Shown here piece by piece: positions 1 through 64,000 of a stretch of DNA of 64,000 nucleotides. The DNA lies in the NCBI GenBank assembly GCA_964605645.1, contig CAZSDJ010000001.1, positions 20,079-84,078 on the forward strand, in the 5' to 3' direction. Numbering within the stretch: position 1 is the first letter of the stretch; every line of letters starts with the position of its first letter. The notes beneath the pieces were generated by a model, which worked only from the letters and a program-made list of their open reading frames with translations, searched no databases and was not told where the DNA came from. Origin of the DNA: an uncultured Planctomycetia bacterium (GTDB lineage Bacteria; Omnitrophota; Gorgyraeia; Duberdicusellales; 4484-171). A program made the position numbers and the translations under genes.

Positions 1-1
1 T

Positions 2-1387
2 ATAGATGATCCCAACATAAAAGACATTGCTATATCTCCATTTTATCCTGATTTAATTTATGTAGCATCCAGTAATTCTTTATATAAAAGTAAAGACGGG
101 GGAGGATATTTTGAAAAAATTTATTCATTCATTGATCAAGAAATTAAGCAAATTTTTTTCAATTCAGAAGTAAGCAATATTTTATATGTAGTTGGGTCAG
201 AACATTTTTATCAAATAACAGATAGCAGAAAAAGGCTTTTCAGTGCAGACGATGAAGAAGAGATATTGGCTGCTGCTGAATATAAAGGCAACTTATACAT
301 AGGAACTTCAGATGGTTTTTATGTTTCTAATCAAGATTTCTTAAGATGGAAAAATATTGCCGGATTAAATGAAACAGCAGTGTTTTGGATAGAACCAACC
401 AATGATTATATTTATTTAACAACTTCTCAAGGAGTATATTTATTTGGAAAAAGTAAAAATTTGCAAAGAACATTTGTTACTCGTTCTACAAGTGAAGATA
501 CGGTTGATACAGGATTGGTAGTAAATAAAATAAAAAAAGATATTTTTCAGGAAAATATTTTTTGGTTAGCTACGACCGAAGGTTTATTTGTGTCAAAAGA
601 TCAAGGGAAAAACTTTAAAAAGTTTTTTATTTCAGGGGTTGATTCCTTAAATATTATTTCGTTAGCGCAAACTAATCTTGAAAGAAATAGCTTATATTTA
701 GCTACAGAAAAAGGGTTTTTTAAAATCAATTTGAAAAAAAGACAAGCTCAAGCTTTATTTGAAGGCTTGTACGCATCTCAAATCAATGAGGTCGGTTTTT
801 CCAGTAGAGGAAAAATATATTTAGCAACGGCGAAGGGAGCTTTCACTAACCAATATTTTAGTTACTCTTATCAAGATATAAAATTGAAAAAGATTTTAAG
901 AAAACAGCCTTCGATTAGCTTTGTCCACAAAAATGCAATTTCCGCTAATGAAGTTTCTGCTGAAAAAATTAAAAAGTGGCGGCAAGCAGCGGCTTTAAAG
1001 CCATTATTTCCGAAAATCAGTTTAGATTACGATAAGACTATTTATGGGACAGCAGGAGGAGCTACTTATGAAGGTAAATCTTATGTGGGGCCACGCGATT
1101 GGGGCCTTTCTTTTAGCTGGGATGTGGGGGATTTTATTTGGAATCCTTCTCAAACTTCCATTGATACTCGCAGCCGGCTGAATACCAAACTAAGGATTGA
1201 TATTTTAGAAGAAGTTAACCGAGTTTATTATGAGCGTTTACGGTTATTAATTAAATTAAAAAATAAATCATTATCAGAATCTGAATTGTTAGAGAAAAGA
1301 CTAAGATTAGAAGAACTTACGGCAGCCTTAGATTATTATACCGGCGGAGCATTTTTCGAGCGATTAAAGGAGTTAAATGAAAGATAA
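2..1387 (+). CDS. BNR/Asp-box repeat beta-propeller-like protein (5' partial; ORF open to window edge)
   Basis: Frame 2 is open from nt 2 and the track's Met at 266 is internal. Asp-box-like S-x-D-G-x-x-F motifs recur (YKSKDGGGYF, VSKDQGKNFKK), as do strand motifs of the type LYIGTSDGFYV / IYLTTSQGVYLF / FWLATTEGLFV / LYLATEKGFF / IYLATAKGAF. The C-terminus has a coiled-coil-like RLRLLIKLK...EELT segment. Confidence 0.55.
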   Translation: MDDPNIKDIAISPFYPDLIYVASSNSLYKSKDGGGYFEKIYSFIDQEIKQIFFNSEVSNILYVVGSEHFYQITDSRKRLFSADDEEEILAAAEYKGNLYIGTSDGFYVSNQDFLRWKNIAGLNETAVFWIEPTNDYIYLTTSQGVYLFGKSKNLQRTFVTRSTSEDTVDTGLVVNKIKKDIFQENIFWLATTEGLFVSKDQGKNFKKFFISGVDSLNIISLAQTNLERNSLYLATEKGFFKINLKKRQAQALFEGLYASQINEVGFSSRGKIYLATAKGAFTNQYFSYSYQDIKLKKILRKQPSISFVHKNAISANEVSAEKIKKWRQAAALKPLFPKISLDYDKTIYGTAGGATYEGKSYVGPRDWGLSFSWDVGDFIWNPSQTSIDTRSRLNTKLRIDILEEVNRVYYERLRLLIKLKNKSLSESELLEKRLRLEELTAALDYYTGGAFFERLKELNER

Positions 1388-2396
1388 ACCAATTGTTTTG
1401 ATTATGTGCGGCGGCCGTTCGCGGCGGTTGTGGCCGGTTTCTGAAGATCAAAGTAAGAATTTTTTTGATATCTTTGGTTTTTCGCCTCTTGAACATACAG
1501 TAAAAAGGTATAAAAAAATAACTTCGCCGGATAAGATTTTTTGTATTACCGGGAAGAAAGACAAAAGAGATATTGAAAAAGCAAAGGGGCTCAAGAAAAA
1601 CAATATTTTGATAGAGCCGGAAAGTAAGAATACTGCTGCCGCTATCTTGTTAGCTCTTTTGAAATTACAAAAATATAAAAATAAGAAGGTAATCATTGCT
1701 CCGGTAGACCATTTAATAGATAAGCAAAATCAATTTTACGGATCTTTAAAAAGAGCCTTAACAATAGTAGAAGATGGCGGTATTTGCACTTTAGGAGTTG
1801 TGTCGAAAAACTTAAATTCCGATTTTGGCTATATTCAAGTAGGTAAAAAAGAAAGAAATGCCTATAATATTTGCCAGTTTATTGAAAAACCGGGGCTGAT
1901 TCGGGCAAAAAAACTTATAAAACAAAAGAATTGTTTTTACAATAGCGGGATATTTGTAGCAAAAATAGATTTTTTGTTAAAAGAATATAAAAAATATTAT
2001 TCTAGCTATAAGTTGTTTTGTGACAATCATAATAATAAAAGAAGATTACAATCATTATACAAAAAAATAAAAAGCATGCCTTTTGATAAGGTGATAATGG
2101 AAAAAACTAAGAAGGCCAAGTTGGTTAAAGCAAATTTTGGTTGGCAAGATTTTGGCAACTGGGAAACTATTTATAAGTTATTGGCAAAAGATAAAGAAAA
2201 AAATGTTAAAAAAGGAAAGATAATAACAGATTCTTGTAAGGGGAATTTTCTTTTTTCAACTGAACAAAATAAAAAAATCTTAGGAGTAGGGCTTAAAGAT
2301 ATATTTTTTATAAATACTCATAAACACACTTTAATTATCAGTAAAAAAGAACTTAAGAATATTAAAAAAATTTTAGATAAATCTAATTTAGGCTAA
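1377..2396 (+). CDS. mannose-1-phosphate guanylyltransferase-like sugar nucleotidyltransferase
   Basis: N-terminal IVLIMCGGRSRRLWPVS matches the GGxGxRLWP(L)S signature of ManC-type NDP-sugar pyrophosphorylases. At 339 aa it lacks the cupin/PMI domain. The start overlaps the upstream stop. Confidence 0.65.
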   Translation: MKDKPIVLIMCGGRSRRLWPVSEDQSKNFFDIFGFSPLEHTVKRYKKITSPDKIFCITGKKDKRDIEKAKGLKKNNILIEPESKNTAAAILLALLKLQKYKNKKVIIAPVDHLIDKQNQFYGSLKRALTIVEDGGICTLGVVSKNLNSDFGYIQVGKKERNAYNICQFIEKPGLIRAKKLIKQKNCFYNSGIFVAKIDFLLKEYKKYYSSYKLFCDNHNNKRRLQSLYKKIKSMPFDKVIMEKTKKAKLVKANFGWQDFGNWETIYKLLAKDKEKNVKKGKIITDSCKGNFLFSTEQNKKILGVGLKDIFFINTHKHTLIISKKELKNIKKILDKSNLG

Positions 2397-2417
2397 ATTG
2401 TAATTTAAGGAGCAAAA

Positions 2418-2738
2418 ATGGAAAAAGATAGTTTTGAAATTGTGGATAAGGCAAGAAGGATCTTAGGATTAGAAAAGGAAGCGACTATTGGTGAAGTTAA
2501 AAAGAGTTATGAAAGGTTAGCCAAAAAGTTCCATCCGGATCGAACCAAAAATAAAGAGAAAAAACAAGAAGAGCGTTTAAAAGAGATAAGTTGGGCATAT
2601 GATCTTATTATGAATTATATAGAACGGTTTAGGATTTCATTTGATGAAAAAGATATTAAAAAAATGAATATAGACAAAATTACCTACCGTCATCTCAAAC
2701 AATTCTATGATGGTTGGTGGTCAGATCTGGATATCTAA
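2418..2738 (+). CDS. J-domain (DnaJ-like) protein, J domain only
   Basis: KKSYERLAKKFHPDR carries the HPD tripeptide in helix II/III context, followed by EISWAYDLI. The protein is 106 aa with an SD-like AAGGAG upstream. Confidence 0.7.
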   Translation: MEKDSFEIVDKARRILGLEKEATIGEVKKSYERLAKKFHPDRTKNKEKKQEERLKEISWAYDLIMNYIERFRISFDEKDIKKMNIDKITYRHLKQFYDGWWSDLDI

Positions 2739-2744
2739 CTAATC

Positions 2745-3671
2745 ATGAAATATTTTTATGGCCCGGTACTTTCAAGAAGGTTAGGATTCTCTCTGGGGGT
2801 TGATTTAACTCCTAAAAAAACTTGTACTTTTAATTGTGTCTATTGTCAATTGGGATGGCCGGCGCGGCCGCAAATACGGAGGGGCTTTTATATAGATTTT
2901 TCTCAATTTAAAAAAGAATTTAAAAATATCTTAAGCAAAAAACCAAGAATTGATTACATTACTTTATCCGGGTCCGGAGAACCAACCTTGCATCAAGATT
3001 TAGATAAAATAATTAAAATTATTAAAAAGATTAGTCAATACAAGTATCCGGTTGCGGTAATAACCAATTCATCTCTTTTGTATAGGAAAAAAGTAAGGGA
3101 TGAACTAAAGGAGGCTGATCTAATAGTCCCGTCCCTAGATGCTGCGTCTAGCCACCAATTTAAAAAAATTAATTGCCCCCATCCTAAAATAAGATTTATT
3201 AAAATAAAAGAAGGCTGTATTAAATTGAGAAAAGAATTTAAGGGAAAAATTTGGTTAGAGATAATGCTTCTTAAAGGCTTAAATGACAGCCTTTTAGATG
3301 CTAAAAAATTCAAAAAAATTATAAATAAAATAAAACCGGATAAAGTCCAGCTTAATTTACCAATTCGGCCGGCTGTTAAAAAAGTTTCCATCCCTAATCT
3401 TAGCCGAATTAAAAAAATAAAAGAAATTATTAATTCCGGTATCGAAATAATAACAGAGTTTCCGAAACAGAAAAAATCAAAAAAGATAAAGATAAATCAA
3501 GAAAAAATTATCAATTATCTTAAGCGGCGGCCCGCGACTAAAGAAAATTTGAGCATTTTTTTTGGTATCAATGTAAGCGAATTATTAAAATATTCAACTG
3601 ATCTTATCGCTCAAGATAAAATTAAAATAAAAAAAATTAAAAATAATAAATATTTTGTTATCAATGATTAG
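2745..3671 (+). CDS. radical SAM domain protein
   Basis: CTFNCVYC is a CxxxCxxC cluster directly after the GPVLSRRLGFSLGVDL N-terminal motif. SGSGEPTL is a glycine-rich SAM-binding motif. Confidence 0.75.
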   Translation: MKYFYGPVLSRRLGFSLGVDLTPKKTCTFNCVYCQLGWPARPQIRRGFYIDFSQFKKEFKNILSKKPRIDYITLSGSGEPTLHQDLDKIIKIIKKISQYKYPVAVITNSSLLYRKKVRDELKEADLIVPSLDAASSHQFKKINCPHPKIRFIKIKEGCIKLRKEFKGKIWLEIMLLKGLNDSLLDAKKFKKIINKIKPDKVQLNLPIRPAVKKVSIPNLSRIKKIKEIINSGIEIITEFPKQKKSKKIKINQEKIINYLKRRPATKENLSIFFGINVSELLKYSTDLIAQDKIKIKKIKNNKYFVIND

Positions 3672-4335
3672 CGAAAAAATAAAAAGAATAAGAGAGGCCT
3701 TACCGGAGGGAGTTGAATTAGTTGCTGCGATTAAGGATAGAACTGCAGAAGAAATAGAAGCGGCAATTAATTGTGGGGTAAAAATTGTTGGGGAAAATTA
3801 TTTAAAACAGGCAAAGATAAATTATGATATTTTTGGCCAGAGAGTAAAGTGGCATTTTATTGGGAATTTGCAAAAAAATAAAGTTAAAAAAGCGGTTAAA
3901 ATTTTTGATATGATTGAGACGCTTGATTCGCTGAAATTAGCTGAGGTTATAAATAAAGAGGCAAAAAAAATAGAAAAAGTTATATCGGTTTTGATTGAAG
4001 TTAATTCTGCGGCTGAGCCGCAAAAGTTTGGGGTATTTCCGGATAGAGTAGTTAAATTTAAGGAACAGCTTAAAGATTTTCCTCAACTTAAAGTTTGCGG
4101 CCTGATGACAATGGGGCCTTTTAGTGAAGATGTAAAAAAGTTAAGGCCGTATTTTAGAGAAACAAAAAAAATATTTGATCAAATTAAAAATAAAAATCAA
4201 GCCAAAGATTGGAAATACTTGTCAATGGGGATGAGTAACTCCTGGCAACTGGCGATAGAAGAGGGGGCAAATATGGTAAGAATTGGAACAGCGATTTTCG
4301 GCCCGAGGGGTGATGTCTTACAACGAAAGAGTTAA
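3664..4335 (+). CDS. yggS: YggS/PLPHP family pyridoxal-phosphate homeostasis protein
   Basis: Family motifs are present: VAAIKDRTAEEIEAAI..VGENYLKQA, WHFIGNLQKNKVK and SMGMSNSWQLAIEEGANMVRIGTAIFG. ATG 3664 is preferred over the track's TTG 3655. Confidence 0.85.
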   Translation: MISEKIKRIREALPEGVELVAAIKDRTAEEIEAAINCGVKIVGENYLKQAKINYDIFGQRVKWHFIGNLQKNKVKKAVKIFDMIETLDSLKLAEVINKEAKKIEKVISVLIEVNSAAEPQKFGVFPDRVVKFKEQLKDFPQLKVCGLMTMGPFSEDVKKLRPYFRETKKIFDQIKNKNQAKDWKYLSMGMSNSWQLAIEEGANMVRIGTAIFGPRGDVLQRKS

Positions 4336-4955
4336 TGATTGGAACGAACTTTAATCTTAAAAAAAACACAAAAGGGAAGAGGCAAAAAGCTTTTTTTCTA
4401 AAAAATGCCAAATATATTGCAAAAAATATTTTAGGAGATTTTTTAGTTTTAAAGAAAAGAAAAAATTATTTAATTGGCCGGATAGTTGAAACTGAAAGTT
4501 ATTTAGGTATCGGCGATGACGCTTCTCATAGTTTTTCGGGCAAAAGAACAATTCGCACTCAAGTGATGTATCAAGCCGGCGGCATAAGCTATGTGTATTT
4601 AATTTATGGCTTATACTGGTGTTTTAACATTGTTACCGGGCCTGAATCAATTCCGCAATGCGTATTGATTAGAGCTTTAGAGCCGATAGCAGGGATAGAT
4701 TTTATGAAAAAGAAGAGAAAAAGAAATACTAAAAATTTAACAAATGGGCCTTGCCGCTGGACAATGGCATTTGGGATTGATAGTAAGTTTTTAGGCCAAA
4801 AAGTAACATCTGATAAATTTTTTATTTTAGCTAAAAAAAGAAAAAACTTTGATATTGTTGAAACAACCAGGGTTGGCGTTGACTATGCCAGTGAATCTAA
4901 AAATCTTGCTTTACGCTATTACATTAAGGGAAATGAATTTGTTTCCAGGAAATAA
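4335..4955 (+). CDS. DNA-3-methyladenine glycosylase (MPG/AAG family)
   Basis: VETESYLGIGDDASHSF...GISYVYLIYGLYWCFNIVTGPE...NGPCRWTMAFGI is typical of the Mpg family (PF02245). Confidence 0.85.
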   Translation: MIGTNFNLKKNTKGKRQKAFFLKNAKYIAKNILGDFLVLKKRKNYLIGRIVETESYLGIGDDASHSFSGKRTIRTQVMYQAGGISYVYLIYGLYWCFNIVTGPESIPQCVLIRALEPIAGIDFMKKKRKRNTKNLTNGPCRWTMAFGIDSKFLGQKVTSDKFFILAKKRKNFDIVETTRVGVDYASESKNLALRYYIKGNEFVSRK

Positions 4956-4981
4956 AATATAAATTATTTAAAAAAAATTAA

Positions 4982-5965
4982 ATGTTAGAAAATCAATTTA
5001 GAGAAACTATAGAAAAACATAATCTCATTAAGAAAAAAGATAAGATTATGTTGGGTGTATCCGGCGGCCCGGATTCAGTTGCGCTATTGCATAATTTCTT
5101 AAATTTAAAAAAAGATTATAAACTAAAAATTATTTGTATTCATTTTAATCATAGCCTGCGCCGGGAAAGTGATAGTGAAGAAAAATTCATTCAAAAAATT
5201 TGCAGTCATTTAAATGTTGAATTTATCAGTCAAAAAAAAGATGTTAACCAATTCAAAAGGGATTCTTTAGAGCAGGCAGCGCGAAATTTGCGTTATGATT
5301 TTTTTCTAAAATGTTCTCGCCAGATGAAAATAAAAAAAATTGCTTTAGCCCATCATAAGAATGATTTAGCCGAAACTGTTTTGATGAGAATCATCAGGGG
5401 AACGGGGTTGTGCGGCCTGAGGGGATTCTTACCCAAAACTAGATTTAAAAATCTTACAGTTATCAGGCCTTTCATTAATACAGAAAAAAAACAAATTTTA
5501 AATTGGTTACAGAAAAAAAATATTTCTTTTTGCACGGATAAAAGCAACCAAGATACAAAATTTTTAAGGAATAAAATACGAATTGAATTATTACCGGAAC
5601 TGGAAAATATTAATCAATCTATTTTAAACCGATTGTCGGAATTGGCGGTTAATGCCGGGCTTGATTATGATTTTATTTATAAGTTTTCAGAAACAGAATT
5701 TATGCGCTTAAAACAAAAAAAAACAAGCAAAGGCTTGCATCTTGATTTAGCGGGATTACAAGATTTACACCCGGCCATATTTAATAATGTTATCAGAATT
5801 GCGATTGAAGAGATAAAAGGAAACACAAGGAGAATTGAGCAAAACCATTTATTTGAAGTAAGAAAGCTGGTAAAAAAAGGCCGAGACCAAGCCAGCATCC
5901 ACTTACCAAAAATAGCAGTAAAAAAAGAAAAAGATACTATTTTTATTCAGTCCTTGATTTTGTAA
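4982..5965 (+). CDS. tilS: tRNA(Ile)-lysidine synthetase
   Basis: MLGVSGGPDSVALLH is the PP-loop SGGxDS ATPase motif, at TilS length, directly upstream of ftsH. Confidence 0.9.
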   Translation: MLENQFRETIEKHNLIKKKDKIMLGVSGGPDSVALLHNFLNLKKDYKLKIICIHFNHSLRRESDSEEKFIQKICSHLNVEFISQKKDVNQFKRDSLEQAARNLRYDFFLKCSRQMKIKKIALAHHKNDLAETVLMRIIRGTGLCGLRGFLPKTRFKNLTVIRPFINTEKKQILNWLQKKNISFCTDKSNQDTKFLRNKIRIELLPELENINQSILNRLSELAVNAGLDYDFIYKFSETEFMRLKQKKTSKGLHLDLAGLQDLHPAIFNNVIRIAIEEIKGNTRRIEQNHLFEVRKLVKKGRDQASIHLPKIAVKKEKDTIFIQSLIL

Positions 5966-5992
5966 CTAATCTCAGTATAATGGCTACTACTT

Positions 5993-7879
5993 ATGAAACA
6001 AAAAAAGAATAAGAAAAAACAACAAAATCCTAATTTTTTCCGCCGGGCTTTATATGTGATTATTATCTTTATGGCGGTTATTTGGTTGGCTAATCTTTTT
6101 GGCGCCAATATGGGAGGGTTTGCTGAGAAATTAAAATATCCTGAGTTCTATTATTTGGTTAAAAATAATCCGGAAAGCAACCAAATAAAGTCAATCACCT
6201 TAAAAGAAAATTTGGTCCAAGGCCAATTTAGCCAAGCCAGAGAGCAAAAATATTTTTATCTTTATATCCCTAAAGACGATCAAGAAATTATTTCGTTAAT
6301 GCGGGAAAATATAGCGAATTTCGAGATTGAACCAGCCAGCACTGCTTTTACTAACTTTCTTTATTTTTTTGGGCCGATGCTTATTTTTATCCTTTTTCTT
6401 TGGTATTTTTCAAAGAAAGGAAGCCAGATGGGTTCACAAATTTGGGGTTTCGGTAAATCAAAACACGCTACGGTAGATAAAAACATGGCAAAAAAAGTTA
6501 CCTTTGATGATGTGGCCGGTATTGATGAAGCTAAAGAAGAGTTACAAGAAGTAGTTGAATTTTTAAAAGATCCAAAAAAATTTCAGCGGCTGGGAGGAAG
6601 ATTTCCGAAAGGAGTTCTTTTAATGGGGCCGCCGGGGTGCGGGAAGACTTTGTTGGCAAAAGCTGTATCGGGTGAAGCAAAAGTACCGTTTTTTTCGATA
6701 GGCGGTTCAGATTTTGTGGAAATGTTTGTGGGGGTAGGGGCTTCGCGAGTGAGGTCTTTGTTTGACCAGGCAAAAAAAGCAGCCCGTATTGAGAATAGAG
6801 GTTGTATTATTTTTATTGATGAAATAGACGCTGTAGGCAGGCAGCGCTTTGCGGGCTTAGGTGGAGGCCACGATGAGCGAGAGCAGACTTTAAATCAATT
6901 GTTAGCAGAAATGGATGGCTTTAAAACTGAAACGGGGGTCATAATCATAGCAGCTACCAACCGCCCTGACGTATTAGATCCGGCTTTGCTGCGGCCGGGT
7001 AGATTTGACCGCCAAATTGTGATTAATGCACCGGACATAAAGGGGAGAGAAGGAATTTTAAAAGTACATACCAAGACAATAAATCTTTCAAAAAAAGTAA
7101 ACTTAAAAGAAATAGCAAAAAGAACTCCGGGATTTTCGGGAGCTGATTTAGAAAATCTTTGCAATGAAGCAGCATTGCTTGCTGCCCGGCGCAATAAAAA
7201 ATCAGTTACCCAAACTGAACTCGAGGAAGCAATTGAAAGGGTGATGATGGGGCCGGAAAGAAAAAGCCGGGTAATGTCGGACAAAGAAAAGAGAATAACA
7301 GCTTTTCATGAAGGCGGGCATGCCTTGGTATCACTTATCATCCCTGAAGTTGATTCGATGGCCAAGGTTTCAATTATTCCCAGAGGGATGGCCGGCGGAT
7401 ATACTTTTATCCCTCCCCAGGAAGATCGAAGCTATAAATCAAAAAAACAATTGACCGGTGAGATTACTGTTGCTCTCGGAGGGAGAGCTTCTGAAGAAGT
7501 CAATCTAGACGATATTACAACGGGTGCCATGAGTGATTTGGCTGCGGTAACAAGGTTAGCTCGAAAGATGGTTTGTGATTACGGGATGAGCGATAAATTA
7601 GGAAATTGCACCTTAGGTGAAAGTCAAGGCCCGGTATTTTTAGGCCGAGATATGATGAGAGAAAAAGATTATAGTGAGGAAACGGCAAGAATCATTGATC
7701 AAGAAGTAAAACGAATTATTGATGAATGTTACAGTCGAGCTAAAAAAATCATTGAAGGTAATAAAGAAAATTTAACTAAACTAGTCGATGTTTTATTAGA
7801 TAAAGAAGTTTTAGATGCAAAAGAATTTAAAGAAATTACAGGGCTTTCGAAGCCTGATAAAAAAGACTCAACTTCTTAA
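5993..7879 (+). CDS. ftsH: ATP-dependent zinc metalloprotease FtsH
   Basis: N-terminal TM segments are followed by AAA Walker A GPPGCGKT, Walker [36 protein letters not shown] and Zn-binding HEGGHAL. Confidence 0.95.
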
Positions 7880-7917
7880 AACATTTAAGTATATTTTTAT
7901 CTTTCCTCTAAAATTAC

Positions 7918-9132
7918 ATGAAAATAACCCCGTTAATTTTAAGTGATCAAAAAAAAGCAAAACAAACAATTCTTTCTTTAGGAGCGACTAAGCAGGGTGC
8001 TGATATTCTTAGTACGAAAGCTGTATTTAAAGTTTTTAAAATTGAAGGCATAAAATCTTGGGAAGCTAATATAATAAAACAGCATCTACTTTCTGTGGGT
8101 GCTGATGCTGCAGTAGAAAGGGATGCTTTAATAAAAGACATAAAAACTGAAGTGTTGATATTCGGAAGCATCAATCAATTAAAAAAGTTATCCCAAAAAT
8201 TAAAAAATCAAACTAAAAGGTTGAAAATGTTATCAAGGCAATTGTCAGAATCTTTGGACAATAGCCTAAAGAGCAGCTATCTTTATAAAGCTCGCGATAA
8301 AACTTTAAGAATAAATAAGCCCATTATTTGCGGGATAATAAATATTACTGAAGATTCTTTTTCCGGAGATGGATTGCTAAAGGAAGCAGAAAAATCTTTT
8401 TCTAAATTAGAAAAATTAGTTTTAAATAAAGTTTCAGCAATGGTAAAGGCGGGGGCAAAGATTATTGACTTCGGCGCTGAATCAACCAGGCCTTTTTCGA
8501 AAAAAATAAGCAGTAAAAAAGAAATAAAGAGGGTTGTTCCTGTTTTAAAAGTCATCCGAAAAGAATTTAAAAAGTTAATTATTTCAATAGATACTTATAA
8601 ACCACAAGTAGCGCAGGCAGCTGTTGATCAGGGGATAGATATTATAAATGATATTACAGCTTTAAAAAACAGCAAAATTGTTTCTTTAATAAAAAAATAT
8701 AAATTAGGGTGTGTATTGATGCACATGCAAGGCAATCCACAGAACATGCAAGCTAACCCTTCCTATAATCAGGTTACTGAAGAGATAGCTGATTTTTTTA
8801 GAGAAAGGTTAAGCTATTGCCGGCAAAAAGGTATTAATAAAAATCAAATTTTTATTGATCCGGGGATTGGATTTGGAAAATTAAAAAAACATAATTTAGA
8901 AATTATAAACAACTTATACCAATTTAAATCTTTGGGATTGCCAATATTCGTTGGCCTGTCGCGTAAATCATTTCTTGGTGATATAATAAAGAAGAGCCCC
9001 GCGAAAAGATTAGGAGCTACTATTGCGGCTAATATGATTGCATTGGCGAGAGGAGCTAATATTTTGCGGGTTCATGATGTAAGAGAGACAAAAGACGCAA
9101 TAAATATTTTTTCAGAACTTATAAAAAAATGA
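7918..9132 (+). CDS. folP: dihydropteroate synthase with ~120-aa uncharacterised N-terminal extension
   Basis: The pterin-binding domain starts at ICGIINITEDSFSGDG and includes ESTRP and RVHDV elements. Residues 1-~122 precede the DHPS fold. Confidence 0.85.
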   Translation: MKITPLILSDQKKAKQTILSLGATKQGADILSTKAVFKVFKIEGIKSWEANIIKQHLLSVGADAAVERDALIKDIKTEVLIFGSINQLKKLSQKLKNQTKRLKMLSRQLSESLDNSLKSSYLYKARDKTLRINKPIICGIINITEDSFSGDGLLKEAEKSFSKLEKLVLNKVSAMVKAGAKIIDFGAESTRPFSKKISSKKEIKRVVPVLKVIRKEFKKLIISIDTYKPQVAQAAVDQGIDIINDITALKNSKIVSLIKKYKLGCVLMHMQGNPQNMQANPSYNQVTEEIADFFRERLSYCRQKGINKNQIFIDPGIGFGKLKKHNLEIINNLYQFKSLGLPIFVGLSRKSFLGDIIKKSPAKRLGATIAANMIALARGANILRVHDVRETKDAINIFSELIKK

Positions 9133-9890
9133 TAGATTTAATAAAAATGCTTAATTGGAAGTCGGTAATTGAGATTGTAATTTTATGGATGGTTATCTAT
9201 AGAATATTTTTGTTTTTAAAAGGGACAAAAGCTTTATACCTTTTAAGGGGGATAATAGTTCTGGTTATTTCTTTGCTTGCCTTTCAGCTGTTAGGATTGC
9301 CTGTTTTAACCAGAATCCTCACCTATCTTTTTGCTTTCTTTCTTATTTTAGTTGCGATAATTTTTCAACCCGAGCTCAGAGAAGGATTAATTCATTTAGG
9401 CCGGCGGCATATTTTTCATATAGAGCCTCAAGTGGAGGAGATGGAACAAGCCTTGCGAGAAATTGTTTCTTCGGTGGGGGTTCTTTCGAGAAAGAAAATA
9501 GGGGCCTTGATTGCTGTAAAAAGAGAGATGGGTTTAAGAAAATATACTGAAAGCGGGGTCGTTTTAAATGCAGATATCACCTCAGAATTAATTCAAAATA
9601 TATTTTATCCTTCGGCGCCATTGCATGACGGAGGGATTGTGGTGGATCAAACACGGGTAATTGCTGCTGCTTGCCTTTTTCCTTTATCGGATAGTCTAAG
9701 TATAGAGAGAACATTAGGGATGCGGCATCGGGCTGCAGTGGGGCTCTCTGAGGCGACAGATGCCATTATTATTGTTGTTTCTGAAGAGACAGGGGTAATT
9801 TCTTTAGCTATCGAGGGCCAACTGACCAGACGTCTTAGCCCAAATGATTTATTAACTATTTTAAAAGGCCAGTTAACTAAGACCGGATAA
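9129..9890 (+). CDS. cdaA: diadenylate cyclase CdaA (c-di-AMP synthase), membrane-anchored
   Basis: Three N-terminal TM helices are followed by a DAC domain: GALIAVKRE, PLHDGGIVV, GMRHRAAVGLSEATDAIIIVVSEETGVISLA (DGA and RHR motifs). Confidence 0.9.
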   Translation: MIDLIKMLNWKSVIEIVILWMVIYRIFLFLKGTKALYLLRGIIVLVISLLAFQLLGLPVLTRILTYLFAFFLILVAIIFQPELREGLIHLGRRHIFHIEPQVEEMEQALREIVSSVGVLSRKKIGALIAVKREMGLRKYTESGVVLNADITSELIQNIFYPSAPLHDGGIVVDQTRVIAAACLFPLSDSLSIERTLGMRHRAAVGLSEATDAIIIVVSEETGVISLAIEGQLTRRLSPNDLLTILKGQLTKTG

Positions 9891-9898
9891 TAATTTAT

Positions 9899-10054
9899 AT
9901 GGAAGCAATTAAATCAGTTAAAAGATGGATCAGGAAAATTGATTTTAAAAAAGCAATTACCTATAATTTGTGGTTGAAAATAATTGCTTTAATTATAGCT
10001 ATAATTATTTGGTATTATGTAAGCGGTGAAATCACTCAAGGTATTCAAATTTAG
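9899..10054 (+). CDS. truncated CdaR/YbbR-like ORF (51 aa: N-terminal TM anchor only)
   Basis: I translated MEAIKSVKRWIRKIDFKKAITYNLWLKIIALIIAIIIWYYVSGEITQGIQI* by hand. It sits immediately after cdaA, where cdaR normally lies. It matches the N-terminal LKIxALxxAxxLW(F)YV anchor of YbbR proteins, but a stop follows and pdxJ starts 8 nt later. The ORF track misses it because it is under 60 aa. Confidence 0.4.
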   Translation: MEAIKSVKRWIRKIDFKKAITYNLWLKIIALIIAIIIWYYVSGEITQGIQI

Positions 10055-10062
10055 TAAATAAA

Positions 10063-10803
10063 ATGAAATCTAAACAAAAAATTAAATTAGGCGTAAATAT
10101 TGACCACGTAGCAACTTTACGGCAAGCTCGTTTTACCAGTTATCCTGATCCCGCTACAGCTGCTTTGTTAGCCCAGAAAGCCGGCTCTGATTCAATAGTG
10201 GCTCATCTGCGCAAAGATCAAAGGCATATCCAAGAAAAAGACGTATTTTTAATAAAAGAATTGATAAAGGTTCCTTTTAATTTAGAGATGTCTGCGGCAG
10301 CAAGTATAGTAGCTGTTGCCGTAAGATTAAAACCGGATCAAGTTACTTTAGTCCCGGAAAACAGGGCGGAACTTACGACTGAAGGGGGGATAGATCTAAT
10401 TAAAAATCATAAAAAAGTTAAAAAAGCAGTTGATAAATTACGGGAAAAAGGTATTAAAATAAGTTTATTCATAGATCCAATCAAAAAACAAATAAAAGCT
10501 GCTAAAAATTTAGATGTTGAGATAATTGAAATAAACACTGGGCAATTTTCACAAAAACAATCAGATAAAAAAGTAAAAAAGGAGTTAGAAAGAATCAAAA
10601 AAGCAGCTATATTTGCCAAAGAAAATAACCTGTTTGTGGCGGCAGGTCATGGCCTCGATTATCAAAATATTAAAAAAATAAATAAAATAGCTGAAATTGA
10701 AGAATTTAACATCGGACATTCAATAATTTGTGAATCAATCTTTGTAGGCCTAGCTCCGGCAGTGAAAAAAATGATTAATTTAATTAGCAGGAGCAAGAAA
10801 TGA
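10063..10803 (+). CDS. pdxJ: pyridoxine 5'-phosphate synthase
   Basis: LGVNIDHVATLRQAR...YPDP and the later E..HGL motifs are typical of PdxJ. It is 246 aa. Confidence 0.9.
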   Translation: MKSKQKIKLGVNIDHVATLRQARFTSYPDPATAALLAQKAGSDSIVAHLRKDQRHIQEKDVFLIKELIKVPFNLEMSAAASIVAVAVRLKPDQVTLVPENRAELTTEGGIDLIKNHKKVKKAVDKLREKGIKISLFIDPIKKQIKAAKNLDVEIIEINTGQFSQKQSDKKVKKELERIKKAAIFAKENNLFVAAGHGLDYQNIKKINKIAEIEEFNIGHSIICESIFVGLAPAVKKMINLISRSKK

Positions 10804-11156
10804 TTTTAGGTATTGGGATAGATATGGTTGAAACTGACAAGGTTGAAAATGCTGTAAAAAGGTGGGGTGATAGTTTTCTGCAAAGAGTGTTTAATCCGGA
10901 AGAGGTGGAGAAAATCAACCCAGGGAAAATTTATTATCAAAGATTGGCAGCCAGATTTGCCGCCAAAGAAGCAGTGATAAAAGCTATTTCAAAAAGCATA
11001 CCTTTGAGTTTTCGGGATATTATAATTTTAAACAAAAATAACGGGGCGCCTTATTGTAATTTAAAAAAAAATAAGAATCTTGATGTTATTCTTTCTATAA
11101 CCCATATTAAAGATTACGCAGTTGCCTGTGCTGTAGCACAGAAAGCTTTAAAATAA
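10800..11156 (+). CDS. acpS: holo-[acyl-carrier-protein] synthase
   Basis: MILGIGIDMVE..., FAAKEAVIKA, 118 aa, with a 4-nt overlap with pdxJ. Confidence 0.9.
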   Translation: MILGIGIDMVETDKVENAVKRWGDSFLQRVFNPEEVEKINPGKIYYQRLAARFAAKEAVIKAISKSIPLSFRDIIILNKNNGAPYCNLKKNKNLDVILSITHIKDYAVACAVAQKALK

Positions 11157-11171
11157 TAACCCAGAGAAGAC

Positions 11172-11194
11172 CCTTGACATCAAAGATGTCAAGG
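11172..11194 (+). promoter_or_regulatory. perfect 10-bp inverted repeat CCTTGACATC-AAA-GATGTCAAGG (embeds TTGACA); operator or weak terminator downstream of acpS
   Basis: I verified the reverse complement of CCTTGACATC as GATGTCAAGG. A T-rich run (GTGTTTTTTCTGCTTTTCTC) follows about 20 nt downstream. Confidence 0.35.
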
Positions 11195-11257
11195 ATTTAA
11201 TTCGGCTAGGTGTTTTTTCTGCTTTTCTCTTGAAAAAACACAGCCTCATTAAAGATT

Positions 11258-12109
11258 ATGCAGTTGCCTGTGCGGTTGCTCAAAAGAGAAGTTAATACTC
11301 ATAAAGGAAGTTACGGATGTGTCCTTGTGGTAGGGGGGTCCCCGGGGCTAACCGGAGCGGTTTGCCTTTCTGCGAAAGCGGCATTAAAAATTGGTGCAGG
11401 GTTAGTTAAGGTAGCAGTATCTAAAAGTCTTAATTCGATATTTGAAATAAAGTTAACTGAAGAAATGAGCTTGCCTTTAGCCGATGAAGGAGGCCATTTA
11501 TCGGCTAAAGCTTTCACTACACTTAACAAGAATTTAGATAAAGTGAATGTGTTGGTAGTAGGGCCAGGTGCGGGGAGTAGTTTAGATACAAGGAATTTAA
11601 TTTTAAAGATAATTGAAAAGATAGATAAACCAATGGTGATAGATGCAGATGGATTAAACGCGCTTTCTACAAATTTAAAGATATTAAAAAAAAGGAATAA
11701 TAAAAATATTGTCTTAACCCCTCATCCCGGGGAATTTTCTCGTTTAGTAAAAAAAGATAGTGATCAAATTGATAAAAACAGAAAAGGGCTTGCCAAAGAG
11801 TTTGCTCTTAGATATAATCTTAACCTTGTTCTCAAAGGCCATCGGACTGTTATAACTGAGGGTAAAATGTTATTTGAAAATGATACGGGCAATCCAGCAA
11901 TGGCTACAGCAGGAGCCGGTGATGTATTAAGTGGAATGATAGCGGGATTGATAGCTCAAGGCGTAGGCGTCTATGAGGCTTCTCAGTTAGGGGTGTATCT
12001 TCACGGCTTATGTGGGGATTTGGCGGCCAGAGATAAAACTCAAAATTGCGTGATAGCTTCTGATTTAATTGATTATTTGCCGAAAGCTATGAAGAAAGCT
12101 AATAAATAA
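11258..12109 (+). CDS. nnrD: ADP-dependent (S)-NAD(P)H-hydrate dehydratase (YjeF C-terminal domain family)
   Basis: HKGSYGCVLVVGGSPGLTGAVCLSAKAALKIGAG, TPHPGEF and GAGDVLSGMIAGL match the carbohydrate-kinase-like NnrD family. The start region lies inside a duplicated acpS 3' fragment (see findings). Confidence 0.85.
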   Translation: MQLPVRLLKREVNTHKGSYGCVLVVGGSPGLTGAVCLSAKAALKIGAGLVKVAVSKSLNSIFEIKLTEEMSLPLADEGGHLSAKAFTTLNKNLDKVNVLVVGPGAGSSLDTRNLILKIIEKIDKPMVIDADGLNALSTNLKILKKRNNKNIVLTPHPGEFSRLVKKDSDQIDKNRKGLAKEFALRYNLNLVLKGHRTVITEGKMLFENDTGNPAMATAGAGDVLSGMIAGLIAQGVGVYEASQLGVYLHGLCGDLAARDKTQNCVIASDLIDYLPKAMKKANK

Positions 12110-12115
12110 AATTCT

Positions 12116-12192
12116 GCCGGCGTAGCTCAATCTGGCAGAGCACCTCACTTGTAATGAGGATGTTGGAGGTTCGATTCCTCTCGCCGGCTCCA
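12116..12192 (+). tRNA. tRNA-Thr (anticodon TGT), CCA encoded
   Basis: Manual cloverleaf: acceptor GCCGGCG/CGCCGGC, D-stem GCTC/GAGC, anticodon stem CCTCA/TGAGG with loop CTTGTAA, T-loop TTCGATT, discriminator T, then CCA. Confidence 0.85.
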
Positions 12193-12268
12193 AATAGCTT
12201 ATAGCTGATGGCAAGAAAAAATATATTTTATTCTTATTAGCCATTAGCAATTATCCATAAGCCAATAA

Positions 12269-12351
12269 GGGCAGGTTCCCGAGTGGCCAAAGGGGACAGA
12301 CTGTAAATCTGTTGCGCTTGCGCTTCGGAGGTTCGAATCCTCCCCTGCCCA
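12269..12351 (+). tRNA. tRNA-Tyr (anticodon GTA), type II with long variable arm
   Basis: Acceptor GGGCAGG/CCTGCCC, anticodon stem ACAGA/TCTGT with loop CTGTAAA, variable-arm hairpin GCGC-TT-GCGC, T-arm GGAGG-TTCGAAT-CCTCC. No CCA is encoded. Confidence 0.85.
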
Positions 12352-12376
12352 TTTTTTCTGTCAAAGGCAGAAAAAA
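12352..12376 (+). terminator. hairpin TTTTTTCTG-tcaaagg-CAGAAAAAA immediately after tRNA-Tyr
   Basis: Perfect 9-bp inverted repeat with a 7-nt loop. U-tracts on both sides make it a bidirectional terminator-like structure, possibly a processing structure. Confidence 0.4.
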
Positions 12377-12493
12377 TAGAGCAATTGAGCAATCGAAAAA
12401 TAGAACAATAGAAAAGCTCAATTGCGGTCTATTGTTCAAATGTTCTATTGTTCAGAGCGTTGAGATAGAGTTTCTTTTGTGTTAACAAGAATT

Positions 12494-12564
12494 GCGGGCG
12501 TAGTTCAATGGAAGAACACTAGCCTTCCAAGCTGGATATGGCGGTTCGATCCCGCTCGCCCGCT
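12494..12564 (+). tRNA. tRNA-Gly (anticodon TCC)
   Basis: Acceptor GCGGGCG/CGCCCGC, anticodon stem CTAGC/GCTGG (one G-U) with loop CTTCCAA, T-loop TTCGATC, discriminator T. Confidence 0.8.
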
Positions 12565-12578
12565 TATTTATTAAATCA

Positions 12579-13595
12579 ATGGCTAACTCAATGAAGAAAA
12601 ATATATCTATAATTGGCGCCGGTAGCTGGGGCACTACCCTAGCCGTTTATTTAGCTCAGAAAGGTGTTAATGTAAAACTTCACAGTGTGTTTGATCAGCA
12701 TAATGCGCAAATGAAAAGGGAAAGAGAGAATAAGACTTTCCTAAAAAACATAAAATTTCCTTCCTGTTTAGACATTGAATCTTCGCTAGAGCAGACATTG
12801 AACCAAGAAATCATTTTAATTGCTATCCCGGTTAAATTTATCAGAAAATATTTAAAAAAAATTGCTGCAAAGAATGTTAATTTTAAAAATAAGATATTTG
12901 TGAGTGCAAGCAAAGGGATTGAAGTAAAATCTTTAAAAAGAGTTTCTGAAATCATACAAGAAGAATTAGCAACAAATAATATTGCAGTTCTTTCCGGGCC
13001 GACTATTGCCAAAGAAGTTGTAAAGGGCATTCCAACTACTGCAATTATAGCTGCGTCTAAAAAACAAATAGGCCGAAAACTTCAAGAATTATTTAATAGC
13101 CAGACCTTTAGAGTTTATGTACACGATGATATTGTTGGGGTTGAATTGGGTGGTTCTTTAAAAAATATTATTGCTTTAGCTTGTGGCATTTCTGATGGAT
13201 TGGGTTTTGGCACAAATACTAAAGCTGCTTTAGTTACCAGGGGTTTGGTGGAAATTGTGCGAGTTGGGAAGAAGTTAGGTTCAAAACCTAAAACTTTTTG
13301 GGGCATTAGCGGTTTAGGAGATTTAATGACTACTTGTTTTTCACCTCATTCACGTAACAGGACAGTTGGTGAATTATTGGGAAAAGGCAAGAAACTTAAA
13401 AATATTATAAAAGATATGGATATGATTGCCGAAGGCGTTGAAACTGTAAAATCTGCTTATAAACTCAGTAAAAAATTAGAGATAAGCATGCCAATAACCG
13501 AACAAATATATGCTATATTGTATAAGAATAAATTAACATATCGAGCGGTTATTGATTTAATGAACCGTCCCTTAAAAAAAGAAAAAATAAATTAA
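12579..13595 (+). CDS. gpsA: NAD(P)H-dependent glycerol-3-phosphate dehydrogenase
   Basis: ISIIGAGSWGTTLAVYLAQKG is a Rossmann motif, with GpsA central and C-terminal motifs (GVELGGSLKNIIALACGISDGLG). The second ATG at 12591 is an alternative start. Confidence 0.9.
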   Translation: MANSMKKNISIIGAGSWGTTLAVYLAQKGVNVKLHSVFDQHNAQMKRERENKTFLKNIKFPSCLDIESSLEQTLNQEIILIAIPVKFIRKYLKKIAAKNVNFKNKIFVSASKGIEVKSLKRVSEIIQEELATNNIAVLSGPTIAKEVVKGIPTTAIIAASKKQIGRKLQELFNSQTFRVYVHDDIVGVELGGSLKNIIALACGISDGLGFGTNTKAALVTRGLVEIVRVGKKLGSKPKTFWGISGLGDLMTTCFSPHSRNRTVGELLGKGKKLKNIIKDMDMIAEGVETVKSAYKLSKKLEISMPITEQIYAILYKNKLTYRAVIDLMNRPLKKEKIN

Positions 13596-13608
13596 ACAAA
13601 AAGATTAA

Positions 13609-14109
13609 ATGAAAAAGAAAAATAAAGTAATAACCATTATTCTGTTTATTTTATTATTAGGGGTCGTTTTATGTATTTCTAATAAAGATTTTATTGAACA
13701 AAAAATAAATTTATTTTTTGGAGAAGAGATTGAGGTTTTGGGATCCAAGTTTGGAACAGTTACTGGTTATCGAGGCAATGTTCCAAAGCTAGAAGAAACT
13801 GGCACGATTATATTAGAAAATAATGTTCACTTTGGCTGGGTTATTGCAACCAAAACGATAGATAAAAATATAGCTTGGAAAGAAGTTATTATCTTTCCAG
13901 AGAGGCCTAAAGATTTAATTGTTACCGTAGCTACAAAAGTGAGTGAAGATGGTAAAAAAGCAATTACCGAAAAGTCTTCAAACTTAAAAGATGGGCTTTT
14001 GTATAATTCATGGGCCTTAACTGAAAGCGATCCTCTCGGGGAGTATAAAATAAAAGTTTATGGGGAAGAAAAACTGCTTCAAGAATTTAAATTCAAAGTA
14101 AAAAAATAA
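13609..14109 (+). CDS. hypothetical exported/membrane-anchored protein
   Basis: N-terminal KKKNK followed by a hydrophobic helix (ITIILFILLLGVVLC). No recognisable catalytic motifs. Coding-like composition, 166 aa. Confidence 0.5.
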   Translation: MKKKNKVITIILFILLLGVVLCISNKDFIEQKINLFFGEEIEVLGSKFGTVTGYRGNVPKLEETGTIILENNVHFGWVIATKTIDKNIAWKEVIIFPERPKDLIVTVATKVSEDGKKAITEKSSNLKDGLLYNSWALTESDPLGEYKIKVYGEEKLLQEFKFKVKK

Positions 14110-14176
14110 GAATAAATTTATTTGATCTAGGTAATTGTTTTGTCTTGATAGCTGTCAGTAAGCATGATAAAATTTT

Positions 14177-14252
14177 CGGGAGGTGGCGCAGTTTGGCTTA
14201 GCGCACTTGCATGGGGTGCAAGGGGTCGCGGGTTCGAATCCCGCTCTCCCGA
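14177..14252 (+). tRNA. tRNA-Pro (anticodon GGG)
   Basis: Acceptor CGGGAGG/TCTCCCG (one G-U), D-stem GCGC/GCGC, anticodon stem CTTGC/GCAAG with loop ATGGGGT, T-arm GCGGG-TTCGAAT-CCCGC, discriminator A. Confidence 0.8.
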
Positions 14253-14282
14253 GTAACACAGGAATAATTTTAGGAGGTTGAT

Positions 14283-14636
14283 ATGAAAGAATATAACGGT
14301 CCGGAAAGAAGAAAATATCATCGCTTGAACGCTAGCTTTATTGTCAGTTATCGAGTTAAAGAACCCCCTTCTGATTTTGACCTTAGCCAAACTAAGGACG
14401 TAAGCCAGGGAGGGCTGTTACTTACTACCAATAAAAAATTTGCGCAAGGAACAGTTTTGATTATGACTATTCGTTTTCCTTTTGTTGCTGAGAAACTAAA
14501 ACTTGATGGCCAGGTAGTGAGTTCACAAGAAAAAGTAAAAAATTTAATTTATGAAACACATATTAAATTTAAAGATTCAGATGAGGCTTTTTTAAAAAGA
14601 ATAGGGGAATTTATTAAAAAAGAGATGAAAAAATGA
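14283..14636 (+). CDS. PilZ domain protein (putative c-di-GMP receptor)
   Basis: ERRKYHR (RxxxR) followed about 30 aa later by DVSQGG (D-x-S-x-G-G) are the bipartite PilZ c-di-GMP binding motifs. Stand-alone, 117 aa. Confidence 0.7.
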   Translation: MKEYNGPERRKYHRLNASFIVSYRVKEPPSDFDLSQTKDVSQGGLLLTTNKKFAQGTVLIMTIRFPFVAEKLKLDGQVVSSQEKVKNLIYETHIKFKDSDEAFLKRIGEFIKKEMKK

Positions 14637-15901
14637 TTACAAAAGTTGGTTTAATTGGATTAGGTACAGTTGGGCAAGGAGTGTTACAGACATTAAAGAA
14701 AAATTCTTCTTTAATTACCAGGCGGACTTCTTTGAATATTGAAATTAAAAAAGTTTGCGACATAAATCGAGCTAAAAGTAAAATTGCAAAAACTTTTTCT
14801 TTGCCTTTTATAACTGACCCTTATCAGATTATTAATGATCCTGAGATTGATATAGTGATAGAGCTAATTGGGGGGATAGAACCCGCTGGTACTTTTGTTA
14901 AAGATTCTTTGAAAAATAAAAAAAGTGTAGTTACTGCCAATAAGGCTCTTTTAGCTAAAAACGGTAAAGCTATTTTTAAATTAGCAGCTAAAGAAGGAAC
15001 ATCTGTTGGTTTTGAAGCTTCTGTTTGCGGGGCTATCCCGATTATAAAAAGTGTATCAGAAGGATTAATTGGCTGTGAAGTTGATCAGATTTTTGGAATC
15101 TTAAATGGAACGGCAAATTATATTCTTTACAAAATGGAAAAAGAAAATATAAGCTTTCAAAAAGCGCTTAGTCAAGCTCAAGAAAGAGGCCTGGCGGAAC
15201 AAGACCCTTCTTTTGATATAGAGGGGGGAGATACACTGCATAAGCTTTGTATCTTAAGTTATCTTTGTTATGGAATTTGGCCGCGTCTGCAAAAAGTATA
15301 TACGGAAGGAATAACTAAGATATCTTTATTAGATATATCATATGCGAAAGATTTAAAATATCGCATAAAATTATTAGCGATTGCAAAACGCAATAAAAAT
15401 TCATTGGAATTAAGAGTTCATCCAGCTTTAATCCCTATAAATCATCCTTTATCAGGTGTTTCTTTAGCTTATAATGCAGTAACTTTGAATACTCATCCGG
15501 CTGGAGAATTGCTTTTTTTTGGAGAAGGCGCCGGCGGCATACCCACATCTTCTTCAGTTGTGTCGGACATAGTGACTATTGCATCAGGTAACAAGGGTTT
15601 TGCCCGCAAGCAAGAAGAGTTGACAATAGTAGATATTAAAGAAGTTAGAAATCAATATTACCTAAGATGCATGGTTCAAGACCGGCCGGGAGTATTAGCT
15701 AAAATTACTAAAATTCTTTCATCTTTAGATATCAGCATATCTTCTGTAAACCAAAAAGGGCGTAGTAAAGGCAAGTTTGTCCCCTTAATTATGATTACCC
15801 ATGAAGCAGAAGAAGCTAAGATGAAGAAAGCGATGACAAGAATCGATAAACTATCAACAGTTAAAAGCCCTTCTCAATTAATCAGAATTGAAAAAATTTA
15901 A
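14633..15901 (+). CDS. hom: homoserine dehydrogenase (with C-terminal ACT domain)
   Basis: N-terminal GLIGLGTVGQGV is the NAD-binding motif. A catalytic domain is followed by a C-terminal ACT-like segment (RCMVQDRPGVLAKITKILS). thrC is immediately downstream. Confidence 0.9.
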   Translation: MITKVGLIGLGTVGQGVLQTLKKNSSLITRRTSLNIEIKKVCDINRAKSKIAKTFSLPFITDPYQIINDPEIDIVIELIGGIEPAGTFVKDSLKNKKSVVTANKALLAKNGKAIFKLAAKEGTSVGFEASVCGAIPIIKSVSEGLIGCEVDQIFGILNGTANYILYKMEKENISFQKALSQAQERGLAEQDPSFDIEGGDTLHKLCILSYLCYGIWPRLQKVYTEGITKISLLDISYAKDLKYRIKLLAIAKRNKNSLELRVHPALIPINHPLSGVSLAYNAVTLNTHPAGELLFFGEGAGGIPTSSSVVSDIVTIASGNKGFARKQEELTIVDIKEVRNQYYLRCMVQDRPGVLAKITKILSSLDISISSVNQKGRSKGKFVPLIMITHEAEEAKMKKAMTRIDKLSTVKSPSQLIRIEKI

Positions 15902-15912
15902 TAGTTGTTATA

Positions 15913-17001
15913 ATGATTTTAAATAATAAAACTAGCTATAAAGGGGTAATTGAAAGGTATAGAGAATTCTTACCAGTTACCAAAAAGACACCCCGGGTAA
16001 CTTTATTAGAAGGAAATACTCCTTTAATTTTTTCGCCGAATCTTTCGAAAAGATTAGGCAAAAGATTTGAGGTTTATCTTAAATATGAGGGGCTTAATCC
16101 CACCGGTTCTTTTAAGGACAGGGGGATGACGATGGCAATAGCCAAGGCAGTTGAAAAAAAAATGAAAGCAGTAATTTGTGCTTCAACGGGGAATACTTCT
16201 GCATCAGCTGCTGCTTATTCAGCTCGAGCCGGGATCAAATGTGTAGTCGTAATCCCGGAAGGGGCTATTGCTTTAGGCAAGTTAGCGCAAGCTTTAATTC
16301 ATAATGCGAAAGTAATCGCTATTCGTGGTAATTTTGATACGGCCTTAGATATCGTCAAGGAAATATCTGCTAATTATCCAGTTACTTTGGTTAATTCTAT
16401 AAATCCGTACCGGATTGAAGGCCAAAAAACTGCTTCTTTTGAGATTTGTGATTACCTGGGTTTTAGTCCTAATTTCCATATCCTTCCTGTAGGTAATGCC
16501 GGAAATATTACTGCTTACTGGAAAGGGTACAAAGAATATTATTCTCAAGAAAAGATCTTATCTCTTCCCCAAATGTTAGGTTTTCAGGCCAAAGGAGCTT
16601 CCCCAATTGTAAAGGGGAAACCATTTAAAAATCCAGAAACTTTAGCTACAGCAATAAGGATTGGAAACCCGGCTAGCTGGCAAAAAGCGATAGAAGCAAA
16701 ACAGGAATCAAAAGGGTTGATAGATTCTGTAACCGATAAGCAAATTATTGCCGCTTATAAAATATTAGCTAAAGAAGAAGGGGTGTTTGCTGAACCTGCT
16801 TCAGCGGCATCTATCGCCGGACTAATAAAATTAGCCAAAAAAGGATATTTTAAAAAAGTTAAAGGAAAAAGAATTGTTATTACTTGTACCTTAACCGGCC
16901 ACGGATTGAAAGATCCGCAAATAGCTATCAAAAATATTAAACGTCCGCCAGTTATCAAGCCTCAACTAAAAGAAGTTTTAAAAATTTCTGGAATTATTTA
17001 A
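15913..17001 (+). CDS. thrC: threonine synthase
   Basis: PLP-lysine motif GLNPTGSFKDRGMTMA, ASTGNTSASAAAYSA, in hom-thrC order. Confidence 0.9.
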   Translation: MILNNKTSYKGVIERYREFLPVTKKTPRVTLLEGNTPLIFSPNLSKRLGKRFEVYLKYEGLNPTGSFKDRGMTMAIAKAVEKKMKAVICASTGNTSASAAAYSARAGIKCVVVIPEGAIALGKLAQALIHNAKVIAIRGNFDTALDIVKEISANYPVTLVNSINPYRIEGQKTASFEICDYLGFSPNFHILPVGNAGNITAYWKGYKEYYSQEKILSLPQMLGFQAKGASPIVKGKPFKNPETLATAIRIGNPASWQKAIEAKQESKGLIDSVTDKQIIAAYKILAKEEGVFAEPASAASIAGLIKLAKKGYFKKVKGKRIVITCTLTGHGLKDPQIAIKNIKRPPVIKPQLKEVLKISGII

Positions 17002-17002
17002 G

Positions 17003-18598
17003 ATGAAAAATTTTTACGATCAGGTTACTTCCTTGCTCCAGGCTATAGTTGATAAAAATTATAATTTAAGTTTTGATTATCCCCTTTGGGAGTCACCAAC
17101 TCGGCAAAAGTTTGGCGATTTATCCACGGCTGTTTCTTTAAAGGTTGCTTCTCAATTAGGCAGGAATCCTTTTGTAATTGCCCAGGAAATTAAAGAAAAT
17201 TTATCGAAAAAAATTGATAAGAAAGTAGAAAAAATCGAAATAATCAAACCCGGTTTTATAAATTTATTTTTTTCAAAAGATTTTTTAATTAAAGCATTAG
17301 AGGAAATTCTCCAAAACAAAAAAAAATATTTTCAAGGTGATAATCACAAAAAAGTATTAATTGAATTTGTAAGTGCTAATCCGACCGGCCCTCTTTCTAT
17401 TGCGCATGGCCGGCAGGCTGTGGTTGGAGATGTAGTCGCTAATCTTTTAGAAGTCCAGGGTGATCAGGTAACCAGAGAGTACTATTTAAATGATGCAGGC
17501 AGGCAGATTGATCTGTTAGTTGCATCTGTCAAAGAACGGATAAAAGAGATGGAGGGTAAAGATTATCAGCTGCCAGAAGGGGGGTATCAGGGTGAATACA
17601 TAAAGGATATAGCTTCAGCCTATTTAAAAAAAGGACAAAAAGATGATATTTATGATTTTTGTCTTAAGTTTATTCAATCTTGGATTGAAACAGATCTTAA
17701 TAAATTAGATATACATTTTGACAATTGGTTTAGCCAGAAAAAATTGATTGAGGGCCAAAAGGTTGAAGAAGTGATTGAAATTTTAAAAGAAAAAGGTTTT
17801 ATTTATGAAAAAGAAGGAGCTTTGTGGTTTAAGTCGACTCAATTTTTTGATGATAAAGATCGAATAATCAAAAAATCTGACGGAAGCCTTACTTATTTTG
17901 CTTCAGATATTGCTTATCATTACAATAAGTGCAAGCGTGGCTATGATAGGCTTATAAATTTATGGGGGCCTGACCATCACGGTTATATAGCCAGAATTAA
18001 ATCAGTGATTAAATCTTTAGGATATAAAAAGGATGATTTACTTACTATTATTATTATTCAATTGGTAACATTAAAATCAAAGCAAAGAATGTCAAAACGG
18101 GCGGGGACTTTAATTTGTTTTTCAGAGTTGATTAATGAGGTAGGAGAAGATGCTGCCCGCTTTTATTATTTAACCCGTAAAAATTCATCTCATCTTGATT
18201 TTAATATTGATTTAGCGAAAAAATCTTCTTTTGATAACCCTTTATATTATATTCATTATGTTTGTGCTCGGATCGAAAGCATTTTTAAAAAAGCAAATAA
18301 AACGTCCGATAAGAAATTTAGTAAGTACTTAGAAGAATCGGAAGAATTAAATATAGTTCGTTTTCTTTTGCAATTTTCTTTATGTTTACAAAAATCATAC
18401 TTTACGCTTGAGCCGGTATTTATTATTGAATATCTAAGAGAATTAGCTTCAACTTTTCATAAATTCTATGAAAAAGTAAGAGTTTTAGGTGATGATCCTA
18501 AAAAAACAACGGCAAGGTTAAATATTTTGGAAGCCACCAAAGAAGTATTTCATTTCGGACTTGATATTTTAGGCATTAAACCAATTGACCAGATGTAA
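17003..18598 (+). CDS. argS: arginine--tRNA ligase
   Basis: FVSANPTGPLSIAHGR is the class I HIGH-region equivalent. QRMSKR is KMSK-like. A C-terminal DALR anticodon-binding region is present. 531 aa. Confidence 0.95.
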   Translation: MKNFYDQVTSLLQAIVDKNYNLSFDYPLWESPTRQKFGDLSTAVSLKVASQLGRNPFVIAQEIKENLSKKIDKKVEKIEIIKPGFINLFFSKDFLIKALEEILQNKKKYFQGDNHKKVLIEFVSANPTGPLSIAHGRQAVVGDVVANLLEVQGDQVTREYYLNDAGRQIDLLVASVKERIKEMEGKDYQLPEGGYQGEYIKDIASAYLKKGQKDDIYDFCLKFIQSWIETDLNKLDIHFDNWFSQKKLIEGQKVEEVIEILKEKGFIYEKEGALWFKSTQFFDDKDRIIKKSDGSLTYFASDIAYHYNKCKRGYDRLINLWGPDHHGYIARIKSVIKSLGYKKDDLLTIIIIQLVTLKSKQRMSKRAGTLICFSELINEVGEDAARFYYLTRKNSSHLDFNIDLAKKSSFDNPLYYIHYVCARIESIFKKANKTSDKKFSKYLEESEELNIVRFLLQFSLCLQKSYFTLEPVFIIEYLRELASTFHKFYEKVRVLGDDPKKTTARLNILEATKEVFHFGLDILGIKPIDQM

Positions 18599-18603
18599 AA
18601 ACT

Positions 18604-20265
18604 ATGATCCAATCGCTTCGCTGGAAATTAAAAGACGTTTTAGGTAAAAGTAAACACTTTTCATCTCAACTTAAAATAAATTCCTTGGCAGCAGATATTT
18701 TGGTAAGCCGGGGCATAAAGCCAAATCAAATCAATTCTTTTTTAAATTCTTCTGTAAAGGATCTCTTTTCTCCTCAGTTACTTCCGAATATAAATAAAGC
18801 CAAACAAAGAATAAATGAAGCGATAAAAAAGAAAGAAAAGGTAATGGTGTTGGGTGATTATGATGTTGATGGAGTTATTTCTTTGGCTATATTTTATCAA
18901 TTTAGCAAAAACTATCCTCATGCTTTTTCTTTTTATATACCGCATCGAGTGAAAGAAGGTTATGGTTTGACTAAAGATGTCGTGGAACAAGCTCAAAAAG
19001 AAGGTAAAAAATTAATTATTGCTTTTGATTGCGGTACAAATTCTTACAGTGAAATCGAATATGCCAAATCTTTGAATATAGATATTGTGGTTATAGATCA
19101 TCATTTACCGAAAGAGAAGCTCCCTAATCCGGTAGCTTTGGTAAATCCAAGAATAAAAAAATCAAAATATCCTTTTTTTGATTTGCCGGCTGCAGGCTTG
19201 ACTTTTAAACTTCTTCAATTCCTTGAGGAAGATGATTGCTATCAAGTTTTGGATTTGGTAGCTTTATCAATAGTATGTGATGTTGTACCTCTGCTGGGAG
19301 AAAACCGAATTCTACTCAAAGAAGGGATTAAACATTTACGAAAAAGTAATAGAGCCGGGATCAAAGCACTATGTCAAATTGCAAAAATTAATCAAAAGAA
19401 TATAAATAATTTTCATATTGGTTTTATTCTCGGCCCGCGGATAAATGCTTCAGGCAGGATTGCTCATGCCAAAGATGCTTTAGAACTTTTTTTGACAGAA
19501 GATTTAGAAAAGGCTAAGAAAGTTGCTTTAAAACTTAATAAATATAATCAGTTAAGAAAGAATGTGGAAAAGCAGATCTTAAGAGAAGCTGAAGAGATAA
19601 TAAAGAATAATCTTTGCGGAGAACATGCTTTAGTTATTGGTAGCGATGGTTGGCACCCAGGTGTATTGGGGATTGTGGCTTCACGGCTTAAAGATAGATA
19701 CAGACGCCCCTCTTTTGTGGTTTCTTTTGACAAAGGGATCGCTAAAGGGTCGGGCCGTTCAACTGAAGAAATTCACTTAATGGAGATGCTTGATCAATGT
19801 TCGCACTCTTTGAGCTCTTATGGCGGCCATAAAAAAGCAGTGGGTATGGAGTTAAAGCAAAATAATTTAGATGATTTTCGAAAAAGCATCAATGAAGCTA
19901 TTAAAAAGAATATTGATTTAAAAGATTCTATTTCTTTTTTAGAAATAGATGCAAAATTGAATTTTCAGCAAATTAATATTGATCTAGTTCAGGATATGGA
20001 ATTATTGCAGCCATACGGAGAAGGCAACCCAAAACCGATTTTTCTTGTCCAAGGGGTAACCAAGAAAAAAGGTATCGAAAAAAATAGATATCGATATTCT
20101 CTCTGGCTCACTGCGGGAAACCGAACTTTCGAAGCTATTATTTACAACAAAGATTTGGCTGAAATTATGAATTATGGAAAAGAATTTGATATAGTTTTTT
20201 CTTTAGATAAAGATAATTACCACAACAATCCCCGCTTAATCTTAAGAGACTGCCGGCTTGCTTAG
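18604..20265 (+). CDS. recJ: single-stranded-DNA-specific exonuclease RecJ
   Basis: DHH motifs are present (VLGDYDVDGVIS, VVIDHH, GGH), with a DHHA1 region and a C-terminal OB-fold segment. Confidence 0.9.
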   Translation: MIQSLRWKLKDVLGKSKHFSSQLKINSLAADILVSRGIKPNQINSFLNSSVKDLFSPQLLPNINKAKQRINEAIKKKEKVMVLGDYDVDGVISLAIFYQFSKNYPHAFSFYIPHRVKEGYGLTKDVVEQAQKEGKKLIIAFDCGTNSYSEIEYAKSLNIDIVVIDHHLPKEKLPNPVALVNPRIKKSKYPFFDLPAAGLTFKLLQFLEEDDCYQVLDLVALSIVCDVVPLLGENRILLKEGIKHLRKSNRAGIKALCQIAKINQKNINNFHIGFILGPRINASGRIAHAKDALELFLTEDLEKAKKVALKLNKYNQLRKNVEKQILREAEEIIKNNLCGEHALVIGSDGWHPGVLGIVASRLKDRYRRPSFVVSFDKGIAKGSGRSTEEIHLMEMLDQCSHSLSSYGGHKKAVGMELKQNNLDDFRKSINEAIKKNIDLKDSISFLEIDAKLNFQQINIDLVQDMELLQPYGEGNPKPIFLVQGVTKKKGIEKNRYRYSLWLTAGNRTFEAIIYNKDLAEIMNYGKEFDIVFSLDKDNYHNNPRLILRDCRLA

Positions 20266-20490
20266 GGCTATCTCAACTTTACCTTTTTTTAGGCATTTAG
20301 TGCAGACTAAAACTTTTTTTATTTTGCCCTGATGGATTATCTTTTTTGGTTGTAAGTTTGGGCGGAATTTTCTTTTATTGATACCGGTTGTTTTTTTACC
20401 TACTCCGCCTTGTTTTTTTGCTTTACCTTTGCGGGATATAGAATTACCGGTTATGGCTTTTTTTTCACAAACAAAACATTTTCTACTCAT
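20242..20490 (-). CDS. rpmB: 50S ribosomal protein L28
   Basis: MSRKCFVCEKKAITGNSISRKG...KRKFRPNLQ matches the L28 consensus (MSR.C..C.K....GN..SH..N..KR.F.PNLQ). A GGAGG RBS lies 7 nt upstream of the ATG on the minus strand. Confidence 0.8.
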   Translation of the reverse strand: MSRKCFVCEKKAITGNSISRKGKAKKQGGVGKKTTGINKRKFRPNLQPKKIIHQGKIKKVLVCTKCLKKGKVEIALSKPAVS

Positions 20491-20568
20491 AGTTTCCTCC
20501 GTTTAGCAAAGACTAATATACTAATATATTTGATATTGTCAAGATTTATATGATAATTTTATAAATTT

Positions 20569-22506
20569 TTATATTTCACGGCGCAGTTGATTTTCAGCAT
20601 CAATGACATCCCGTTTTGTTTTTTTGATGCAATAACTGATATTATTTTTTAAAGCATAGTTTACTTGTTCTGCTTTTTGTAATTGTCGCAAAACTTGAAG
20701 AGCCATTCGGAAATATCTAACAATCGTTCCTTCGTCGATATTTGAATCTTTAATTAATTTATTAAATTGAGCCCCTTGAAACCAGAGCCGAGCTGGTTCA
20801 GTTAAATGAAAGAAGAGTTTTTTAGTTTGAGGGTATATTCGATACTTTTTTTCAATTTCTTGAATTTTTTTAATTATTTTATTTGTTTCGTGTCTTATCG
20901 TTTTTGTTTTTTTGTCTAATTTAGGCCGTTTCTGGCCTTTACGGGGTTCGTACACTAAGGCTATTATCAGGATCCATAGTTCTTTAGGGTTTAATTTATT
21001 TAAATAATTAGCCTCAAACAGTTCCCCTATTGTTAATTCAAAACTATAAACGCCGGATGCAAGCTTTGCTTTTGCTGTCAATTTTTTTTGCACAATATAA
21101 TTTAGAGCTTGGAGAAGAGAAACTTTATTTTTTATATTTTCAAGCATTTTTCTTTGCGGCCAGGGGTTGCTTTGGTAAAAATGAAAAGATTTAGGATATA
21201 TTTGGTAAAGTGTTTCTCCCATATAAGACCAAAGATTAAGAATTGTTGCATAGCATGAATTTAATTGGCTCATGATTGGTTCATATTTACCGTAAATGAT
21301 ATGCCCCAGAGATAATTGGTCAATATGAGAAGGATTAACGCGAGTGTAAACAAAACCTTCTTTATCAATCCCTCTTCGTCCTGCCCGGCCGGCCATTTGG
21401 TAAAAATCGCGAGTTTTAAGATAGCGGTGATAGCGGCCATAGAACTTGCTTACCGAGTCAAAAATTACACTTTTAGCCGGCATATTAATACCTAAAGCGA
21501 AAGTTTCTGTAGTAAATATTAATTTTATTAAGCCGGTTGTAAATAGTTGTTCGATGATTTCTTTAACAGTTGGCAACAGGCCGGCATGGTGATAAGCAAT
21601 TCCTTTACGCAAAATCGGCCTTAAATTATTGATATGAGGTGAATTTGATGTATCGTATTTTTGGATAAGTTCATCAAACAATTGATCAATGCGAGTTTTA
21701 TCTTCTTCAGAAACAAAGCTCAGAGAGCTAAGCTCGCAGGCAAGTTCTTCACAACGCCGGCGAGAAAAAGAAAAATAAATAGCCGGATAAGCTTTTTTTT
21801 GGCGAATATATTTTACCAAAGTTTTTATCCTATTAGGGCTGGTGGAACGATATTCTTCTTTATAAGAACGGTGTTTAATCTTTCGAGAAAAATAGGGAGT
21901 TTGTTGTAATTTTTTGAAATTTGTAAATATTTTATTATTGCATTGAAAGAAAAAATGAAGAGGCACCGGCCTTTTCTGTTCAATAACTACCTTAATGGGA
22001 TGTTTATGAACTTTCTTCAGCCAACCGGAGAATTCTCGTGAGTTAGGGATAGTCGCACTTAAGGCTAACATTTTCATGTTGGGTGGAAGCAGAATCAAGG
22101 CTTCTTCCCATACGGTACCGCGTTCTATATCATCAAGGTAATGAATTTCATCAAATATTACCCAATTAATCCTTTTAAATTCTTTTGGATTTACCATTAT
22201 TGCATTTCTAAATATTTCAGTAGTCATAATCAAAATTGGTGCATTTCGGTTAATGCTAACATCACCGGTAACTATCCCTACTTGATTAGGGTATTTGTGG
22301 GAAAAATCACGGAATTTTTGGTTGCTCAAGGCTTTTATCGGCGCAGTGTAGATTATCCCTTCATCTTTTTTGATACAGTCTTCCATCAGTCTTTCTGCTA
22401 TTAAGGTTTTGCCAGATCCGGTGGGGGCACTGACAATTACTGAATTTTGATTTTTCGTAAATTCAATAGATTTTTTTTGAAAAGGGTCTAATTTAAATTG
22501 TTTCAT
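20569..22506 (-). CDS. SF2 DEAD/DEAH-box helicase (Ski2/HelY-like)
   Basis: Walker A APTGSGKT, DEIH box (VIFDEIHYL), SAT (LSATIPN), motif VI QMAGRAGRRG. Reading the minus strand shows it is co-directional with, and upstream of, rpmB. Confidence 0.75.
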   Translation of the reverse strand: MKQFKLDPFQKKSIEFTKNQNSVIVSAPTGSGKTLIAERLMEDCIKKDEGIIYTAPIKALSNQKFRDFSHKYPNQVGIVTGDVSINRNAPILIMTTEIFRNAIMVNPKEFKRINWVIFDEIHYLDDIERGTVWEEALILLPPNMKMLALSATIPNSREFSGWLKKVHKHPIKVVIEQKRPVPLHFFFQCNNKIFTNFKKLQQTPYFSRKIKHRSYKEEYRSTSPNRIKTLVKYIRQKKAYPAIYFSFSRRRCEELACELSSLSFVSEEDKTRIDQLFDELIQKYDTSNSPHINNLRPILRKGIAYHHAGLLPTVKEIIEQLFTTGLIKLIFTTETFALGINMPAKSVIFDSVSKFYGRYHRYLKTRDFYQMAGRAGRRGIDKEGFVYTRVNPSHIDQLSLGHIIYGKYEPIMSQLNSCYATILNLWSYMGETLYQIYPKSFHFYQSNPWPQRKMLENIKNKVSLLQALNYIVQKKLTAKAKLASGVYSFELTIGELFEANYLNKLNPKELWILIIALVYEPRKGQKRPKLDKKTKTIRHETNKIIKKIQEIEKKYRIYPQTKKLFFHLTEPARLWFQGAQFNKLIKDSNIDEGTIVRYFRMALQVLRQLQKAEQVNYALKNNISYCIKKTKRDVIDAENQLRREI

Positions 22507-22555
22507 ATTATTTTATTATAACAGAATTTATTAGTTAAAAAAGGAGAGCATAAAT

Positions 22556-22641
22556 TGGTGCCGGAGAAGGGACTTGAACCCTTACCTTCTTACGAAGACG
22601 GGATTTTGAATCCCGCGCGTCTGCCATTCCGCCACTCCGGC
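22556..22641 (-). tRNA. tRNA-Leu (anticodon CAA), type II, CCA encoded
   Basis: Minus-strand sense is GCCGGAGTGGCGGAATGGCAGACGCGCGGGATTCAAAATCCCG...CTCCGGCACCA. Anticodon loop TTCAAAA, long variable hairpin CTTC-GTAA-GAAG, T-arm AAGGG-TTCAAGT-CCCTT. Confidence 0.85.
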
Positions 22642-22718
22642 GAGTTAGCTTATAGCTAATAGTTTATGGCTAATGGTTAGTCAGTCGTGAATTATTAATA
22701 TAACAACGCTATTTATCT

Positions 22719-22754
22719 TTGTCAATTGACAATTTCTTATTGAGATGATAATAT
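22719..22754 (+). promoter_or_regulatory. sigma70-like promoter with palindromic -35: TTGTCAATTGACAA (perfect 14-bp palindrome), 17-bp spacer, -10 TAATAT
   Basis: TTGACA lies at 22726-22731, the 17-nt spacer at 22732-22748 and TAATAT at 22749-22754. The predicted TSS is about 20 nt before the tRNA-Ala-like 5' fragment at 22781. Confidence 0.5.
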
Positions 22755-22780
22755 TCAATAAACTTAACCAAACTGGAAAT

Positions 22781-22802
22781 GGGGCCGTAGTTCAGCTGGG
22801 AG
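22781..22802 (+). pseudogene. tRNA-Ala 5' fragment (22-nt exact duplicate of the first 22 nt of the downstream tRNA-Ala)
   Basis: GGGGCCGTAGTTCAGCTGGGAG is identical to 22915-22936 and then diverges. It is followed by the hairpin CTTGAC-gaa-GTCAAG (22812-22826). Confidence 0.55.
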
Positions 22803-22914
22803 CCAATTCTTCTTGACGAAGTCAAGTTTTATATAATAATTAATTTAGAATTGCCTCCAAATATTTGATAGGGTCAATTTGTTTTACTGAAAGTATTAAT
22901 TATAAGTAGTTAAT

Positions 22915-22987
22915 GGGGCCGTAGTTCAGCTGGGAGAACGCTACACTGGCAGTGTAGAGGCCAGGGGTTCAAGTCCCCTCGGCTCCA
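22915..22987 (+). tRNA. tRNA-Ala (anticodon GGC)
   Basis: Acceptor GGGGCCG/CGGCTCC includes the G3:U70 Ala identity pair. D-stem GTTC/GAAC, anticodon stem CTACA/TGTAG with loop CTGGCAG, T-arm AGGGG-TTCAAGT-CCCCT, discriminator A. Confidence 0.85.
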
Positions 22988-23030
22988 TAATTATAAAAGA
23001 ATCAGATAATTGTAAAATAGAGGGGATTAA

Positions 23031-23897
23031 TTGTTGAAATTAGGCGCTCATATGTCAATTGCAGGCGGTATTGCGAAATCAATTGAAAGGGCAGAGGCGC
23101 TTGGCTGTAATGTCATGCAGATATTTGCCCGTAATCCCCGTCAGTGGCGAAAAAAATCTTTAACGAGAGAGGATATTGAAGCATTTAAAGCAAAAAGAAA
23201 AGAATCAAATATAAAATTCGTTGTTGTTCATATCCCTTATATTCTTAATCTGGCATCTTCGCAAAAAAGTTTTCATAAAATAACTATTAGAGAATTTACG
23301 AAAGATTTAATAGAAGCGGATAAGTTGGGAGCAGATTATTTGGTAACCCATATGGGGTCTTATAAAAAAAGTACTGAAGATTCCGGCCTTGCGAAAATAA
23401 TTGAAGCTTTAAACCTAATTTTAGAAAATGCAAAAGGGGGGAAAACTAAACTTCTTCTGGAAAATACTGCCGGATCAGGAAGTTGGCTTGGCTATAAATT
23501 TTCTCATTTTAGAATTATTTTTGATAAAATAAAGATGCAAAATCGTTTGGGAATTTGCTTAGATACTGCTCATGCTTGGGCAGCCGGGTATAAAATTAAT
23601 GAAGAGAAGGGTGTTGCAGCACTACTTGCGGAAATGGAAAAAGAAGTTGGCATAGATAAATTAAAAGTAATACATCTCAATGATACGAAGGTTGAATTGG
23701 GTTCACGGCTGGATAGGCATTTTCATATCGGCAAAGGTAATATTGAGAAAAAAGGATTTAATTATATTGTAAATCATCCCAAATTAAAAAATCTCGTTTT
23801 CATTCTAGAAACTCCTAAAGAAAATGAAGAAGATGATTTAAGAAATTTAATGATGGTGCAAAACATTTTTGATAATGGAATACAAAAAAGCAATTGA
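23031..23897 (+). CDS. nfo: endonuclease IV (AP endonuclease family 2)
   Basis: LGAHMSIAGG, the HIPYILNLAS and LLENTAGSGS metal-ligand blocks, and TAHAWAAGY. TTG start. Confidence 0.9.
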   Translation: MLKLGAHMSIAGGIAKSIERAEALGCNVMQIFARNPRQWRKKSLTREDIEAFKAKRKESNIKFVVVHIPYILNLASSQKSFHKITIREFTKDLIEADKLGADYLVTHMGSYKKSTEDSGLAKIIEALNLILENAKGGKTKLLLENTAGSGSWLGYKFSHFRIIFDKIKMQNRLGICLDTAHAWAAGYKINEEKGVAALLAEMEKEVGIDKLKVIHLNDTKVELGSRLDRHFHIGKGNIEKKGFNYIVNHPKLKNLVFILETPKENEEDDLRNLMMVQNIFDNGIQKSN

Positions 23898-26304
23898 CAA
23901 AAAGTGGCAAGATTTTTGGCAAACAAATAATACTTTTAAAGTTTGCGTTAAAGATTTTAAAAAACCAAAATATTATTGCCTGGTAATGTTTCCTTATCCC
24001 TCTAGCGAATTGCATGTGGGCCACGGCCGTAACTATATAATAGGAGATGCCGTTGCCAGATATAAGAGGATGCGGGGGTTTTCTGTTTTAAATCCGATGG
24101 GCTGGGATGCTTTTGGCCTTCCGGCTGAAAACCAGGCGATTAAACGTAATATCCACCCCCGTACTTGGACTTTAAAAAATATAAAAAAAATAACCGAACA
24201 ACTCAAAAGTTGGGGGATAAGTTATGATTGGGAAAAAGAAATTACAACTTGTTTCCCGCAATATTATCGTTGGACTCAGTGGTTATTTTTAAAGCTTTAT
24301 AAACAGGGCTTAGCTTACAAAAGAGAAGCTCCGGTTAATTGGTGCGAGTCTTGTAAAACAGTTTTGGCTAACGAACAAGTGGTAGAGGGAAAGTGTGAAA
24401 GATGTTCCAGTGAAGTAATACAGAAAAATTTAAAGCAATGGTTTTTTAAAATCACAGATTATGCAGAACGCTTATTAAATGATTTAAAAAAATTAAAAGA
24501 ATGGCCCCAAAGAGTCAAGTTGATGCAGAAAAACTGGATTGGTAAATCGACTGGTGTAAATATAAAATTTCCGGTAGAAGGGATAAGCTCTCCCTTACAA
24601 TGTTTTACAACTAGAGTAGATACAATTTTTGGAGCTACTTTTTTAGCTTTGAATTTTAACCATCCCACAGTCATAAAGTTAATTGAAGATTTACCGGAAA
24701 AGGAAGAAATATTAAATTTTATAAGTCAAATTAAAAAAGAAGAGTCATCTTTAGCCTACAGCCAAGATTTTGAAAAAAAGGGTATTTTTACTGATAAGTT
24801 TGCAATAAACCCTATAACTGGCGAAAAGATACCGATTTGGATTGCTAATTATATCTTATCTGGATATGGCCCAGGAGCGATAATGTGTGTTCCGGCTCAC
24901 GATAAGAGAGATTTTGAATTTGCTAAAAAATACCAATTGCCGATTAAAAAAGTTATTCAAGGCGAAAAGGCTAACGAAGAAGAGTTTTATGAAGGAGAAG
25001 GCAGTTTAATTAATTCCGGCGATTTTAATGGATTAAGCTCTGGGACTGCTAAAGAAAAAATAGCAGATTTCATGGAAAAAGAAAAGATTGGAGTTCGTGA
25101 AATTAACTTTCGCCTTAAAGATTGGTTAGTATCCCGACAGCGGTATTGGGGGGCGCCGATACCAATAATTTATTGTAAAAATTGTGGAGAAGTAGCAGTA
25201 GCAGAGAAAGATTTACCAGTATTGCTACCCGAAGTTGATAAGTTTTTACCTACCGGAAAATCCCCTTTGGCTGAAAGTAAAGAATTTATTCAAGTTAGGT
25301 GCCCCAATTGTGGCGGTGAAGCAGAAAGAGAGACAGACACTATGGATACTTTTGTTGATTCCAGTTGGTATTATCTTCGTTATATTTCACCAAAAGAAGA
25401 AAGCGTTCCTTTTGTTAAAGAGGATGTTAACAATTGGCTCCCTGTCGACCAGTATATCGGCGGGGTAGAACATGCAATATTACACCTGATGTATTCACGG
25501 TTTATAACTAAATTTTTAGCTGATCAAGAAGAAATAAGCTTTGATGAACCTTTTACGCGGTTATTTACTCAAGGGATGATTATTAAAGATGGGGCGAAGA
25601 TGTCTAAATCAAAGGGTAACGTAGTTGCTCCTGATTATATTATTGATAAATACGGGGCAGATACAATGCGTTTATATATATTATTTATGGGCCCACCGCA
25701 AAAAGAAGCTATTTGGCAAGATGAGGCTTTAGGCGGCAGTTATCGGTTTTTGCAAAGGGCTTTGCGATTAGTGGATAGTTTAGTTGATTTTAAACAGAAA
25801 AAAATAAACCCTAAGCAAGAAAATATCCTAATACGAAAAATACATTCAACTATTTTTGAAGTAACCCAAGACTTAGAAGGTAATTTTCAGTTTAATACAG
25901 CAATTAGCAGAATAATGGAATTAGTGAATCAAATATATAAATCCATTCAGGCCGGGATAAAAAAAGATTTATTAGCTGAAGCTATTGATACTGTTTTTCT
26001 CCTGCTTTCGCCTTTTACCCCTCATGTCAGCGAGGAGGTTAACAGTCTTTTAGGCAATAAGGGAACAATTTTTGATCGCAATTGGCCTAAAGTAAATTTA
26101 AAATTATTAAAGAAAGAAGAAGGGGAAGTGGCAATACTGGTAAATGGAAAAGTAAAAGATAAAATGGTTATTGATTTTAGCCTTTCCAAGCAGAAGATAG
26201 AGGAAAAAGCTTTAGCTACTGATAAAATAAAAAAAACAATTTCCGATAAACCGGTTAAAAAAATTATTTATATTCAAGAAAAAATCGTCAATATTGTAAT
26301 TTAA
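23875..26304 (+). CDS. leuS: leucine--tRNA ligase
   Basis: HVGHGRNYIIGD is the HIGH motif, KMSKSKGN is KMSKS, and the CP1 editing domain and a zinc-finger-like CxxC..CxxC are present. ATG 23875 is preferred over TTG 23869. Confidence 0.95.
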   Translation: MEYKKAIDKKWQDFWQTNNTFKVCVKDFKKPKYYCLVMFPYPSSELHVGHGRNYIIGDAVARYKRMRGFSVLNPMGWDAFGLPAENQAIKRNIHPRTWTLKNIKKITEQLKSWGISYDWEKEITTCFPQYYRWTQWLFLKLYKQGLAYKREAPVNWCESCKTVLANEQVVEGKCERCSSEVIQKNLKQWFFKITDYAERLLNDLKKLKEWPQRVKLMQKNWIGKSTGVNIKFPVEGISSPLQCFTTRVDTIFGATFLALNFNHPTVIKLIEDLPEKEEILNFISQIKKEESSLAYSQDFEKKGIFTDKFAINPITGEKIPIWIANYILSGYGPGAIMCVPAHDKRDFEFAKKYQLPIKKVIQGEKANEEEFYEGEGSLINSGDFNGLSSGTAKEKIADFMEKEKIGVREINFRLKDWLVSRQRYWGAPIPIIYCKNCGEVAVAEKDLPVLLPEVDKFLPTGKSPLAESKEFIQVRCPNCGGEAERETDTMDTFVDSSWYYLRYISPKEESVPFVKEDVNNWLPVDQYIGGVEHAILHLMYSRFITKFLADQEEISFDEPFTRLFTQGMIIKDGAKMSKSKGNVVAPDYIIDKYGADTMRLYILFMGPPQKEAIWQDEALGGSYRFLQRALRLVDSLVDFKQKKINPKQENILIRKIHSTIFEVTQDLEGNFQFNTAISRIMELVNQIYKSIQAGIKKDLLAEAIDTVFLLLSPFTPHVSEEVNSLLGNKGTIFDRNWPKVNLKLLKKEEGEVAILVNGKVKDKMVIDFSLSKQKIEEKALATDKIKKTISDKPVKKIIYIQEKIVNIVI

Positions 26305-26310
26305 AATTAA

Positions 26311-26640
26311 ATGTTTTCCTTAAGCCCGCCTGAGAAAAAAATTCTAATAGCAATAGCCTTTATTATTTTTCTCGGCATAACGATTCGTTACTTTAACTTA
26401 GAAGTAAAGGATAGTGACAACAATCTCCAACCTGCCGCTAAGCAATTTCAAGCTATCAATATAAATCAAGCTGACTCAAATAAGCTTCAAGAAATTTCTG
26501 GTATCGGCCCTGTGTTATCATCACAGATTATAGAGCATAGAGAAACTAAAGGGCCTTTTCAAACAATCGATGATTTAAAAAAAGTAAAAGGAATTGGCGA
26601 AAAGAAAGCAAAAATAATTGCAGAGTATATTAAATTTTAG
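26311..26640 (+). CDS. comEA: ComEA-family helix-hairpin-helix DNA-binding protein
   Basis: An N-terminal TM is followed by INQADSNKLQEISGIGPVLSSQIIEHRETKGPF..DLKKVKGIGEKKAKI, which is a tandem HhH. Confidence 0.85.
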   Translation: MFSLSPPEKKILIAIAFIIFLGITIRYFNLEVKDSDNNLQPAAKQFQAININQADSNKLQEISGIGPVLSSQIIEHRETKGPFQTIDDLKKVKGIGEKKAKIIAEYIKF

Positions 26641-26643
26641 TTC

Positions 26644-28101
26644 ATGAATGCACATAAACAATTAGCGAAAACATTTAATTTTTTTATTTTTATACTTCTC
26701 ATTATTGGGATTATTTTAGGCAATGTATTTTCCTCTTATTTTTTCTTTTCTTTTCTTTTTATTTTATTGGGTGCTTTGGCTTATTTTTTAATTAAAAAAA
26801 ATAAAGTTTTGTTTTCTGAGATAAGTATTTCTTGCTTAGCTGTTTGTTTAGGTGCCTTATTATTTTTATCTTTTAATTATAACCAAATAAATAATTTTTT
26901 ACACACTAGGCAAAAAGCAACAATCAAAGTACTTTCATTGCCGCAAGAAAAAAGTAAGAGAAATATTTTTTTAGCCGAAATTATAAAGATAGGCGGTTAT
27001 CGCAAGCCATTCAAGGTAAAAGTTTTTGATTATTCGAAAAAAATGGATTATCTAAATAAATATCAGCTGCAAGCAAAATTAACCAAAAGAATATATCACA
27101 ATAAAAATTTTTACTATCTTTGGGTTAAAAAAAATACAAAGATAAAAAAGCTGCCTTTATCTTTGTGGGAAAGAGCAATTAAATGGGCTAATAATTATTG
27201 TTTGGCAGTTTTTGAAAATAATTGCACCCAAAGTACAAAAAACTTTTTAGCAGCAATATTTTTAGGCCGAAAAGAATTGATCGGCAAAGAAAAAGAATTT
27301 ATGCAAAATGCCGGCCTTTCCCATCTTTTGGCAATCAGCGGCTTACACGTTGGCTTGATTTCTTTGATTTTATTTTATTTTTTAAGATTTTTCCAGATAA
27401 GTTTTCGGACCATACTTTTTATTTTATCAATTTTTCTTATTTTTTATGTTGTTGCCACCGGATTTAGGCCCTCAACTCAGAGAGCTGTTTTGATGTATCT
27501 TGTTTTTGCTCTCGGCTTTTTGATGAAAAGAAAAATCGAAGTATTAAATTCATTGGGGCTTGCCGGTGTAATTCTATTGTTATTTTCACCAAACATTATT
27601 TATGATATCGGATTTCAACTTTCTTTTTTGGCGGTTTTTGGTATTGTGCTGGGATTTAAGATTTTTCCTTACAAGCAACAGAGTAATCTTTTGATCAATT
27701 ATATAAAACAAATTTTTCTTTGTTCTGTATTTGTCACCTTATTTACTTTGCCGGTTGTATCTTTTTATTTTGGAAAAATTTATGTGATGAGTATCTTTTA
27801 CAATATTGCCTTAATCCCTATATTTACTTTTATTCTTCTCATGAATTTATTGCTATTGCTGGTATCTCCTTTTGCTTTTTTCACAAAAAGCTTGGGGGTT
27901 GTTTTATCTTGGCTAGTTTATATTTTTCAAAGCTTAGCAAAGATTTTTGGCTCTTTTTCTTACTCTTATCTTTCCTACTCCTTTTCGTTTCCAGGGATTT
28001 TTATTTATTATTTATTTTTGTCTGCCGCAATAGTTTTATTTTTAAATCGCAAATCAGATTTTCTAAGAAAACAGAAACTCAACGAAATTCAGACGCTTTA
28101 G
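26644..28101 (+). CDS. comEC: ComEC/Rec2 family DNA internalisation channel (competence domain only, no beta-lactamase-like domain)
   Basis: Polytopic membrane protein. MQNAGLSHLLAISGLHVGLI is the conserved competence-domain motif. The last 8 codons and stop are encoded by the left arm of repeat A1. Confidence 0.85.
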   Translation: MNAHKQLAKTFNFFIFILLIIGIILGNVFSSYFFFSFLFILLGALAYFLIKKNKVLFSEISISCLAVCLGALLFLSFNYNQINNFLHTRQKATIKVLSLPQEKSKRNIFLAEIIKIGGYRKPFKVKVFDYSKKMDYLNKYQLQAKLTKRIYHNKNFYYLWVKKNTKIKKLPLSLWERAIKWANNYCLAVFENNCTQSTKNFLAAIFLGRKELIGKEKEFMQNAGLSHLLAISGLHVGLISLILFYFLRFFQISFRTILFILSIFLIFYVVATGFRPSTQRAVLMYLVFALGFLMKRKIEVLNSLGLAGVILLLFSPNIIYDIGFQLSFLAVFGIVLGFKIFPYKQQSNLLINYIKQIFLCSVFVTLFTLPVVSFYFGKIYVMSIFYNIALIPIFTFILLMNLLLLLVSPFAFFTKSLGVVLSWLVYIFQSLAKIFGSFSYSYLSYSFSFPGIFIYYLFLSAAIVLFLNRKSDFLRKQKLNEIQTL

Positions 28102-28217
28102 ATAACTCTTTCTGTGGCAAGAAGTAAGGAAACAAATATTTCAAAATTTCTAAAAATACAATATTTGTTTTGTAACTTATTGGAGGAGAGGAGGATGTCT
28201 AAAGCGTCTGAGTATTG
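28076..28217. repeat. repeat family A, copy A1 (~142 bp long imperfect palindrome), overlapping the comEC stop codon
   Basis: About 90% identical to 30617-30759. The arms TCAGACGCTTT / AAAGCGTCTGA form an inverted repeat, and the inner stem is AAACAAATATT / AATATTTGTTT. It contains SD GGAGGAGAGGAGG plus a 7-codon mini-ORF (MSKASEY*) at 28194. Confidence 0.75.
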
Positions 28218-28481
28218 ACAAATATTGACATAGTTGCTAGTAATTCTCAACAGAATTTTAAAAGTATTAATGTGAGATTTTTAAAAGGAAACGATAGGAA
28301 GAGCCAATGGGAATGGGAAGTTAAATGGACAGATGGAACCAAGACACCTTTTAAGGTTGAACTCACCCAACCTTCCCAGGGAGGCACAGATATTCAAGTA
28401 TATGGAACACAAGAAGAAGTTGATTTTGATTCTAGCCAGAAAATAATAATTGATCTAGGAGATATAAGTAAACCCAGATAA
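28215..28481 (+). CDS. hypothetical protein (orphan cassette-like ORF; start uncertain, TTG 28215 or GTG 28272)
   Basis: 88-codon ORF with non-K-rich composition (TQPSQGGTDIQVYGTQEEVDFDSSQ), unlike neighbouring proteins. No convincing RBS. Its stop TAA is embedded in the GATAACA core of repeat rep1. Confidence 0.3.
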   Translation: MTNIDIVASNSQQNFKSINVRFLKGNDRKSQWEWEVKWTDGTKTPFKVELTQPSQGGTDIQVYGTQEEVDFDSSQKIIIDLGDISKPR

Positions 28482-28561
28482 CAACTCATTTCACCGGACC
28501 TGAATAGCGACCTAAATAGAATTATGGTATACTATTCAGGCCGCTCAATTTGAATGTTATC
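28477..28561 (+). repeat. attC-like imperfect palindromic repeat rep1 (85 bp), GATAACA...TGTTATC termini
   Basis: The terminal 7-mers are exact reverse complements. The internal perfect 9-bp inverted repeat is CCTGAATAG (28499-28507) / CTATTCAGG (28532-28540), with a conserved centre CCTAAATAGAATT. Confidence 0.6.
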
Positions 28562-28590
28562 TGGAAAAATGAATAAAAAATAATAATTGT

Positions 28591-28619
28591 TTGACATTTG
28601 GTATCGATTATGGTATGGT
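28591..28619 (+). promoter_or_regulatory. vapBC promoter: TTGACA-17-TATGGT with direct repeat GGTAT..GGTAT in spacer
   Basis: Consensus -35 with a 17-nt spacer. RBS GGAGGTG lies 5 nt before ATG 28638. Confidence 0.55.
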
Positions 28620-28637
28620 TTTACTGGAGGTGAATCG

Positions 28638-28844
28638 ATGAAATTAGTTAAAGTATCTCCTAAATATCAAGTAGTTATCCCCCAATCAATTAGAGAAGCT
28701 TTAAAAATACACCCCGGAGAAAAAATTCATATGTTGCGGTATGAAAATCGTATAGAATTTATACCCGAAAAAAATATAAAATCTATGCGGGGCTTTCTGA
28801 AAGGAATTGATACTACCGTAAAACGGGAAAAAGGCCGTATATGA
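28638..28844 (+). CDS. vapB: AbrB/SpoVT-type antitoxin VapB
   Basis: MKLVKVSPKYQVVIPQSIREALKI is a swapped-hairpin AbrB/MazE-like motif. It is 68 aa and overlaps the downstream PIN toxin by ATGA. The strong RBS favours the ATG at 28638 over the track's upstream start at 28587. Confidence 0.8.
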   Translation: MKLVKVSPKYQVVIPQSIREALKIHPGEKIHMLRYENRIEFIPEKNIKSMRGFLKGIDTTVKREKGRI

Positions 28845-29218
28845 ATATAGTTGATTCTTGTGGTTGGTTAGAATATTTTGCCGATGGGCCAAATGCAAAT
28901 TTTTTCGCCCCGCCTATAGAAAAACCTAAAAATCTAATTGTACCCTCAATATGTATTTTTGAAGTGTTTAAGCGAATTTACCAACAACGTAATGAAGATG
29001 AGGCTTTACAAGCCATAGCTTTAATGCATCAAGGAGAAACTGTGGCAATAGACGATTCTTCTGCTTTATATGCTGCAAAATTAAGCCTTGATAATAATCT
29101 CCCTATGGCTGATAGTTTAATTTTGGCAATCGCCCGTATCAAAAAAGCTACAATATGGACTCAGGATAAAGATTTCGAAAAAATTGAAGATATAAAATAT
29201 ATTAAAGCAAAAAAATAA
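28841..29218 (+). CDS. vapC: PIN-domain toxin VapC
   Basis: MNIVDSCGWLEYF carries the conserved N-terminal Asp. The acidic residues D..E..D..D are spaced as in PIN domains, and TQDKDF is near the C-terminus. 125 aa. Confidence 0.8.
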   Translation: MNIVDSCGWLEYFADGPNANFFAPPIEKPKNLIVPSICIFEVFKRIYQQRNEDEALQAIALMHQGETVAIDDSSALYAAKLSLDNNLPMADSLILAIARIKKATIWTQDKDFEKIEDIKYIKAKK

Positions 29219-29235
29219 ATATAATAATAAACCCG

Positions 29236-29321
29236 GATAACAACTCATTCGAGCCGGCCTTTGACAGGCGCGCTTTATGAAACCAATCGGTTGTCAAGGG
29301 CAGCTTAATTCGAATGTTATG
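29236..29321 (+). repeat. attC-like repeat rep2 (86 bp), GATAACA...TGTTATG termini
   Basis: The 5' flank AAACCCgGATAACAACTCATT is shared with rep1. The internal inverted repeat is TTTGACAGG / TTGTCAAGG, and the 3' end is AATTCGAATGTTAT. Confidence 0.6.
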
Positions 29322-29347
29322 GGGAGTAGATGAAAAATAAAAATGCT

Positions 29348-29376
29348 TTGACATGTACATCTAAATAATGTACAAT
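29348..29376 (+). promoter_or_regulatory. brnTA promoter: TTGACA-17-TACAAT with TGTACA...TGTACA inverted repeat in spacer; GTG start 6 nt after -10 (leaderless)
   Basis: TTGACA lies at 29348-29353 and TACAAT at 29371-29376. The palindrome TGTACATCTAAATAATGTACA is a likely antitoxin operator. Confidence 0.5.
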
Positions 29377-29382
29377 TAAGCT

Positions 29383-29661
29383 GTGGAATACGAATGGAAT
29401 CCTGAAAAAAACGAATGGCTTAAAGAAAAAAGAAACATCTCTTTTGAGCAAATTGTTTTCCACTTTTCACAAGGTGATGTTTGGAGAAACTCCGATCATC
29501 CGGATAAAAAAAAATATAAAAAGCAAAAAATATATTTTGTCATCGTTGAAAATTATATTTATTTAGTGCCACATGTTGTTGAAAAGGAATATATATTTTT
29601 GAAAACGATAATTCCCAGTAGAAAAGCAACTAAAATGTATAAAAGAAAGCAGGAGGATTAA
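29383..29661 (+). CDS. brnT: BrnT-family toxin (DUF497 ribonuclease)
   Basis: MEYEWNPEKNEWLKEKRNISFEQ matches the BrnT N-terminal signature (EFEWDxxKNxxNxxKHGISFEEA). 92 aa, GTG start. Confidence 0.75.
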   Translation: MEYEWNPEKNEWLKEKRNISFEQIVFHFSQGDVWRNSDHPDKKKYKKQKIYFVIVENYIYLVPHVVEKEYIFLKTIIPSRKATKMYKRKQED

Positions 29662-29663
29662 TT

Positions 29664-29969
29664 ATGAAATATAATAAAGAAGAAAAGTACATATTGAAAG
29701 CTTTAGAAGACGGAAAAATGACGCTTTCTAAACCATCAAAAAAAGAAATAGAATCAATTAAAGCAGCCGCTAATAATACTTTTAAAAAAAATCGCCGGAT
29801 TACAATCAGGCTTTATAATCATGATTTTATAGGAATACAAAAAAAAGCAGTTGAGATGGGGATACCTTATCAAACACTGATTTCAGGCATAATTCATAGG
29901 TATATTGAAGGCGATATAAAAATAAAATCTCACAACAACTCGCTCCAGCGAACCCAAAAGCGGGCCTAA
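29664..29969 (+). CDS. brnA: BrnA-family antitoxin
   Basis: Directly downstream of brnT. KKNRRITIRLYNHDFIGIQKKAVEMGIPYQTLISGIIHRYIEG is a ribbon-helix-helix-type C-terminal domain typical of BrnA. The last 13 codons are encoded by repeat rep3. Confidence 0.75.
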   Translation: MKYNKEEKYILKALEDGKMTLSKPSKKEIESIKAAANNTFKKNRRITIRLYNHDFIGIQKKAVEMGIPYQTLISGIIHRYIEGDIKIKSHNNSLQRTQKRA

Positions 29970-30019
29970 ATAGAATTGCAAAAGAACCGCTTTTGCGCCG
30001 CTGAATTCGAATGTTAGAC
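29931..30019 (+). repeat. attC-like repeat rep3 (89 bp), CACAACAACTC...TGTTAGA termini
   Basis: Internal perfect 9-bp inverted repeat CAAAAGCGG / CCGCTTTTG, plus CAGCG/CGCTG. It shares the centre CCTAAATAGAATT with rep1 and the end AATTCGAATGTTA with rep2. Confidence 0.55.
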
Positions 30020-30046
30020 ATAAATAATGGAAATAAAAAAAGTACC

Positions 30047-30075
30047 TTGACAAGACGTACGTAATATGGTACGTT
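30047..30075 (+). promoter_or_regulatory. yefM-yoeB promoter: TTGACA-17-TACGTT with ACGTAC/GTACGT palindrome in spacer
   Basis: TTGACA lies at 30047-30052. The spacer AGACGTACGTAATATGG contains inverted half-sites. RBS GGAGG lies 6 nt before ATG 30094. Confidence 0.5.
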
Positions 30076-30093
30076 TTACACGGAGGAAAAGAA

Positions 30094-30336
30094 ATGACAA
30101 CTTTAACAGCAAGCCAGGCAAGAGCAAAATTATATAAATTATTAGATAAATTAGCTGAATCTCACGAACCTATTCAAATTAGTGGCAAAAGGCATGATGC
30201 TGTCCTTATTAGCCAAGAGGATTGGAGAGCAATTAAAGAAACTTTATTTTTGCTTTCTATTCCTAAAATGAGGGAATCTATCCGCAAAGGATTAAGAGCC
30301 CCTCTTAAAAAATGCGATAAGAAGCTAAACTGGTGA
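30094..30336 (+). CDS. yefM: Phd/YefM-family antitoxin
   Basis: TASQARAKLYKLLDKLAESHEPIQISGKRHDAVLISQEDWRAIKETL is the YefM fold signature. It overlaps the toxin gene by 4 nt. Confidence 0.8.
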   Translation: MTTLTASQARAKLYKLLDKLAESHEPIQISGKRHDAVLISQEDWRAIKETLFLLSIPKMRESIRKGLRAPLKKCDKKLNW

Positions 30337-30596
30337 GTTGGAAACTCGTCTATACTAAGCAAGCACAAAAAGATGCTAAAAAACTATCCACTGCAGGCTT
30401 ACGCCCAAAAGCAGAAGCCATTCTTGAAATCTTAGAAAAAAATCCCTACAGAAAACATCCACCCTTTGAAAAATTAATAGGGGACTTAGAAGGGGCTTAT
30501 TCACGCAGAATAAATATCCAGCATCGTGTAGTTTACCAGATTATAAAAAAATATAAAACTGTAAAAATTATCCGGTTATGGACGCATTATAAATAA
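30333..30596 (+). CDS. yoeB: YoeB/Txe-family toxin (RelE superfamily mRNA interferase)
   Basis: The FEKLIGDLEGAYSRRINIQHRVVYQI....IIRLWTHY block matches YoeB (catalytic H..Y at the C-terminus). 87 aa. Confidence 0.8.
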   Translation: MSWKLVYTKQAQKDAKKLSTAGLRPKAEAILEILEKNPYRKHPPFEKLIGDLEGAYSRRINIQHRVVYQIIKKYKTVKIIRLWTHYK

Positions 30597-30616
30597 ATTT
30601 AGATAAAATGTCTATC

Positions 30617-30759
30617 AACTCATGTCGAATTCAGACGCTTTAGATAGCTCTTTCTGTAGCAAGAAGTAAGGAAACAAATATTTTAAAATTTCTAAAAATA
30701 CAATATTTGTTTTGTAACTTATTGGTAGAGAGATGGATATCGAAAGCGTCTGAGTATTG
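30617..30759. repeat. repeat family A, copy A2 (~143 bp long imperfect palindrome)
   Basis: About 90% identical to A1. The 11-bp perfect arms are TCAGACGCTTT (30631-30641) and AAAGCGTCTGA (30743-30753). The left end ATCAACTCATGTCGAATTC resembles fused rep-type ends. Confidence 0.75.
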
Positions 30760-30765
30760 CGTAAT

Positions 30766-30851
30766 ATTTTAAAATTTCTAAAAATACAATATTTGTTTTG
30801 TAACTTATTGGTAGAGAGGTGGATATCGAAAGCGTCTGAGTATTGCGTAAT
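30766..30851. repeat. 86-bp tandem duplication of the right half of repeat A (unit 2; unit 1 = 30680-30765)
   Basis: 30766-30851 repeats 30680-30765 with one mismatch (ATTTTAAAATTTCTAAAAATACAATATTTGTTTTGTAACTTATTGGTAGAGAG[A/G]TGGATATCGAAAGCGTCTGAGTATTGCGTAAT). Confidence 0.8.
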
Positions 30852-30969
30852 AGCGATGTTTTGTTATGAATTCAAGAAAGCTGTTTTGATAAAATTTGTG
30901 TATATTTTTTGACAATGCTAATTTTGGATACAGATTGACAAAGGCAATCGGTTCTGATATATTTTCTTT

Positions 30970-31920
30970 ATGGTTAAATCTATATTTATAATTATATTTA
31001 CTTTTGGTTGCCTGCAGGCTTATCCGTTTTGGATCTGGTCGCCGAAGACTCAAAAGTGGAAAAATCCTGAATATTCCGCTCTTGCTACTCCTATCCTTCA
31101 ATACAAGGAAGCTATTAAATCTTTCAATGAAGGTAATTTTAAGAGGGCTTATAAAGAGTTGAAAAAAATGATTACTAATTATCCTGACTCTAAGCAAGCA
31201 GCTGAAGCTCAATATTATATGGGAAGAACTTTGGAAGAGCTTGATAAGCCGTATGAAGCTTATCTTGCTTTTCGCAAGGTGATTCAAAGCTATCCCAACA
31301 GTAAAAGAATTAATGAGGTTATTGAGAGAGAGTACAATATCGGAGAATATTTTTTAAATAGAGAAAGCAAAAAATTACTCGGTGTTTCAATTTATGATTT
31401 TGTAAATCATCCTTCGGTTCAGATTTTTCAAAGTATTGTTGAAGAAACCCCTTATTCTGAATATGCTGCCAGGGCACAATATAAATTAGGGGTAATTTTT
31501 TTAAAATTAAGCCGGTTTGAAGAAGCACGGCAAGCATTTCAAAAAGTTATCGATGATTATTCTGAGAGTAAATGGGCAACGCCGGCAAAATATCAATTAG
31601 CTTTAGCTACCGCAAAAGCTTTTCCCGGCGCCGATTATGACGCCTCTTCCCTTCAACAAGCAACTGAAAGATTAAGTGAATTTATTAAGGAGCATCCGGA
31701 AGCAGAAATATCGGAGCAGGCAGAGGGCCAATTAGCCCAATTAAGAAATAAAGAAGCTAAAAAAATATTTGAAACTGCTGTATTTTACAAAAAACAAAGG
31801 CATCCGGATAGTGCTAAAATTTATTTAGATAAAATAATTAATAAATATTCCGATAGCGAATACTATCAAAAAGCAAAACAAATGTTAAAAGATTTAGAAG
31901 GTCTGTCAGACTCTAATTAA
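30970..31920 (+). CDS. BamD-like TPR lipoprotein (outer-membrane assembly factor family)
   Basis: A signal peptide with an FTFGC lipobox-like Cys is followed by repeated TPR units ending in YP(D/N)S (NYPDSKQAAEAQYYMG, SYPNSKRINEV, DYSESKWA), as in BamD/YfiO. 316 aa. Confidence 0.6.
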   Translation: MVKSIFIIIFTFGCLQAYPFWIWSPKTQKWKNPEYSALATPILQYKEAIKSFNEGNFKRAYKELKKMITNYPDSKQAAEAQYYMGRTLEELDKPYEAYLAFRKVIQSYPNSKRINEVIEREYNIGEYFLNRESKKLLGVSIYDFVNHPSVQIFQSIVEETPYSEYAARAQYKLGVIFLKLSRFEEARQAFQKVIDDYSESKWATPAKYQLALATAKAFPGADYDASSLQQATERLSEFIKEHPEAEISEQAEGQLAQLRNKEAKKIFETAVFYKKQRHPDSAKIYLDKIINKYSDSEYYQKAKQMLKDLEGLSDSN

Positions 31921-31924
31921 GTTT

Positions 31925-32485
31925 ATGCTAATGTTTGAAAATCTTACTTTTAAAAAATTAATCTTAGTAAAAAAGCTGCTATTGATATTTTTATTAATAA
32001 CAACTGGTTGCGGCTATTCCACCAAAGGCTATAAGTACCAGGAAAATAAAATAAGAATTAATCCGGTAGTTAATGCAATCGATATAACTTCAGAAGGAAG
32101 AAAATATTCCGGTTACACTGCTTATCCTGTTTTGATCGAAGATAGATTAACCAATAGGTTAGTTTCAGAATTTAATATTCAAAGTAATTTAGCTGTGGTA
32201 AGTAAGCCGGAGCAAGCTTTGAGGTTGGAGTGCAAAGTAATTGATTATAAACGGAATACTCTTCGCTACACCGACAGTGATGATCCGGAAGAACAGAGGC
32301 TGCGCTTAAGAGTTAAAATGAAGTTGTTTGATGCTGAAGGCAATTTGCTTCAGGATAAACATATTACCGGTCAAACAAGCTTTTTCTTAACTGGTTCCAA
32401 TAGTAAAAGTGAAGTAGCTGCTCAAGTTGACCTGATTGATGATACAGCCCGCAGGATAACAGAAGCAGTTGTCGAGGCATGGTAG
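31925..32485 (+). CDS. LptE-like LPS-assembly lipoprotein
   Basis: Lipobox LLITTGCGYS resembles LptE's LITAGCGWHLR. It is 186 aa and sits immediately upstream of a holA-like gene, matching the leuS-lptE-holA arrangement of many diderms. Confidence 0.5.
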   Translation: MLMFENLTFKKLILVKKLLLIFLLITTGCGYSTKGYKYQENKIRINPVVNAIDITSEGRKYSGYTAYPVLIEDRLTNRLVSEFNIQSNLAVVSKPEQALRLECKVIDYKRNTLRYTDSDDPEEQRLRLRVKMKLFDAEGNLLQDKHITGQTSFFLTGSNSKSEVAAQVDLIDDTARRITEAVVEAW

Positions 32486-33165
32486 AGGCGAAAATTAAAC
32501 CACACCTTATCTGCGGCGGAAATCCCTTCAAGCGCCGGCGAATCATAAATAATGTAAAAAAAGAGATATTTAAAAGCCAGGGTATTGTGCTGAGAGCAAT
32601 AACTTTGTATGGAGCAGATATAAACCTGCAATCTTTTAAGGATTTGATTTTTACTTTTTCTTTTCAAAAGAAAAAAATAATATTAATTAAGGATTTTACC
32701 AGTTTAGTTAAACCAATTCGAAAATTCATAATTGATAATTTTACTAAAATATTAAAAAATAATTATTTGATTTTTGATTCAGATTTACCTTACTTAAAAT
32801 TGCAAAAAAACAAAAAAATGCTCACTGATGATTTTTTTAATTATTTATTTGAAGAAGGTGCCGTCCATCAATTTAGGCCGGAGCCGCTGGAGGTAAATTT
32901 TGATGATTTTCGAAAAAAATTATATAAAAGTGATTTAGACTCTTGTTTATTTATCTTAGAAGAATTATTGAGTAAAAAAGGAAATAATAAATTACTGGCA
33001 ACTCAAATTTTGGGGTTAATTACAAGTAAATTCTCCTATCTTCATGAATCTCAAAAAAGAAAAGAAGCTTTCAACCAGCTTTGGCAAGCAGATAGGGCAT
33101 TGAAGCAAAGTAATATTGATGTGCGGCTTTTGTTGGAGAGGCTTTTGATTAAGTTATTTGCTTAG
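32479..33165 (+). CDS. DNA polymerase III delta subunit-like protein (short, 228 aa)
   Basis: Assigned by position after the lptE-like gene plus weak N-terminal resemblance to HolA. It is shorter than the typical ~330 aa. Confidence 0.4.
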   Translation: MVEAKIKPHLICGGNPFKRRRIINNVKKEIFKSQGIVLRAITLYGADINLQSFKDLIFTFSFQKKKIILIKDFTSLVKPIRKFIIDNFTKILKNNYLIFDSDLPYLKLQKNKKMLTDDFFNYLFEEGAVHQFRPEPLEVNFDDFRKKLYKSDLDSCLFILEELLSKKGNNKLLATQILGLITSKFSYLHESQKRKEAFNQLWQADRALKQSNIDVRLLLERLLIKLFA

Positions 33166-33411
33166 AGAATTAGAGAGTCGGCTCTTTTTTCTGGCTGCTT
33201 TATTAGGATGGATTACATTTTTTGAAGCGGCTTTATCTAATAATTTATAAGCTTTTTCGAGAATTTTTTTACTAGAATCAGAATCTTTTTCATCAAGCGA
33301 TTTTCTAAATTCTTTTAATACTGATTTAATTTCTCGCTTAGTTTTGCGATTTCTTTTTTGTTTTCGCTCATTTTGCCTGAGCGCTTTTTCTGCTGCTCTT
33401 CTTTGCGGCAT
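33154..33411 (-). CDS. rpsT: 30S ribosomal protein S20
   Basis: MPQRRAAEKALRQNERKQKRNRKTKREIKSV...HPNKAARKKSRL matches S20. RBS AAAGGAGGG lies 3 nt upstream of ATG (complement of 33409-33411). It is divergent from murJ, as commonly seen. The track's 160-aa ORF is an N-terminal over-extension. Confidence 0.85.
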   Translation of the reverse strand: MPQRRAAEKALRQNERKQKRNRKTKREIKSVLKEFRKSLDEKDSDSSKKILEKAYKLLDKAASKNVIHPNKAARKKSRLSNSLSK

Positions 33412-33484
33412 GATCCCTCCTTTGTTAAGTGAAAAGATTGTATAGAAATCAAAGCGAGATGTCAAGCTTTTTTTAAAAAAAACA

Positions 33485-35020
33485 ATGTTTAGAAAAATAG
33501 CAAAAAATATAACTTTGATGGGATCGGGAACCTTGGTTTCCCGAATCTTTGGATTTGTGAGGGATGTTCTAATTGCAAGTTTTTTTGGGACATCAGCCGG
33601 CCTCGAAGCATTTCTAGTATCTTTTCGTATCCCCAATCTTTTTAGAAGTATATTTGCCGAAGGATTTTCTGATTCGGTTGCGACTCCAATTCTGGCTGCT
33701 TATCGTAAAGATAAAGAAAAAATGCTGGCAATTGGGCAAGATTTAATTTGTGTATTGAGTTTTTTTCTTATCATTTTTACTGTTATCGGCATTATTTTTG
33801 CTAAATATTTTGTAATTTTAGTTGCTCCCGGCTTTATCGCTCAAAGTTATAAATTCAATTTAGCAGTATCTTTTACCCAAATTACTTTTTTTTACTTATT
33901 TTTAATTGGATTAACTTCAAATTTTATTTCAATACTTTATGCTTTAAAAAAGTTCTTTATACCGGCTATCTCTCCAGTTTTTTTAAACCTTTGTTTTATT
34001 TTAGGAATATTGTCTTTTGGGAAAACATTAGGGGTTGAGATTTTAGTTTTTTCTATTTTAGTGGGAGGAACCGTACAATTATTATTTTCATTTTTTGCTA
34101 TTTATCAAAAAGGTTTTCGGCCCATTTTTAATCTTAAAAAAGCTTTAGCTAATAGTGAGATCATCAGAATGTTTAAGCTTTTTGTGGGAAGATTGTTTTC
34201 AAGCATTATTTATCATTTAAGTGTTTTGGTGGATACGATATTTTCATCATTTACTTTTCTTGTGGGCCAAGGTGCTTTAGCTTCTATCTATTATGCAAAT
34301 CGATTGATCCAATTTCCGTTTGCTTTGATTATTTTATCTTTATCGAGAGTAATTATGGTTGATTTATCTTTTTACCATAAACAGAAAGATTTAAATAAAT
34401 TTAAAGAACTCTTATCTTTTTCTTTTCAAAATCTGATTTTTTTTATTTTGCCAATTACAATAATTTTTCTTTTTATCCCGAGGGGGATAATTAACGTTAT
34501 ATTTGGCAGAGGCCAATTTGACCTTTATTCTTTAAATATGACTTCATCTGTACTTTTCTTTTATGCTTTTGGTTTGTTCTTTTTCTGCGGGATAAGGTTA
34601 ATGGTTAATTCATTTTACGCGTTAGCCGATACTAAAACACCGGCAAAAAGTGCAGGCTTAGCGCTTTTAGCCAATATAATTTTAAGCGGGATATTAATAT
34701 TTCCGTTGGGGGTAGGAGGGGTAGCTTTAGGCAGCAGCCTGGCCGCAATGCTTAATTTTTTCTTGCTTTATTTTTTATTAACTAAAAAAATAGGCGGTAT
34801 TACTTTGGAGGGGATTAAGGATTATTTTGTTAAAGTTCTGATTCTAAGTTTAATTCATGGAATTATTTCTCGTTTAATATGGGATTTAGTTTTTTTTAAT
34901 AAATATTTAAAATTAGGGATTGTTTTGATTGTAGGATTATTTGTTTTTTTATTAGGCGGATATATCTTAAAAATAAAACAAATTAAATTATTTTGGCAAT
35001 GGGTATTAAAGAAAAGATAA
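33485..35020 (+). CDS. murJ: lipid II flippase MurJ
   Basis: The N-terminal block MGSGTLVSRIFGFVRDVLIASFFGTS..DAFLVSFRIPNLFRSIFAEGFSDS is the MurJ/MviN signature. About 14 TM segments, 511 aa. Confidence 0.9.
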   Translation: MFRKIAKNITLMGSGTLVSRIFGFVRDVLIASFFGTSAGLEAFLVSFRIPNLFRSIFAEGFSDSVATPILAAYRKDKEKMLAIGQDLICVLSFFLIIFTVIGIIFAKYFVILVAPGFIAQSYKFNLAVSFTQITFFYLFLIGLTSNFISILYALKKFFIPAISPVFLNLCFILGILSFGKTLGVEILVFSILVGGTVQLLFSFFAIYQKGFRPIFNLKKALANSEIIRMFKLFVGRLFSSIIYHLSVLVDTIFSSFTFLVGQGALASIYYANRLIQFPFALIILSLSRVIMVDLSFYHKQKDLNKFKELLSFSFQNLIFFILPITIIFLFIPRGIINVIFGRGQFDLYSLNMTSSVLFFYAFGLFFFCGIRLMVNSFYALADTKTPAKSAGLALLANIILSGILIFPLGVGGVALGSSLAAMLNFFLLYFLLTKKIGGITLEGIKDYFVKVLILSLIHGIISRLIWDLVFFNKYLKLGIVLIVGLFVFLLGGYILKIKQIKLFWQWVLKKR

Positions 35021-36231
35021 AAAAACTTCCCGATACCCCCGGTGTATATATTATGAAATCAGAAAGAAGAGGTATTTTATACATAGGTAAAGCAACTTCT
35101 TTGAAAAAAAGAGTAGCTACTTATTTTAATCTAAAGCTTTCAGGAAAAAATAAGATGCTGGTTGAACAAGTTAGAGGTATCGATTACATCGAGTGTGAAA
35201 GCCCGCAACAGGCCTTAATTTTAGAAGCAGCTTTAATTAAAGAGCATAAACCAAAGTATAATATTTCCTTAAAAGACAGTAAAAGCTATCCCTATATAGA
35301 AATTACTAAAGAAAAGCATCCGCGAGTTTTTATTTCACGAGCTAAACATAAAAAAAATAGTTTTTTTTACGGGCCTTATACCGATGCGGCGCCGCTGAAG
35401 CAAGCTTTAAAATTAATTCGCAAAATATTTCCTTTTTGTTCCCGACGCGGCAGGCGGCGTAATCTTTGTTTGTATTATCATATTGGATTGTGCCCGGGGC
35501 CTTGTGCTGATAAAATTAGTCCATCAGAATACAATGAAAATATTAAAGCGATAAAAAAAATATTGAAAGGTAAGAGGCGGGAGTTAATAGCTGGTTATAA
35601 AAAGAAGATGGAAAAATTAGCTAATTTAAAAAAATATGAAAAAGCAGCTCAAGTTCGCGATAAAATTTATGCCATTGAAAATATTTATAAAGGGCGCCCG
35701 CGCCTGCATGAATTATTAGCTTTAAAGAAAGGATTGGGGTTGTCTAAATTGCCACTGTTAATTGAAGCTATTGATATTTCTGCTTTGGGAAAAACAGATG
35801 CTGCCGGTTCGGTTGTTGTATTTCGAGATGCTGCTGCTGACAAAAGCAGTTATCGGCGTTTTTTAATAAAAAATGTAAAAGGAATTGATGATTACAAGAG
35901 AACTGAAGAAGTTGTTTTGCGAAGATATTCTCGCTTAAAAGCTGAAAGAAAGAAGTTACCTGATTTAGTTTTGATCGATGGCGGCAAAGGCCATGTCGTT
36001 TCGGCAGCTCAAGTTTTTAAAAAATTAGAAATTCAAATAGCTTTAATCGGCCTGGCGAAAAAAAACGAAGAGGTTTGGTTTCCGAACAAGGATAAACCTA
36101 AGATTTTTGCAAAAAGTGATCTTGCCTTGCACCTTCTGCAAAGGATCAGAGATGAGGCCCATCGCTTTGCCCGTGCTTATCATCTTTTGCGAAGAAGAAA
36201 AAGGGAGTTAGATAAAAAGAAACCTGAATAA
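34993..36231 (+). CDS. uvrC: excinuclease ABC subunit C, short form lacking C-terminal (HhH)2 domain
   Basis: GIY-YIG motif (PGVYIMKS...ILYIGKA...YF), Cys cluster CSRRGRRRNLC..C, UVR-domain heptads (KKMEKLANLKKYEKAAQVRDKIYAIEN), and an RNase-H-like endonuclease block PDLVLIDGGKGHV...IRDEAHRFA. 412 aa. Confidence 0.75.
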   Translation: MAMGIKEKIKKLPDTPGVYIMKSERRGILYIGKATSLKKRVATYFNLKLSGKNKMLVEQVRGIDYIECESPQQALILEAALIKEHKPKYNISLKDSKSYPYIEITKEKHPRVFISRAKHKKNSFFYGPYTDAAPLKQALKLIRKIFPFCSRRGRRRNLCLYYHIGLCPGPCADKISPSEYNENIKAIKKILKGKRRELIAGYKKKMEKLANLKKYEKAAQVRDKIYAIENIYKGRPRLHELLALKKGLGLSKLPLLIEAIDISALGKTDAAGSVVVFRDAAADKSSYRRFLIKNVKGIDDYKRTEEVVLRRYSRLKAERKKLPDLVLIDGGKGHVVSAAQVFKKLEIQIALIGLAKKNEEVWFPNKDKPKIFAKSDLALHLLQRIRDEAHRFARAYHLLRRRKRELDKKKPE

Positions 36232-36349
36232 AAAATTAATAAAATTTGAGAAAGACAGAAAAGATATGATAGAATATAACAACAAAAGACAGTAATTTAA
36301 TAAATCTCGAGCGAATCGTTGCCAGAGATAGAAGAGTTAGGAGGTAAGA

Positions 36350-37417
36350 ATGAACATAGAGGACATATTTACAATAATGATAGACAAGAATGCTTCTGAT
36401 TTATTTATAAGAGCAGGCGGCCCTTTAAGGGTTCGCATAGAGAATAAAGTGCAATCTTTAGACGAAAATAAAATAAAACCGGAAGAGGTAAGAGATTTAA
36501 TAAAAAAAATACCGGATGCCCAAGCAAAAGAAGATTTAGAAAATAAAAAAAATTGCGAGCTGACTCTTTGGTATAAAGAAGATTGGCGTTTTAGAATAAG
36601 TATTTTTTATCAAAGGAATACACCGGCTATTGTAATTCGGAAAATTGACTTAAGGCTGAGTTCTTTTGAAGCATTAAATTTACCAGCTAAAGTACTGGGA
36701 AATTTATCAAGACAACGCAGAGGTTTAGTTTTGTTAACAGGAACAACCGGTTCCGGCAAATCAACTACCATTGCCACCATGATAGAGAACATAAATAAAA
36801 GTTTAGGGTATCATATCCTTACTATCGAAGAACCTGTAGAGTTTACATTTGAAGATAAACTTTCAATGATAAATCAGAGAGAAATCGGCAAAGATGTGCG
36901 AGACTATAAGGAAGCTTTAAAACAATTTGCGTTTCATTCACCGGATGTGATCTTTATCGGTAACATTCGAGATGCAGAAACTTGCCATGCAGCTTTGACT
37001 GCAGCTGAAACCGGGGTTTTAGTTTTGTCTACTATTCATACCGTGAATGCATCTTCGACTATAGAAAGGATTATAAATTTTTTCCCGCCTCACCAACATA
37101 ATCTAATTATAAGCCAACTTTCGAGGCTTTTGAAAGGGGTGTTTTCTCAAAGGTTACTCCCCAAAGAGGGAGGCGGGCTTATCCCTGCCTGTGAGTCTAT
37201 GGTTTTGAGCCCTTCGATAGCAAGGTTGATTAGAGAGGATAAGATTTGGGAAATTCCTAAATACATAGCTTCAGGAGATGTTTACGGGATGAACACCTTT
37301 AATCAATCATTGCTTGAATTAGTTAAGGCAAAAAAAATAACTTATCAAGTCGCCTTAGAGTATTCAGATCAAAGAGAGGACCTGGAGATAGAACTGCGTA
37401 ATAATAATCTTATCTAA
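36350..37417 (+). CDS. pilT: type IV pilus retraction ATPase PilT
   Basis: GLVLLTGTTGSGKSTT is Walker A. The Asp box, His box (IIFIGNIRD...TIHT) and AIRNLIRE-like IARLIRED motif are present. 355 aa. Confidence 0.9.
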   Translation: MNIEDIFTIMIDKNASDLFIRAGGPLRVRIENKVQSLDENKIKPEEVRDLIKKIPDAQAKEDLENKKNCELTLWYKEDWRFRISIFYQRNTPAIVIRKIDLRLSSFEALNLPAKVLGNLSRQRRGLVLLTGTTGSGKSTTIATMIENINKSLGYHILTIEEPVEFTFEDKLSMINQREIGKDVRDYKEALKQFAFHSPDVIFIGNIRDAETCHAALTAAETGVLVLSTIHTVNASSTIERIINFFPPHQHNLIISQLSRLLKGVFSQRLLPKEGGGLIPACESMVLSPSIARLIREDKIWEIPKYIASGDVYGMNTFNQSLLELVKAKKITYQVALEYSDQREDLEIELRNNNLI

Positions 37418-37444
37418 GTAGTAATTAAAATTTATAAAATTTAT

Positions 37445-38530
37445 ATGGAAGATAAAAAGAGTAGAATTTTAGAAATAAAAAAGGGTGCTAAAGATTTAAA
37501 AAAGATATTAGGTATAGATCAAAAAAAAGAAAAAATAAAGAAATTGGAAAATAAAATGGCAGAACCTGATTTTTGGCAAGATAATAATTCTTCCAGCCAG
37601 GTAATTAAAAAACTTAAAAATCTAAAGAACGATGTGGAAGAATGGGAATATTTAAATAAAAAATTATTAGAATTACAGGAATTTATTGATATTGAAGATG
37701 CTTCCTTGGAGTCTGAGATTGACCAAGAAATGAAGCAAGTTGAAAAAAAATATCGCTGTTTAGAGTTGAAAACTCTTTTCTCAGGTAAGTTCGATCACGC
37801 AAATGCAATAGTTGAAATTAACTCGGGAGCCGGAGGTACAGAAGCCTGCGATTGGGCTTCAATGTTGTTTCGGATGTATTTTCGCTGGGCCGAAGAGAAA
37901 AATTTTAATTTAAAAGTTGTTAATCAAGTTCAAGGGGATGAAGCGGGGGTAAAAAATATAACTTTTTTTATTGAAGGGCAGCGAGCTTACGGATTATTGC
38001 AATCAGAGAGAGGGGTCCATAGATTAGTAAGGATTTCTCCTTTTGATTCAAATCGCAGAAGGCATACTTCTTTTGCTTCGGTTGATGTTATCCCGGAAGC
38101 GAAAGAAAATATTGATATTGAGATTAGGCCGCAGGATTTAAGAGTAGATACATATCGAGCTTCAGGCGCCGGCGGCCAACACGTTAATGTTACAGATTCT
38201 GCAGTAAGGATTACTCATCTTCCTACGGGTATTGTAGTCAGTTGTCAAAACGAAAGATCTCAGCATCAAAATAAATATGCAGCGCTTAAAGTTTTAAAAG
38301 CTAAATTGTACAAGCAAGAAGAAGAGGCCAAGCAGACTGAGTTAGACAAGATCAAAGGAAAAAAAAGAAAGATAGAATGGGGTTCCCAAATTAGGTCTTA
38401 CATCCTTCACCCTTATCTTTTGGTTAAGGATCATCGAACCGGTGTGGAAAATCATAATGCAGAAGCGGTTTTAGATGGCCAACTTGATGATTTTATGTGG
38501 GGATATTTAAAAACGCAAAAAAAGGATTAA
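37445..38530 (+). CDS. prfB: peptide chain release factor 2 (single ORF, no programmed frameshift)
   Basis: SPF tripeptide (RISPFDS), GGQ motif ([28 protein letters not shown]) and the N-terminal region (AEPDFWQD) are continuous in one frame. Confidence 0.9.
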
Positions 38531-38531
38531 T

Positions 38532-41378
38532 ATGCTTAAAGGATTTATTTTTAAAAGAGCACAGCAAAAAATTAATAATTTAAGGCCAAAGGTAAATATT
38601 ACATTAAATAAAGAATTACCCACGCCTTCGGTAAGAGAAGTGGCCAATTTATCTCTAATTGTAAGTAAAGTTAATTCTTTTGAGCCGGAATTAAGAGATA
38701 AACCAGCTTCTTATTTTAAAGAAAAAACCAACGAGTTTAAAGATTTAATAAAAAATAGATTACAAAAAGAAAACAATGATCAACAAAGAGAAAAGATCCT
38801 TGATGAAATTTTACCTTTTTATTTTGCTTTAGTACGGGAGGCTGCCAAAAGAACCGTTCAAATGCGGCATTTTGATGTCCAGATTATAGGCGGGATCGTA
38901 TTGCATAAAAATAAAATAGCTGAAATGGTAACGGGGGAAGGAAAGACTTTAGTAGCGACGTTAGCCGCTTCCTTAAATACTTTAATTAACCGCGGGGTTC
39001 ATATTGTTACCGTTAATGATTATTTAGCGAAAAGAGATTCAGAGTGGATGGGGCCAATTTATCAATACTTAGGATTAACTGTGGGTGTGGTCCAAAGTGA
39101 TATGGATAAACAAGACAAAAAAGAAGCTTATAGCTGCGATATAACTTATGGGACTAATAATGAATTTGGCTTTGATTATTTAAGAGATAATATGGTAAAT
39201 AGCCTGGATGACATGGTGCAAAGAGGCCATTTTTACTCAATAGTCGATGAAGTGGATTCAATCTTAGTGGATGAAGCAAGAACTCCTTTAATTATTTCAG
39301 GCCCGGCGGATAGTTTTGTTAAAAAATATTATTTAGCTGACAAGGCAGTGCGGCAGCTAAAAATAAAAGAGATTATTCAAAGTTTTGAAAATAAAGATGA
39401 AACTATTACCATAAAAAACAAAGATGGAACACAAGTAAAAACTAGCCCGGAAGAATTGGAAGGCAATTTTGACGCGATTGCTGAAGAAAAGACAGGTAAC
39501 ACTTTTTTAACTCCGGCCGGTGAAAAAAAGTGTGAGCGTTTTTTAGGGGTAGGCAACATTAACGATCAGGCTCCGGATTCACAATCTAATCCTTGGATGC
39601 ATTACATTAATCAAAGCTTGCGGGCGCATCGTTTATTTAACCGGGAAAAAGAGTACATAATAAAAGACGGTAAGGTAATGATTGTGGATGAATTTACCGG
39701 CCGCCTGATGCCGGGCCGGCGTTGGTCAGACGGCCTGCATCAGGCAGTTGAGGCGAAAGAGGGCTTAAATATTCAGCAAGAAAGCCAGACCTTGGCTACA
39801 GTTACTTTGCAAAATTATTTTAGAATGTATGATAAATTAGCGGGGATGACCGGGACAGCCTACACTGAAGCGAAAGAATTTAAACATATATATAAATTAG
39901 ATACAGAAGTGATCCCGACCAACCAGCCTTTAATCAGGAGCAATTATCCCGATAGAATATATAAAACAAAAAAAGCAAAGTTCGATGCAGTGATTGAAGA
40001 AATTAGCGAGTGCAATCATAAGAAGAGGCCGGTGCTGGTGGGCACTACCTCTATCGAAGATTCTGAAACTCTTTCTTTTTTATTATCGAAAAAAGGGATT
40101 ACTCACAATATATTAAATGCTAAATACCACGAAAAAGAAGCTCATATTATTGCTCAAGCCGGGAAAGTAGAAGCTGTAACTATTGCAACGAATATGGCAG
40201 GCAGAGGGACTGATATCGTATTGGGAGGAAACCTTGACTATTTTATAAAAGATATATTAAGCCGCAACAATATTGACGGCGAAGATGAAAATTATGAAAA
40301 TAAATATCAAGAATTTTACAATCAATACAAGCAACAGTTTAGGCAAGAACACCAAAAAGTAGTTGAAGCCGAAGGGCTTCATATAATAGGGTCGCAACGC
40401 CATGAGGCTCGCCGAATTGACAATCAGCTGCGCGGCCGGGCCGGCAGGCAGGGAGATCCGGGTTCTTCGCGGTTTTATGTTTCCCTAGAAGATGACCTGA
40501 TGCGCCTTTTTGGTTCAGAGCGCATTTATAGTTTGATGAGTACCTTAGGTTTTCCCGAAGACCAGCCGATTGAGCATGGGATGATTACCCGGTCCCTCGC
40601 GGTTGCTCAAAAAAGGGTGGAGGGGCATAATTTTGAGATCAGAAAGCAGCTTTTGCAATATGATGACATAATGAATAAACAAAGAGAAGTAATTTATAAT
40701 CAAAGAAAAGAAATTTTAGAAAGCACAGATATCCGTGAAATGATTTTTGATATGACAGAAGAAGTTATCGAAAAGAATGTCTCTTATTATTTTGGCGAAA
40801 AAATAGACCTTTTGGGCTTAACGGGGTGGATTAAGTCAAAATTTAATTTAGAATTAGATTTTAAAAAATTAGCTGAACTGGATAAAAACAGTGCAATTAA
40901 TTTTATAAAAGAAAAGGCAAAGGATTTTTACAGTCAAAAAGAAAAAGAGGCGGGGTTAGAGCAGATGCGCCAGTTGGAGAAGATGATTTGCCTCTGGGCA
41001 CTAGACTCAAAATGGAAAGAACATTTACTGGTTTTAGATCATCTTAAAGAGGGGATTCACCTGCGCGGCCACGCGCAAGCTGATCCATTGGTAGAATATC
41101 AAAAAGAAACTTTTCTTGCTTTCGAAGAAATGATTGCATCCGTTAAAGATAAGGTAGTAGGGTTGATTTATAAAGCAAAAATTAGATCTGAAGAAAAAAA
41201 AGAGGTTTTTGGCGAAGGCCGGAAAAATCTTGTTCATTCTAAATATTCACCTTTACAAAAAAAAGAACCAGTCAAAAAGAAGCCGCAGGCGCCGAAAGCA
41301 ACAACTAAAAAAGTAGGCAGGAACGATCCATGCCCGTGCGGTTCCGGCAAAAAATACAAAAAATGCTGCGGCCGGTAA
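38532..41378 (+). CDS. secA: preprotein translocase ATPase SecA
   Basis: DEAD-motor motifs ([41 protein letters not shown]), a long helical scaffold and the C-terminal zinc motif [14 protein letters not shown]. 948 aa. Confidence 0.95.
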
Positions 41379-41379
41379 A

Positions 41380-42834
41380 ATGAAAAAATTAATTTCTATA
41401 ATTTTAAGTGGTTTAGGGGTTGCTGTAAGCTTTAACTTTCCTGATTTTTCTTTTTTAATTTGGATCTCGCTTGTCCCGCTTTTTTATTTACTAGATAAAA
41501 AAGCTTCCCCACAGAGAGCTATTTATTTTTTAATATTCGGATTTATTTATTATGGCCTAACGCTTTATTGGATAGCTTATGTATCGATATTAGGCTTTAT
41601 CCTGCTTGTAATTTATTTATCTTTATTGCTGCTTTTATTTTATTTTTTCGGGACTTTTTTTATAAAGCGCCCTTTACAATATTTAACTATTCCTTTTCTT
41701 TGGGTAGCAATTGAATTTTTAAAAGAAAGTATTTGGTGTGATTTTAGCTGGGCAAATTTAGGTTACTCTCAGTTTAACAATCTTTATTTAATTCAAATTG
41801 CTGACTTAGGGGGTGTAAAATTAATCAGTTTTACGATAGTTCTCATAAATTTTTTAATTTGGCAGGCATTATCAGTAAGTAAAAATAAAAAAAATAATAT
41901 TTTTCAGAAAGCGTTATTGCCAAAATTAGGAGTTATTTTATTTATTTTTATCGTAATTATAACTTATTCAGTTTATAAAATTAATAAAATTAAAACTAAC
42001 GGGAAAGTTAGAGTTTCTCTGATTCAAACCAATATTTTAGATAAACATTTATTAAATGAAAGCAAGAAGCTTGATATTTTAAAAGATTTAACCCAGTTGG
42101 CTAAAAAAACTCCTCAAAGAAATTTAATTATATTTCCGGAAGCTGCTTGGCCTTATACCTTGGATAGTGCCGGCAGGAAAAAGCTTAAATATTTTACAAA
42201 CAAAATTGATAGAGATATTTTGATTGGGGCTATAACTGAAATTGAAAAAAAATATTATAATTCTGCTATCTATTTAAATCAAAGCGGCCGGATAGTTGAT
42301 CAATACCATAAAATCAATCTTGTCCCTTTTGGAGAATATGTTCCTTTGAGAAGATATTTAAAATTTATCAAAGTTTTAAACAGTATTGGTGATATCACAC
42401 CGGGAGAAGAAGCCAAGGTTTTTAGTTATCACGATAAAAAATTTTCGGTACTTATTTGTTTTGAAGATATTTTTCCAAATTATGTAGCTAATGTAGCCAG
42501 GGATAAAGATTTTTTGATAAACATTACTGATGACAGTTGGTTTTACGGCCAACCGGAAGCGACCCAGCATTTATCGATCATGGCTTTACGGGCTATAGAA
42601 AATAGAATAGCGATAGTAAGAGCAGCAAACACGGGGATTAGCGGCTGGGTATCGCCGCAAGGTTATGTAACAAAACTGAGTAAAAATAAAAAAGAATTAT
42701 TTATTCGGGCTAAGGAAGATTTTATAATTTCAACAAGAAAAAAAAGAAGTTTTTACAATCAGAGAAAAGGCTGGCTTGTTTTACTGGCTTTTATTTTTTT
42801 AACAATTATATTTTTTAAGAAGAAAGTTGATTAA
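41380..42834 (+). CDS. lnt: apolipoprotein N-acyltransferase
   Basis: About 6 N-terminal TM segments are followed by a CN-hydrolase domain (IIFPEAAWP...K...LICFEDIFP containing the catalytic Cys) and a C-terminal TM. 484 aa. Confidence 0.85.
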   Translation: MKKLISIILSGLGVAVSFNFPDFSFLIWISLVPLFYLLDKKASPQRAIYFLIFGFIYYGLTLYWIAYVSILGFILLVIYLSLLLLLFYFFGTFFIKRPLQYLTIPFLWVAIEFLKESIWCDFSWANLGYSQFNNLYLIQIADLGGVKLISFTIVLINFLIWQALSVSKNKKNNIFQKALLPKLGVILFIFIVIITYSVYKINKIKTNGKVRVSLIQTNILDKHLLNESKKLDILKDLTQLAKKTPQRNLIIFPEAAWPYTLDSAGRKKLKYFTNKIDRDILIGAITEIEKKYYNSAIYLNQSGRIVDQYHKINLVPFGEYVPLRRYLKFIKVLNSIGDITPGEEAKVFSYHDKKFSVLICFEDIFPNYVANVARDKDFLINITDDSWFYGQPEATQHLSIMALRAIENRIAIVRAANTGISGWVSPQGYVTKLSKNKKELFIRAKEDFIISTRKKRSFYNQRKGWLVLLAFIFLTIIFFKKKVD

Positions 42835-42854
42835 ACCAAAAGCTTTGTTATAAT

Positions 42855-43805
42855 TTGTTTGCCATGGATAAAAAAGAAAAAAAGAAATTATTAAGAAGAA
42901 AAATTGGCCTGTATTTTATCAAAACTTTTACTTTTTTGGCCGGGGCGGTGCCGCTTCCGGTAAATCTTTTCTTCGGTAAAATTTTAGGGTCTTTAGCTTA
43001 TTTGGTTTTAGGGCGTCATCGTAAAATTGCCTTAGATAGCCTGGCGATAGCCTTTCCCCATTATAGTTTAGAAAGAAGAAAAAAGATTGCTAAGCAATTT
43101 TTTGTTTTTATTACCGAAGGCGGTTTTGAACTTATTTATTACCTTAATAATGTCAAAAAAATGCATCAACCGGTTAAAATTGAAGGCAAGGATAATTTAG
43201 ATCAAGCTTTAGCAAAAGGCAGGGGTGTAATTTTAATTACGGCTCACTATGGAAATTTTCCGTTGATGAGCTTACGTCTTGCGGCAGAGGGTTATCCGGT
43301 AAATCTGGTGACGCGGCCGATGCGGGATCAATATGCAGAAAGCCATTTTCATAAATTAAGGACAGATGCCGGGGTAAAAAATATCTCTGTTTATCCCCGC
43401 CGCGCTTGTGTATCGGGGATTATCAATGCTTTGGATAATAATGAAATTGTAATAATTCTGATGGATCTAAATTTTGGCACCGGCGGGGTCTGGGTTAAAT
43501 TTTTTAATAAATTAGCGGCAACTCCAACCGGGCCGATAATTTTGTCTCTGCGGACTAAGGCGGCTTTGGTGCCTTCTTATATATATAGGAAAGGCGGCAA
43601 AAGGCACGGCCTAAAAGTTTTTCCGGAAGAAGATTTAATAGAGGGCAAAGATAAGGATGAAACGATACTGCTTAATGCCGCTAATTTTACAAAAATTATT
43701 GAAAAGTGGATTAAAGCCAGGCCGGATCATTGGAGCTGGGTTCACCGCCGCTGGAAGTCGCGGCCGCCAAAAAATGTAGATAAAAATAAGGTATTTAATA
43801 GATAA
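42855..43805 (+). CDS. LpxL/HtrB-family lipid A biosynthesis (late) acyltransferase
   Basis: An N-terminal membrane anchor is followed by ITAHYGNFPLMS, comparable to the LTGHFGNWE acyltransferase HX4(D/E)-like block. 316 aa. Located beside lnt. Confidence 0.6.
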   Translation: MFAMDKKEKKKLLRRKIGLYFIKTFTFLAGAVPLPVNLFFGKILGSLAYLVLGRHRKIALDSLAIAFPHYSLERRKKIAKQFFVFITEGGFELIYYLNNVKKMHQPVKIEGKDNLDQALAKGRGVILITAHYGNFPLMSLRLAAEGYPVNLVTRPMRDQYAESHFHKLRTDAGVKNISVYPRRACVSGIINALDNNEIVIILMDLNFGTGGVWVKFFNKLAATPTGPIILSLRTKAALVPSYIYRKGGKRHGLKVFPEEDLIEGKDKDETILLNAANFTKIIEKWIKARPDHWSWVHRRWKSRPPKNVDKNKVFNR

Positions 43806-43847
43806 TATTTATTGTAAACGCTTACTTTTTTTGATAAAATAAGGCAG

Positions 43848-46487
43848 ATGAAGAAAGTTTTATTTTTTCTTACCATCTTTTTTTATATCCCGATAGTCAT
43901 TGCTGCTTCCGGCGATGCGTATTTGGTGGAAATTGGTGAGCAATTTTTAAATCAAGGCCGCTTCCAAAGCGCAAAGACTGAATTTGAAAAAGCCCTTCAA
44001 GTTAACCCTTCTAATCAGGCAGCAAAAAAATACCTGAGGCAGTTACGGCAAAGAGCCATTGAGAGAACACTTAACCAGTATTCGGAAATAGCGCCAGAAT
44101 CAGAGGGTAGGGTTTATCAAGCGCCCCCCAGAGATGATCATTCTCGTTCTGATCAAAAGACAGAGGAAGAAAAAACTTCTAACTTTTCTTTAAAAGGTGA
44201 TTATCAATTGAGTTTTGGGGTTGAGTCAGGTGAAACTATCTGGAAAAGGGCAAACGCTGACTTAAATGAAGAAAATTGGCGGATACTTGATAATACCGCT
44301 TACAACCGTCGCGAAAATACTTTTGATCCGGCAATCTTTAGCCGGTTATCATTTCAGTTAGATTACCCTCAAGAACAAGGTTGGAATTTCCACAGTAATT
44401 TTGATATTAGTCCCTGGAGTTTTATTGGCAAAACTAATAAAATATCTGTTAATGGTGCTGGAGGAGATACTGCAGATGTTCAAATATTTTATTGGTCGAA
44501 TAACCGTTATACAGTCAATGATACTGTTTACACTAATCTCTTAGGAGATTCTTTTTCCTTACCAGAAATAAAAGTAGTTGATGGAAAAACACACCCAGTA
44601 ACGATTACTAGCGTTAATACAAATACTTTTACAATTTCTGAGTTAGATATTGATCGAGAATTTTGGCCATTGCGAGAATTATATTTTAATTACAATAGTG
44701 ACCCGCTCAGTTTAAAAGTATTTCCGGCTGCTTTAGAAGATGCCGATTATATCTCTGATGACCCGCTTAAAGTTACCGGTAACAGAACTTACTGGGAAGA
44801 ATCACAATGGCTTGTTAATTGGAATCCAGGACATTATAATTCTGGTGCTGCGGCTCAGGATTTTTTTAAAGGTTCTTGGGACGATGCTTTAGCTTATTTT
44901 ACGCGTGATTCTTACGGGACCCGTCTCACTGCTTTGCGCGGTTTTGCTTTTAATTACGATTTAGAAAGCATAAATATTGATTTTACGGCGGCTTCTCCTA
45001 AAGAGCTCTGGCAAGATTATGACAGTTTTAATACTTGGGAGTCAGTCTTAAGAGCAAAATATTTAAACTTAGATAATATTGTTTTAGGGTTCACCTACGG
45101 CGGAAAATTTGGGTATAACAAAAGAGCTTTAGATGTTTTTAATAATGTATTTGGCTTAGATGCAAATATTAGTTTAGGGGATAACACAGAACTTTTATTA
45201 GAGGGGCTTGCTTCTTATACCGAAGCAGACAGAACTTCCGATTATGAAACTGAAAAACGAGGGAATGCTTTTCACGTTAGTTTAGTTAATTCATCAGGAG
45301 GGGTTTTTGGTAAAAATTATTTTGGGGTGCAACCAAAAAAGAATGAATCTTTTTATAAACTGAGATTATCCCTAACTCATATGGACCAAGGTTTTGAAAG
45401 TGCCTTAGCTAGCTATCGTCAAACTAGAGACGACGAGTATTGGTCAAGGCATATTACTTTTCGTGAACCTTTTGAATCTTATCGGATGGGTGGTTTATAT
45501 GGCCCGTCATTAAGTTGGGATGATATTGAGCCTTTTCGAATTGGCGATGGCATTGATTATGGCCGCGATGTGATTAGCTTACGGGTGGAGTGGGAAAATC
45601 TTTTTGATGATCGGTTAGATGCTTTATTTGATCTGCGCAATGTTCACGATGTCAATGGTAAGTTTCTTGAAAATGTTGCTAGGCTTGAAGGCCAATTTAA
45701 ACTAACTGATAAACTTACCACAAAGTTTTTAGGTATTTACCAAAAGATGCCTAAAACTGTTGCCGGTATTGATCCTTTTATCTTTGACCCCCAAACTGGC
45801 GATTATTATAAAAACGATCAAATTGAAGATGGTAAAGACCCCTCCTTAAAGACAGTTAGCCTAGGTGCAAATTATGATTTTTTTAAGTGGTTGAATTTAA
45901 ATTTTACCTGGGAGCACTCCAATGATGTAACTTTAGCTTATGATAATTTTCCTAGAAGTATTTTGAATTCTACTTATGTGGATACTTATAATAGCAATGG
46001 TTTGACTTATCGTGAAATAGTGCCTCAAGTTTATCATAATCAGTATTTCCCTTTACCGCCTTATCCTTACTTTGATATTTTTAAAGTGGGCCTAGGATTT
46101 CGGCCTACCGATAAAATTAACCTTTACCTTGATTATACCCGTAATGAATATTACTGGGCCCAAATTATCGATGAGAATATGAATCACATTGGGCTTTCGG
46201 CCAGTTACCTTCCCACCGAAAAAATTGGAATTTATCTTAGATATGTATATTCGAAAGTAAATGATATATCTGAATTAAATGATGATGCACGTGTCGTTAA
46301 ACGCACCCACCATACGGTATTTTCTGAATTAAGGTATCGCTTAGAAGAAAGTAGCGAGTTGATTGCGCAGTATGGGGTAGGTAGTGCCGGGGGAATTTTA
46401 GAATCAACCTATACTCCTTTTGGGGGAGGGGTCCCGACCTTAGACACTCAACACATATTTCGAGTTTATTATCGAAAGAAATTTTAA
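43848..46487 (+). CDS. large outer-membrane beta-barrel protein with N-terminal TPR-like segment
   Basis: Signal peptide (MKKVLFFLTIFFYIPIVIAASG), a TPR-like helix pair (EQFLNQGRFQSAKTEFEKALQVNPSNQ), extensive alternating-hydrophobic beta strands rich in Y/N/D/G, and a C-terminal ...FRVYYRKKF ending in Phe as in OMP85-targeted barrels. Confidence 0.5.
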   Translation: MKKVLFFLTIFFYIPIVIAASGDAYLVEIGEQFLNQGRFQSAKTEFEKALQVNPSNQAAKKYLRQLRQRAIERTLNQYSEIAPESEGRVYQAPPRDDHSRSDQKTEEEKTSNFSLKGDYQLSFGVESGETIWKRANADLNEENWRILDNTAYNRRENTFDPAIFSRLSFQLDYPQEQGWNFHSNFDISPWSFIGKTNKISVNGAGGDTADVQIFYWSNNRYTVNDTVYTNLLGDSFSLPEIKVVDGKTHPVTITSVNTNTFTISELDIDREFWPLRELYFNYNSDPLSLKVFPAALEDADYISDDPLKVTGNRTYWEESQWLVNWNPGHYNSGAAAQDFFKGSWDDALAYFTRDSYGTRLTALRGFAFNYDLESINIDFTAASPKELWQDYDSFNTWESVLRAKYLNLDNIVLGFTYGGKFGYNKRALDVFNNVFGLDANISLGDNTELLLEGLASYTEADRTSDYETEKRGNAFHVSLVNSSGGVFGKNYFGVQPKKNESFYKLRLSLTHMDQGFESALASYRQTRDDEYWSRHITFREPFESYRMGGLYGPSLSWDDIEPFRIGDGIDYGRDVISLRVEWENLFDDRLDALFDLRNVHDVNGKFLENVARLEGQFKLTDKLTTKFLGIYQKMPKTVAGIDPFIFDPQTGDYYKNDQIEDGKDPSLKTVSLGANYDFFKWLNLNFTWEHSNDVTLAYDNFPRSILNSTYVDTYNSNGLTYREIVPQVYHNQYFPLPPYPYFDIFKVGLGFRPTDKINLYLDYTRNEYYWAQIIDENMNHIGLSASYLPTEKIGIYLRYVYSKVNDISELNDDARVVKRTHHTVFSELRYRLEESSELIAQYGVGSAGGILESTYTPFGGGVPTLDTQHIFRVYYRKKF

Positions 46488-46585
46488 ATTTTTATAAATT
46501 ATTATAATAAAACTCTTTACAGCCAATATTAGCAATGTTATAATTAACAAAATGAATAAAATCGTAAATAAAAAGGGGAGGATTA

Positions 46586-47743
46586 ATGGATAAAACAAAA
46601 CTTATTCCTGTAGTATTATTAGTCATTATCTTAGGGGTTGGCTTTGTTGCTTATAATTTTTACACACAGAACATGCAGCTTTCAGAAAATAACCAAGAAT
46701 TAAAACAAATCAATAGTTCTTTGCAAGAGGAAAACAATACTTTGCAGGAGCGCTATCAGAGAACTAATCAAGAAAATAGGCAGCTCAACCAGAGATTGAG
46801 CACCATCAATCAACAGCTTTCTCAAATCGAACAAGAAAGAAATAATTTAAAAGAGCAATATCAGCAAGCCGCACAAGAAAGGGATATGTTAGCGGAAAAG
46901 CTGCAGCAACAGCTGCAGAGTGGGCAAATTAGAAGCGTCTCCGCTCCTTCCGGCCAAGATGATGATTATTGGGCTGATTTTGTTCAGAAAAAAGCAGAGT
47001 TGGAAGCTAGGCTGGATAATCTTAAGAGTGAAATCCTTGATACTCAAAGTCAAGTTGCAGAGTTAAAACAAGAAAATAAAAAATTAAGTTTAAAAACAGA
47101 TCAAGTTGAAAAAGAAAAAGAAAGATTGGAACAGGAAATTAAAACTAAACAAAGAGCTTTAAGGGTTATGAGTATGGACTTGGTAGCTGAGCGTGAGGAC
47201 AGAGGCCAAGCAGTTAGCGAAGTTAAAAAATTAAGAAATGAAAATACCAGCCTAAAGAGGGAATTAATAGTTGCGAACAAGCAAAAAGGCAGTTTACAAG
47301 ATAAGTTGCGGGAAACTTTAGAAAAGAAAAATAAGCTTGAAGATAATTTAGCCGATGCGGAAAATATTTTGCGAGAAAAATCGCTAGCTTTTCGTGAATT
47401 ACAAACTGATTTAACTCAAACTATAAAAGAGGGTAGGAAAGCAGTTGCCGGTGAGTCGAGTTCAGTTGAATTGCCGCCGATTGTAGTTAAACCGGAGTCA
47501 CCAGGGCTTGTTGGCTTAAGAGGCGAGATTATTGCCGTTAATCCGCAAGAAAAATTTGTCGTTTTAGATTTAGGCGAATCATCCGGGATCAATCCTGGTG
47601 TATTGATGAAAGTGATGAGGGGCGAACGGGAAATTGCTACCTTGGAAGTTATTGAAACCAGGCAGAATATATCAGCAGCCGACATCAAAGAATCCTTAGG
47701 CGGATTTGAGATCAAAGAAGGCGATATTGTAATTAGTAGATAA
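46586..47743 (+). CDS. membrane-anchored coiled-coil protein
   Basis: One N-terminal TM (LIPVVLLVIILGVGFVAY) is followed by ~250 aa of heptad-rich Q/E/L/N sequence and a C-terminal beta-rich domain (GEIIAVNPQEKFVVLDLG). 385 aa. Confidence 0.5.
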   Translation: MDKTKLIPVVLLVIILGVGFVAYNFYTQNMQLSENNQELKQINSSLQEENNTLQERYQRTNQENRQLNQRLSTINQQLSQIEQERNNLKEQYQQAAQERDMLAEKLQQQLQSGQIRSVSAPSGQDDDYWADFVQKKAELEARLDNLKSEILDTQSQVAELKQENKKLSLKTDQVEKEKERLEQEIKTKQRALRVMSMDLVAEREDRGQAVSEVKKLRNENTSLKRELIVANKQKGSLQDKLRETLEKKNKLEDNLADAENILREKSLAFRELQTDLTQTIKEGRKAVAGESSSVELPPIVVKPESPGLVGLRGEIIAVNPQEKFVVLDLGESSGINPGVLMKVMRGEREIATLEVIETRQNISAADIKESLGGFEIKEGDIVISR

Positions 47744-47749
47744 ATTTCT

Positions 47750-48748
47750 GTGTCTCCATCCAAAATTACCATTAAAGAAGTCGCAAAAAGGGCAGGGGTA
47801 TCTATTGCCACTGTTTCTCGTTACATTAATAAATCCCTCCATTTACGGGAAAAAAACCGCCGCAAAATTGAAAAAGCTGTTGAAGAATTAGATTACCATC
47901 CCTTGGTTTACGCTCGCCGCCTAGCCGGAGGAAAATTAAATACTTTTGGCTTGGTGATCCCCGGTTACGAAGGGATATTCTATTCTTTTTATGCTTTAAA
48001 AATTATCCGAGAAGTTGCTGCGGCCCTAGATGAGGAAGAGATTGATATGCATTTGAATATCTATCGCAATAAAGATAACTTTAATTCTTCTTTGGTTGAT
48101 GGGGTGATAATGGCCGACATTATCGCCAATAAAGAGCAATTGTTAAGATTAAAAAAAGAAGAAACACCTGTTATTGTAATAAATAAAGAACTTTCTGATC
48201 AAGATGTGAGTTTTGTAGCTGTCGATAATCACAAAGGAGCATATGAAGCGACTGAATTTTTAATTAATCATGGCCATCAAAAGATAGTTCATTTAGCCGG
48301 TGACACTGAAGTTCAATGTGCGCGCCAAAGGATAGAAGGATTTAAAGCTGCTTTAGGAAAACACGGGATTAAAGAAACTGAAAATTCCATTTGTAAAACA
48401 AATTTTTCCCGGGCAAAAGCCAGAGAAGAATTAGAGAGGTTATTTTCTTGCCAAAATTTTCCCACAGCCATTTTTTGCTGCAGTGATGAGGTTGCTCATG
48501 AGGCATTGAGTTTTGCTGATGAAAATTCAATAGCTGTACCGAAGAAATTAAGTGTAATTGGTTTCGATGATAATCCGAATTTTTCATATGGCAATTTAAT
48601 GCTTACTACTGTGCGCCAGCCGATAGATAAAATGGCGCAGGAAGCTGTTAAAATACTGAAGCAAACTGTTGATAAAAAAATTACTCCCCAAAAATTGGTC
48701 CTTGAACCTAAACTTATTATTAGAGATACTGTAGATTTTCTCAAATAA
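47750..48748 (+). CDS. LacI-family transcriptional regulator
   Basis: N-terminal HTH ITIKEVAKRAGVSIATVSRYINKS, then a periplasmic-binding-protein-like sugar-binding core. 332 aa. Confidence 0.85.
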   Translation: MSPSKITIKEVAKRAGVSIATVSRYINKSLHLREKNRRKIEKAVEELDYHPLVYARRLAGGKLNTFGLVIPGYEGIFYSFYALKIIREVAAALDEEEIDMHLNIYRNKDNFNSSLVDGVIMADIIANKEQLLRLKKEETPVIVINKELSDQDVSFVAVDNHKGAYEATEFLINHGHQKIVHLAGDTEVQCARQRIEGFKAALGKHGIKETENSICKTNFSRAKAREELERLFSCQNFPTAIFCCSDEVAHEALSFADENSIAVPKKLSVIGFDDNPNFSYGNLMLTTVRQPIDKMAQEAVKILKQTVDKKITPQKLVLEPKLIIRDTVDFLK

Positions 48749-48823
48749 TAAAGGTTGCTCAAGTTAAATTTTCCTACATATAGTGCTCTTTAACTGGAAT
48801 ATATACAATATTTAGTATTTTTC

Positions 48824-48852
48824 TTGACATTAATCTATTTTTGTGATATAAA
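48824..48852 (+). promoter_or_regulatory. putative nrdJ promoter TTGACA-17-TATAAA
   Basis: TTGACA lies at 48824-48829, the spacer is 17 nt and TATAAA is at 48847-48852. It sits about 90 nt upstream of the RBS GGGAGG (48934-48939). Confidence 0.45.
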
Positions 48853-48944
48853 TTTTTTGTTGTTTTTATCCAATCAGCAAAAGAAATCTTTTAGTTCATC
48901 AAAAAATATTTTTTTAAAATAAGTAAAAATTGCGGGAGGTAGTT

Positions 48945-51900
48945 ATGGAGGAGAAGTTAGATTTTTCTAAAAATGCCATTGTTGTTTTGAAAAGAAGGTA
49001 TTTAAGGAAAGATAATCAAGGTGAAATAATTGAGAATCCTCAGCAAATGTTGGAACGTGTTGCAAAAGCTATTGCGACAGTTGAAAAAAAATATGGAGCT
49101 AGCCCGGCAGAAATTAAAAAATTAGAAAATGTTTTTTTCAAAGTAATGGAAAATTTAGAATTTATGCCCAATTCACCTACTCTGATGAATGCCGGAAAAG
49201 AGTTAGGCCAGTTAGCAGCTTGTTTTGTAGTTCCGGTAGAAGATTCAATGGAATCAATTTTTGATGCAATAAAGTCAACTGCTCTGATTCATAAAACAGG
49301 CGGCGGGACCGGTTTTAGTTTTTCTCGCCTTCGCCCGCAAAGCAGTGTGGTAAAAACTACCGGCGGAGTTGCTTCAGGCCCGGTTTCTTTTATGAAGGTT
49401 TTTGATGCTGCAACTCAGGCTGTGAAACAAGGCGGTACCAGGCGCGGCGCAAACATGGGGATTTTACGGATAGATCATCCGGATATTTTAAAATTTATTG
49501 AGTGTAAAACTAAAGATGGTGATATATCAAATTTTAATATTTCAGTTGCTATTACTGATCAATTTATCGAAAAAGTTTTAAGTAATCAAAAATATGATTT
49601 GATAAATCCAAAAAATAAAAACGTTGTAGGGAGTCTTGATGCGGTAGAGGTTTTTAATCGAATTGCAAAATGTGCATATAACAACGGAGAACCGGGGATA
49701 GTTTTTATTGATAAAATAAATAAAGATAATCCCACCCCTAATCTTGGTGATGTAGAGAGCACAAATCCATGTGTAAGTGGAGACGCTCTTGTATCTACAG
49801 AGAGAGGGCTTATGCGAATGTCTGAGCTTGTTGCCAGTTACCCGGAAGGGGGTTTAAAGATTCTAGTTGATGAATCGGTATTGGAGTTAGGCGGTTGCGG
49901 TTTGAATTTAGCTGTTGCAGCTAAGAGAAAATGTTCATTGCAGAAAATATCAAAAGCTTTCAGAACCGGTTTAAAAGAATGTTATAAGGTAGTGACAGAG
50001 TCTGGTTACGAGGTGGTTGCTACAGCTGACCATGGGCTTTTAACCGAAGATGGGTATAAAGATGTAAACGATTTAGAGATAGGTAAGGATAAAGTTTATA
50101 TCCAGCCCCAAGAAGGATTATTTAATAAAGATTACAGGTTGCCATTTCTGCCGGAAAAAGAATTTAGAGGGGGTAACGGTGTACAATATAACTTTAACTT
50201 TCCCACAAAGTGGAGTAAGGAGTTAGGAGAGGTCCTAGGGTACATGCTGGGAGACGGCTGGATCATAAAGGATGGTAAAAATTGCAGGGTTGGGTTGACT
50301 TTTGGAAATGATGATCAAAAGTTACTGCCTTATTTTAAAAGAATACTTAATAGTTACTATGGAAGAAAAATAAAAGAAGTAAGAAGAAAGAGTACTGTTT
50401 GGCATCTTTCCTATCACAGTAAATATTTCGCAGCTTTTTTCGATAAGCTTGGCGTAAAAACAGTGAAGGCTGGAGACAAGAGAGTTCCGGAGAGTATTTT
50501 TAGCTCCCCTTACGAAGCTGTAACCGGTTTTCTAAGGGGACTTTTCAGTGCCGACGGTACTGTTGTTTGTTGCCGGAAGAATGTAATGAGATATGTTAGG
50601 TTGACTTCTAAATCGCTAAAGCTGCTGAAGGATACCCAGTTGCTTCTTTTGAATCTAGGGATTAAATCAAGAATATACGATAGAAGCAGGGAGCAGAGGT
50701 TTGGGTTTAGATATGTAAATAGACAAGGCAAGCAAAAGCAATATTTATTAGATGGTGTATTGTATGAATTAAATATTTCTCGAACAAACCTAAAAGTATT
50801 TCTGGAGAAGGTGGGTTTTATAAACAATAAGCATCAAGAAACAGTAGATAGATTAGAGGGGTTGAATTACTATAAGGATGGATTTGAAGAAAGGGTAAAA
50901 AGTATAGAATATGTGGGTAAAAGGCAGGTCTATGATTTAACCGAACCAAAGACATACTCCTTTATTACTAATGGTTTTGTTTCCCGGGATTGCGGCGAGC
51001 AGCCTCTTTTACCTTATGAGAGTTGTAATTTAGGTTCTATAAATTTATATAAAATGATTAAAGAAACTGATCAAGGTTTTAGACTCGATTGGGAAAAGCT
51101 AAAAAATACTGTTAAAACCAGTGTGTGTTTTCTCGACAATGTTATTGATGCCAATAAATTTCCTTTACCGCAAATTGCTGAAAATACGAGAAAAACCAGA
51201 AAGATAGGCTTAGGCATTATGGGTTGGGCAACAATGTTGGGCTTTATGGAAATACCTTACGACAGCAAAGAAGCAATCAGCTTAGCTAAGGACGTAATGG
51301 GTTTTATCCAAAAAGAAGCTCAAAAGGTTTCAATTGAGTTAGCTGCTAAAAAAGGAGAGTTTCCTACTTGGCAAGGCAGTAATTGGGGGAAGAAGGGGAT
51401 AAAGATTCGCAATGCCACCTTAACTACAATCGCCCCAACCGGTACAATTAGTATTATTAGCGGGCCTACTTCTTCGGGGATAGAACCAAATTTCTTTTTA
51501 TCTTATTTTCGCAATGTTTTAGATGGTGAAAAATTATTAGAAGTTGATCCGGCTTTTAAGTATTATGCTAAAAAGAAAGGTTTTTACTCTAAAAAACTTA
51601 TGGAAAAAATTGCATCGGGGATAAGTATTCAAGAGATTGGTGAAGTTCCCGAACAAGCAAAACGGATATTTAAAACGGCTATGGATATTTCTTCTTTTTG
51701 GCATATAAAAATGCAAGCTGCTTTTCAAGAATTTACAGATAATGCAGTTTCTAAAACGATTAATCTTCCTGCTGCCGCTGAACTAAATGAAGTAAAAGAG
51801 TCTTATCTGTTAGCGTATAAGTTAGGCTGCAAAGGGCTTACAGTTTACCGTGACGGCAGTAGAAGCGGCCAAGTTTTAACTATTGACAACAAAAAAGAAA

Positions 51901-52448
51901 AAGTTAAAGAACAAGTTGAAGCCGAGACAGGTTCTGTGCCTTATCCGAAACCAAGGCCGGAAGTTATCTTAGGTACAACTACAAAAGTTACTACCGGCTG
52001 TGGTAATTTATATATCACTTTAAATCAAGATGAAAATGGCAACTTTTTTGAAGTTTTTACCCAAATGGGTAAAGCCGGTGGTTGTGCGGCTTCTCAACTT
52101 GAAGCTGTAGGGAGATTAGTTTCTTTAGCTTTGCGCGGAGGGATAGATATTAAAGTGATAGTTGAGCAATTAAAAGGGATTAGGTGCCCTTCTCCTTCTT
52201 GGGATAAAGGTAAAAAAATATTTTCTTGTTCAGATGCTATATCAAGAGTGCTTGAAAAGAGAGGTGTTGACCAAAAAGCTAAAATTAAATCTGAACCGGC
52301 ACCGGTATCTCAAGAAACAATGTCTAAAAAAGTCGCAGTAGGTAAATCTTCCCACAACGTGGTAGGTGTTTGTCCGGATTGTGGGTTTGCTTTGCGTCAT
52401 CAAGAAGGTTGCCTTCTTTGTGATGCTTGCGGATATTCGAAATGCTAA
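48945..52448 (+). CDS. nrdJ: adenosylcobalamin-dependent (class II) ribonucleotide reductase NrdJ, interrupted by an in-frame intein
   Basis: RNR N-terminal core (VLKRRYL...NPQQMLERVA, CFVVPVEDS), active-site NPC|GEQPLLPYESCNLGSINL split by a 407-aa insertion, and a C-terminal Cys-rich zinc ribbon CPDCGF...CLLCDACG. ATG 48945 with RBS is preferred over TTG 48930. Confidence 0.9.
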   Translation: MEEKLDFSKNAIVVLKRRYLRKDNQGEIIENPQQMLERVAKAIATVEKKYGASPAEIKKLENVFFKVMENLEFMPNSPTLMNAGKELGQLAACFVVPVEDSMESIFDAIKSTALIHKTGGGTGFSFSRLRPQSSVVKTTGGVASGPVSFMKVFDAATQAVKQGGTRRGANMGILRIDHPDILKFIECKTKDGDISNFNISVAITDQFIEKVLSNQKYDLINPKNKNVVGSLDAVEVFNRIAKCAYNNGEPGIVFIDKINKDNPTPNLGDVESTNPCVSGDALVSTERGLMRMSELVASYPEGGLKILVDESVLELGGCGLNLAVAAKRKCSLQKISKAFRTGLKECYKVVTESGYEVVATADHGLLTEDGYKDVNDLEIGKDKVYIQPQEGLFNKDYRLPFLPEKEFRGGNGVQYNFNFPTKWSKELGEVLGYMLGDGWIIKDGKNCRVGLTFGNDDQKLLPYFKRILNSYYGRKIKEVRRKSTVWHLSYHSKYFAAFFDKLGVKTVKAGDKRVPESIFSSPYEAVTGFLRGLFSADGTVVCCRKNVMRYVRLTSKSLKLLKDTQLLLLNLGIKSRIYDRSREQRFGFRYVNRQGKQKQYLLDGVLYELNISRTNLKVFLEKVGFINNKHQETVDRLEGLNYYKDGFEERVKSIEYVGKRQVYDLTEPKTYSFITNGFVSRDCGEQPLLPYESCNLGSINLYKMIKETDQGFRLDWEKLKNTVKTSVCFLDNVIDANKFPLPQIAENTRKTRKIGLGIMGWATMLGFMEIPYDSKEAISLAKDVMGFIQKEAQKVSIELAAKKGEFPTWQGSNWGKKGIKIRNATLTTIAPTGTISIISGPTSSGIEPNFFLSYFRNVLDGEKLLEVDPAFKYYAKKKGFYSKKLMEKIASGISIQEIGEVPEQAKRIFKTAMDISSFWHIKMQAAFQEFTDNAVSKTINLPAAAELNEVKESYLLAYKLGCKGLTVYRDGSRSGQVLTIDNKKEKVKEQVEAETGSVPYPKPRPEVILGTTTKVTTGCGNLYITLNQDENGNFFEVFTQMGKAGGCAASQLEAVGRLVSLALRGGIDIKVIVEQLKGIRCPSPSWDKGKKIFSCSDAISRVLEKRGVDQKAKIKSEPAPVSQETMSKKVAVGKSSHNVVGVCPDCGFALRHQEGCLLCDACGYSKC
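49770..50990 (+). mobile_element. intein with LAGLIDADG homing-endonuclease domain inserted at the NrdJ active-site Cys (ends ...NGFVSRD, +1 Cys)
   Basis: Block A CVSGDALV begins at the Cys codon 49770. Block B TADHGLLT. LAGLIDADG-type motifs LGYMLGDGWI and FLRGLFSADGTV. Block F VYDLTEPKTYSFITNG. Block G FVSRD followed by CGEQ. Removing it restores the class II RNR motif TNPCGEQPL. Confidence 0.8.
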
Positions 52449-52458
52449 TTCTGTAGAA

Positions 52459-52530
52459 TACCCTGTGGAATGCCGCAAAGCGGCAATTTTGCCTTTATTT
52501 AAAAATGCAGCAAAATTATTTCACAGGGTA
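52459..52530 (+). terminator. nested stem-loop downstream of nrdJ (outer TACCCTGTG/CACAGGGTA, inner GCCGC-aaa-GCGGC followed by AATTTTGCCTTTATTT)
   Basis: The outer arms are a perfect 9-bp inverted repeat at 52459-52467 / 52522-52530. The inner hairpin at 52472-52484 is followed by a T-rich stretch. Possible terminator for nrdJ before holB. Confidence 0.35.
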
Positions 52531-52540
52531 ACTTTTTAAT

Positions 52541-53311
52541 ATGAAACCAGCCAAAAAAATTATTGATTATTTTCATCTTTTAAAAATGAATAAAACAATA
52601 GCTTCTTCTTATATATTTATAGGGAATCATTCTTCCATTATTGATGATTTATTAAAATTAATAAATTGTACCGAATCAGATCAATATTGCAGTCGTTGTT
52701 GGAATTGCAGAAGAATTCAAGACCGCAAGCATCCTGACTTGCTAATTGTGGATCCGGAGGGGATTAGCATTAAGATAGATCAAATTAGAGAAGCAATTCG
52801 ATTTTTATCACGTAAAAGTTATTATGCAGCAAGGAAAAATTTAATCATAAAAGATGCTCAAAAATTAACAAAAGAAGCAGCGAATTTATTTTTAAAAACG
52901 CTGGAGGAACCTCCCAAAAATTCTTTTATTGGCCTTATTTGTAATAAGCTGGAAGATGTTTTGCCAACAATAATTTCGCGATGCCGAAAAATATATTTGC
53001 CGTATTCCAAACAAGAACCAACTAAATCAAAAAACGAAGTAAAAGAGATGTTAGAAAGTAATTATATTGGCTTTAAAAAAAGAAAAGATTTTTCTTTATT
53101 TTTAGAGACTTTGATCATATTACTACATGAACAATTAAAAATTGATTTAGGTTTTGATGTTGATCAAGAGACAGAAGGGTTATTTTTGGATACAAGCTTC
53201 GCAGAAAATATGGTAGCATTAGAAGATATGTTTAAAATTTATGAAGCTTCTGATACAATTAATATGAATTTAGCTCTAAATTTAATTAAAACGAGGTTAA
53301 AATGCAATTAG
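52541..53311 (+). CDS. holB: DNA polymerase III delta' subunit
   Basis: Degenerate P-loop (YIFIGNHSS), zinc module CSRCWNCRRI, LFLKTLEEPP and the SRC motif (TIISRC). 256 aa, in holB-ricT-metG-tatD order. Confidence 0.8.
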   Translation: MKPAKKIIDYFHLLKMNKTIASSYIFIGNHSSIIDDLLKLINCTESDQYCSRCWNCRRIQDRKHPDLLIVDPEGISIKIDQIREAIRFLSRKSYYAARKNLIIKDAQKLTKEAANLFLKTLEEPPKNSFIGLICNKLEDVLPTIISRCRKIYLPYSKQEPTKSKNEVKEMLESNYIGFKKRKDFSLFLETLIILLHEQLKIDLGFDVDQETEGLFLDTSFAENMVALEDMFKIYEASDTINMNLALNLIKTRLKCN

Positions 53312-54081
53312 TATTGGTAAGGTTAAGAGAAGCGGGACAATTAACTACTTATAAAGCAGAAATTGCTTTAAAAGTTCATGATTATGTTTTGGTTGAGGCC
53401 GATCGAGGCAATGACTATGGCGAGGTGCTTGAAGTCAGTGAATTAGGCCGGCCGCTTGGTGATAAAAAAGCTGCAAGTTATAAAAATGTTATCAGAAAAA
53501 TGAACGATCAAGATAAAGGTATCTTAAAAAATAATAAAAAAGAAGCGCACGATGCGATGAAACTTTGTCAACGAAAAATAAAAGATTATAATTTAGCTAT
53601 GAAATTAGTGGATACTGAGTATTCTTTTGATAGGAAAAAACTTATATTCTATTTTATATCTGACAAGAGAGTAGATTTTCGTGAATTAGTCAAAGAACTC
53701 GCAAAGGTTTTTAAAGTAAGAATTGAAATGCGTCAAATCGGAGCTCGTGATGAGGCAAAGTTGTTTGGGGGGTTTGGCCCTTGCGGGGAAAAATTATGTT
53801 GTTGTCGATTTTTAAAAAGTTTCGAACCGGTAACTATGAAAATGGCTAAACAGCAAAAACTTCCCTTAGGATCCGGTAAAATATCCGGTATTTGTGGGAG
53901 GTTAATGTGTTGCCTTTCTTATGAATATAAGATTTATAAAGATTTATCAAAAAAGTTACCTAAAGAAGGCCAAAAAATAAATACCAAGCAAGGTAAAGGA
54001 AAAGTTATTTCTGTTAATGTGTTAAAAAAAATAATTCATGTAGAGTTGGAAGATGCAAGAGTAGAAAAAATACAATTTTAA
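53302..54081 (+). CDS. ricT: PSP1-domain protein RicT/YaaT-like
   Basis: PSP1 C-terminal-domain-like core with Cys clusters FGPCGEKLCCCRFL and ISGICGRLMCCLSYE. In the conserved position after holB. Confidence 0.8.
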   Translation: MQLVLVRLREAGQLTTYKAEIALKVHDYVLVEADRGNDYGEVLEVSELGRPLGDKKAASYKNVIRKMNDQDKGILKNNKKEAHDAMKLCQRKIKDYNLAMKLVDTEYSFDRKKLIFYFISDKRVDFRELVKELAKVFKVRIEMRQIGARDEAKLFGGFGPCGEKLCCCRFLKSFEPVTMKMAKQQKLPLGSGKISGICGRLMCCLSYEYKIYKDLSKKLPKEGQKINTKQGKGKVISVNVLKKIIHVELEDARVEKIQF

Positions 54082-54082
54082 A

Positions 54083-55636
54083 ATGAAAAAATTTTATTTA
54101 ACTTCGCCAATCTATTATGTCAACGCAAGCCCTCACATTGGGCATGCTTATACAAACATTATCTGTGATTGTATGGCAAGGTTTAGGCGGATAAAGGGCG
54201 AAAATGTTTTTTTCTTAACCGGAACCGATGAACACGGAGAAAAAATTCAGAAAGCCGCTGACAAAGAAGAGGTTAGTATCCAAAGTTTTATCGATAGTAA
54301 AGTAGATATTTTTAAACAATTATGGCCTAAATTAAATGTAGATTATGATTTTTTTGTACGTACTGGCTGGCAAAATCATGTTCAGGTTGTAAAAAAAGTT
54401 ATCGAAAAACTTTTTCAAAAAGGAGATATTTATAAATCAAAATACAGTGCTTTTTATTGCGTTGGCTGTGAAACTTTTTGGACTAAGCTTCAACTTGAAA
54501 AAGGCCAAAAATGCCCGGAATGCCGGCGGGACACCGAACAAATTGAAGAAGAAAATTATTTTTTTAAATTATCTAAATATGAAAAGTGGTTTAAGAAGTA
54601 TTTAAAAAATAATCCCGAGTTTATTCGGCCAAAAATCCGTTATAACGAAGTAAATGGCTTTCTCGAAAATCATCCTTTAACCGATTTATGCATATCGCGC
54701 CCGAAAAAAAGAATTTCGTGGGGGATAGATTTACCTATTGATCAAGATTATGTTGTTTATGTTTGGTTTGATGCTTTGATCAACTATATTAGCGGGATTG
54801 GTTATGATTTTGATGAAAAGAAATTTAATACTTTTTGGCCGGCTGATATTCATTTTATCGGGAAAGACATTCTTCGCCATCATGCGATTTTTTGGCCGAT
54901 TATGCTCAAAGCTTTAGATCTCGAAATTCCGAAATGTATTTTTGCTCATGGCTGGTGGAAGATAGAAGAGGAAAAAATTTCTAAATCAAAAGGTAATATT
55001 GTAAATCCGTTTGATTTAATTAGCCAATTAACTGAATTATTAGGAAGAGATAGCAATTTATCGGCAGACGCCCTCAGATATTTTTTGATGCGGGAAATTC
55101 CTGTAGGGGCAGATGGTAATTTTTCTTTAAAAGCTTTAATTAACCGTATTAATTCTGACCTTGCCAATGATTTAGGCAATCTTGTTTATCGCAGTTTAAA
55201 TATGGCGCAAAAGTATCATCAAGGAGAAGTTAAAGCTGTTTTCAAAAAAATGCCGCAAGAATTTCAAAAAAGTATCCACAAGTTAGAGAACAATTATGAT
55301 CAGTTTATAATTAGAGGAGAATTCCATAAAGCCTTAGATGCTCTTTTTGAATTGGTGAGTGTTATTAATAAATATATTGAAGATACAAAGCCTTGGATTT
55401 TAAAGAAAGAACAAAAAGAGAAAGAGTTAGATTCTTTTTTATATGCTATTTGTGAAGGGATTAGAATTATTTCAATATATCTTTATCCGATTATGCCTAA
55501 AACTTCTTATTCTATCCAAAAGCAATTAGGCATAAAAGATATTTCATTTTCCACCCGGGAAGCTAAATGGGCTAGTGTAGATAATTTCATAATAAAAAAA
55601 GAAAAGCCACTTTTTCCGAGAATTGATGTTACTTGA
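54083..55636 (+). CDS. metG: methionine--tRNA ligase (short form without C-terminal EMAP domain)
   Basis: HIGH motif (YYVNASPHIGHAYT), zinc knuckles CVGCETF...CPECRR, KMSKS (ISKSKGN). 517 aa. Confidence 0.95.
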   Translation: MKKFYLTSPIYYVNASPHIGHAYTNIICDCMARFRRIKGENVFFLTGTDEHGEKIQKAADKEEVSIQSFIDSKVDIFKQLWPKLNVDYDFFVRTGWQNHVQVVKKVIEKLFQKGDIYKSKYSAFYCVGCETFWTKLQLEKGQKCPECRRDTEQIEEENYFFKLSKYEKWFKKYLKNNPEFIRPKIRYNEVNGFLENHPLTDLCISRPKKRISWGIDLPIDQDYVVYVWFDALINYISGIGYDFDEKKFNTFWPADIHFIGKDILRHHAIFWPIMLKALDLEIPKCIFAHGWWKIEEEKISKSKGNIVNPFDLISQLTELLGRDSNLSADALRYFLMREIPVGADGNFSLKALINRINSDLANDLGNLVYRSLNMAQKYHQGEVKAVFKKMPQEFQKSIHKLENNYDQFIIRGEFHKALDALFELVSVINKYIEDTKPWILKKEQKEKELDSFLYAICEGIRIISIYLYPIMPKTSYSIQKQLGIKDISFSTREAKWASVDNFIIKKEKPLFPRIDVT

Positions 55637-56408
55637 TTCACATTGCCATCTTAATTCATTATCAGAAGAAAAATTAAAAGATGTTGTTGAATATTTTAGC
55701 AGTAAAGGCAATAAACTCATTGATTCGAGTATCGATCTAAAAACGAGTCAAGATTCTCTTCATTTATCAAACCGGTACCCTTTTATCTATAATTCATTGG
55801 GTTTTCATCCTTTCAACTATCATAATTTTTCCGATCAACTTTATAAAAAATATAAAAAAATTATCAAGGAAAACAGTAAGATTGTTGCCTTAGGTGAAAT
55901 TGGACTGGATTACAAAGCAAGCCTTTCTCTGGATCAGCAAGAAGCTATCTTTAAAAAATTGCTTATTTTAGCAAAAGAAACTGATTTAACTGTGCTCATT
56001 CACTACCGAGTAGATGGTCATAACCGGCATGGCAGCAATGATTTAAACAAGCCAAGGATTTTAGCAATTCTTGATGATTTTTTTGTTGATTACAAAAGAA
56101 TAGTTTTTCATTGCTTTTCTTACTCCTATTCTTTTTTAGCTCAAATTATAGACAGAGGAGGTTTTGCTTCTTTTTCACTTAATCTGTTAAGGGGCAATAA
56201 AAAAATTATTGATTCTTTGCAAAAGTGCCCGGTAAATAATTTACTGCTCGAAACAGATTCTCCTTATATGAGAATTAAAGGAGAGCCGTCGAGCCCCGAG
56301 GATATAGAATCTGTTTATTGTTATGCATCAGAATTAAAAGGTATCTCCAGAAGTAAACTAGAAGAAAAAGTTTTTGATAATGCACAAAAAGTATTTAAAA
56401 AAATATGA
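55623..56408 (+). CDS. tatD: TatD-family metal-dependent hydrolase
   Basis: MMLLDSHCHL is the N-terminal metal-binding HxH. The downstream H and D ligands are spaced as in TatD. It overlaps the metG end. Confidence 0.85.
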   Translation: MMLLDSHCHLNSLSEEKLKDVVEYFSSKGNKLIDSSIDLKTSQDSLHLSNRYPFIYNSLGFHPFNYHNFSDQLYKKYKKIIKENSKIVALGEIGLDYKASLSLDQQEAIFKKLLILAKETDLTVLIHYRVDGHNRHGSNDLNKPRILAILDDFFVDYKRIVFHCFSYSYSFLAQIIDRGGFASFSLNLLRGNKKIIDSLQKCPVNNLLLETDSPYMRIKGEPSSPEDIESVYCYASELKGISRSKLEEKVFDNAQKVFKKI

Positions 56409-57436
56409 AATCGGTAGAATTTAAAAATAAAAAATTATTTTATCTGGACCAAACAAAACTTCCCAGCCAAGAAGTTTGGGAAAGCTGCAAAACTATAAAA
56501 TCAGGTTGGAAAGCAATAAAAGAACTTCAAGTTAGAGGAGCACCATTAATCGGTGTTTTTGCTGCATATTGTATTTGTGTTCATCTAGACAGGCTGTCTG
56601 ATAAAAAAGCAATTTTTTTTGATCAATTTAAAAAAATACTTAATTATTTGAAATCAGCTCGGCCAACCGCAGTAAATTTATTTTGGGCTTTGAATAGATT
56701 AGATAAAGTTGCAGCGGAAAACAAGCAACAACCTGTTAGTAAAATAAAAAAAGTTATTATCCAAGAAGCTAAAACTATCCATAAAGAAGATATTGAAACT
56801 TGCAAGAAGCTATCGGATTATGGGGCAAAGTTGATAAAGCATAATGAAAATATTCTAACTCATTGCAATACTGGATTTTTGGCTACTTCCGGCCAAGGGA
56901 CAGCTTTAGGTGTAATTTTTACAGCAAAAAAACAAGGTAAAAAAATAACAGTTTATGTAGATGAAACTCGTCCACTTCTTCAAGGTTCACGCTTAACTGC
57001 CTGGGAGCTCAATAAAAAAAGAGTAAAATCTTTTTTGATAACCGACAATACAGCTGCATTTTTAATGGCAAAGAAGCGGATAGATAAGATTTTTTTAGGA
57101 GCAGACAGAATAGCTGCATCAGGAGATGTGGCAAATAAAATCGGTACTTATAATTTAGCGGTTTTGGCTAATTATCATCAAATTCCTTTTTATGTTGTTG
57201 CGCCTAAAAGTACCTTTGATTTGAGTTTAGCAACCGGTAAAGATATTATTATCGAAGAAAGAAACCAGCTGGAAGTTAAAAAAATATTAGGTAAAATCTT
57301 AACTTGTCCAAAAAAAACAAAAGCCCTTAATTTTGCTTTTGATATCACTCCGGCAAAATTGATTACCGCTATAATAACTGATAAAGGTATAATTCATGCA
57401 CCTTGTAAAAAAAATATTAAAAAGGTGATCAAATGA
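56405..57436 (+). CDS. eIF-2B alpha/beta/delta-family sugar-phosphate isomerase (MtnA / ribose-1,5-bisphosphate isomerase-like)
   Basis: LDQTKLP...VRGAPLIGVFAAY, HCNTGFLATSGQGTALGVI and GADRIAASGDVANKIGTYNLAVLA are family hallmarks. Substrate specificity cannot be assigned from sequence alone. Confidence 0.75.
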   Translation: MKSVEFKNKKLFYLDQTKLPSQEVWESCKTIKSGWKAIKELQVRGAPLIGVFAAYCICVHLDRLSDKKAIFFDQFKKILNYLKSARPTAVNLFWALNRLDKVAAENKQQPVSKIKKVIIQEAKTIHKEDIETCKKLSDYGAKLIKHNENILTHCNTGFLATSGQGTALGVIFTAKKQGKKITVYVDETRPLLQGSRLTAWELNKKRVKSFLITDNTAAFLMAKKRIDKIFLGADRIAASGDVANKIGTYNLAVLANYHQIPFYVVAPKSTFDLSLATGKDIIIEERNQLEVKKILGKILTCPKKTKALNFAFDITPAKLITAIITDKGIIHAPCKKNIKKVIK

Positions 57437-57876
57437 CTATAATTTCAGAATCTGACAAGCAAACAAAATCTTTGGGGGCTAATTTTTCGAAATTATTAGA
57501 AAAAGAAGATATTGTTCTTTTAGAAGGAGAATTAGGAAGCGGAAAAACTACCTTTTCTAAAGGGGTGGTTCAGGGTTTGGGCTATAAAAAAGATGTGCTT
57601 AGCCCGTCTTTTACCTTGGTAAGAAGATATAAAATTGATACAATAATAATTAATCATATAGATCTTTATCGGTTGGATAAAAAAAGTTTTAGTTCAATAG
57701 ATATTGAAGAGTATCTTTTTAATAAAAATAGCATATCTCTTGTTGAGTGGGGAAAAAAAATTGAACCTTGTCTGGATAAATGTTTAATTGTAAAATTTCT
57801 GTTTTTAGATATGGACAAAAGAAAACTGTCATTTTCACAAAAAGGATATAGTAAAAACAAACTTCAAAATTTATGA
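57433..57876 (+). CDS. tsaE: tRNA t6A37 threonylcarbamoyladenosine biosynthesis protein TsaE
   Basis: P-loop LLEGELGSGKTTFSKG, followed by SPSFTL and HIDLYRL motifs. 147 aa. Confidence 0.85.
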   Translation: MTIISESDKQTKSLGANFSKLLEKEDIVLLEGELGSGKTTFSKGVVQGLGYKKDVLSPSFTLVRRYKIDTIIINHIDLYRLDKKSFSSIDIEEYLFNKNSISLVEWGKKIEPCLDKCLIVKFLFLDMDKRKLSFSQKGYSKNKLQNL

Positions 57877-58547
57877 ATATTTTAGCGATTGATGCTTCTT
57901 CTCGAAAGATATCATACAGTATTGTAAACAATAATCAACTTCTCTATGAATACAATCGAGTTGCTGAAAAAGGGGCTTCTTTATTTGTATCTAAATTAAA
58001 AAAAACTTTAAAAACAGTAAAAATGAGTATAAATAATTTTGATTTTTTTGTCATCGGGTCAGGGCCGGGTTCTTTTACCGGTTTGAGAATTTCTTTTAGT
58101 ATAATTAAAGCTTTTGCCTTAGCTGTGAACAAACCAATATTTTCTCAAAACAGCTTTTCGGCTTGTGCTTATCCGTTGCGAAAAAATATAAAAAAAATTG
58201 CTGTTATTTCTGATGCAAAGAAAAATCTCATTTATGCAGGATTTTTTACATCAACTAACAATGGATTTCAAGAACAAGCCAAACCAAAGCTTATGAAATT
58301 AGAAGATTGCATAAAAAAGAGAAAAAATTATTTTTTTGTTACCTATGATTCTTTTTTACGAAAAGAGGCTGAAAAAATAGATAAAAATGTAAGATTTTGC
58401 CCAACTGATATATATCCCGAGTCTAGGTATCTTATTGATCAAATAGATTTAAGTAAAATAAGCTATAACTTAAAAAAAATAAAGCCATTGTACTTGCATC
58501 CTATGGATTGTCAGGTGCGCAAGAGGAGTAAAAAGAATATTCTATGA
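57873..58547 (+). CDS. tsaB: tRNA t6A37 threonylcarbamoyladenosine biosynthesis protein TsaB (inactive Kae1/YeaZ paralogue)
   Basis: ILAIDASS start, GPGSFTGLRI motif. 224 aa, immediately after tsaE. Confidence 0.8.
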   Translation: MNILAIDASSRKISYSIVNNNQLLYEYNRVAEKGASLFVSKLKKTLKTVKMSINNFDFFVIGSGPGSFTGLRISFSIIKAFALAVNKPIFSQNSFSACAYPLRKNIKKIAVISDAKKNLIYAGFFTSTNNGFQEQAKPKLMKLEDCIKKRKNYFFVTYDSFLRKEAEKIDKNVRFCPTDIYPESRYLIDQIDLSKISYNLKKIKPLYLHPMDCQVRKRSKKNIL

Positions 58548-59653
58548 AAAGGCCAATTTGGGTGGATATTGATTTAGGTGCGATTTCTCAAAATATAAAA
58601 AAGATTAAAGAGATTGTAGGCAAGCGTGTAAAAATTATGGGGATATTAAAGCAATCCGGTTATGGCCATGGCTTGATCCCGATAGCTCGGAAACTTTATG
58701 AAGAAGGTATTAATTATTTTGGTGTAGGCAGTATCAATGAAGCGATCGTGTTGCGCGAAGATGGATATCGGGGTCAAATCCTTCTTTTAAGTACTGTTTC
58801 TAAAGAGTTGGTGTCTTTTTTTATTCGTTTTCAAATAACAGCAACAATTGTGGATTATGATTTTGCTTGTCAGTTAAATCAGGAAGCTAAAAAAGTAAAT
58901 AAAACTATTCCAATCCATATAAAAGTCGATACTGGCATGGGAAGGTTAGGATTTTATCCTGATCAAATTTATTCTTTTTTAGAAAAAATAAAAAAATTAG
59001 ATTTTCTCGCTCTAGAAGGAATGTATACTCATTTTCCCGTGGCTGACTCGAATTCTGATTTTACGAATAAGCAATTAGATATCTTTCAAAAGTTAATAAA
59101 AGATCTTAAGGGAAAAAATATAAATTTTAAATATTATCATAGTGCTAATAGCTTGGGCGTGGTCAATTATCCAAACTCTTATTTGAATATGGTGCGGCCG
59201 GGTTTAATTCTTTATGGGATTAAACCTTCAAATAATTTAAATATAAGTATCAAGCCGGTTTTAAGTTTTAAAGCTAAAATAATTTTTATCAAAGAAGTTC
59301 CTCCCGGCAAAACTGTAGGCTATGGAGCGGAATTTGTTGTGAAAAAAAACACAAGAATTGCAACTGTTTCTGTGGGGTACGCTGATGGATATCCTTGGGC
59401 TCTATCAAATTGTGCGAAAGTGTTAATCCAGGGGAAAGTATTTAATGTTGCCGGGCGAATTTGCATGGATCACATTATGGTTGATCTAGGCGATAACAAA
59501 AAAATTAAAAAAGGAGATACCGTCATCTTGATTGGTAAAGATGATGATCAGGAAATAAAAGCTGAAGATTTAGCCGTTTGGGCAAAAACCATCCCTTATG
59601 AAATAGTAACTCGCATCTCTAAAGAAGTTCCCCGTTCTTATTTAGATGTTTAA
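58544..59653 (+). CDS. alr: alanine racemase
   Basis: PLP-lysine region (ILKQSGYGHG) and C-terminal beta domain with YGAEFV/ VSVGYADGY and CMDHIMVD motifs. 369 aa. Confidence 0.9.
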   Translation: MKRPIWVDIDLGAISQNIKKIKEIVGKRVKIMGILKQSGYGHGLIPIARKLYEEGINYFGVGSINEAIVLREDGYRGQILLLSTVSKELVSFFIRFQITATIVDYDFACQLNQEAKKVNKTIPIHIKVDTGMGRLGFYPDQIYSFLEKIKKLDFLALEGMYTHFPVADSNSDFTNKQLDIFQKLIKDLKGKNINFKYYHSANSLGVVNYPNSYLNMVRPGLILYGIKPSNNLNISIKPVLSFKAKIIFIKEVPPGKTVGYGAEFVVKKNTRIATVSVGYADGYPWALSNCAKVLIQGKVFNVAGRICMDHIMVDLGDNKKIKKGDTVILIGKDDDQEIKAEDLAVWAKTIPYEIVTRISKEVPRSYLDV

Positions 59654-60739
59654 CTAACGGATCAAATAGAGGCCGGTTATCCCGATACTTACGAAAAAAA
59701 GTGGAGCTAACCAGGCAGAAAAAAAAGGTAAAATCATCCCCGATTTACCTAAAGCAATACTTATTGAATCGGTTAGAGAATATAAAAGTGAAAACATAAG
59801 GCCTATCCCTACTGCTGCAAAAGTAGCTTTTCTTTTTCTAATTTCAAGAGCAACCGGTAAGGAACCAATAATTAAAAAAAGATGGGAAAAGGGGAAAGCA
59901 ATTTTTTTATAAAAGTCAATTTTTAAATTTCGTAAAAGTTTTCCGGAAGTGACATTTTGGAGGTCAATAATTTGTTTTTTAATTTTTTTAAGTGGTGCGA
60001 ATTCTGTAAACATGCTTTTTTCAAATATAAGTTCATTTGGTTTTTTTGACAGAGAAAGTACTGCCCTATTTACAATAGTAGGAGCTCTTTGTAAACTTTT
60101 TCTATCACTTAAATCAGACTCTACCAGATCATAAGCTATCCATTTTCCATTTTCATAATGAGCTGTTTTAGAATGAATTTTTCTTAAAAGATTGCCTGAT
60201 TTATTTTGTTTAAAAATTATAATATTTTCTAATTTTTTTTCTTGAGGCAGGAAAGTTTCAATAAAAAAAATAGAATTATCGGAGCTAAAAGCCAAATTTG
60301 TTACTTCAGATTTTTTTGTTTCTTTTTCAATGTGTTGGTTTTTAATGTTTGTCATTTTAGTTTGTGATCTAATAAGTACTTTTTCTTGCAGAAAGAATAC
60401 AAAACAAGATATGAAGATTGCAAAAAAAAGAGCAGGATAAGCTACCCTGGGGCTGCTGATACCCGAAGTCCTAATGCTTATCAATTCGTTATTTTTAGCC
60501 AGATTGCTGTAGATGTATAATACACTCATCAACAGCGCCATCGGGCTTACTCTGGTTATAATCAGAGGTAAATAATAAATGTAATATTTAGCAATAATAA
60601 TCAGTGAAGGTTTATTTTTTAAGATATCGGAAAGAGTAGAAAATACATCTATTAATAAGTGGAGGCCGGTAAATAAAAGCAATACAAACAGATAAGAAAG
60701 TGCGATATTTTTTAAGATGTATTTATCTAGAATACGCAT
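59654..60739 (-). CDS. lptG: LPS export ABC permease, LptF/LptG (YjgP/YjgQ) family; second gene of pair
   Basis: MRILDKYILKNI... is the N-terminal TM bundle. ELISIRTSGIS matches the family (E. coli ELVVMQASG). It has a periplasmic beta-jellyroll insert, 3+3 TM, and overlaps the upstream paralogue. Confidence 0.75.
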   Translation of the reverse strand: MRILDKYILKNIALSYLFVLLLFTGLHLLIDVFSTLSDILKNKPSLIIIAKYYIYYLPLIITRVSPMALLMSVLYIYSNLAKNNELISIRTSGISSPRVAYPALFFAIFISCFVFFLQEKVLIRSQTKMTNIKNQHIEKETKKSEVTNLAFSSDNSIFFIETFLPQEKKLENIIIFKQNKSGNLLRKIHSKTAHYENGKWIAYDLVESDLSDRKSLQRAPTIVNRAVLSLSKKPNELIFEKSMFTEFAPLKKIKKQIIDLQNVTSGKLLRNLKIDFYKKIAFPFSHLFLIIGSLPVALEIRKRKATFAAVGIGLMFSLLYSLTDSISIALGKSGMILPFFSAWLAPLFFVSIGITGLYLIR

Positions 60740-61850
60740 ATTTATAAAAAAGAAAAAATCCTGCCAAGATTATGATTATATTGGGAAGCCACATCGCCAA
60801 GGGAGGAGGCAGGATATGATATTCAGTTAAAGTTTCGCCAAGTAGGAAAAAGAGGTAATAAATACCTGCAGTTATGGCAGCAATTATGAAGTTAATTGAT
60901 TTTTCTCGATGTCTTATAGTCATCGATACTCCAAAACCTAAAATTACAAATGCCAAAGGGGCAAAGGAAAAACTTATTCTTCTGTGGAATTCAGCTAGAA
61001 TTTCAGCCGGTAGTTCTGCTTCTACTTGATTTTGAGTTTTTTTACGAAAATTATTTATTTTTTGTTTTAATTCCTCTAAGCGCATATCTTTAGGCACTTT
61101 TTTAATTACTTCATTTTTATCTTCTTGAATAGGTAAATCCATAAAAAATCTCTTAAAATTAAGGCGATAAGGGCCGGTTTCACTGTCCGGATTTGTGATG
61201 TCCCGAAAACCTTGTTCAAGTTTTATTTTTAAAATATTTTTGTCTACCACAAATTTGCCTCGTTTTGCAAAAGTAATTTCTGTTATGTTTTCTTTTTTAT
61301 CGGTTTTATAAATATAAATATTTTTTAAATCTTGATTATTTTTATCTGTAACATACAAAATATGATTTTTAAATTCATCCAAAAAAACACCGGGTTCTAT
61401 TAATGCCGGGAGGTTTTTTGAATAAGTATTTTTTAGTTGAGTGTGATAACGATAGTTAGTGTCCGGGATCACTGTACTTTTTAAAAAAAGTAAAAACAGG
61501 GAGAAAATTAAGCCAATTAATAAGAATATAGAAAAAATTTTAATTAATGATATCCCTGAACTCTGCATCGCCACTAATTCATTATCGACTATTAATCTGC
61601 CTATAGCTAATAAAATTGCAAATAGAAAAGCAAGGGGGATAGTATATTCTGAAATTCTGGGAGCAACAAAATAAAATACTTTTAATGCCGAAACAACAGG
61701 AACTCCTTTTCGTATTATCAGATCTGATATTTTATATAAGCTTCCTCCCAAAAAGAAAACATTTATTATCAAGAATGAAAAACCAAAAACTGTTAAAAAT
61801 TCTTTTAAAATATAATTACGTAATATTTTCATTTTTATTAATAGTAGCAA
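60723..61850 (-). CDS. lptF: LPS export ABC permease, LptF/LptG (YjgP/YjgQ) family; first gene of pair
   Basis: MKILRNYILKEF..., ELVAMQSSGISL, same architecture. The F-versus-G assignment is by gene order only. Confidence 0.75.
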   Translation of the reverse strand: MLLLIKMKILRNYILKEFLTVFGFSFLIINVFFLGGSLYKISDLIIRKGVPVVSALKVFYFVAPRISEYTIPLAFLFAILLAIGRLIVDNELVAMQSSGISLIKIFSIFLLIGLIFSLFLLFLKSTVIPDTNYRYHTQLKNTYSKNLPALIEPGVFLDEFKNHILYVTDKNNQDLKNIYIYKTDKKENITEITFAKRGKFVVDKNILKIKLEQGFRDITNPDSETGPYRLNFKRFFMDLPIQEDKNEVIKKVPKDMRLEELKQKINNFRKKTQNQVEAELPAEILAEFHRRISFSFAPLAFVILGFGVSMTIRHREKSINFIIAAITAGIYYLFFLLGETLTEYHILPPPLAMWLPNIIIILAGFFLFYKYAYSR

Positions 61851-62516
61851 TTACCTGGCAAGAGTAATTGCATAAATCTTGTTTGCTCCTTTTTCTTTTA
61901 AAGATCGCCAACAAGCTGAAATTGTGGAGCCGGTTGTAAAAACATCATCAATCAAGATTATATTTGTATTGCTTAGGTCTTTTTTTGTTATAAATTTTCC
62001 CCGGACATTTTCTTTTCGCTTTCGGGAAGAAAACTTAGTTTGGGAATTTTTAATATATTTTGAAATTATTATATCATTTTTTAAAGGTAATTGAAAATAT
62101 TTTGCAATATAAAAAGCAATTAATTCCGCTTGATTATAACCCCTTAATTTTATTTTATAGGGATGGAGTGGAACAGGAACGATAAAGTCATAGTATAAAG
62201 CGTTGAATTTGATAGTTTTTAATTGTTTTATTATTAATTGGGAAAGAAATTTACTTAGATAATCACAATTATTATATTTAAAAGAATGGATTAAATTCCG
62301 CATTGGACCGCGATAAGTGCAGATACTATTGACCGTAAGGCTGTCTTGGGATTGACAGTTGAGTTTTAATCGTGTGTAGCAGTTTGGGGGGAAAAGCAGT
62401 TTTATTTGGTTTTGACAGGGAAGGCAAAGGTGATTTTCAGTTATTTTTATCCCGCAATGCAGACAAGTTAAAGGAAAGAACAAGTTTTTTGTAATTGCTA
62501 ATATTTTTTTAAACAT
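61851..62516 (-). CDS. comFC: ComF-family protein (ComFC, phosphoribosyltransferase-like)
   Basis: N-terminal zinc ribbon CLHCG....CLPCQ and C-terminal PRTase motif ILIDDVFTTGSTI. 221 aa. Confidence 0.8.
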   Translation of the reverse strand: MFKKILAITKNLFFPLTCLHCGIKITENHLCLPCQNQIKLLFPPNCYTRLKLNCQSQDSLTVNSICTYRGPMRNLIHSFKYNNCDYLSKFLSQLIIKQLKTIKFNALYYDFIVPVPLHPYKIKLRGYNQAELIAFYIAKYFQLPLKNDIIISKYIKNSQTKFSSRKRKENVRGKFITKKDLSNTNIILIDDVFTTGSTISACWRSLKEKGANKIYAITLAR

Positions 62517-62646
62517 AAAATTATTTTAGTTTTTTCTGATATTTATACAAGATTTTATTTAAAAAATAAATTATGATTAAAAATATTTACTTTTTGTTAA
62601 TGGTTATAGTATAATAAACTTAATTATCGGAAACTTTTAAATAGTA

Positions 62647-64000
62647 ATGTTGTTAACAATTATTTTAATTTATTGGCTTAGCCTGTCTGCCTTTTACTTT
62701 CAGACAGGCCAAGTTAATTATTTGCAAGCATTCTTTCCTTTTGACTTCCAGGAATTGATACTTCGTTTTATTGGGATATTCTTTATTCTTGCTGGAAATT
62801 TTTATTTATTATTTAGAAAAAGACGAAATTATAATAGCAAAGAAACTGCCAAAGAAAAAATCAACCAAAAAGAACAAAATTTTCGTAATACAAATTTAGA
62901 AGATAGCAGCATCGCCGAAATTCAAGAAGAAGGCCTCAGAGAAGATATTAGCGTCAAAGATCGATACTTGATCCATAGAGCCATCAACGCTATAACTAAA
63001 TTAGCTTTTAATAATATTTCTGGAGAAACCTTTATAAAGCTAGTCCTTAATTTTATTGTTTCTGAAAAATATTTTATAGATTGTCAAGCAGCAATAGCAT
63101 TTCTTATCGGAGATCAAGCCGACACCTTAAAACTTACAGCTTCGCATAATATATCATCTTTACATGTAGAAGATTGCCGTAATGTAAATTTTAAAAAATG
63201 TATTTGTGGCAAAGCTGCCGAAGACAGAACTATCCAATTTTCAGATCATAATAAAGGCTGTCCGATATCTTCCGATAAGGATTCTAATCAAGCGCATAGC
63301 CATTATTGTATCCCTTTATTGTATCAAGGTGATTTAGTAGGAGTGCTTGATCTTTTTGTATTTTCGGCAACAAAAAGAACAAAAAACTCAGATGAGTATC
63401 TGATGTCTTTAGCTAACAATGTTGCGGTTGGGATTAAACATAAAAGAGACATAGAGCAAGTTGTAGATATAAACAAATGCCTTTCGGGATTAAGCGGTGA
63501 CCCCGAAGAAAATATTAAAAGGTTAGTAAAATTATACGGAGAAATATCAGCCGCCTCTTCTGTATTTTACAAAAAAAACGACAAAAAAAATAATATTTTA
63601 AAATCTTTTTTTCAATATAATCCGCCTCAATATTATGATGATCAAGAAGGAGAAGATTCGATTGGCCGTGATATCTTAAAAAGTGAACAATCTTTTGTGA
63701 TTATACCGAATTTAACTGATTCAAAATATGTAAAGAAGAATTTAAATATTATCCGTAATGATTTTTTAACATGCATTGGATCAACAATAAAATCTAAAAA
63801 CGAACCGGTAGGAGTTATTTTTGCTTTTTATAAACGACATTACACTCCAAGTAGGAGAGATCAAAACAATCTAAAGGTGATTGCTTCGGCGATATGCACC
63901 GAAGAAGAACGTATTTATAGCAATCATATCTTAAGGGAAGCTTATTCCAAATTAAAAAAAGCCCAGGGAAGCTTAGTTCAATCGGAAAAGCTGGCAGCTT
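62647..64000 (+). CDS. GAF-domain sensor histidine kinase (3' partial, runs off window)
   Basis: An N-terminal TM pair is followed by two GAF-like segments (CxxxxxxLxxPL..GxLxGVLDLF-type). The window ends in the H-box-like LVQSEKLAA, which is the start of an HisKA dimerisation helix. Confidence 0.6.
   Translation, partial: MLLTIILIYWLSLSAFYFQTGQVNYLQAFFPFDFQELILRFIGIFFILAGNFYLLFRKRRNYNSKETAKEKINQKEQNFRNTNLEDSSIAEIQEEGLREDISVKDRYLIHRAINAITKLAFNNISGETFIKLVLNFIVSEKYFIDCQAAIAFLIGDQADTLKLTASHNISSLHVEDCRNVNFKKCICGKAAEDRTIQFSDHNKGCPISSDKDSNQAHSHYCIPLLYQGDLVGVLDLFVFSATKRTKNSDEYLMSLANNVAVGIKHKRDIEQVVDINKCLSGLSGDPEENIKRLVKLYGEISAASSVFYKKNDKKNNILKSFFQYNPPQYYDDQEGEDSIGRDILKSEQSFVIIPNLTDSKYVKKNLNIIRNDFLTCIGSTIKSKNEPVGVIFAFYKRHYTPSRRDQNNLKVIASAICTEEERIYSNHILREAYSKLKKAQGSLVQSEKLAA

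What the first reader, a model, noticed from the sequence alone, without database searches (positions are those of the whole stretch)
28076..30851. Integron-like cassette array (CALIN-type) of three toxin-antitoxin modules inserted into a conserved leuS-lptE-holA neighbourhood
Between comEC and a bamD-like/lptE-like/holA-like block lies a 2.8-kb island containing an orphan ORF, vapBC, brnTA and yefM-yoeB, all on the + strand. Every unit ends in an 85-89 bp imperfect-palindromic repeat of the type 5'-GATAACAACTCATT...AATTCGAATGTTAT(C)-3' (rep1-3). The island is bracketed by a second ~142 bp palindromic repeat family: A1 at 28076-28217, A2 at 30617-30759, and an 86-bp tandem duplication at 30766-30851. 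The arrangement ORF(s)-repeat-ORF(s)-repeat resembles integron gene cassettes. The repeats have inverse-complementary ends carrying TAAC...GTTA (compare R'' RYYYAAC / R' GTTRRRY) and an internal imperfect palindrome with variable central spacers, and each cassette has its own promoter, as is typical for TA cassettes. Chromosomal integrons, Vibrio superintegrons in particular, are known to be enriched for exactly these TA families. No tyrosine recombinase or intI is present in the 64 kb, so this would be a cluster of attC sites lacking an integrase, or an array whose integrase lies elsewhere. Alternatively it is a novel MITE-like element family that captures TA genes. Either reading is unusual for a low-GC, apparently streamlined genome.
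Basis: partly seen in the sequence, partly recalled or inferred. Interest (0 to 1): 0.85.

Follow-up and report, generated by a model that had tools for sequence, protein, structure and literature searches.

The report
Integron cassette array without integrase
A 2.8-kb insert in a Candidatus Omnitrophota genome is a small integron-type gene-cassette array (three intact attC recombination sites, three toxin-antitoxin pairs, one gene remnant) with no integrase nearby; this is a known kind of element in a phylum where I found no published description of it, and an unexplained hairpin repeat forms both of its edges.

Summary
Window 28076-30851 carries a gene remnant, vapBC, brnTA and yefM-yoeB on the + strand. 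Three 87-90 nt repeats separate them, and a 132-143 nt hairpin repeat (A1, A2, plus an 86-nt tandem partial copy) brackets the whole.

The three repeats have the attC layout: R''(..AAC), 5 nt, L'' with one extra base, a variable palindrome, L', 6 nt, R'(GTTA..). The same family forms same-strand arrays in other Omnitrophota MAGs, and cassettes are shared between arrays in different orders. A related Omnitrophota contig (L032) has a true integron integrase (TIGR02249, 409 bits) next to an array containing brnTA followed by yefM-yoeB, colinear with the window.

Related genomes carry zero, one or one different cassette between comEC and bamD. No tyrosine recombinase lies in the 64 kb. The CALIN reading is therefore supported.

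Three corrections:
- The "orphan ORF" is the 3' end of a ~255-aa gene, cut exactly at A1.
- The fourth attC is truncated by A2.
- Cassette arrays are not unusual in this lineage.

The A hairpin is not an attC. It brackets a solo brnTA cassette at another locus in another genome. A second hairpin family (B) cuts a terminal attC elsewhere. Its role is unresolved; a MITE-like rearrangement agent is my best guess.

The parts
26644..28101 (+). comEC, the left backbone gene. Its last codons run into the A1 unit.
   Evidence: Pfam Competence, 183 bits. Similarity to orthologues in L037 and L038 stops at 28054-28055.
28076..28217 (.). A1, a hairpin repeat with arms 28089-28140 and 28160-28211. It is preceded by ~13 nt that match the attC stub in front of A2.
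28215..28481 (+). It is the 3' end of a ~255-aa TPR-protein gene, cut at the right end of A1.
   Evidence: No homologue in the word-indexed search. 50% identity to residues 176-253 of P0242, starting at the ORF's first codon.
28476..28562 (+). attC1 (rep1): R'' 28476-28482, L'' 28488-28495, L' 28543-28549, R' 28556-28562. The predicted crossover is G28556|T28557.
   Evidence: R1 76.2 bits. Bottom strand -21.2 vs top -17.5 kcal/mol.
28591..29218 (+). vapBC cassette: promoter-like site 28591-28619, vapB 28638-28844, vapC 28841-29218.
29235..29322 (+). attC2 (rep2): R'' 29235-29241, L'' 29247-29254 (ATT[C]GAGC), L' 29303-29309, R' 29316-29322.
   Evidence: R1 77.3 bits.
29348..29969 (+). brnTA cassette: promoter-like site 29348-29376, brnT 29383-29661, partner gene 29664-29969. 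The partner's last codons overlap attC3.
   Evidence: Pfam BrnT_toxin matches at E 2.4e-6 but below the gathering score (28.2 bits vs cutoff 34.5). NCBIfam finds nothing for either gene. 88-89% nt identity to brnTA in L020 and L023 at other loci.
29930..30019 (+). attC3 (rep3): R'' 29930-29936, L'' 29942-29949 (GCT[C]CAGC), L' 30000-30006, R' 30013-30019.
   Evidence: R1 75.2 bits. Best hit in the window of R3, a model built only from the L032 integron.
30014..30596 (+). yefM-yoeB cassette: yefM 30094-30336, yoeB 30333-30596.
   Evidence: 91% nt identity to L037, starting at 30011, within 3 nt of the predicted G|TT crossover.
30612..30629 (+). Truncated attC of the yefM-yoeB cassette. Only the R''-side stub remains.
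   Evidence: It aligns with the start of the complete attC in L037 (7830-7915) and then diverges into A2.
30617..30852 (.). A2 (30617-30759, arms 30631-30685 and 30699-30753) plus an 86-nt tandem partial copy (30763-30848).
30935..31920 (+). bamD-like gene with its conserved promoter, the right backbone.

Best explanation
The island is a fragment of an integron cassette array sitting in the chromosome of a Candidatus Omnitrophota bacterium with no integrase nearby, i.e. a CALIN.

Rep1-3 are attC sites. On the bottom (-) strand each can fold into the standard hairpin: a paired R box, an unpaired spacer, an L box with one bulged G, and a variable tip. An integron integrase supplied in trans could cut this hairpin at G|TT and so excise, insert or reorder the cassettes.

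Three cassettes are type II toxin-antitoxin pairs with their own promoters, so they are expressed without an integron promoter and tend to hold the array in place. The comEC-bamD spacer is a recurrent landing site in this lineage: relatives have it empty or filled with one cassette.

The present edges were not made by the integrase. A ~130-nt hairpin repeat (A) cuts a cassette gene on the left and the last attC on the right. This leaves a dead first cassette and a yefM-yoeB module that can no longer be excised at its 3' side. I infer that A is a MITE-like repeat that caused, or took part in, a rearrangement of the array.

Shown: the attC architecture and covariation, arrays with shuffled cassettes, an IntI-bearing homologous array, insertion polymorphism, and the breakpoints at A.

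Inferred: recombination by IntI in trans, a stabilising role for the TA pairs, and the MITE nature and role of A.
For: attC architecture:
- 18 sites from five sources align with conserved ends and a variable middle.
- 85% of cells pair, against 24-34% when the 3' partners are slid.
- The alignment has 24 compensatory cells; no shuffle out of 500 reached that number.
- One unpaired base in L'' is C in 17 of 18 sites, which is a G on the bottom strand.
- The bottom strand folds better in 12 of 18 sites.
- The aadA4 attC from a class 1 integron, read directly, shows the same logic.

Arrays in relatives:
- There are 3-5 same-strand sites spaced 500-1400 nt apart in L005, L011/L020, L014 and L015.
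- Three cassettes are shared between arrays in different contexts: brnTA, MNT/HEPN and a DUF4190 protein.

Integrase link:
- L032 carries IntI (TIGR02249, 409 bits vs cutoff 265; 43% identical to IntI1) facing an array whose brnTA and yefM-yoeB cassettes are colinear with the window (71% over 1295 nt).
- R1 finds L032 attC sites.
- R3, built only from L032 sites, ranks rep3, rep1 and rep2 as its top three hits in the 64 kb.

Insertion polymorphism:
- L043 is the empty site, with 106 nt between comEC and bamD.
- L037 has yefM-yoeB only, with a complete attC.
- L038 and L040 have a different brnT/copG cassette.
- The cassettes are 88-91% identical between genomes whose flanking genes are about 75% identical.

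Other:
- No recombinase is in the window.
- A's breakpoints are shown.
- The same A family brackets a solo brnTA with a truncated attC in L023.
Against: - IntegronFinder's own attC model could not be run.
- R1 is family-specific and did not detect a class 1 attC.
- R3's scores on the window are weak taken singly (21, 15 and 15 bits; E 0.018-0.65).
- No integrase was found in any genome that carries exactly this attC subfamily, because every such array starts at a contig end.
- The rest of the source genome was not available, so an integrase elsewhere cannot be shown or excluded.
- rep2's minimum-energy fold is not the canonical one, and its top strand is slightly more stable.
- For A as a MITE: there are no target-site duplications, no cognate transposase, and only two loci are known.
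Confidence: 0.85

Rival explanations
1. Rep1-3 are a generic REP- or MITE-like palindromic repeat unrelated to integrons, and TA genes merely happen to lie between them.
For: They are imperfect palindromes in intergenic DNA. No integrase is in the window.
Against: - They have conserved AAC/GTT ends, fixed 5- and 6-nt spacers, and a single extra base always on the same arm.
- They have one fixed orientation relative to the genes.
- They occur only in arrays.
- Homologous sites and cassettes lie next to a true IntI.
- The homology boundary between cassettes falls at G|TT.
Confidence: 0.04
2. The A hairpins are themselves recombination sites, either an atypical long attC or an attI-like or other att site. 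On this view the direct repeats are the attL and attR left by site-specific integration of a circular cassette block.
For: - A is a long hairpin with a variable tip and compensatory changes.
- Direct copies flank cassettes at two unrelated loci.
- A1 has AAC five nt upstream of the stem, and the right copy in L023 has GTTATAG six nt downstream.
Against: - No copy has both AAC and GTT in register.
- Neither attC model hits A.
- G-T wobbles favour the + strand, the opposite of the attC sites beside it.
- A's right end lies inside a broken gene and its left end inside a broken attC. This is not what a conservative site-specific event would leave.
Confidence: 0.1
3. A is mainly an RNA-level element: a transcribed long hairpin, like ERIC or REP elements, that ends or stabilises the comEC and yefM-yoeB transcripts. 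Its position at the array edges would then be incidental.
For: - The hairpin is kept on the transcribed strand, with 11 G-U cells against at most 4 non-pairs.
- It sits directly after stop codons.
- The 3' arm is conserved in sequence beyond what pairing needs.
Against: - There is no T-run and no terminator call, and no Rfam match.
- This does not explain why A cuts a gene and an attC, or why it flanks cassettes twice.
Confidence: 0.15
4. The array is the distal part of a complete integron whose intI lies just outside the sequence examined.
For: Half of known CALINs lie in replicons that encode IntI (PMC4889954). The contig is 86 kb and only 64 kb was seen.
Against: - There are 28 kb of housekeeping genes to the left and 33 kb to the right with no recombinase.
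- The array's left edge is comEC and its right edge is bamD, both syntenic with relatives.
- An integrase elsewhere would therefore act in trans, not as part of this locus.
Confidence: 0.03

Closest known systems
[quoted passage not shown] 2016, PMC4889954) and genome-inserted cassettes / SALIN (Loot et al., bioRxiv 10.1101/2022.09.11.507474)
   Same: - It has at least two attC sites within 4 kb and no integrase nearby.
- It is small.
- It has no intI pseudogene next to it.
- Relatives carry single cassettes at the same spot, as expected if cassettes land at genomic sites outside the integron.
   Different: - The host phylum is Candidatus Omnitrophota.
- Both array edges are formed by a hairpin repeat that truncates a cassette gene and the last attC.
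Sedentary chromosomal integrons rich in TA cassettes (Vibrio superintegron type; mentioned in PMC4889954)
   Same: - The attC sites are homogeneous within the lineage.
- The TA cassettes carry their own promoters.
- Many cassettes encode ORFans or secreted proteins.
- The attC bottom strands lie on the leading-strand template (plus my own knowledge of that rule).
   Different: There are only four cassettes and no integrase, attI or Pc at this locus.
MITE-flanked integrons and the integron mobilization unit (Gillings 2009; Domingues 2011; Poirel 2009; reviewed in PMC3575428)
   Same: Two direct copies of a short non-coding inverted-repeat element bracket an integron fragment. In the natural IMU case there were also no target duplications.
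   Different: - Those elements flank class 1 integrons that still have intI.
- Their transposases and terminal repeats are known.
- Here A brackets cassettes only and cuts into an attC, and no cognate transposase is known.
ERIC/IRU and Correia-type elements (my own knowledge, not tested here)
   Same: They are ~130-nt imperfect palindromes in transcribed intergenic DNA. Longer variants arise by internal insertion, as in the L023 copies.
   Different: Those families are high-copy and dispersed. A was seen only at cassette borders in about 400 kb sampled.

Membership tests
integron attC site | Inverse core sites R'' (..AAC) and R' (GTT..) at the two ends, in a fixed orientation downstream of the cassette ORF | tested here: met
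   AAC and GTTA are invariant in 17-18 of 18 sites. The R-box pairs nearest the AAC/GTT triplet hold in 16-18 of 18 sites. All sites are on the coding strand.
integron attC site | L''/L' pair with an extra, unpaired base on the L'' arm (the bottom-strand extrahelical G used for strand choice) | tested here: met
   Column 19 is unpaired in all 18 sites and is C in 17. Four L-box pairs covary, e.g. ATT/AAT with ACT/AGT and GAGC/GCTC with CAGC/GCTG or CACC/GGTG.
integron attC site | A central region variable in sequence and length that stays self-complementary | tested here: met
   Lengths are 81-104 nt. Each site has a different central palindrome.
integron attC site | Detection by the IntegronFinder attC covariance model | not testable with these tools
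   The model is not available here. Substitute test: R3, built only from sites of an IntI-bearing integron, ranks the three repeats first in the window.
integron attC site | Recombination by an integron integrase | not testable with these tools
   Indirect evidence only: cassettes are shared between arrays in different orders, and the homology boundary falls at G|TT.
CALIN | Two or more attC sites less than 4 kb apart with no integron integrase nearby | tested here: met
   Three sites are spaced 759 and 695 nt apart. tblastn with IntI finds nothing in the 64 kb.
complete integron | intI with attI and Pc adjacent to the array | tested here: not met
   Absent in the window. Present in the related contig L032.
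type II toxin-antitoxin modules | Adjacent small antitoxin and toxin genes matching known families | tested here: met
   - vapBC: MazE/AbrB 27.6 and 41.3 bits, PIN 44.8 bits, all above cutoff.
- yefM-yoeB: PhdYeFM 57.2 bits, YoeB TIGR02116 83.5 bits, both above cutoff.
- brnT: 28.2 bits, below the Pfam cutoff of 34.5. Its partner has no hit.
MITE (for repeat A) | Terminal inverted repeats | tested here: met
   The outer arms CAGACGCTTTnGATA and TATCnAAAGCGTCTG are conserved in the window and in L023.
MITE (for repeat A) | Target-site duplication | tested here: not met
   No matching flanks at any of the four full copies.
MITE (for repeat A) | Many dispersed copies and a cognate transposase with the same ends | tested here: inconclusive
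   - Copies are found only at two loci in about 400 kb held.
- An exact 24-mer scan of metagenome and viral contigs gave only chance hits.
- The source genome beyond the window was not available.

The most novel reading that the evidence does not exclude
The A and B hairpin elements are a so far undescribed class of small non-coding elements. Either they target integron attC hairpins, or they break arrays at them. In pairs they carry cassette blocks to new chromosomal sites without the integrase. This would be a second, integrase-independent route for moving and fixing integron cassettes.
Probability: 0.15. Interest if true: 0.7.

Novelty: new member of a known kind. Interest (0 to 1): 0.4.

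Why it matters
This extends integron biology to Candidatus Omnitrophota, an uncultured phylum. The full-text library I searched has no paper describing integrons there.

It also gives a natural allelic series at one chromosomal spot: empty, one cassette, a different cassette, and four cassettes. Such a series is what the recently proposed insertion of cassettes at genomic sites outside the integron would produce.

The hairpin repeats that cut terminal attC sites suggest a way in which cassettes become fixed or are moved as blocks. That part is unproven.

Tried and rejected
- A as an attC: rejected. There is no AAC/GTT pair in register, neither attC model hits it, and its wobble bias is on the opposite strand.
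- A as a known RNA: no Rfam match at E<=1.
- A in public collections: the exact 24-mer AATATTTGTTYTGTARCTTATTGG gave 0 viral hits and 2 metagenome hits. Both metagenome hits were chance matches in low-GC coding DNA.
- attC pattern in viral contigs: 3 hits, none recognised by R1.
- Cross-checking R1 on a class 1 integron: R1 is too family-specific and missed the aadA4 attC. I read that site by eye instead.
- Finding intI upstream of the closest arrays (L005, L011, L014): L011's array starts at the contig end, and the held stretches of L005 and L014 begin within the array, so nothing upstream could be read.
- Exact look-up of the source contig's proteins: only a 1.1-kb Logan contig was returned.
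- The orthologue of the L023 insertion site in the window: not present.
- My guess that cassette 2 of L032 is a RAYT/Y1-type transposase: no Pfam support.
- Target-site duplications for A and B: none found.

Full report
**What is in the sequence**

The window is low-GC (33.7%). Its BamD-like protein is 80-88% identical to proteins of Candidatus Omnitrophica/Omnitrophota MAGs, so the source is an Omnitrophota genome.

Between comEC (26644-28101) and a bamD-like gene (30970-31920) lie, all on the + strand:
- an 88-aa ORF
- vapBC
- brnT with a partner gene
- yefM-yoeB

vapBC and yefM-yoeB match their families above the curated cutoffs. brnT matches Pfam BrnT_toxin only below the cutoff (28.2 vs 34.5 bits), and its partner has no family hit.

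Three repeats of 87-90 nt follow the first three units. A 132-143 nt palindromic repeat lies at both ends, and its right copy is followed by an 86-nt tandem partial copy. A model of the repeat family scores the three copies 75-77 bits, and nothing else in the 64 kb exceeds 14 bits with filters off.

**The three short repeats are attC sites**

Read on the top strand, each repeat has this layout:
- xxxxAAC (R'')
- AACTC (5-nt spacer)
- an 8-nt L'' box
- a variable palindrome
- a 7-nt L' box
- TCGAAT or TTGAAT (6-nt spacer)
- GTTAxxx (R')

A scan of 185,579 species genomes for AACAACTC..AATTYGAATGTTA returned 18 stretches. Four of them (L005, L011, L014 and L015) were true relatives. Three are labelled Omnitrophota, and the fourth is a 2.9-kb contig binned as Bacilli.

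A covariance model built from eight sites (R1) then found 3-5 sites per locus. All were on one strand and 500-1400 nt apart.

In the 18-site alignment:
- The ends are conserved and the middle is not.
- 85% of cells pair, against 24-34% when the 3' partners are slid by 1-3 columns.
- There are 24 compensatory cells, a number no shuffle out of 500 reached.
- The L box covaries: ATT/AAT with ACT/AGT, and GAGC/GCTC with CAGC/GCTG or CACC/GGTG.
- L'' always has one extra base, a C in 17 of 18 sites, which is a bulged G on the bottom strand. From my knowledge of attC biology, this is the feature that lets the integrase choose the bottom strand.

The bottom strand folds better in 12 of 18 sites, by 0.9 kcal/mol on average. 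An aadA4 attC read from an annotated class 1 integron shows the same plan.

**Cassettes move between arrays**
- The brnTA unit of the window (29300-29978) is 89% identical to one that ends an array next to tRNA-Thr, an MFS gene and the rnf operon in L020.
- An MNT/HEPN pair is shared by L011 and L015.
- A DUF4190 protein is shared by L014 and L015, in different neighbourhoods.
- The window's yefM-yoeB is 91% identical to that of L037, while the flanking comEC and bamD are only 75% identical.
- That similarity starts at 30011, within 3 nt of the predicted G|TT crossover in R' of rep3.

**Link to an integrase**

Looking up a BrnT homologue (P0100, Candidatus Omnitrophica) gave contig L032. On it a 426-aa tyrosine recombinase on the opposite strand faces five cassettes.
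- The recombinase matches TIGR02249 (integron integrase) over the whole profile at 409 bits against a cutoff of 265.
- It is 43% identical to IntI1.
- The L032 cassettes include brnTA followed by yefM-yoeB, colinear with the window (71% identity over 1295 nt).
- Its attC sites have the same plan as the window's.
- R1 detects two of them (36.6 and 31.9 bits).
- R3, a model built only from the four L032 sites, ranks rep3, rep1 and rep2 as its three best hits in the whole window. The scores are weak taken singly: 21.1, 15.5 and 14.9 bits.

**The locus is an insertion hot spot**
- L043 (BamD 70% identical) has only 106 nt between comEC and bamD. This is the empty site.
- L037 (81%) has one cassette, yefM-yoeB, with a complete attC (R1 51.8 bits).
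- L038 and L040 (80%) have one different cassette, brnT/copG, with a decayed attC.
- The window has four cassettes.

No tyrosine recombinase lies in the 64 kb (tblastn with IntI at E<=10).

The locus meets the published definition of a CALIN (PMC4889954). The single-cassette alleles resemble the isolated cassettes (SALINs) that Loot et al. attribute to insertion at genomic GWT sites (bioRxiv 10.1101/2022.09.11.507474).

1. The 'orphan ORF' has no homologue in the word-indexed search. In the exhaustive search it matches residues 176-253 of a 255-aa TPR protein at 50% identity, from its very first codon. It is therefore the 3' end of a gene, cut within 3 nt of the right end of A1.
2. The yefM-yoeB unit does not end in a full repeat. 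Its attC follows the L037 attC for about 18 nt (to 30628) and then runs into A2.
3. Arrays are common in related genomes, so the element is not unusual for this lineage.

**The A repeat**

A is a ~130-nt imperfect hairpin (z -5.9 and -7.0). It is not an attC:
- No copy has AAC and GTT in register.
- Neither attC model hits it.
- Its G-T wobbles favour the + strand, with 11 G-U cells against at most 4 non-pairs.

It has no Rfam match.

The same family occurs in L023, a 154-kb JGI contig. Two diverged copies there carry internal insertions and bracket a solo brnTA cassette (88% nt identity to the window's cassette; BrnT protein 92% identical) at an unrelated locus between rlmN and an aldehyde dehydrogenase gene. 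The right copy again replaces the 3' half of the cassette's attC. Four pairs show compensatory changes between copies.

In the window, the ~13 nt in front of A1 match the attC stub in front of A2. The stub-plus-A unit was therefore duplicated after A had joined the yefM-yoeB attC.

A second hairpin family, B (AGGGGACGTTTCCCTC...GAGGGAAACGYCCCCT), behaves similarly. It replaces the 3' half of the last attC of the L014 array, and it sits between comEC and the cassette in L038 and L040. In about 400 kb held, every A and B copy lies at a cassette border. That sample was collected through cassettes, so it is biased.

The closest precedents I could document are MITE-flanked integrons and the integron mobilization unit (PMC3575428).

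My reading is that A is a MITE-like repeat that reshaped the array. A plausible history follows; it is inference, not shown:
- A single yefM-yoeB cassette stood between two A units, like brnTA in L023.
- More cassettes arrived upstream of it.
- A deletion next to A1 then removed the 5' part of the first one.

**Other context**

GC skew is positive across the window, so the + strand is the leading strand and the attC bottom strands lie on the leading-strand template. From my own knowledge, this is the orientation reported for sedentary chromosomal integrons.

Promoter-like sites precede vapBC and brnTA. For yefM-yoeB I found one only by reading the sequence: TTGACA plus 17 nt at about 30048, with a palindrome over it.

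**Verdict**

The CALIN interpretation is supported with high confidence. It is a new member of a known kind, in a phylum for which the searched literature holds no description of integrons.

The unexplained part is the pair of hairpin families that sit on truncated terminal attC sites.

Noticed in passing
L014:4764-4930; L038:1196-1345; L040:94-243: A second long palindrome family (B, ends AGGGGACGTTTCCCTC / GAGGGAAACGYCCCCT, with different interiors). In L014 it replaces the 3' half of the last attC. In L038 and L040 it sits between comEC and the single cassette. R2, the model of A, hits the L040 copy weakly (25 bits).
   Followed up: partly
L037:7045-7085 and 7915-7960: A ~40-nt direct repeat containing the hairpin TTCCCACCTCnGnGGTGGGAA flanks the single yefM-yoeB insertion. 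This is a third case of a cassette insertion bracketed by copies of a hairpin.
   Followed up: no
L005:788-3127; L020:61-4289: There is a second array location in relatives. Arrays end about 250 nt before tRNA-Thr(CGT), followed by an MFS gene and the rnf operon. L020's last attC is also truncated.
   Followed up: partly
L019:1-30; L039:1-90; P0122: Three independent assemblies break just upstream of bamD. This is consistent with repeats at that spot confusing assemblers.
   Followed up: no
L032:8750-9180; L027:1-75: A frameshifted cassette gene with an HDH..Y-like C-terminus (SFHDHIIR..IREYIFNNP) precedes brnTA in two arrays. I suspected a Y1/HUH transposase, but Pfam gives no hit.
   Followed up: partly
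L028:2255-2295: Here a brnTA cassette next to V-ATPase genes ends in a ~35-nt collapsed attC (GGATAAC...GAGTTATTG). Loss of the attC hairpin seems to be a common way for TA cassettes to become fixed.
   Followed up: no
window 12116-14252 and 22559-22987: Six tRNA genes lie here, three of them clustered at 12116-12564. This is ordinary.
   Followed up: no
window 1-64000: 45 of 47 ORFs of at least 150 aa are on the + strand, and GC skew is positive throughout (+0.08 to +0.21). The window lies on one replichore with strong gene-strand bias.
   Followed up: no

What the first reader, a model, noticed from the sequence alone, without database searches (positions are those of the whole stretch)
28477..30019. 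Three attC-like repeats with exact inverse-core termini and conserved centres delimit each TA module
I checked this by hand. rep1 (28477-28561) begins GATAACA and ends TGTTATC, which are exact reverse complements. rep2 (29236-29321) is GATAACA...TGTTATG and rep3 (29931-30019) is CACAACAACTC...TGTTAGA. The 3'-most bases after GTTA vary, as expected if they derive from the neighbouring cassette. Each carries a different internal perfect 9-bp stem: CCTGAATAG/CTATTCAGG, TTTGACAGG/TTGTCAAGG and CAAAAGCGG/CCGCTTTTG. rep1 and rep3 share the central CCTAAATAGAATT, and rep1 and rep2 share the 5' flank AAACCC(A/G)GATAACAACTCATT. Conserved ends plus a variable interior palindrome is the attC pattern, not the pattern of simple terminators.
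Basis: seen in the sequence. Interest (0 to 1): 0.7.

Follow-up and report, generated by a model that had tools for sequence, protein, structure and literature searches.

The report
Integron cassette array without integrase
The three repeats are genuine integron attC recombination sites that separate four small gene cassettes, three of them toxin-antitoxin pairs, in a Candidatus Omnitrophota chromosome; this is a known kind of element, and its one unusual feature is a duplicated long hairpin that brackets the array.

Summary
Three about 87-nt repeats (28477-28562, 29236-29322, 29931-30019) share conserved ends and have variable middles. One detail is wrong: the rep2 stem is not a perfect 9-bp complement.

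The attC reading is supported:
- All three fit the canonical attC layout: a 7-bp R box with AAC/GTT, a 5/6-nt unpaired spacer, an L box, a variable tip, and two bulged bases on the bottom strand. attC-aadA7 fits the same template.
- A covariance model finds 22 more sites of this family, in arrays, mostly in other Omnitrophota MAGs. The stems covary.
- The BrnT/BrnA cassette recurs in another MAG behind a different attC body, and homology starts exactly at G|TT.

No integrase lies in the 64-kb window, so this is a CALIN (attC cluster lacking integron-integrase) of four cassettes between comEC and bamD.

Relatives show this site is a hot spot. It is naive, or holds a solo hairpin, or two other cassettes with attCs, or an unrelated ORF.

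One thing is unexplained. The array is bracketed by direct copies of a 141-147-nt hairpin, and its last attC is cut to 17 nt. A related genome has the same hairpin-cassette-hairpin layout at another locus.

Verdict: new member of a known kind, moderate interest.

The parts
26644..28101 (+). comEC (left flanking housekeeping gene). Its last 16 nt and its TAG stop lie inside the hairpin element.
   Evidence: Pfam Competence 8.7e-54. Homologues are Candidatus Omnitrophota ComEC.
28086..28232 (+). Hairpin element H, left copy (arms 28089-28140 / 28160-28211). It is the left member of the direct repeat that brackets the array.
   Evidence: Direct repeat D1 and inverted repeat I3. RNA fold is -49.5 kcal/mol on + against -36.6 on -, z -9.1. 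A single copy sits at the same site in relatives L025-L029.
28233..28556 (+). Cassette 1: a 69-aa ORF (28272-28481, GTG start) of unknown function. It ends at the G of G|TT in attC1.
   Evidence: ORF list. No Pfam match. The right boundary is set by the attC1 R' box. The left boundary is only approximate.
28477..28562 (+). attC1 (rep1)
   Evidence: CM R1 79.8 bits, E 4e-21. R box 7/7 pairs; bottom-strand bulges A and T. DNA fold z -5.7 (top) and -7.7 (bottom).
28557..29316 (+). Cassette 2: own promoter (28591-28619), MazE/AbrB-type antitoxin (28638-28844) and PIN/VapC toxin (28841-29218).
   Evidence: Pfam MazE_antitoxin 2.9e-6 and PIN 2.2e-11. Promoter TTGACA-17-TATGGT with TG.
29236..29322 (+). 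attC2 (rep2)
   Evidence: CM R1 78.2 bits, E 1e-20. R box 6/7 pairs; bottom-strand bulges G and C.
29317..30013 (+). Cassette 3: own promoter (29348-29376), BrnT toxin (29383-29661) and a BrnA-like partner (29664-29969, which reads into attC3).
   Evidence: Pfam BrnT 2.4e-6, below the curated cut-off. The same cassette, 91-92% aa identical, occurs in L011 and L030 in other contexts. Promoter 11/12 match.
29931..30019 (+). attC3 (rep3)
   Evidence: CM R1 72.5 bits, E 5e-19. Bottom-strand bulges G and T, as in attC-aadA7. Only 4/7 R-box pairs.
30014..30627 (+). Cassette 4: Phd/YefM antitoxin (30094-30336), YoeB/ParE-type toxin (30333-30596), then a 17-nt attC stump TCTATCAACTCATGTCG (30611-30627: R'' box, spacer and start of L'').
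   Evidence: Pfam PhdYeFM 1.5e-15 and YoeB 1.2e-7. Repeat family D9. No full attC is detected there even with filters off.
30628..30774 (+). Hairpin element H, right copy. It includes a copy of the last 16 nt of comEC. It is 91% identical to the left copy over 141 nt: left arm plus loop 71/74, right arm 48/54.
30677..30852 (+). 86-nt tandem duplication (2.0 copies, 98% matches) of the loop and right arm of H.
   Evidence: TRF; D1/D4.
30935..31920 (+). bamD/YfiO-like gene (30970-31920) with its conserved promoter (30935-30963); right flanking housekeeping gene.
   Evidence: Pfam YfiO/TPR. Promoter 11/12 match. The promoter block is conserved in L025, L038, L039 and L048.

Best explanation
rep1-3 are integron attC sites in canonical orientation. 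On the + strand they read R''(..ATAAC) then L''...L' then R'(GTTA..), and each lies downstream of co-directional ORFs. Together they form a 2.4-kb cluster of four gene cassettes with no integrase nearby (a CALIN) in a Candidatus Omnitrophota chromosome, between comEC and bamD.

How it works (inferred from the established integron mechanism). The bottom strand of each attC folds into a hairpin. An IntI tyrosine recombinase, encoded elsewhere or lost, binds the R and L boxes. It reads the two bulged bases and the unpaired spacer to choose the strand, then cuts once at AA|C (top strand G|TT). Each unit running from TT to the next G can therefore be excised as a circle and re-inserted.

The three TA cassettes carry their own sigma-70-type promoters, so they are expressed without a Pc promoter. 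They probably stabilise the array or persist as selfish modules.

The array occupies a recurrent insertion hot spot. It was later rearranged: its last attC is broken and a resident about 145-nt hairpin is duplicated on both sides.

What is shown: sequence and structure membership of the sites, cassette boundaries at G|TT, cassette mobility between contexts, absence of intI in the window, and polymorphism of the locus. What is inferred: that an IntI acts or acted on them, and how the array arrived.
For: - Geometry. All three sites thread onto one template: 7-bp R box, 5-nt spacer, TT, bulge, 6 bp, bulge, at least 5 bp, variable tip, then a 6-nt spacer on the way back. attC-aadA7, whose sequence comes from primer aada7-3 in PMC2095811, threads onto the same template with bottom-strand bulges G and T. 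The defining features are those listed in PMC11641012.
- Family and covariation. 25 sites were aligned. 85.4% of cells are paired, against 28-39% when the 3' partners are slid. 11 of 20 pairs show compensatory changes, and 0/500 shuffles reach the observed score. AAC and GTT are nearly invariant, and the two bulge columns stay unpaired throughout.
- Strand specificity. 72-80 bits on + against under 7 bits on -.
- Arrays elsewhere. L005, L011 and L014 (Omnitrophota MAGs) hold 3-4 sites each, L015 holds 4, L022, L035 and L038 hold 2 each, and L021 holds 1.
- Cassette boundary. BrnT/BrnA in the window and in L011 are homologous from GTTATGGGGA onward, while the attC bodies upstream differ (rep2-type against rep3-type). 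L035 has the same cassette between two further attCs.
- Content. TA pairs with their own promoters, as is typical of chromosomal cassette arrays (own knowledge).
- No tyrosine recombinase. Pfam scans of 20 ORFs of 250-420 aa and a tblastn with IntI1 (E<=10) found none.
- Relatives. The locus is naive in L048, holds a solo hairpin in L025-L029, holds two different cassettes with two attCs of the same family in L038, and holds an unrelated 233-aa ORF in L039-L042.
Against: - No integron integrase was found in the window or in any of the 48 fetched loci. No attI was identified.
- The IntegronFinder attC model could not be run. Model R1 was built from these very sequences, so its scores on rep1-3 are circular. 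Only the hits outside the seed set, and the covariation, are independent.
- The sites are imperfect. rep3 pairs only 4/7 in the R box, and rep1 has two mismatches in the L box.
- For rep2 the canonical fold is 3-6.5 kcal/mol above the MFE.
- The fourth attC is a 17-nt stump. The array is bracketed by a 141-147-nt direct repeat, which IntI-mediated insertion does not produce. At least the last step in the history of this locus was therefore not a classical integron reaction.
Confidence: 0.87

Rival explanations
1. The repeats are ordinary intergenic palindromes (intrinsic terminators or REP-like elements) that happen to follow each operon, unrelated to integrons.
For: They fold stably, with z from -2.5 to -7.7. 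They lie just downstream of each operon.
Against: No T-run follows any of them; the only terminator-like hit is on the minus strand, inside rep3. The conserved parts are the ends (AAC...GTT), not the stem. The two bulges and the 5/6-nt unpaired spacer are conserved across 25 sites with covarying stems. The layout matches attC-aadA7 position for position. Cassette homology breaks exactly at G|TT.
Confidence: 0.03
2. Origin of the array at this locus, version A. The cassettes were inserted by a trans-acting IntI into a non-classical genomic site (attG-type, at a GTT just downstream of the hairpin). A later illegitimate recombination or tandem-duplication event then broke the last attC and duplicated the hairpin.
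For: Small CALINs and SALINs are proposed to arise from IntI-mediated insertion at attG sites with a GWT consensus (bioRxiv 10.1101/2022.09.11.507474). The left junction ...GACATAG|TTGCTAG aligns with the native ...GCGATG|TTTTGTTATG downstream of the right-hand hairpin copies (hand alignment). L038 has an array at the same locus that ends in a full attC with no hairpin duplication. The region is prone to duplication, as the 86-nt tandem repeat shows. The stump-hairpin junction shares CGA(A) microhomology with the comEC 3' end.
Against: It needs two events. The native GTT sequence downstream of the right hairpin is intact, so the expected right junction (full attC followed by TT of the target) is not present. 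In L038 the left junction lies inside the hairpin homologue, not after it.
Confidence: 0.3
3. Origin, version B. The hairpin H acts as portable homology or as a recombination site. An excised circle carrying H plus cassettes integrates at a resident H, either by RecA-type single crossover or by an unknown hairpin-specific recombinase, giving H-X-H. Recombination between the two H copies reverses this and leaves a solo H. The cassettes are then moved as a block, independently of IntI.
For: H-X-H is seen twice, independently, with different H variants and different cargo: in the window, and in L030 where BrnT/BrnA with a half attC lies between two H copies. In relatives L036 and L037 the L030 locus has a 54-76-nt spacer with no H, so H arrived there with the insert. 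L025-L029 carry a solo H at comEC-bamD, and L048 has no H at all, only a short terminator. The right copy is a mosaic: an A.G mismatch sits where the left copy has A-T and relatives have C-G. Left arms are 95-96% identical and right arms 85-89% in both H pairs.
Against: Integration of an H-X circle at a site that lacks H (L030) should leave one H, not two. Only five H loci are known, and no further copies occur in the 64-kb window or in the other loci. No candidate recombinase or transposase is nearby. The arm asymmetry is statistically weak. No target-site duplication could be defined.
Confidence: 0.25

Closest known systems
Integron attC sites (59-base elements), e.g. attC-aadA7 of class 1 integrons
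   Same: Imperfect palindrome with R''/R' boxes carrying AAC/GTT. A 5/6-nt unpaired central spacer. An L box interrupted by one bulge and followed by a second, giving bottom-strand G and T in rep3. A variable tip. Position at the 3' end of co-oriented ORFs, with the crossover at G|TT. The boxes are nearly the same sequence: aadA7 is TAACAATTCATTCAAGCCGAC...GGCTTAATTCAAGCGTTAGAT (PMC2095811), and this family is TAACAACTCATTCGAGCTGAC...CAGCTCAATTCGAATGTTAGAT.
   Different: A longer variable tip (86-89 nt in total against about 60). The host is Candidatus Omnitrophota. No cognate integrase is known. blastn against PLSDB plasmids gives no full-length match.
CALIN / SALIN (attC clusters or single attC sites lacking an integron-integrase; IntegronFinder nomenclature)
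   Same: At least 2 attC sites, no intI nearby, small size, embedded among housekeeping genes and not flanked by transposases. This matches the description of many small CALINs in bioRxiv 10.1101/2022.09.11.507474.
   Different: The terminal attC is truncated, and the cluster is bracketed by a duplicated about 145-nt hairpin. The same chromosomal site carries different cassettes in different species.
Toxin-antitoxin cassettes of sedentary chromosomal integrons (e.g. the Vibrio superintegron)
   Same: TA pairs (VapC, BrnT and YoeB families) packaged as cassettes with their own promoters. The attC sites are homogeneous within a lineage (own knowledge; see also PMC11023631, listed).
   Different: Here three of the four cassettes are TA pairs, and there is no large array or platform in view.
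MITE-flanked integrons and REPIN/Correia-type hairpin repeats (comparison for the hairpin H only; from own knowledge, not tested against a library)
   Same: A long imperfect hairpin with perfect 14-15-nt terminal inverted repeats (CAGACGCTTTCGATA / TATCGAAAGCGTCTG), intergenic, with a variable loop (121-223 nt between termini). Two direct copies bracket a cassette-bearing segment.
   Different: Very low copy number in the sequence available. No target-site duplication was defined and no associated transposase was seen. One copy overlaps the comEC stop codon, and the element folds markedly better as + strand RNA.

Membership tests
attC recombination site | Imperfect palindrome whose ends are inverse core sites, R'' (..AAC) and R' (GTT..) | tested here: met
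   AAC/GTT columns are paired in 23-25 of 25 sites. rep1, rep2 and rep3 pair 7/7, 6/7 and 4/7 positions in the R box.
attC recombination site | Unpaired central spacer between the R and L boxes | tested here: met
   ACTCA (5 nt) faces TTCGAA/TTTGAA (6 nt) in all three sites. attC-aadA7 has the same lengths.
attC recombination site | Two to three extrahelical bases on the bottom strand that set strand choice | tested here: met
   Two constant unpaired columns (15 and 22) on the top-strand 5' arm in 25/25 sites. Bottom-strand bases are A/T (rep1), G/C (rep2) and G/T (rep3, as in aadA7). The model scores 72-80 bits on + against under 7 bits on -.
attC recombination site | Variable terminal structure, with conservation of structure rather than sequence | tested here: met
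   Site lengths run from 59 to 96 nt across the family. 11 of 20 modelled pairs show compensatory changes. 85% of cells are paired against 28-39% in slid controls.
attC recombination site | Marks cassette boundaries, with the crossover at G|TT, so that the same cassette occurs behind different attC bodies | tested here: met
   BrnT/BrnA cassette in the window, L011 and L035.
attC recombination site | Detected by the IntegronFinder attC covariance model (attc_4) | not tested
   That model is not available here, and Rfam has no attC family. A home-made model (R1) was used instead.
attC recombination site | Recombined by an IntI integrase as a folded single bottom strand | not testable with these tools
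   Needs an in vivo or in vitro recombination assay.
Complete integron | intI gene with attI and Pc adjacent to the first cassette | tested here: not met
   No Phage_integrase domain in 20 ORFs of 250-420 aa. No IntI1-like tblastn hit at E<=10 in the window or in the first 24 loci. Upstream of the first cassette are comEC and the hairpin.
[quoted passage not shown] | At least 2 attC sites with no integron-integrase nearby | tested here: met
   Three attC sites within 1.5 kb and no integrase within about 28 kb upstream or 34 kb downstream. Definition.
MITE / REPIN-like element (hairpin H) | Terminal inverted repeats, target-site duplication and multiple dispersed copies | tested here: inconclusive
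   TIR-like termini are present. A target-site duplication cannot be defined because the spacers are not conserved. Only two genomic sites are known, and there are no extra copies in the 64-kb window.

The most novel reading that the evidence does not exclude
The 130-240-nt hairpin H is a previously undescribed hairpin-type recombination or mobilisation module. It brackets integron-derived cassettes (H-X-H) and moves them between chromosomal sites independently of IntI, and solo H copies are the scars it leaves. Alternatively, H defines a structured chromosomal landing pad for cassettes at comEC-bamD, which would be an integrase-distant, attI-like hot spot conserved across Omnitrophota species.
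Probability: 0.18. Interest if true: 0.65.

Novelty: new member of a known kind. Interest (0 to 1): 0.4.

Why it matters
It extends well-formed, canonical attC sites and cassette traffic to Candidatus Omnitrophota, an uncultured phylum. A full-text search found no paper that links integron attC sites to it.

The family's R and L boxes are nearly those of the clinical attC-aadA7. This shows how conserved the IntI recognition architecture is across distant hosts.

The locus is also a natural series for studying how integrase-less cassette clusters form and decay. Five states are seen at one site: naive, solo hairpin, array, a different array, and an unrelated ORF. The recurring hairpin-cassette-hairpin layout hints at a second way of moving cassettes, based on homology or on a hairpin.

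None of this overturns current understanding. CALINs carrying TA cassettes are common.

Tried and rejected
- Rfam, at gathering thresholds over the whole window and in E-value mode over 27900-31000, gave nothing for the repeats or the hairpin.
- Integrase hunt. Looking up a second assembly of the L011 array did not extend it towards an integrase.
- The window's own contig is not retrievable: exact look-ups of ComEC failed twice.
- The first metagenome pattern was too strict and gave 0 hits. The second gave 6 loci, of which only 2 were real.
- Most genome-scan hits outside Omnitrophota were chance matches in coding sequence, scoring under 25 bits.
- Viral-contig scans for the hairpin and for the attC found only chance matches inside genes.
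- blastn of a consensus-like attC against PLSDB plasmids gave no meaningful hit.
- A fourth full attC after YoeB was sought with filters off and not found.
- The hairpin as a giant attC was rejected. It has no GTT/AAC boxes in register, and R1 gives only 6-9 bits.
- The hairpin as a fixed ancestral target was rejected. L048 lacks it at comEC-bamD, and L036 and L037 lack it at the L030 locus.
- The hairpin as part of other arrays was rejected. No long inverted repeats occur in L005, L011, L014 or L035.
- A simple single-crossover model does not explain both hairpin copies, because both carry the lineage-specific A (the TAG stop) in the left arm.
Full report
**1. The observation**

- The 3' block GCCGCTNAATTYGAATGTTA occurs three times in 64 kb against 0.07 expected. 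The 5' block AAACCCRGATAACAACTCAT occurs twice against 0 expected.
- Aligned, the ends are conserved and the middles differ.
- One sub-claim is wrong. The rep2 stem is CCTTTGACA/TGTCAAGGG: 6 perfect pairs, or 9 with one G.T. It is not a perfect 9-mer complement.
- The ORFs between the repeats are a MazE/AbrB-PIN(VapC) pair, a BrnT pair with a BrnA-like partner, and a Phd-YoeB/ParE pair. Upstream of rep1 is a 69-aa ORF with no Pfam match.
- The first two TA operons have strong sigma-70-type promoters just after the preceding repeat (28591-28619 and 29348-29376).

**2. Are they attC sites?**

Hand alignment of the two arms showed that every repeat carries extra bases on the 5' arm. I formalised this as a template: 7-bp R box, 5-nt spacer, TT, one unpaired base, 6 bp, one unpaired base, at least 5 bp, tip, with a 6-nt spacer on the 3' side.
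- All three repeats fit the template.
- attC-aadA7 also fits it. Its sequence was taken from primer aada7-3 in PMC2095811, and its bulges are G and T on the bottom strand.
- rep3 also has G/T, rep2 has G/C and rep1 has A/T.
- These are the defining attC features listed in PMC11641012: R box, L box, unpaired central spacer, 2-3 extrahelical bases, variable terminal structure, and cleavage in AAC.
- Even the box sequences are close. aadA7 is TAACAATTCATTCAAGCCGAC...GGCTTAATTCAAGCGTTAGAT. This family is TAACAACTCATTCGAGCTGAC...CAGCTCAATTCGAATGTTAGAT.
- Caveats. For rep2 the canonical fold is not the MFE. rep3 pairs only 4/7 in the R box, which is expected if the bases after G|TT belong to the next cassette.

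**3. Further copies**

A pattern scan of GTDB representative genomes returned 18 loci. The real ones were three Omnitrophota contigs (L005, L011, L014) and a 2.9-kb contig binned as Bacilli (L015).

A covariance model (R1) built on eight sites then found arrays:
- 3 sites in L005, and 4 each in L011, L014 and L015.
- 2 in L022 and 1 in L021, both metagenome contigs.
- 2 each in L035 and L038.
- In the window, only the three known sites.

On the 25-site alignment:
- 85.4% of cells pair, against 28-39% with slid partners.
- 11 of 20 pairs show compensatory changes, and no shuffle reaches the observed covariation.
- AAC/GTT are nearly invariant, and the two bulge columns are never paired.

The model scores 72-80 bits on the + strand and under 7 bits on the - strand. 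No T-run follows the repeats. Rfam has no match.

**4. Cassette behaviour**

L011 carries a BrnT/BrnA pair about 91% identical in protein (BrnT).
- Nucleotide homology with the window starts exactly at GTTATGGGGA.
- The attC body upstream is rep3-like in L011 but is rep2 in the window.
- L035 has the same cassette between two more divergent attCs.
- L031-L034 carry it alone, with a decayed R'' remnant.

This is the classical signature of exchange at G|TT.

**5. Organism and context**

- ComEC homologues identify Candidatus Omnitrophota.
- The window is otherwise housekeeping. Pfam scans of 20 mid-sized ORFs and a tblastn with IntI1 found no tyrosine recombinase.
- The element is therefore a CALIN in the sense of IntegronFinder and of bioRxiv 10.1101/2022.09.11.507474.
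- In two other MAGs the larger arrays run off the contig start and end about 0.2 kb (L011) and about 1 kb (L005) upstream of tRNA-Thr(CGT). This suggests a sedentary array at a conserved site whose integrase end was not assembled. That is inference.

**6. The locus is a hot spot**

Five states are seen at comEC-bamD:
- L048 (ComEC 72% identical) has comEC, a short terminator and the bamD promoter within 91 nt.
- L025-L029 (85%) have a single about 130-nt hairpin H in a 223-nt spacer.
- L038 (75%) has a diverged H homologue followed by two different cassettes with two attCs of the same family, then the native terminator.
- L039-L042 (73%) have the H homologue plus a 233-aa ORF and no attC.
- The window has H, four cassettes, H again, a partial H, and then bamD.

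**7. The unexplained part**

- The array is bracketed by direct copies of H (28086-28232 and 30628-30774; 91% identical over 141 nt). The repeat includes the last 16 nt of comEC.
- The last attC is cut after 17 nt, exactly at the start of the right copy.
- An 86-nt tandem duplication follows.
- H folds much better as + strand RNA: -49.5 against -36.6 kcal/mol. It shows limited covariation.
- The right copy has an A.G mismatch where the left copy has A-T and relatives have C-G. Left arms plus loop are 71/74 identical and right arms 48/54.
- In L030, a genome from the same samples as the solo-H alleles, a BrnT/BrnA cassette with a half attC lies between two H copies at the aldh-rlmN spacer. In relatives that spacer is 54-76 nt with no H.
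- H-X-H therefore recurs, and H can arrive together with the cargo.
- IntI reactions do not create such repeats.

I rank two histories about equally:
- IntI insertion at a genomic GTT, followed by an illegitimate duplication.
- Homology- or hairpin-mediated integration of an H-bearing circle.

Neither explains every detail.

**8. Comparison and verdict**

- Membership in the attC family is met on every feature that can be tested in silico. Membership in 'complete integron' fails because there is no intI or attI. CALIN fits.
- The finding is a new member of a known kind in a phylum for which a full-text search found no paper with attC and Omnitrophica together. Three papers mention integrons and Omnitrophota together, and I did not read them.
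- Interest is moderate. The attC call itself is unsurprising to a specialist. The conserved hot spot and the hairpin-bracketed cassettes deserve a follow-up.

Noticed in passing
window 30677-30852: An 86-nt tandem duplication (2.0 copies, 98% matches) of the loop plus right arm of the hairpin element, immediately downstream of the right hairpin copy. It shows the region is prone to duplication.
   Followed up: partly
window 28086-28101 vs L025 7405-7446: The comEC stop codon (TAG) lies inside the hairpin's left arm. It is created by a C-to-A change relative to L025 and L030, where the ORF runs about 40 nt further into the hairpin. The same A is present in the right hairpin copy, where it is unpaired (A.G).
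   Followed up: partly
L011 3927-4289 and L005 2023-3127: In two different Omnitrophota MAGs the larger attC arrays end upstream of a tRNA-Thr(CGT) gene, about 0.2 kb away in L011 and about 1 kb in L005. This suggests a conserved chromosomal position for a sedentary array whose integrase end lies beyond the contig starts. The last attC in L011 is degenerate.
   Followed up: partly
L015 (JAGYOE010000063.1, whole 2913-nt contig): A contig binned as 'Bacilli bacterium' carries four attC sites of the same Omnitrophota family (up to 91 bits) at 31% GC. This is probably a mis-binned contig, or a case of horizontal transfer.
   Followed up: no
window 28509-28523 and 29966-29980; L011 3261-3275: The loop motif CCTAAATAGAATT (CCCTAAATAAAATT in L011) is conserved among the variable tips of several attCs (rep1, rep3, L011:3229). 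Related forms occur in L011:2099, L014:3028 and L035:750. This points to an attC subfamily with a conserved tip whose significance is unknown.
   Followed up: no
L036 4925-5000: The aldh-rlmN spacer of the JAWOBO01 MAG holds its own unrelated perfect palindrome (CACACCGCGTAGGTGTGATATCACACCTACGCGGTGTG), at the position where L030 carries hairpin-BrnTA-hairpin.
   Followed up: no
L038 5447-7253 and L039 5432-6471: Other cargo at the same hot spot. L038 has ORFs of 62, 150 and 163 aa (the last a weak DUF6036 match) between attCs. L039-L042 have a 233-aa ORF with no Pfam hit on record and no attC. Their functions were not examined.
   Followed up: no
window 12116-12564, 14176-14253, 22556-22988: Six ordinary tRNA genes: a Thr-Tyr-Gly cluster, plus Pro, Leu and Ala. 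None is adjacent to the cassette array.
   Followed up: no
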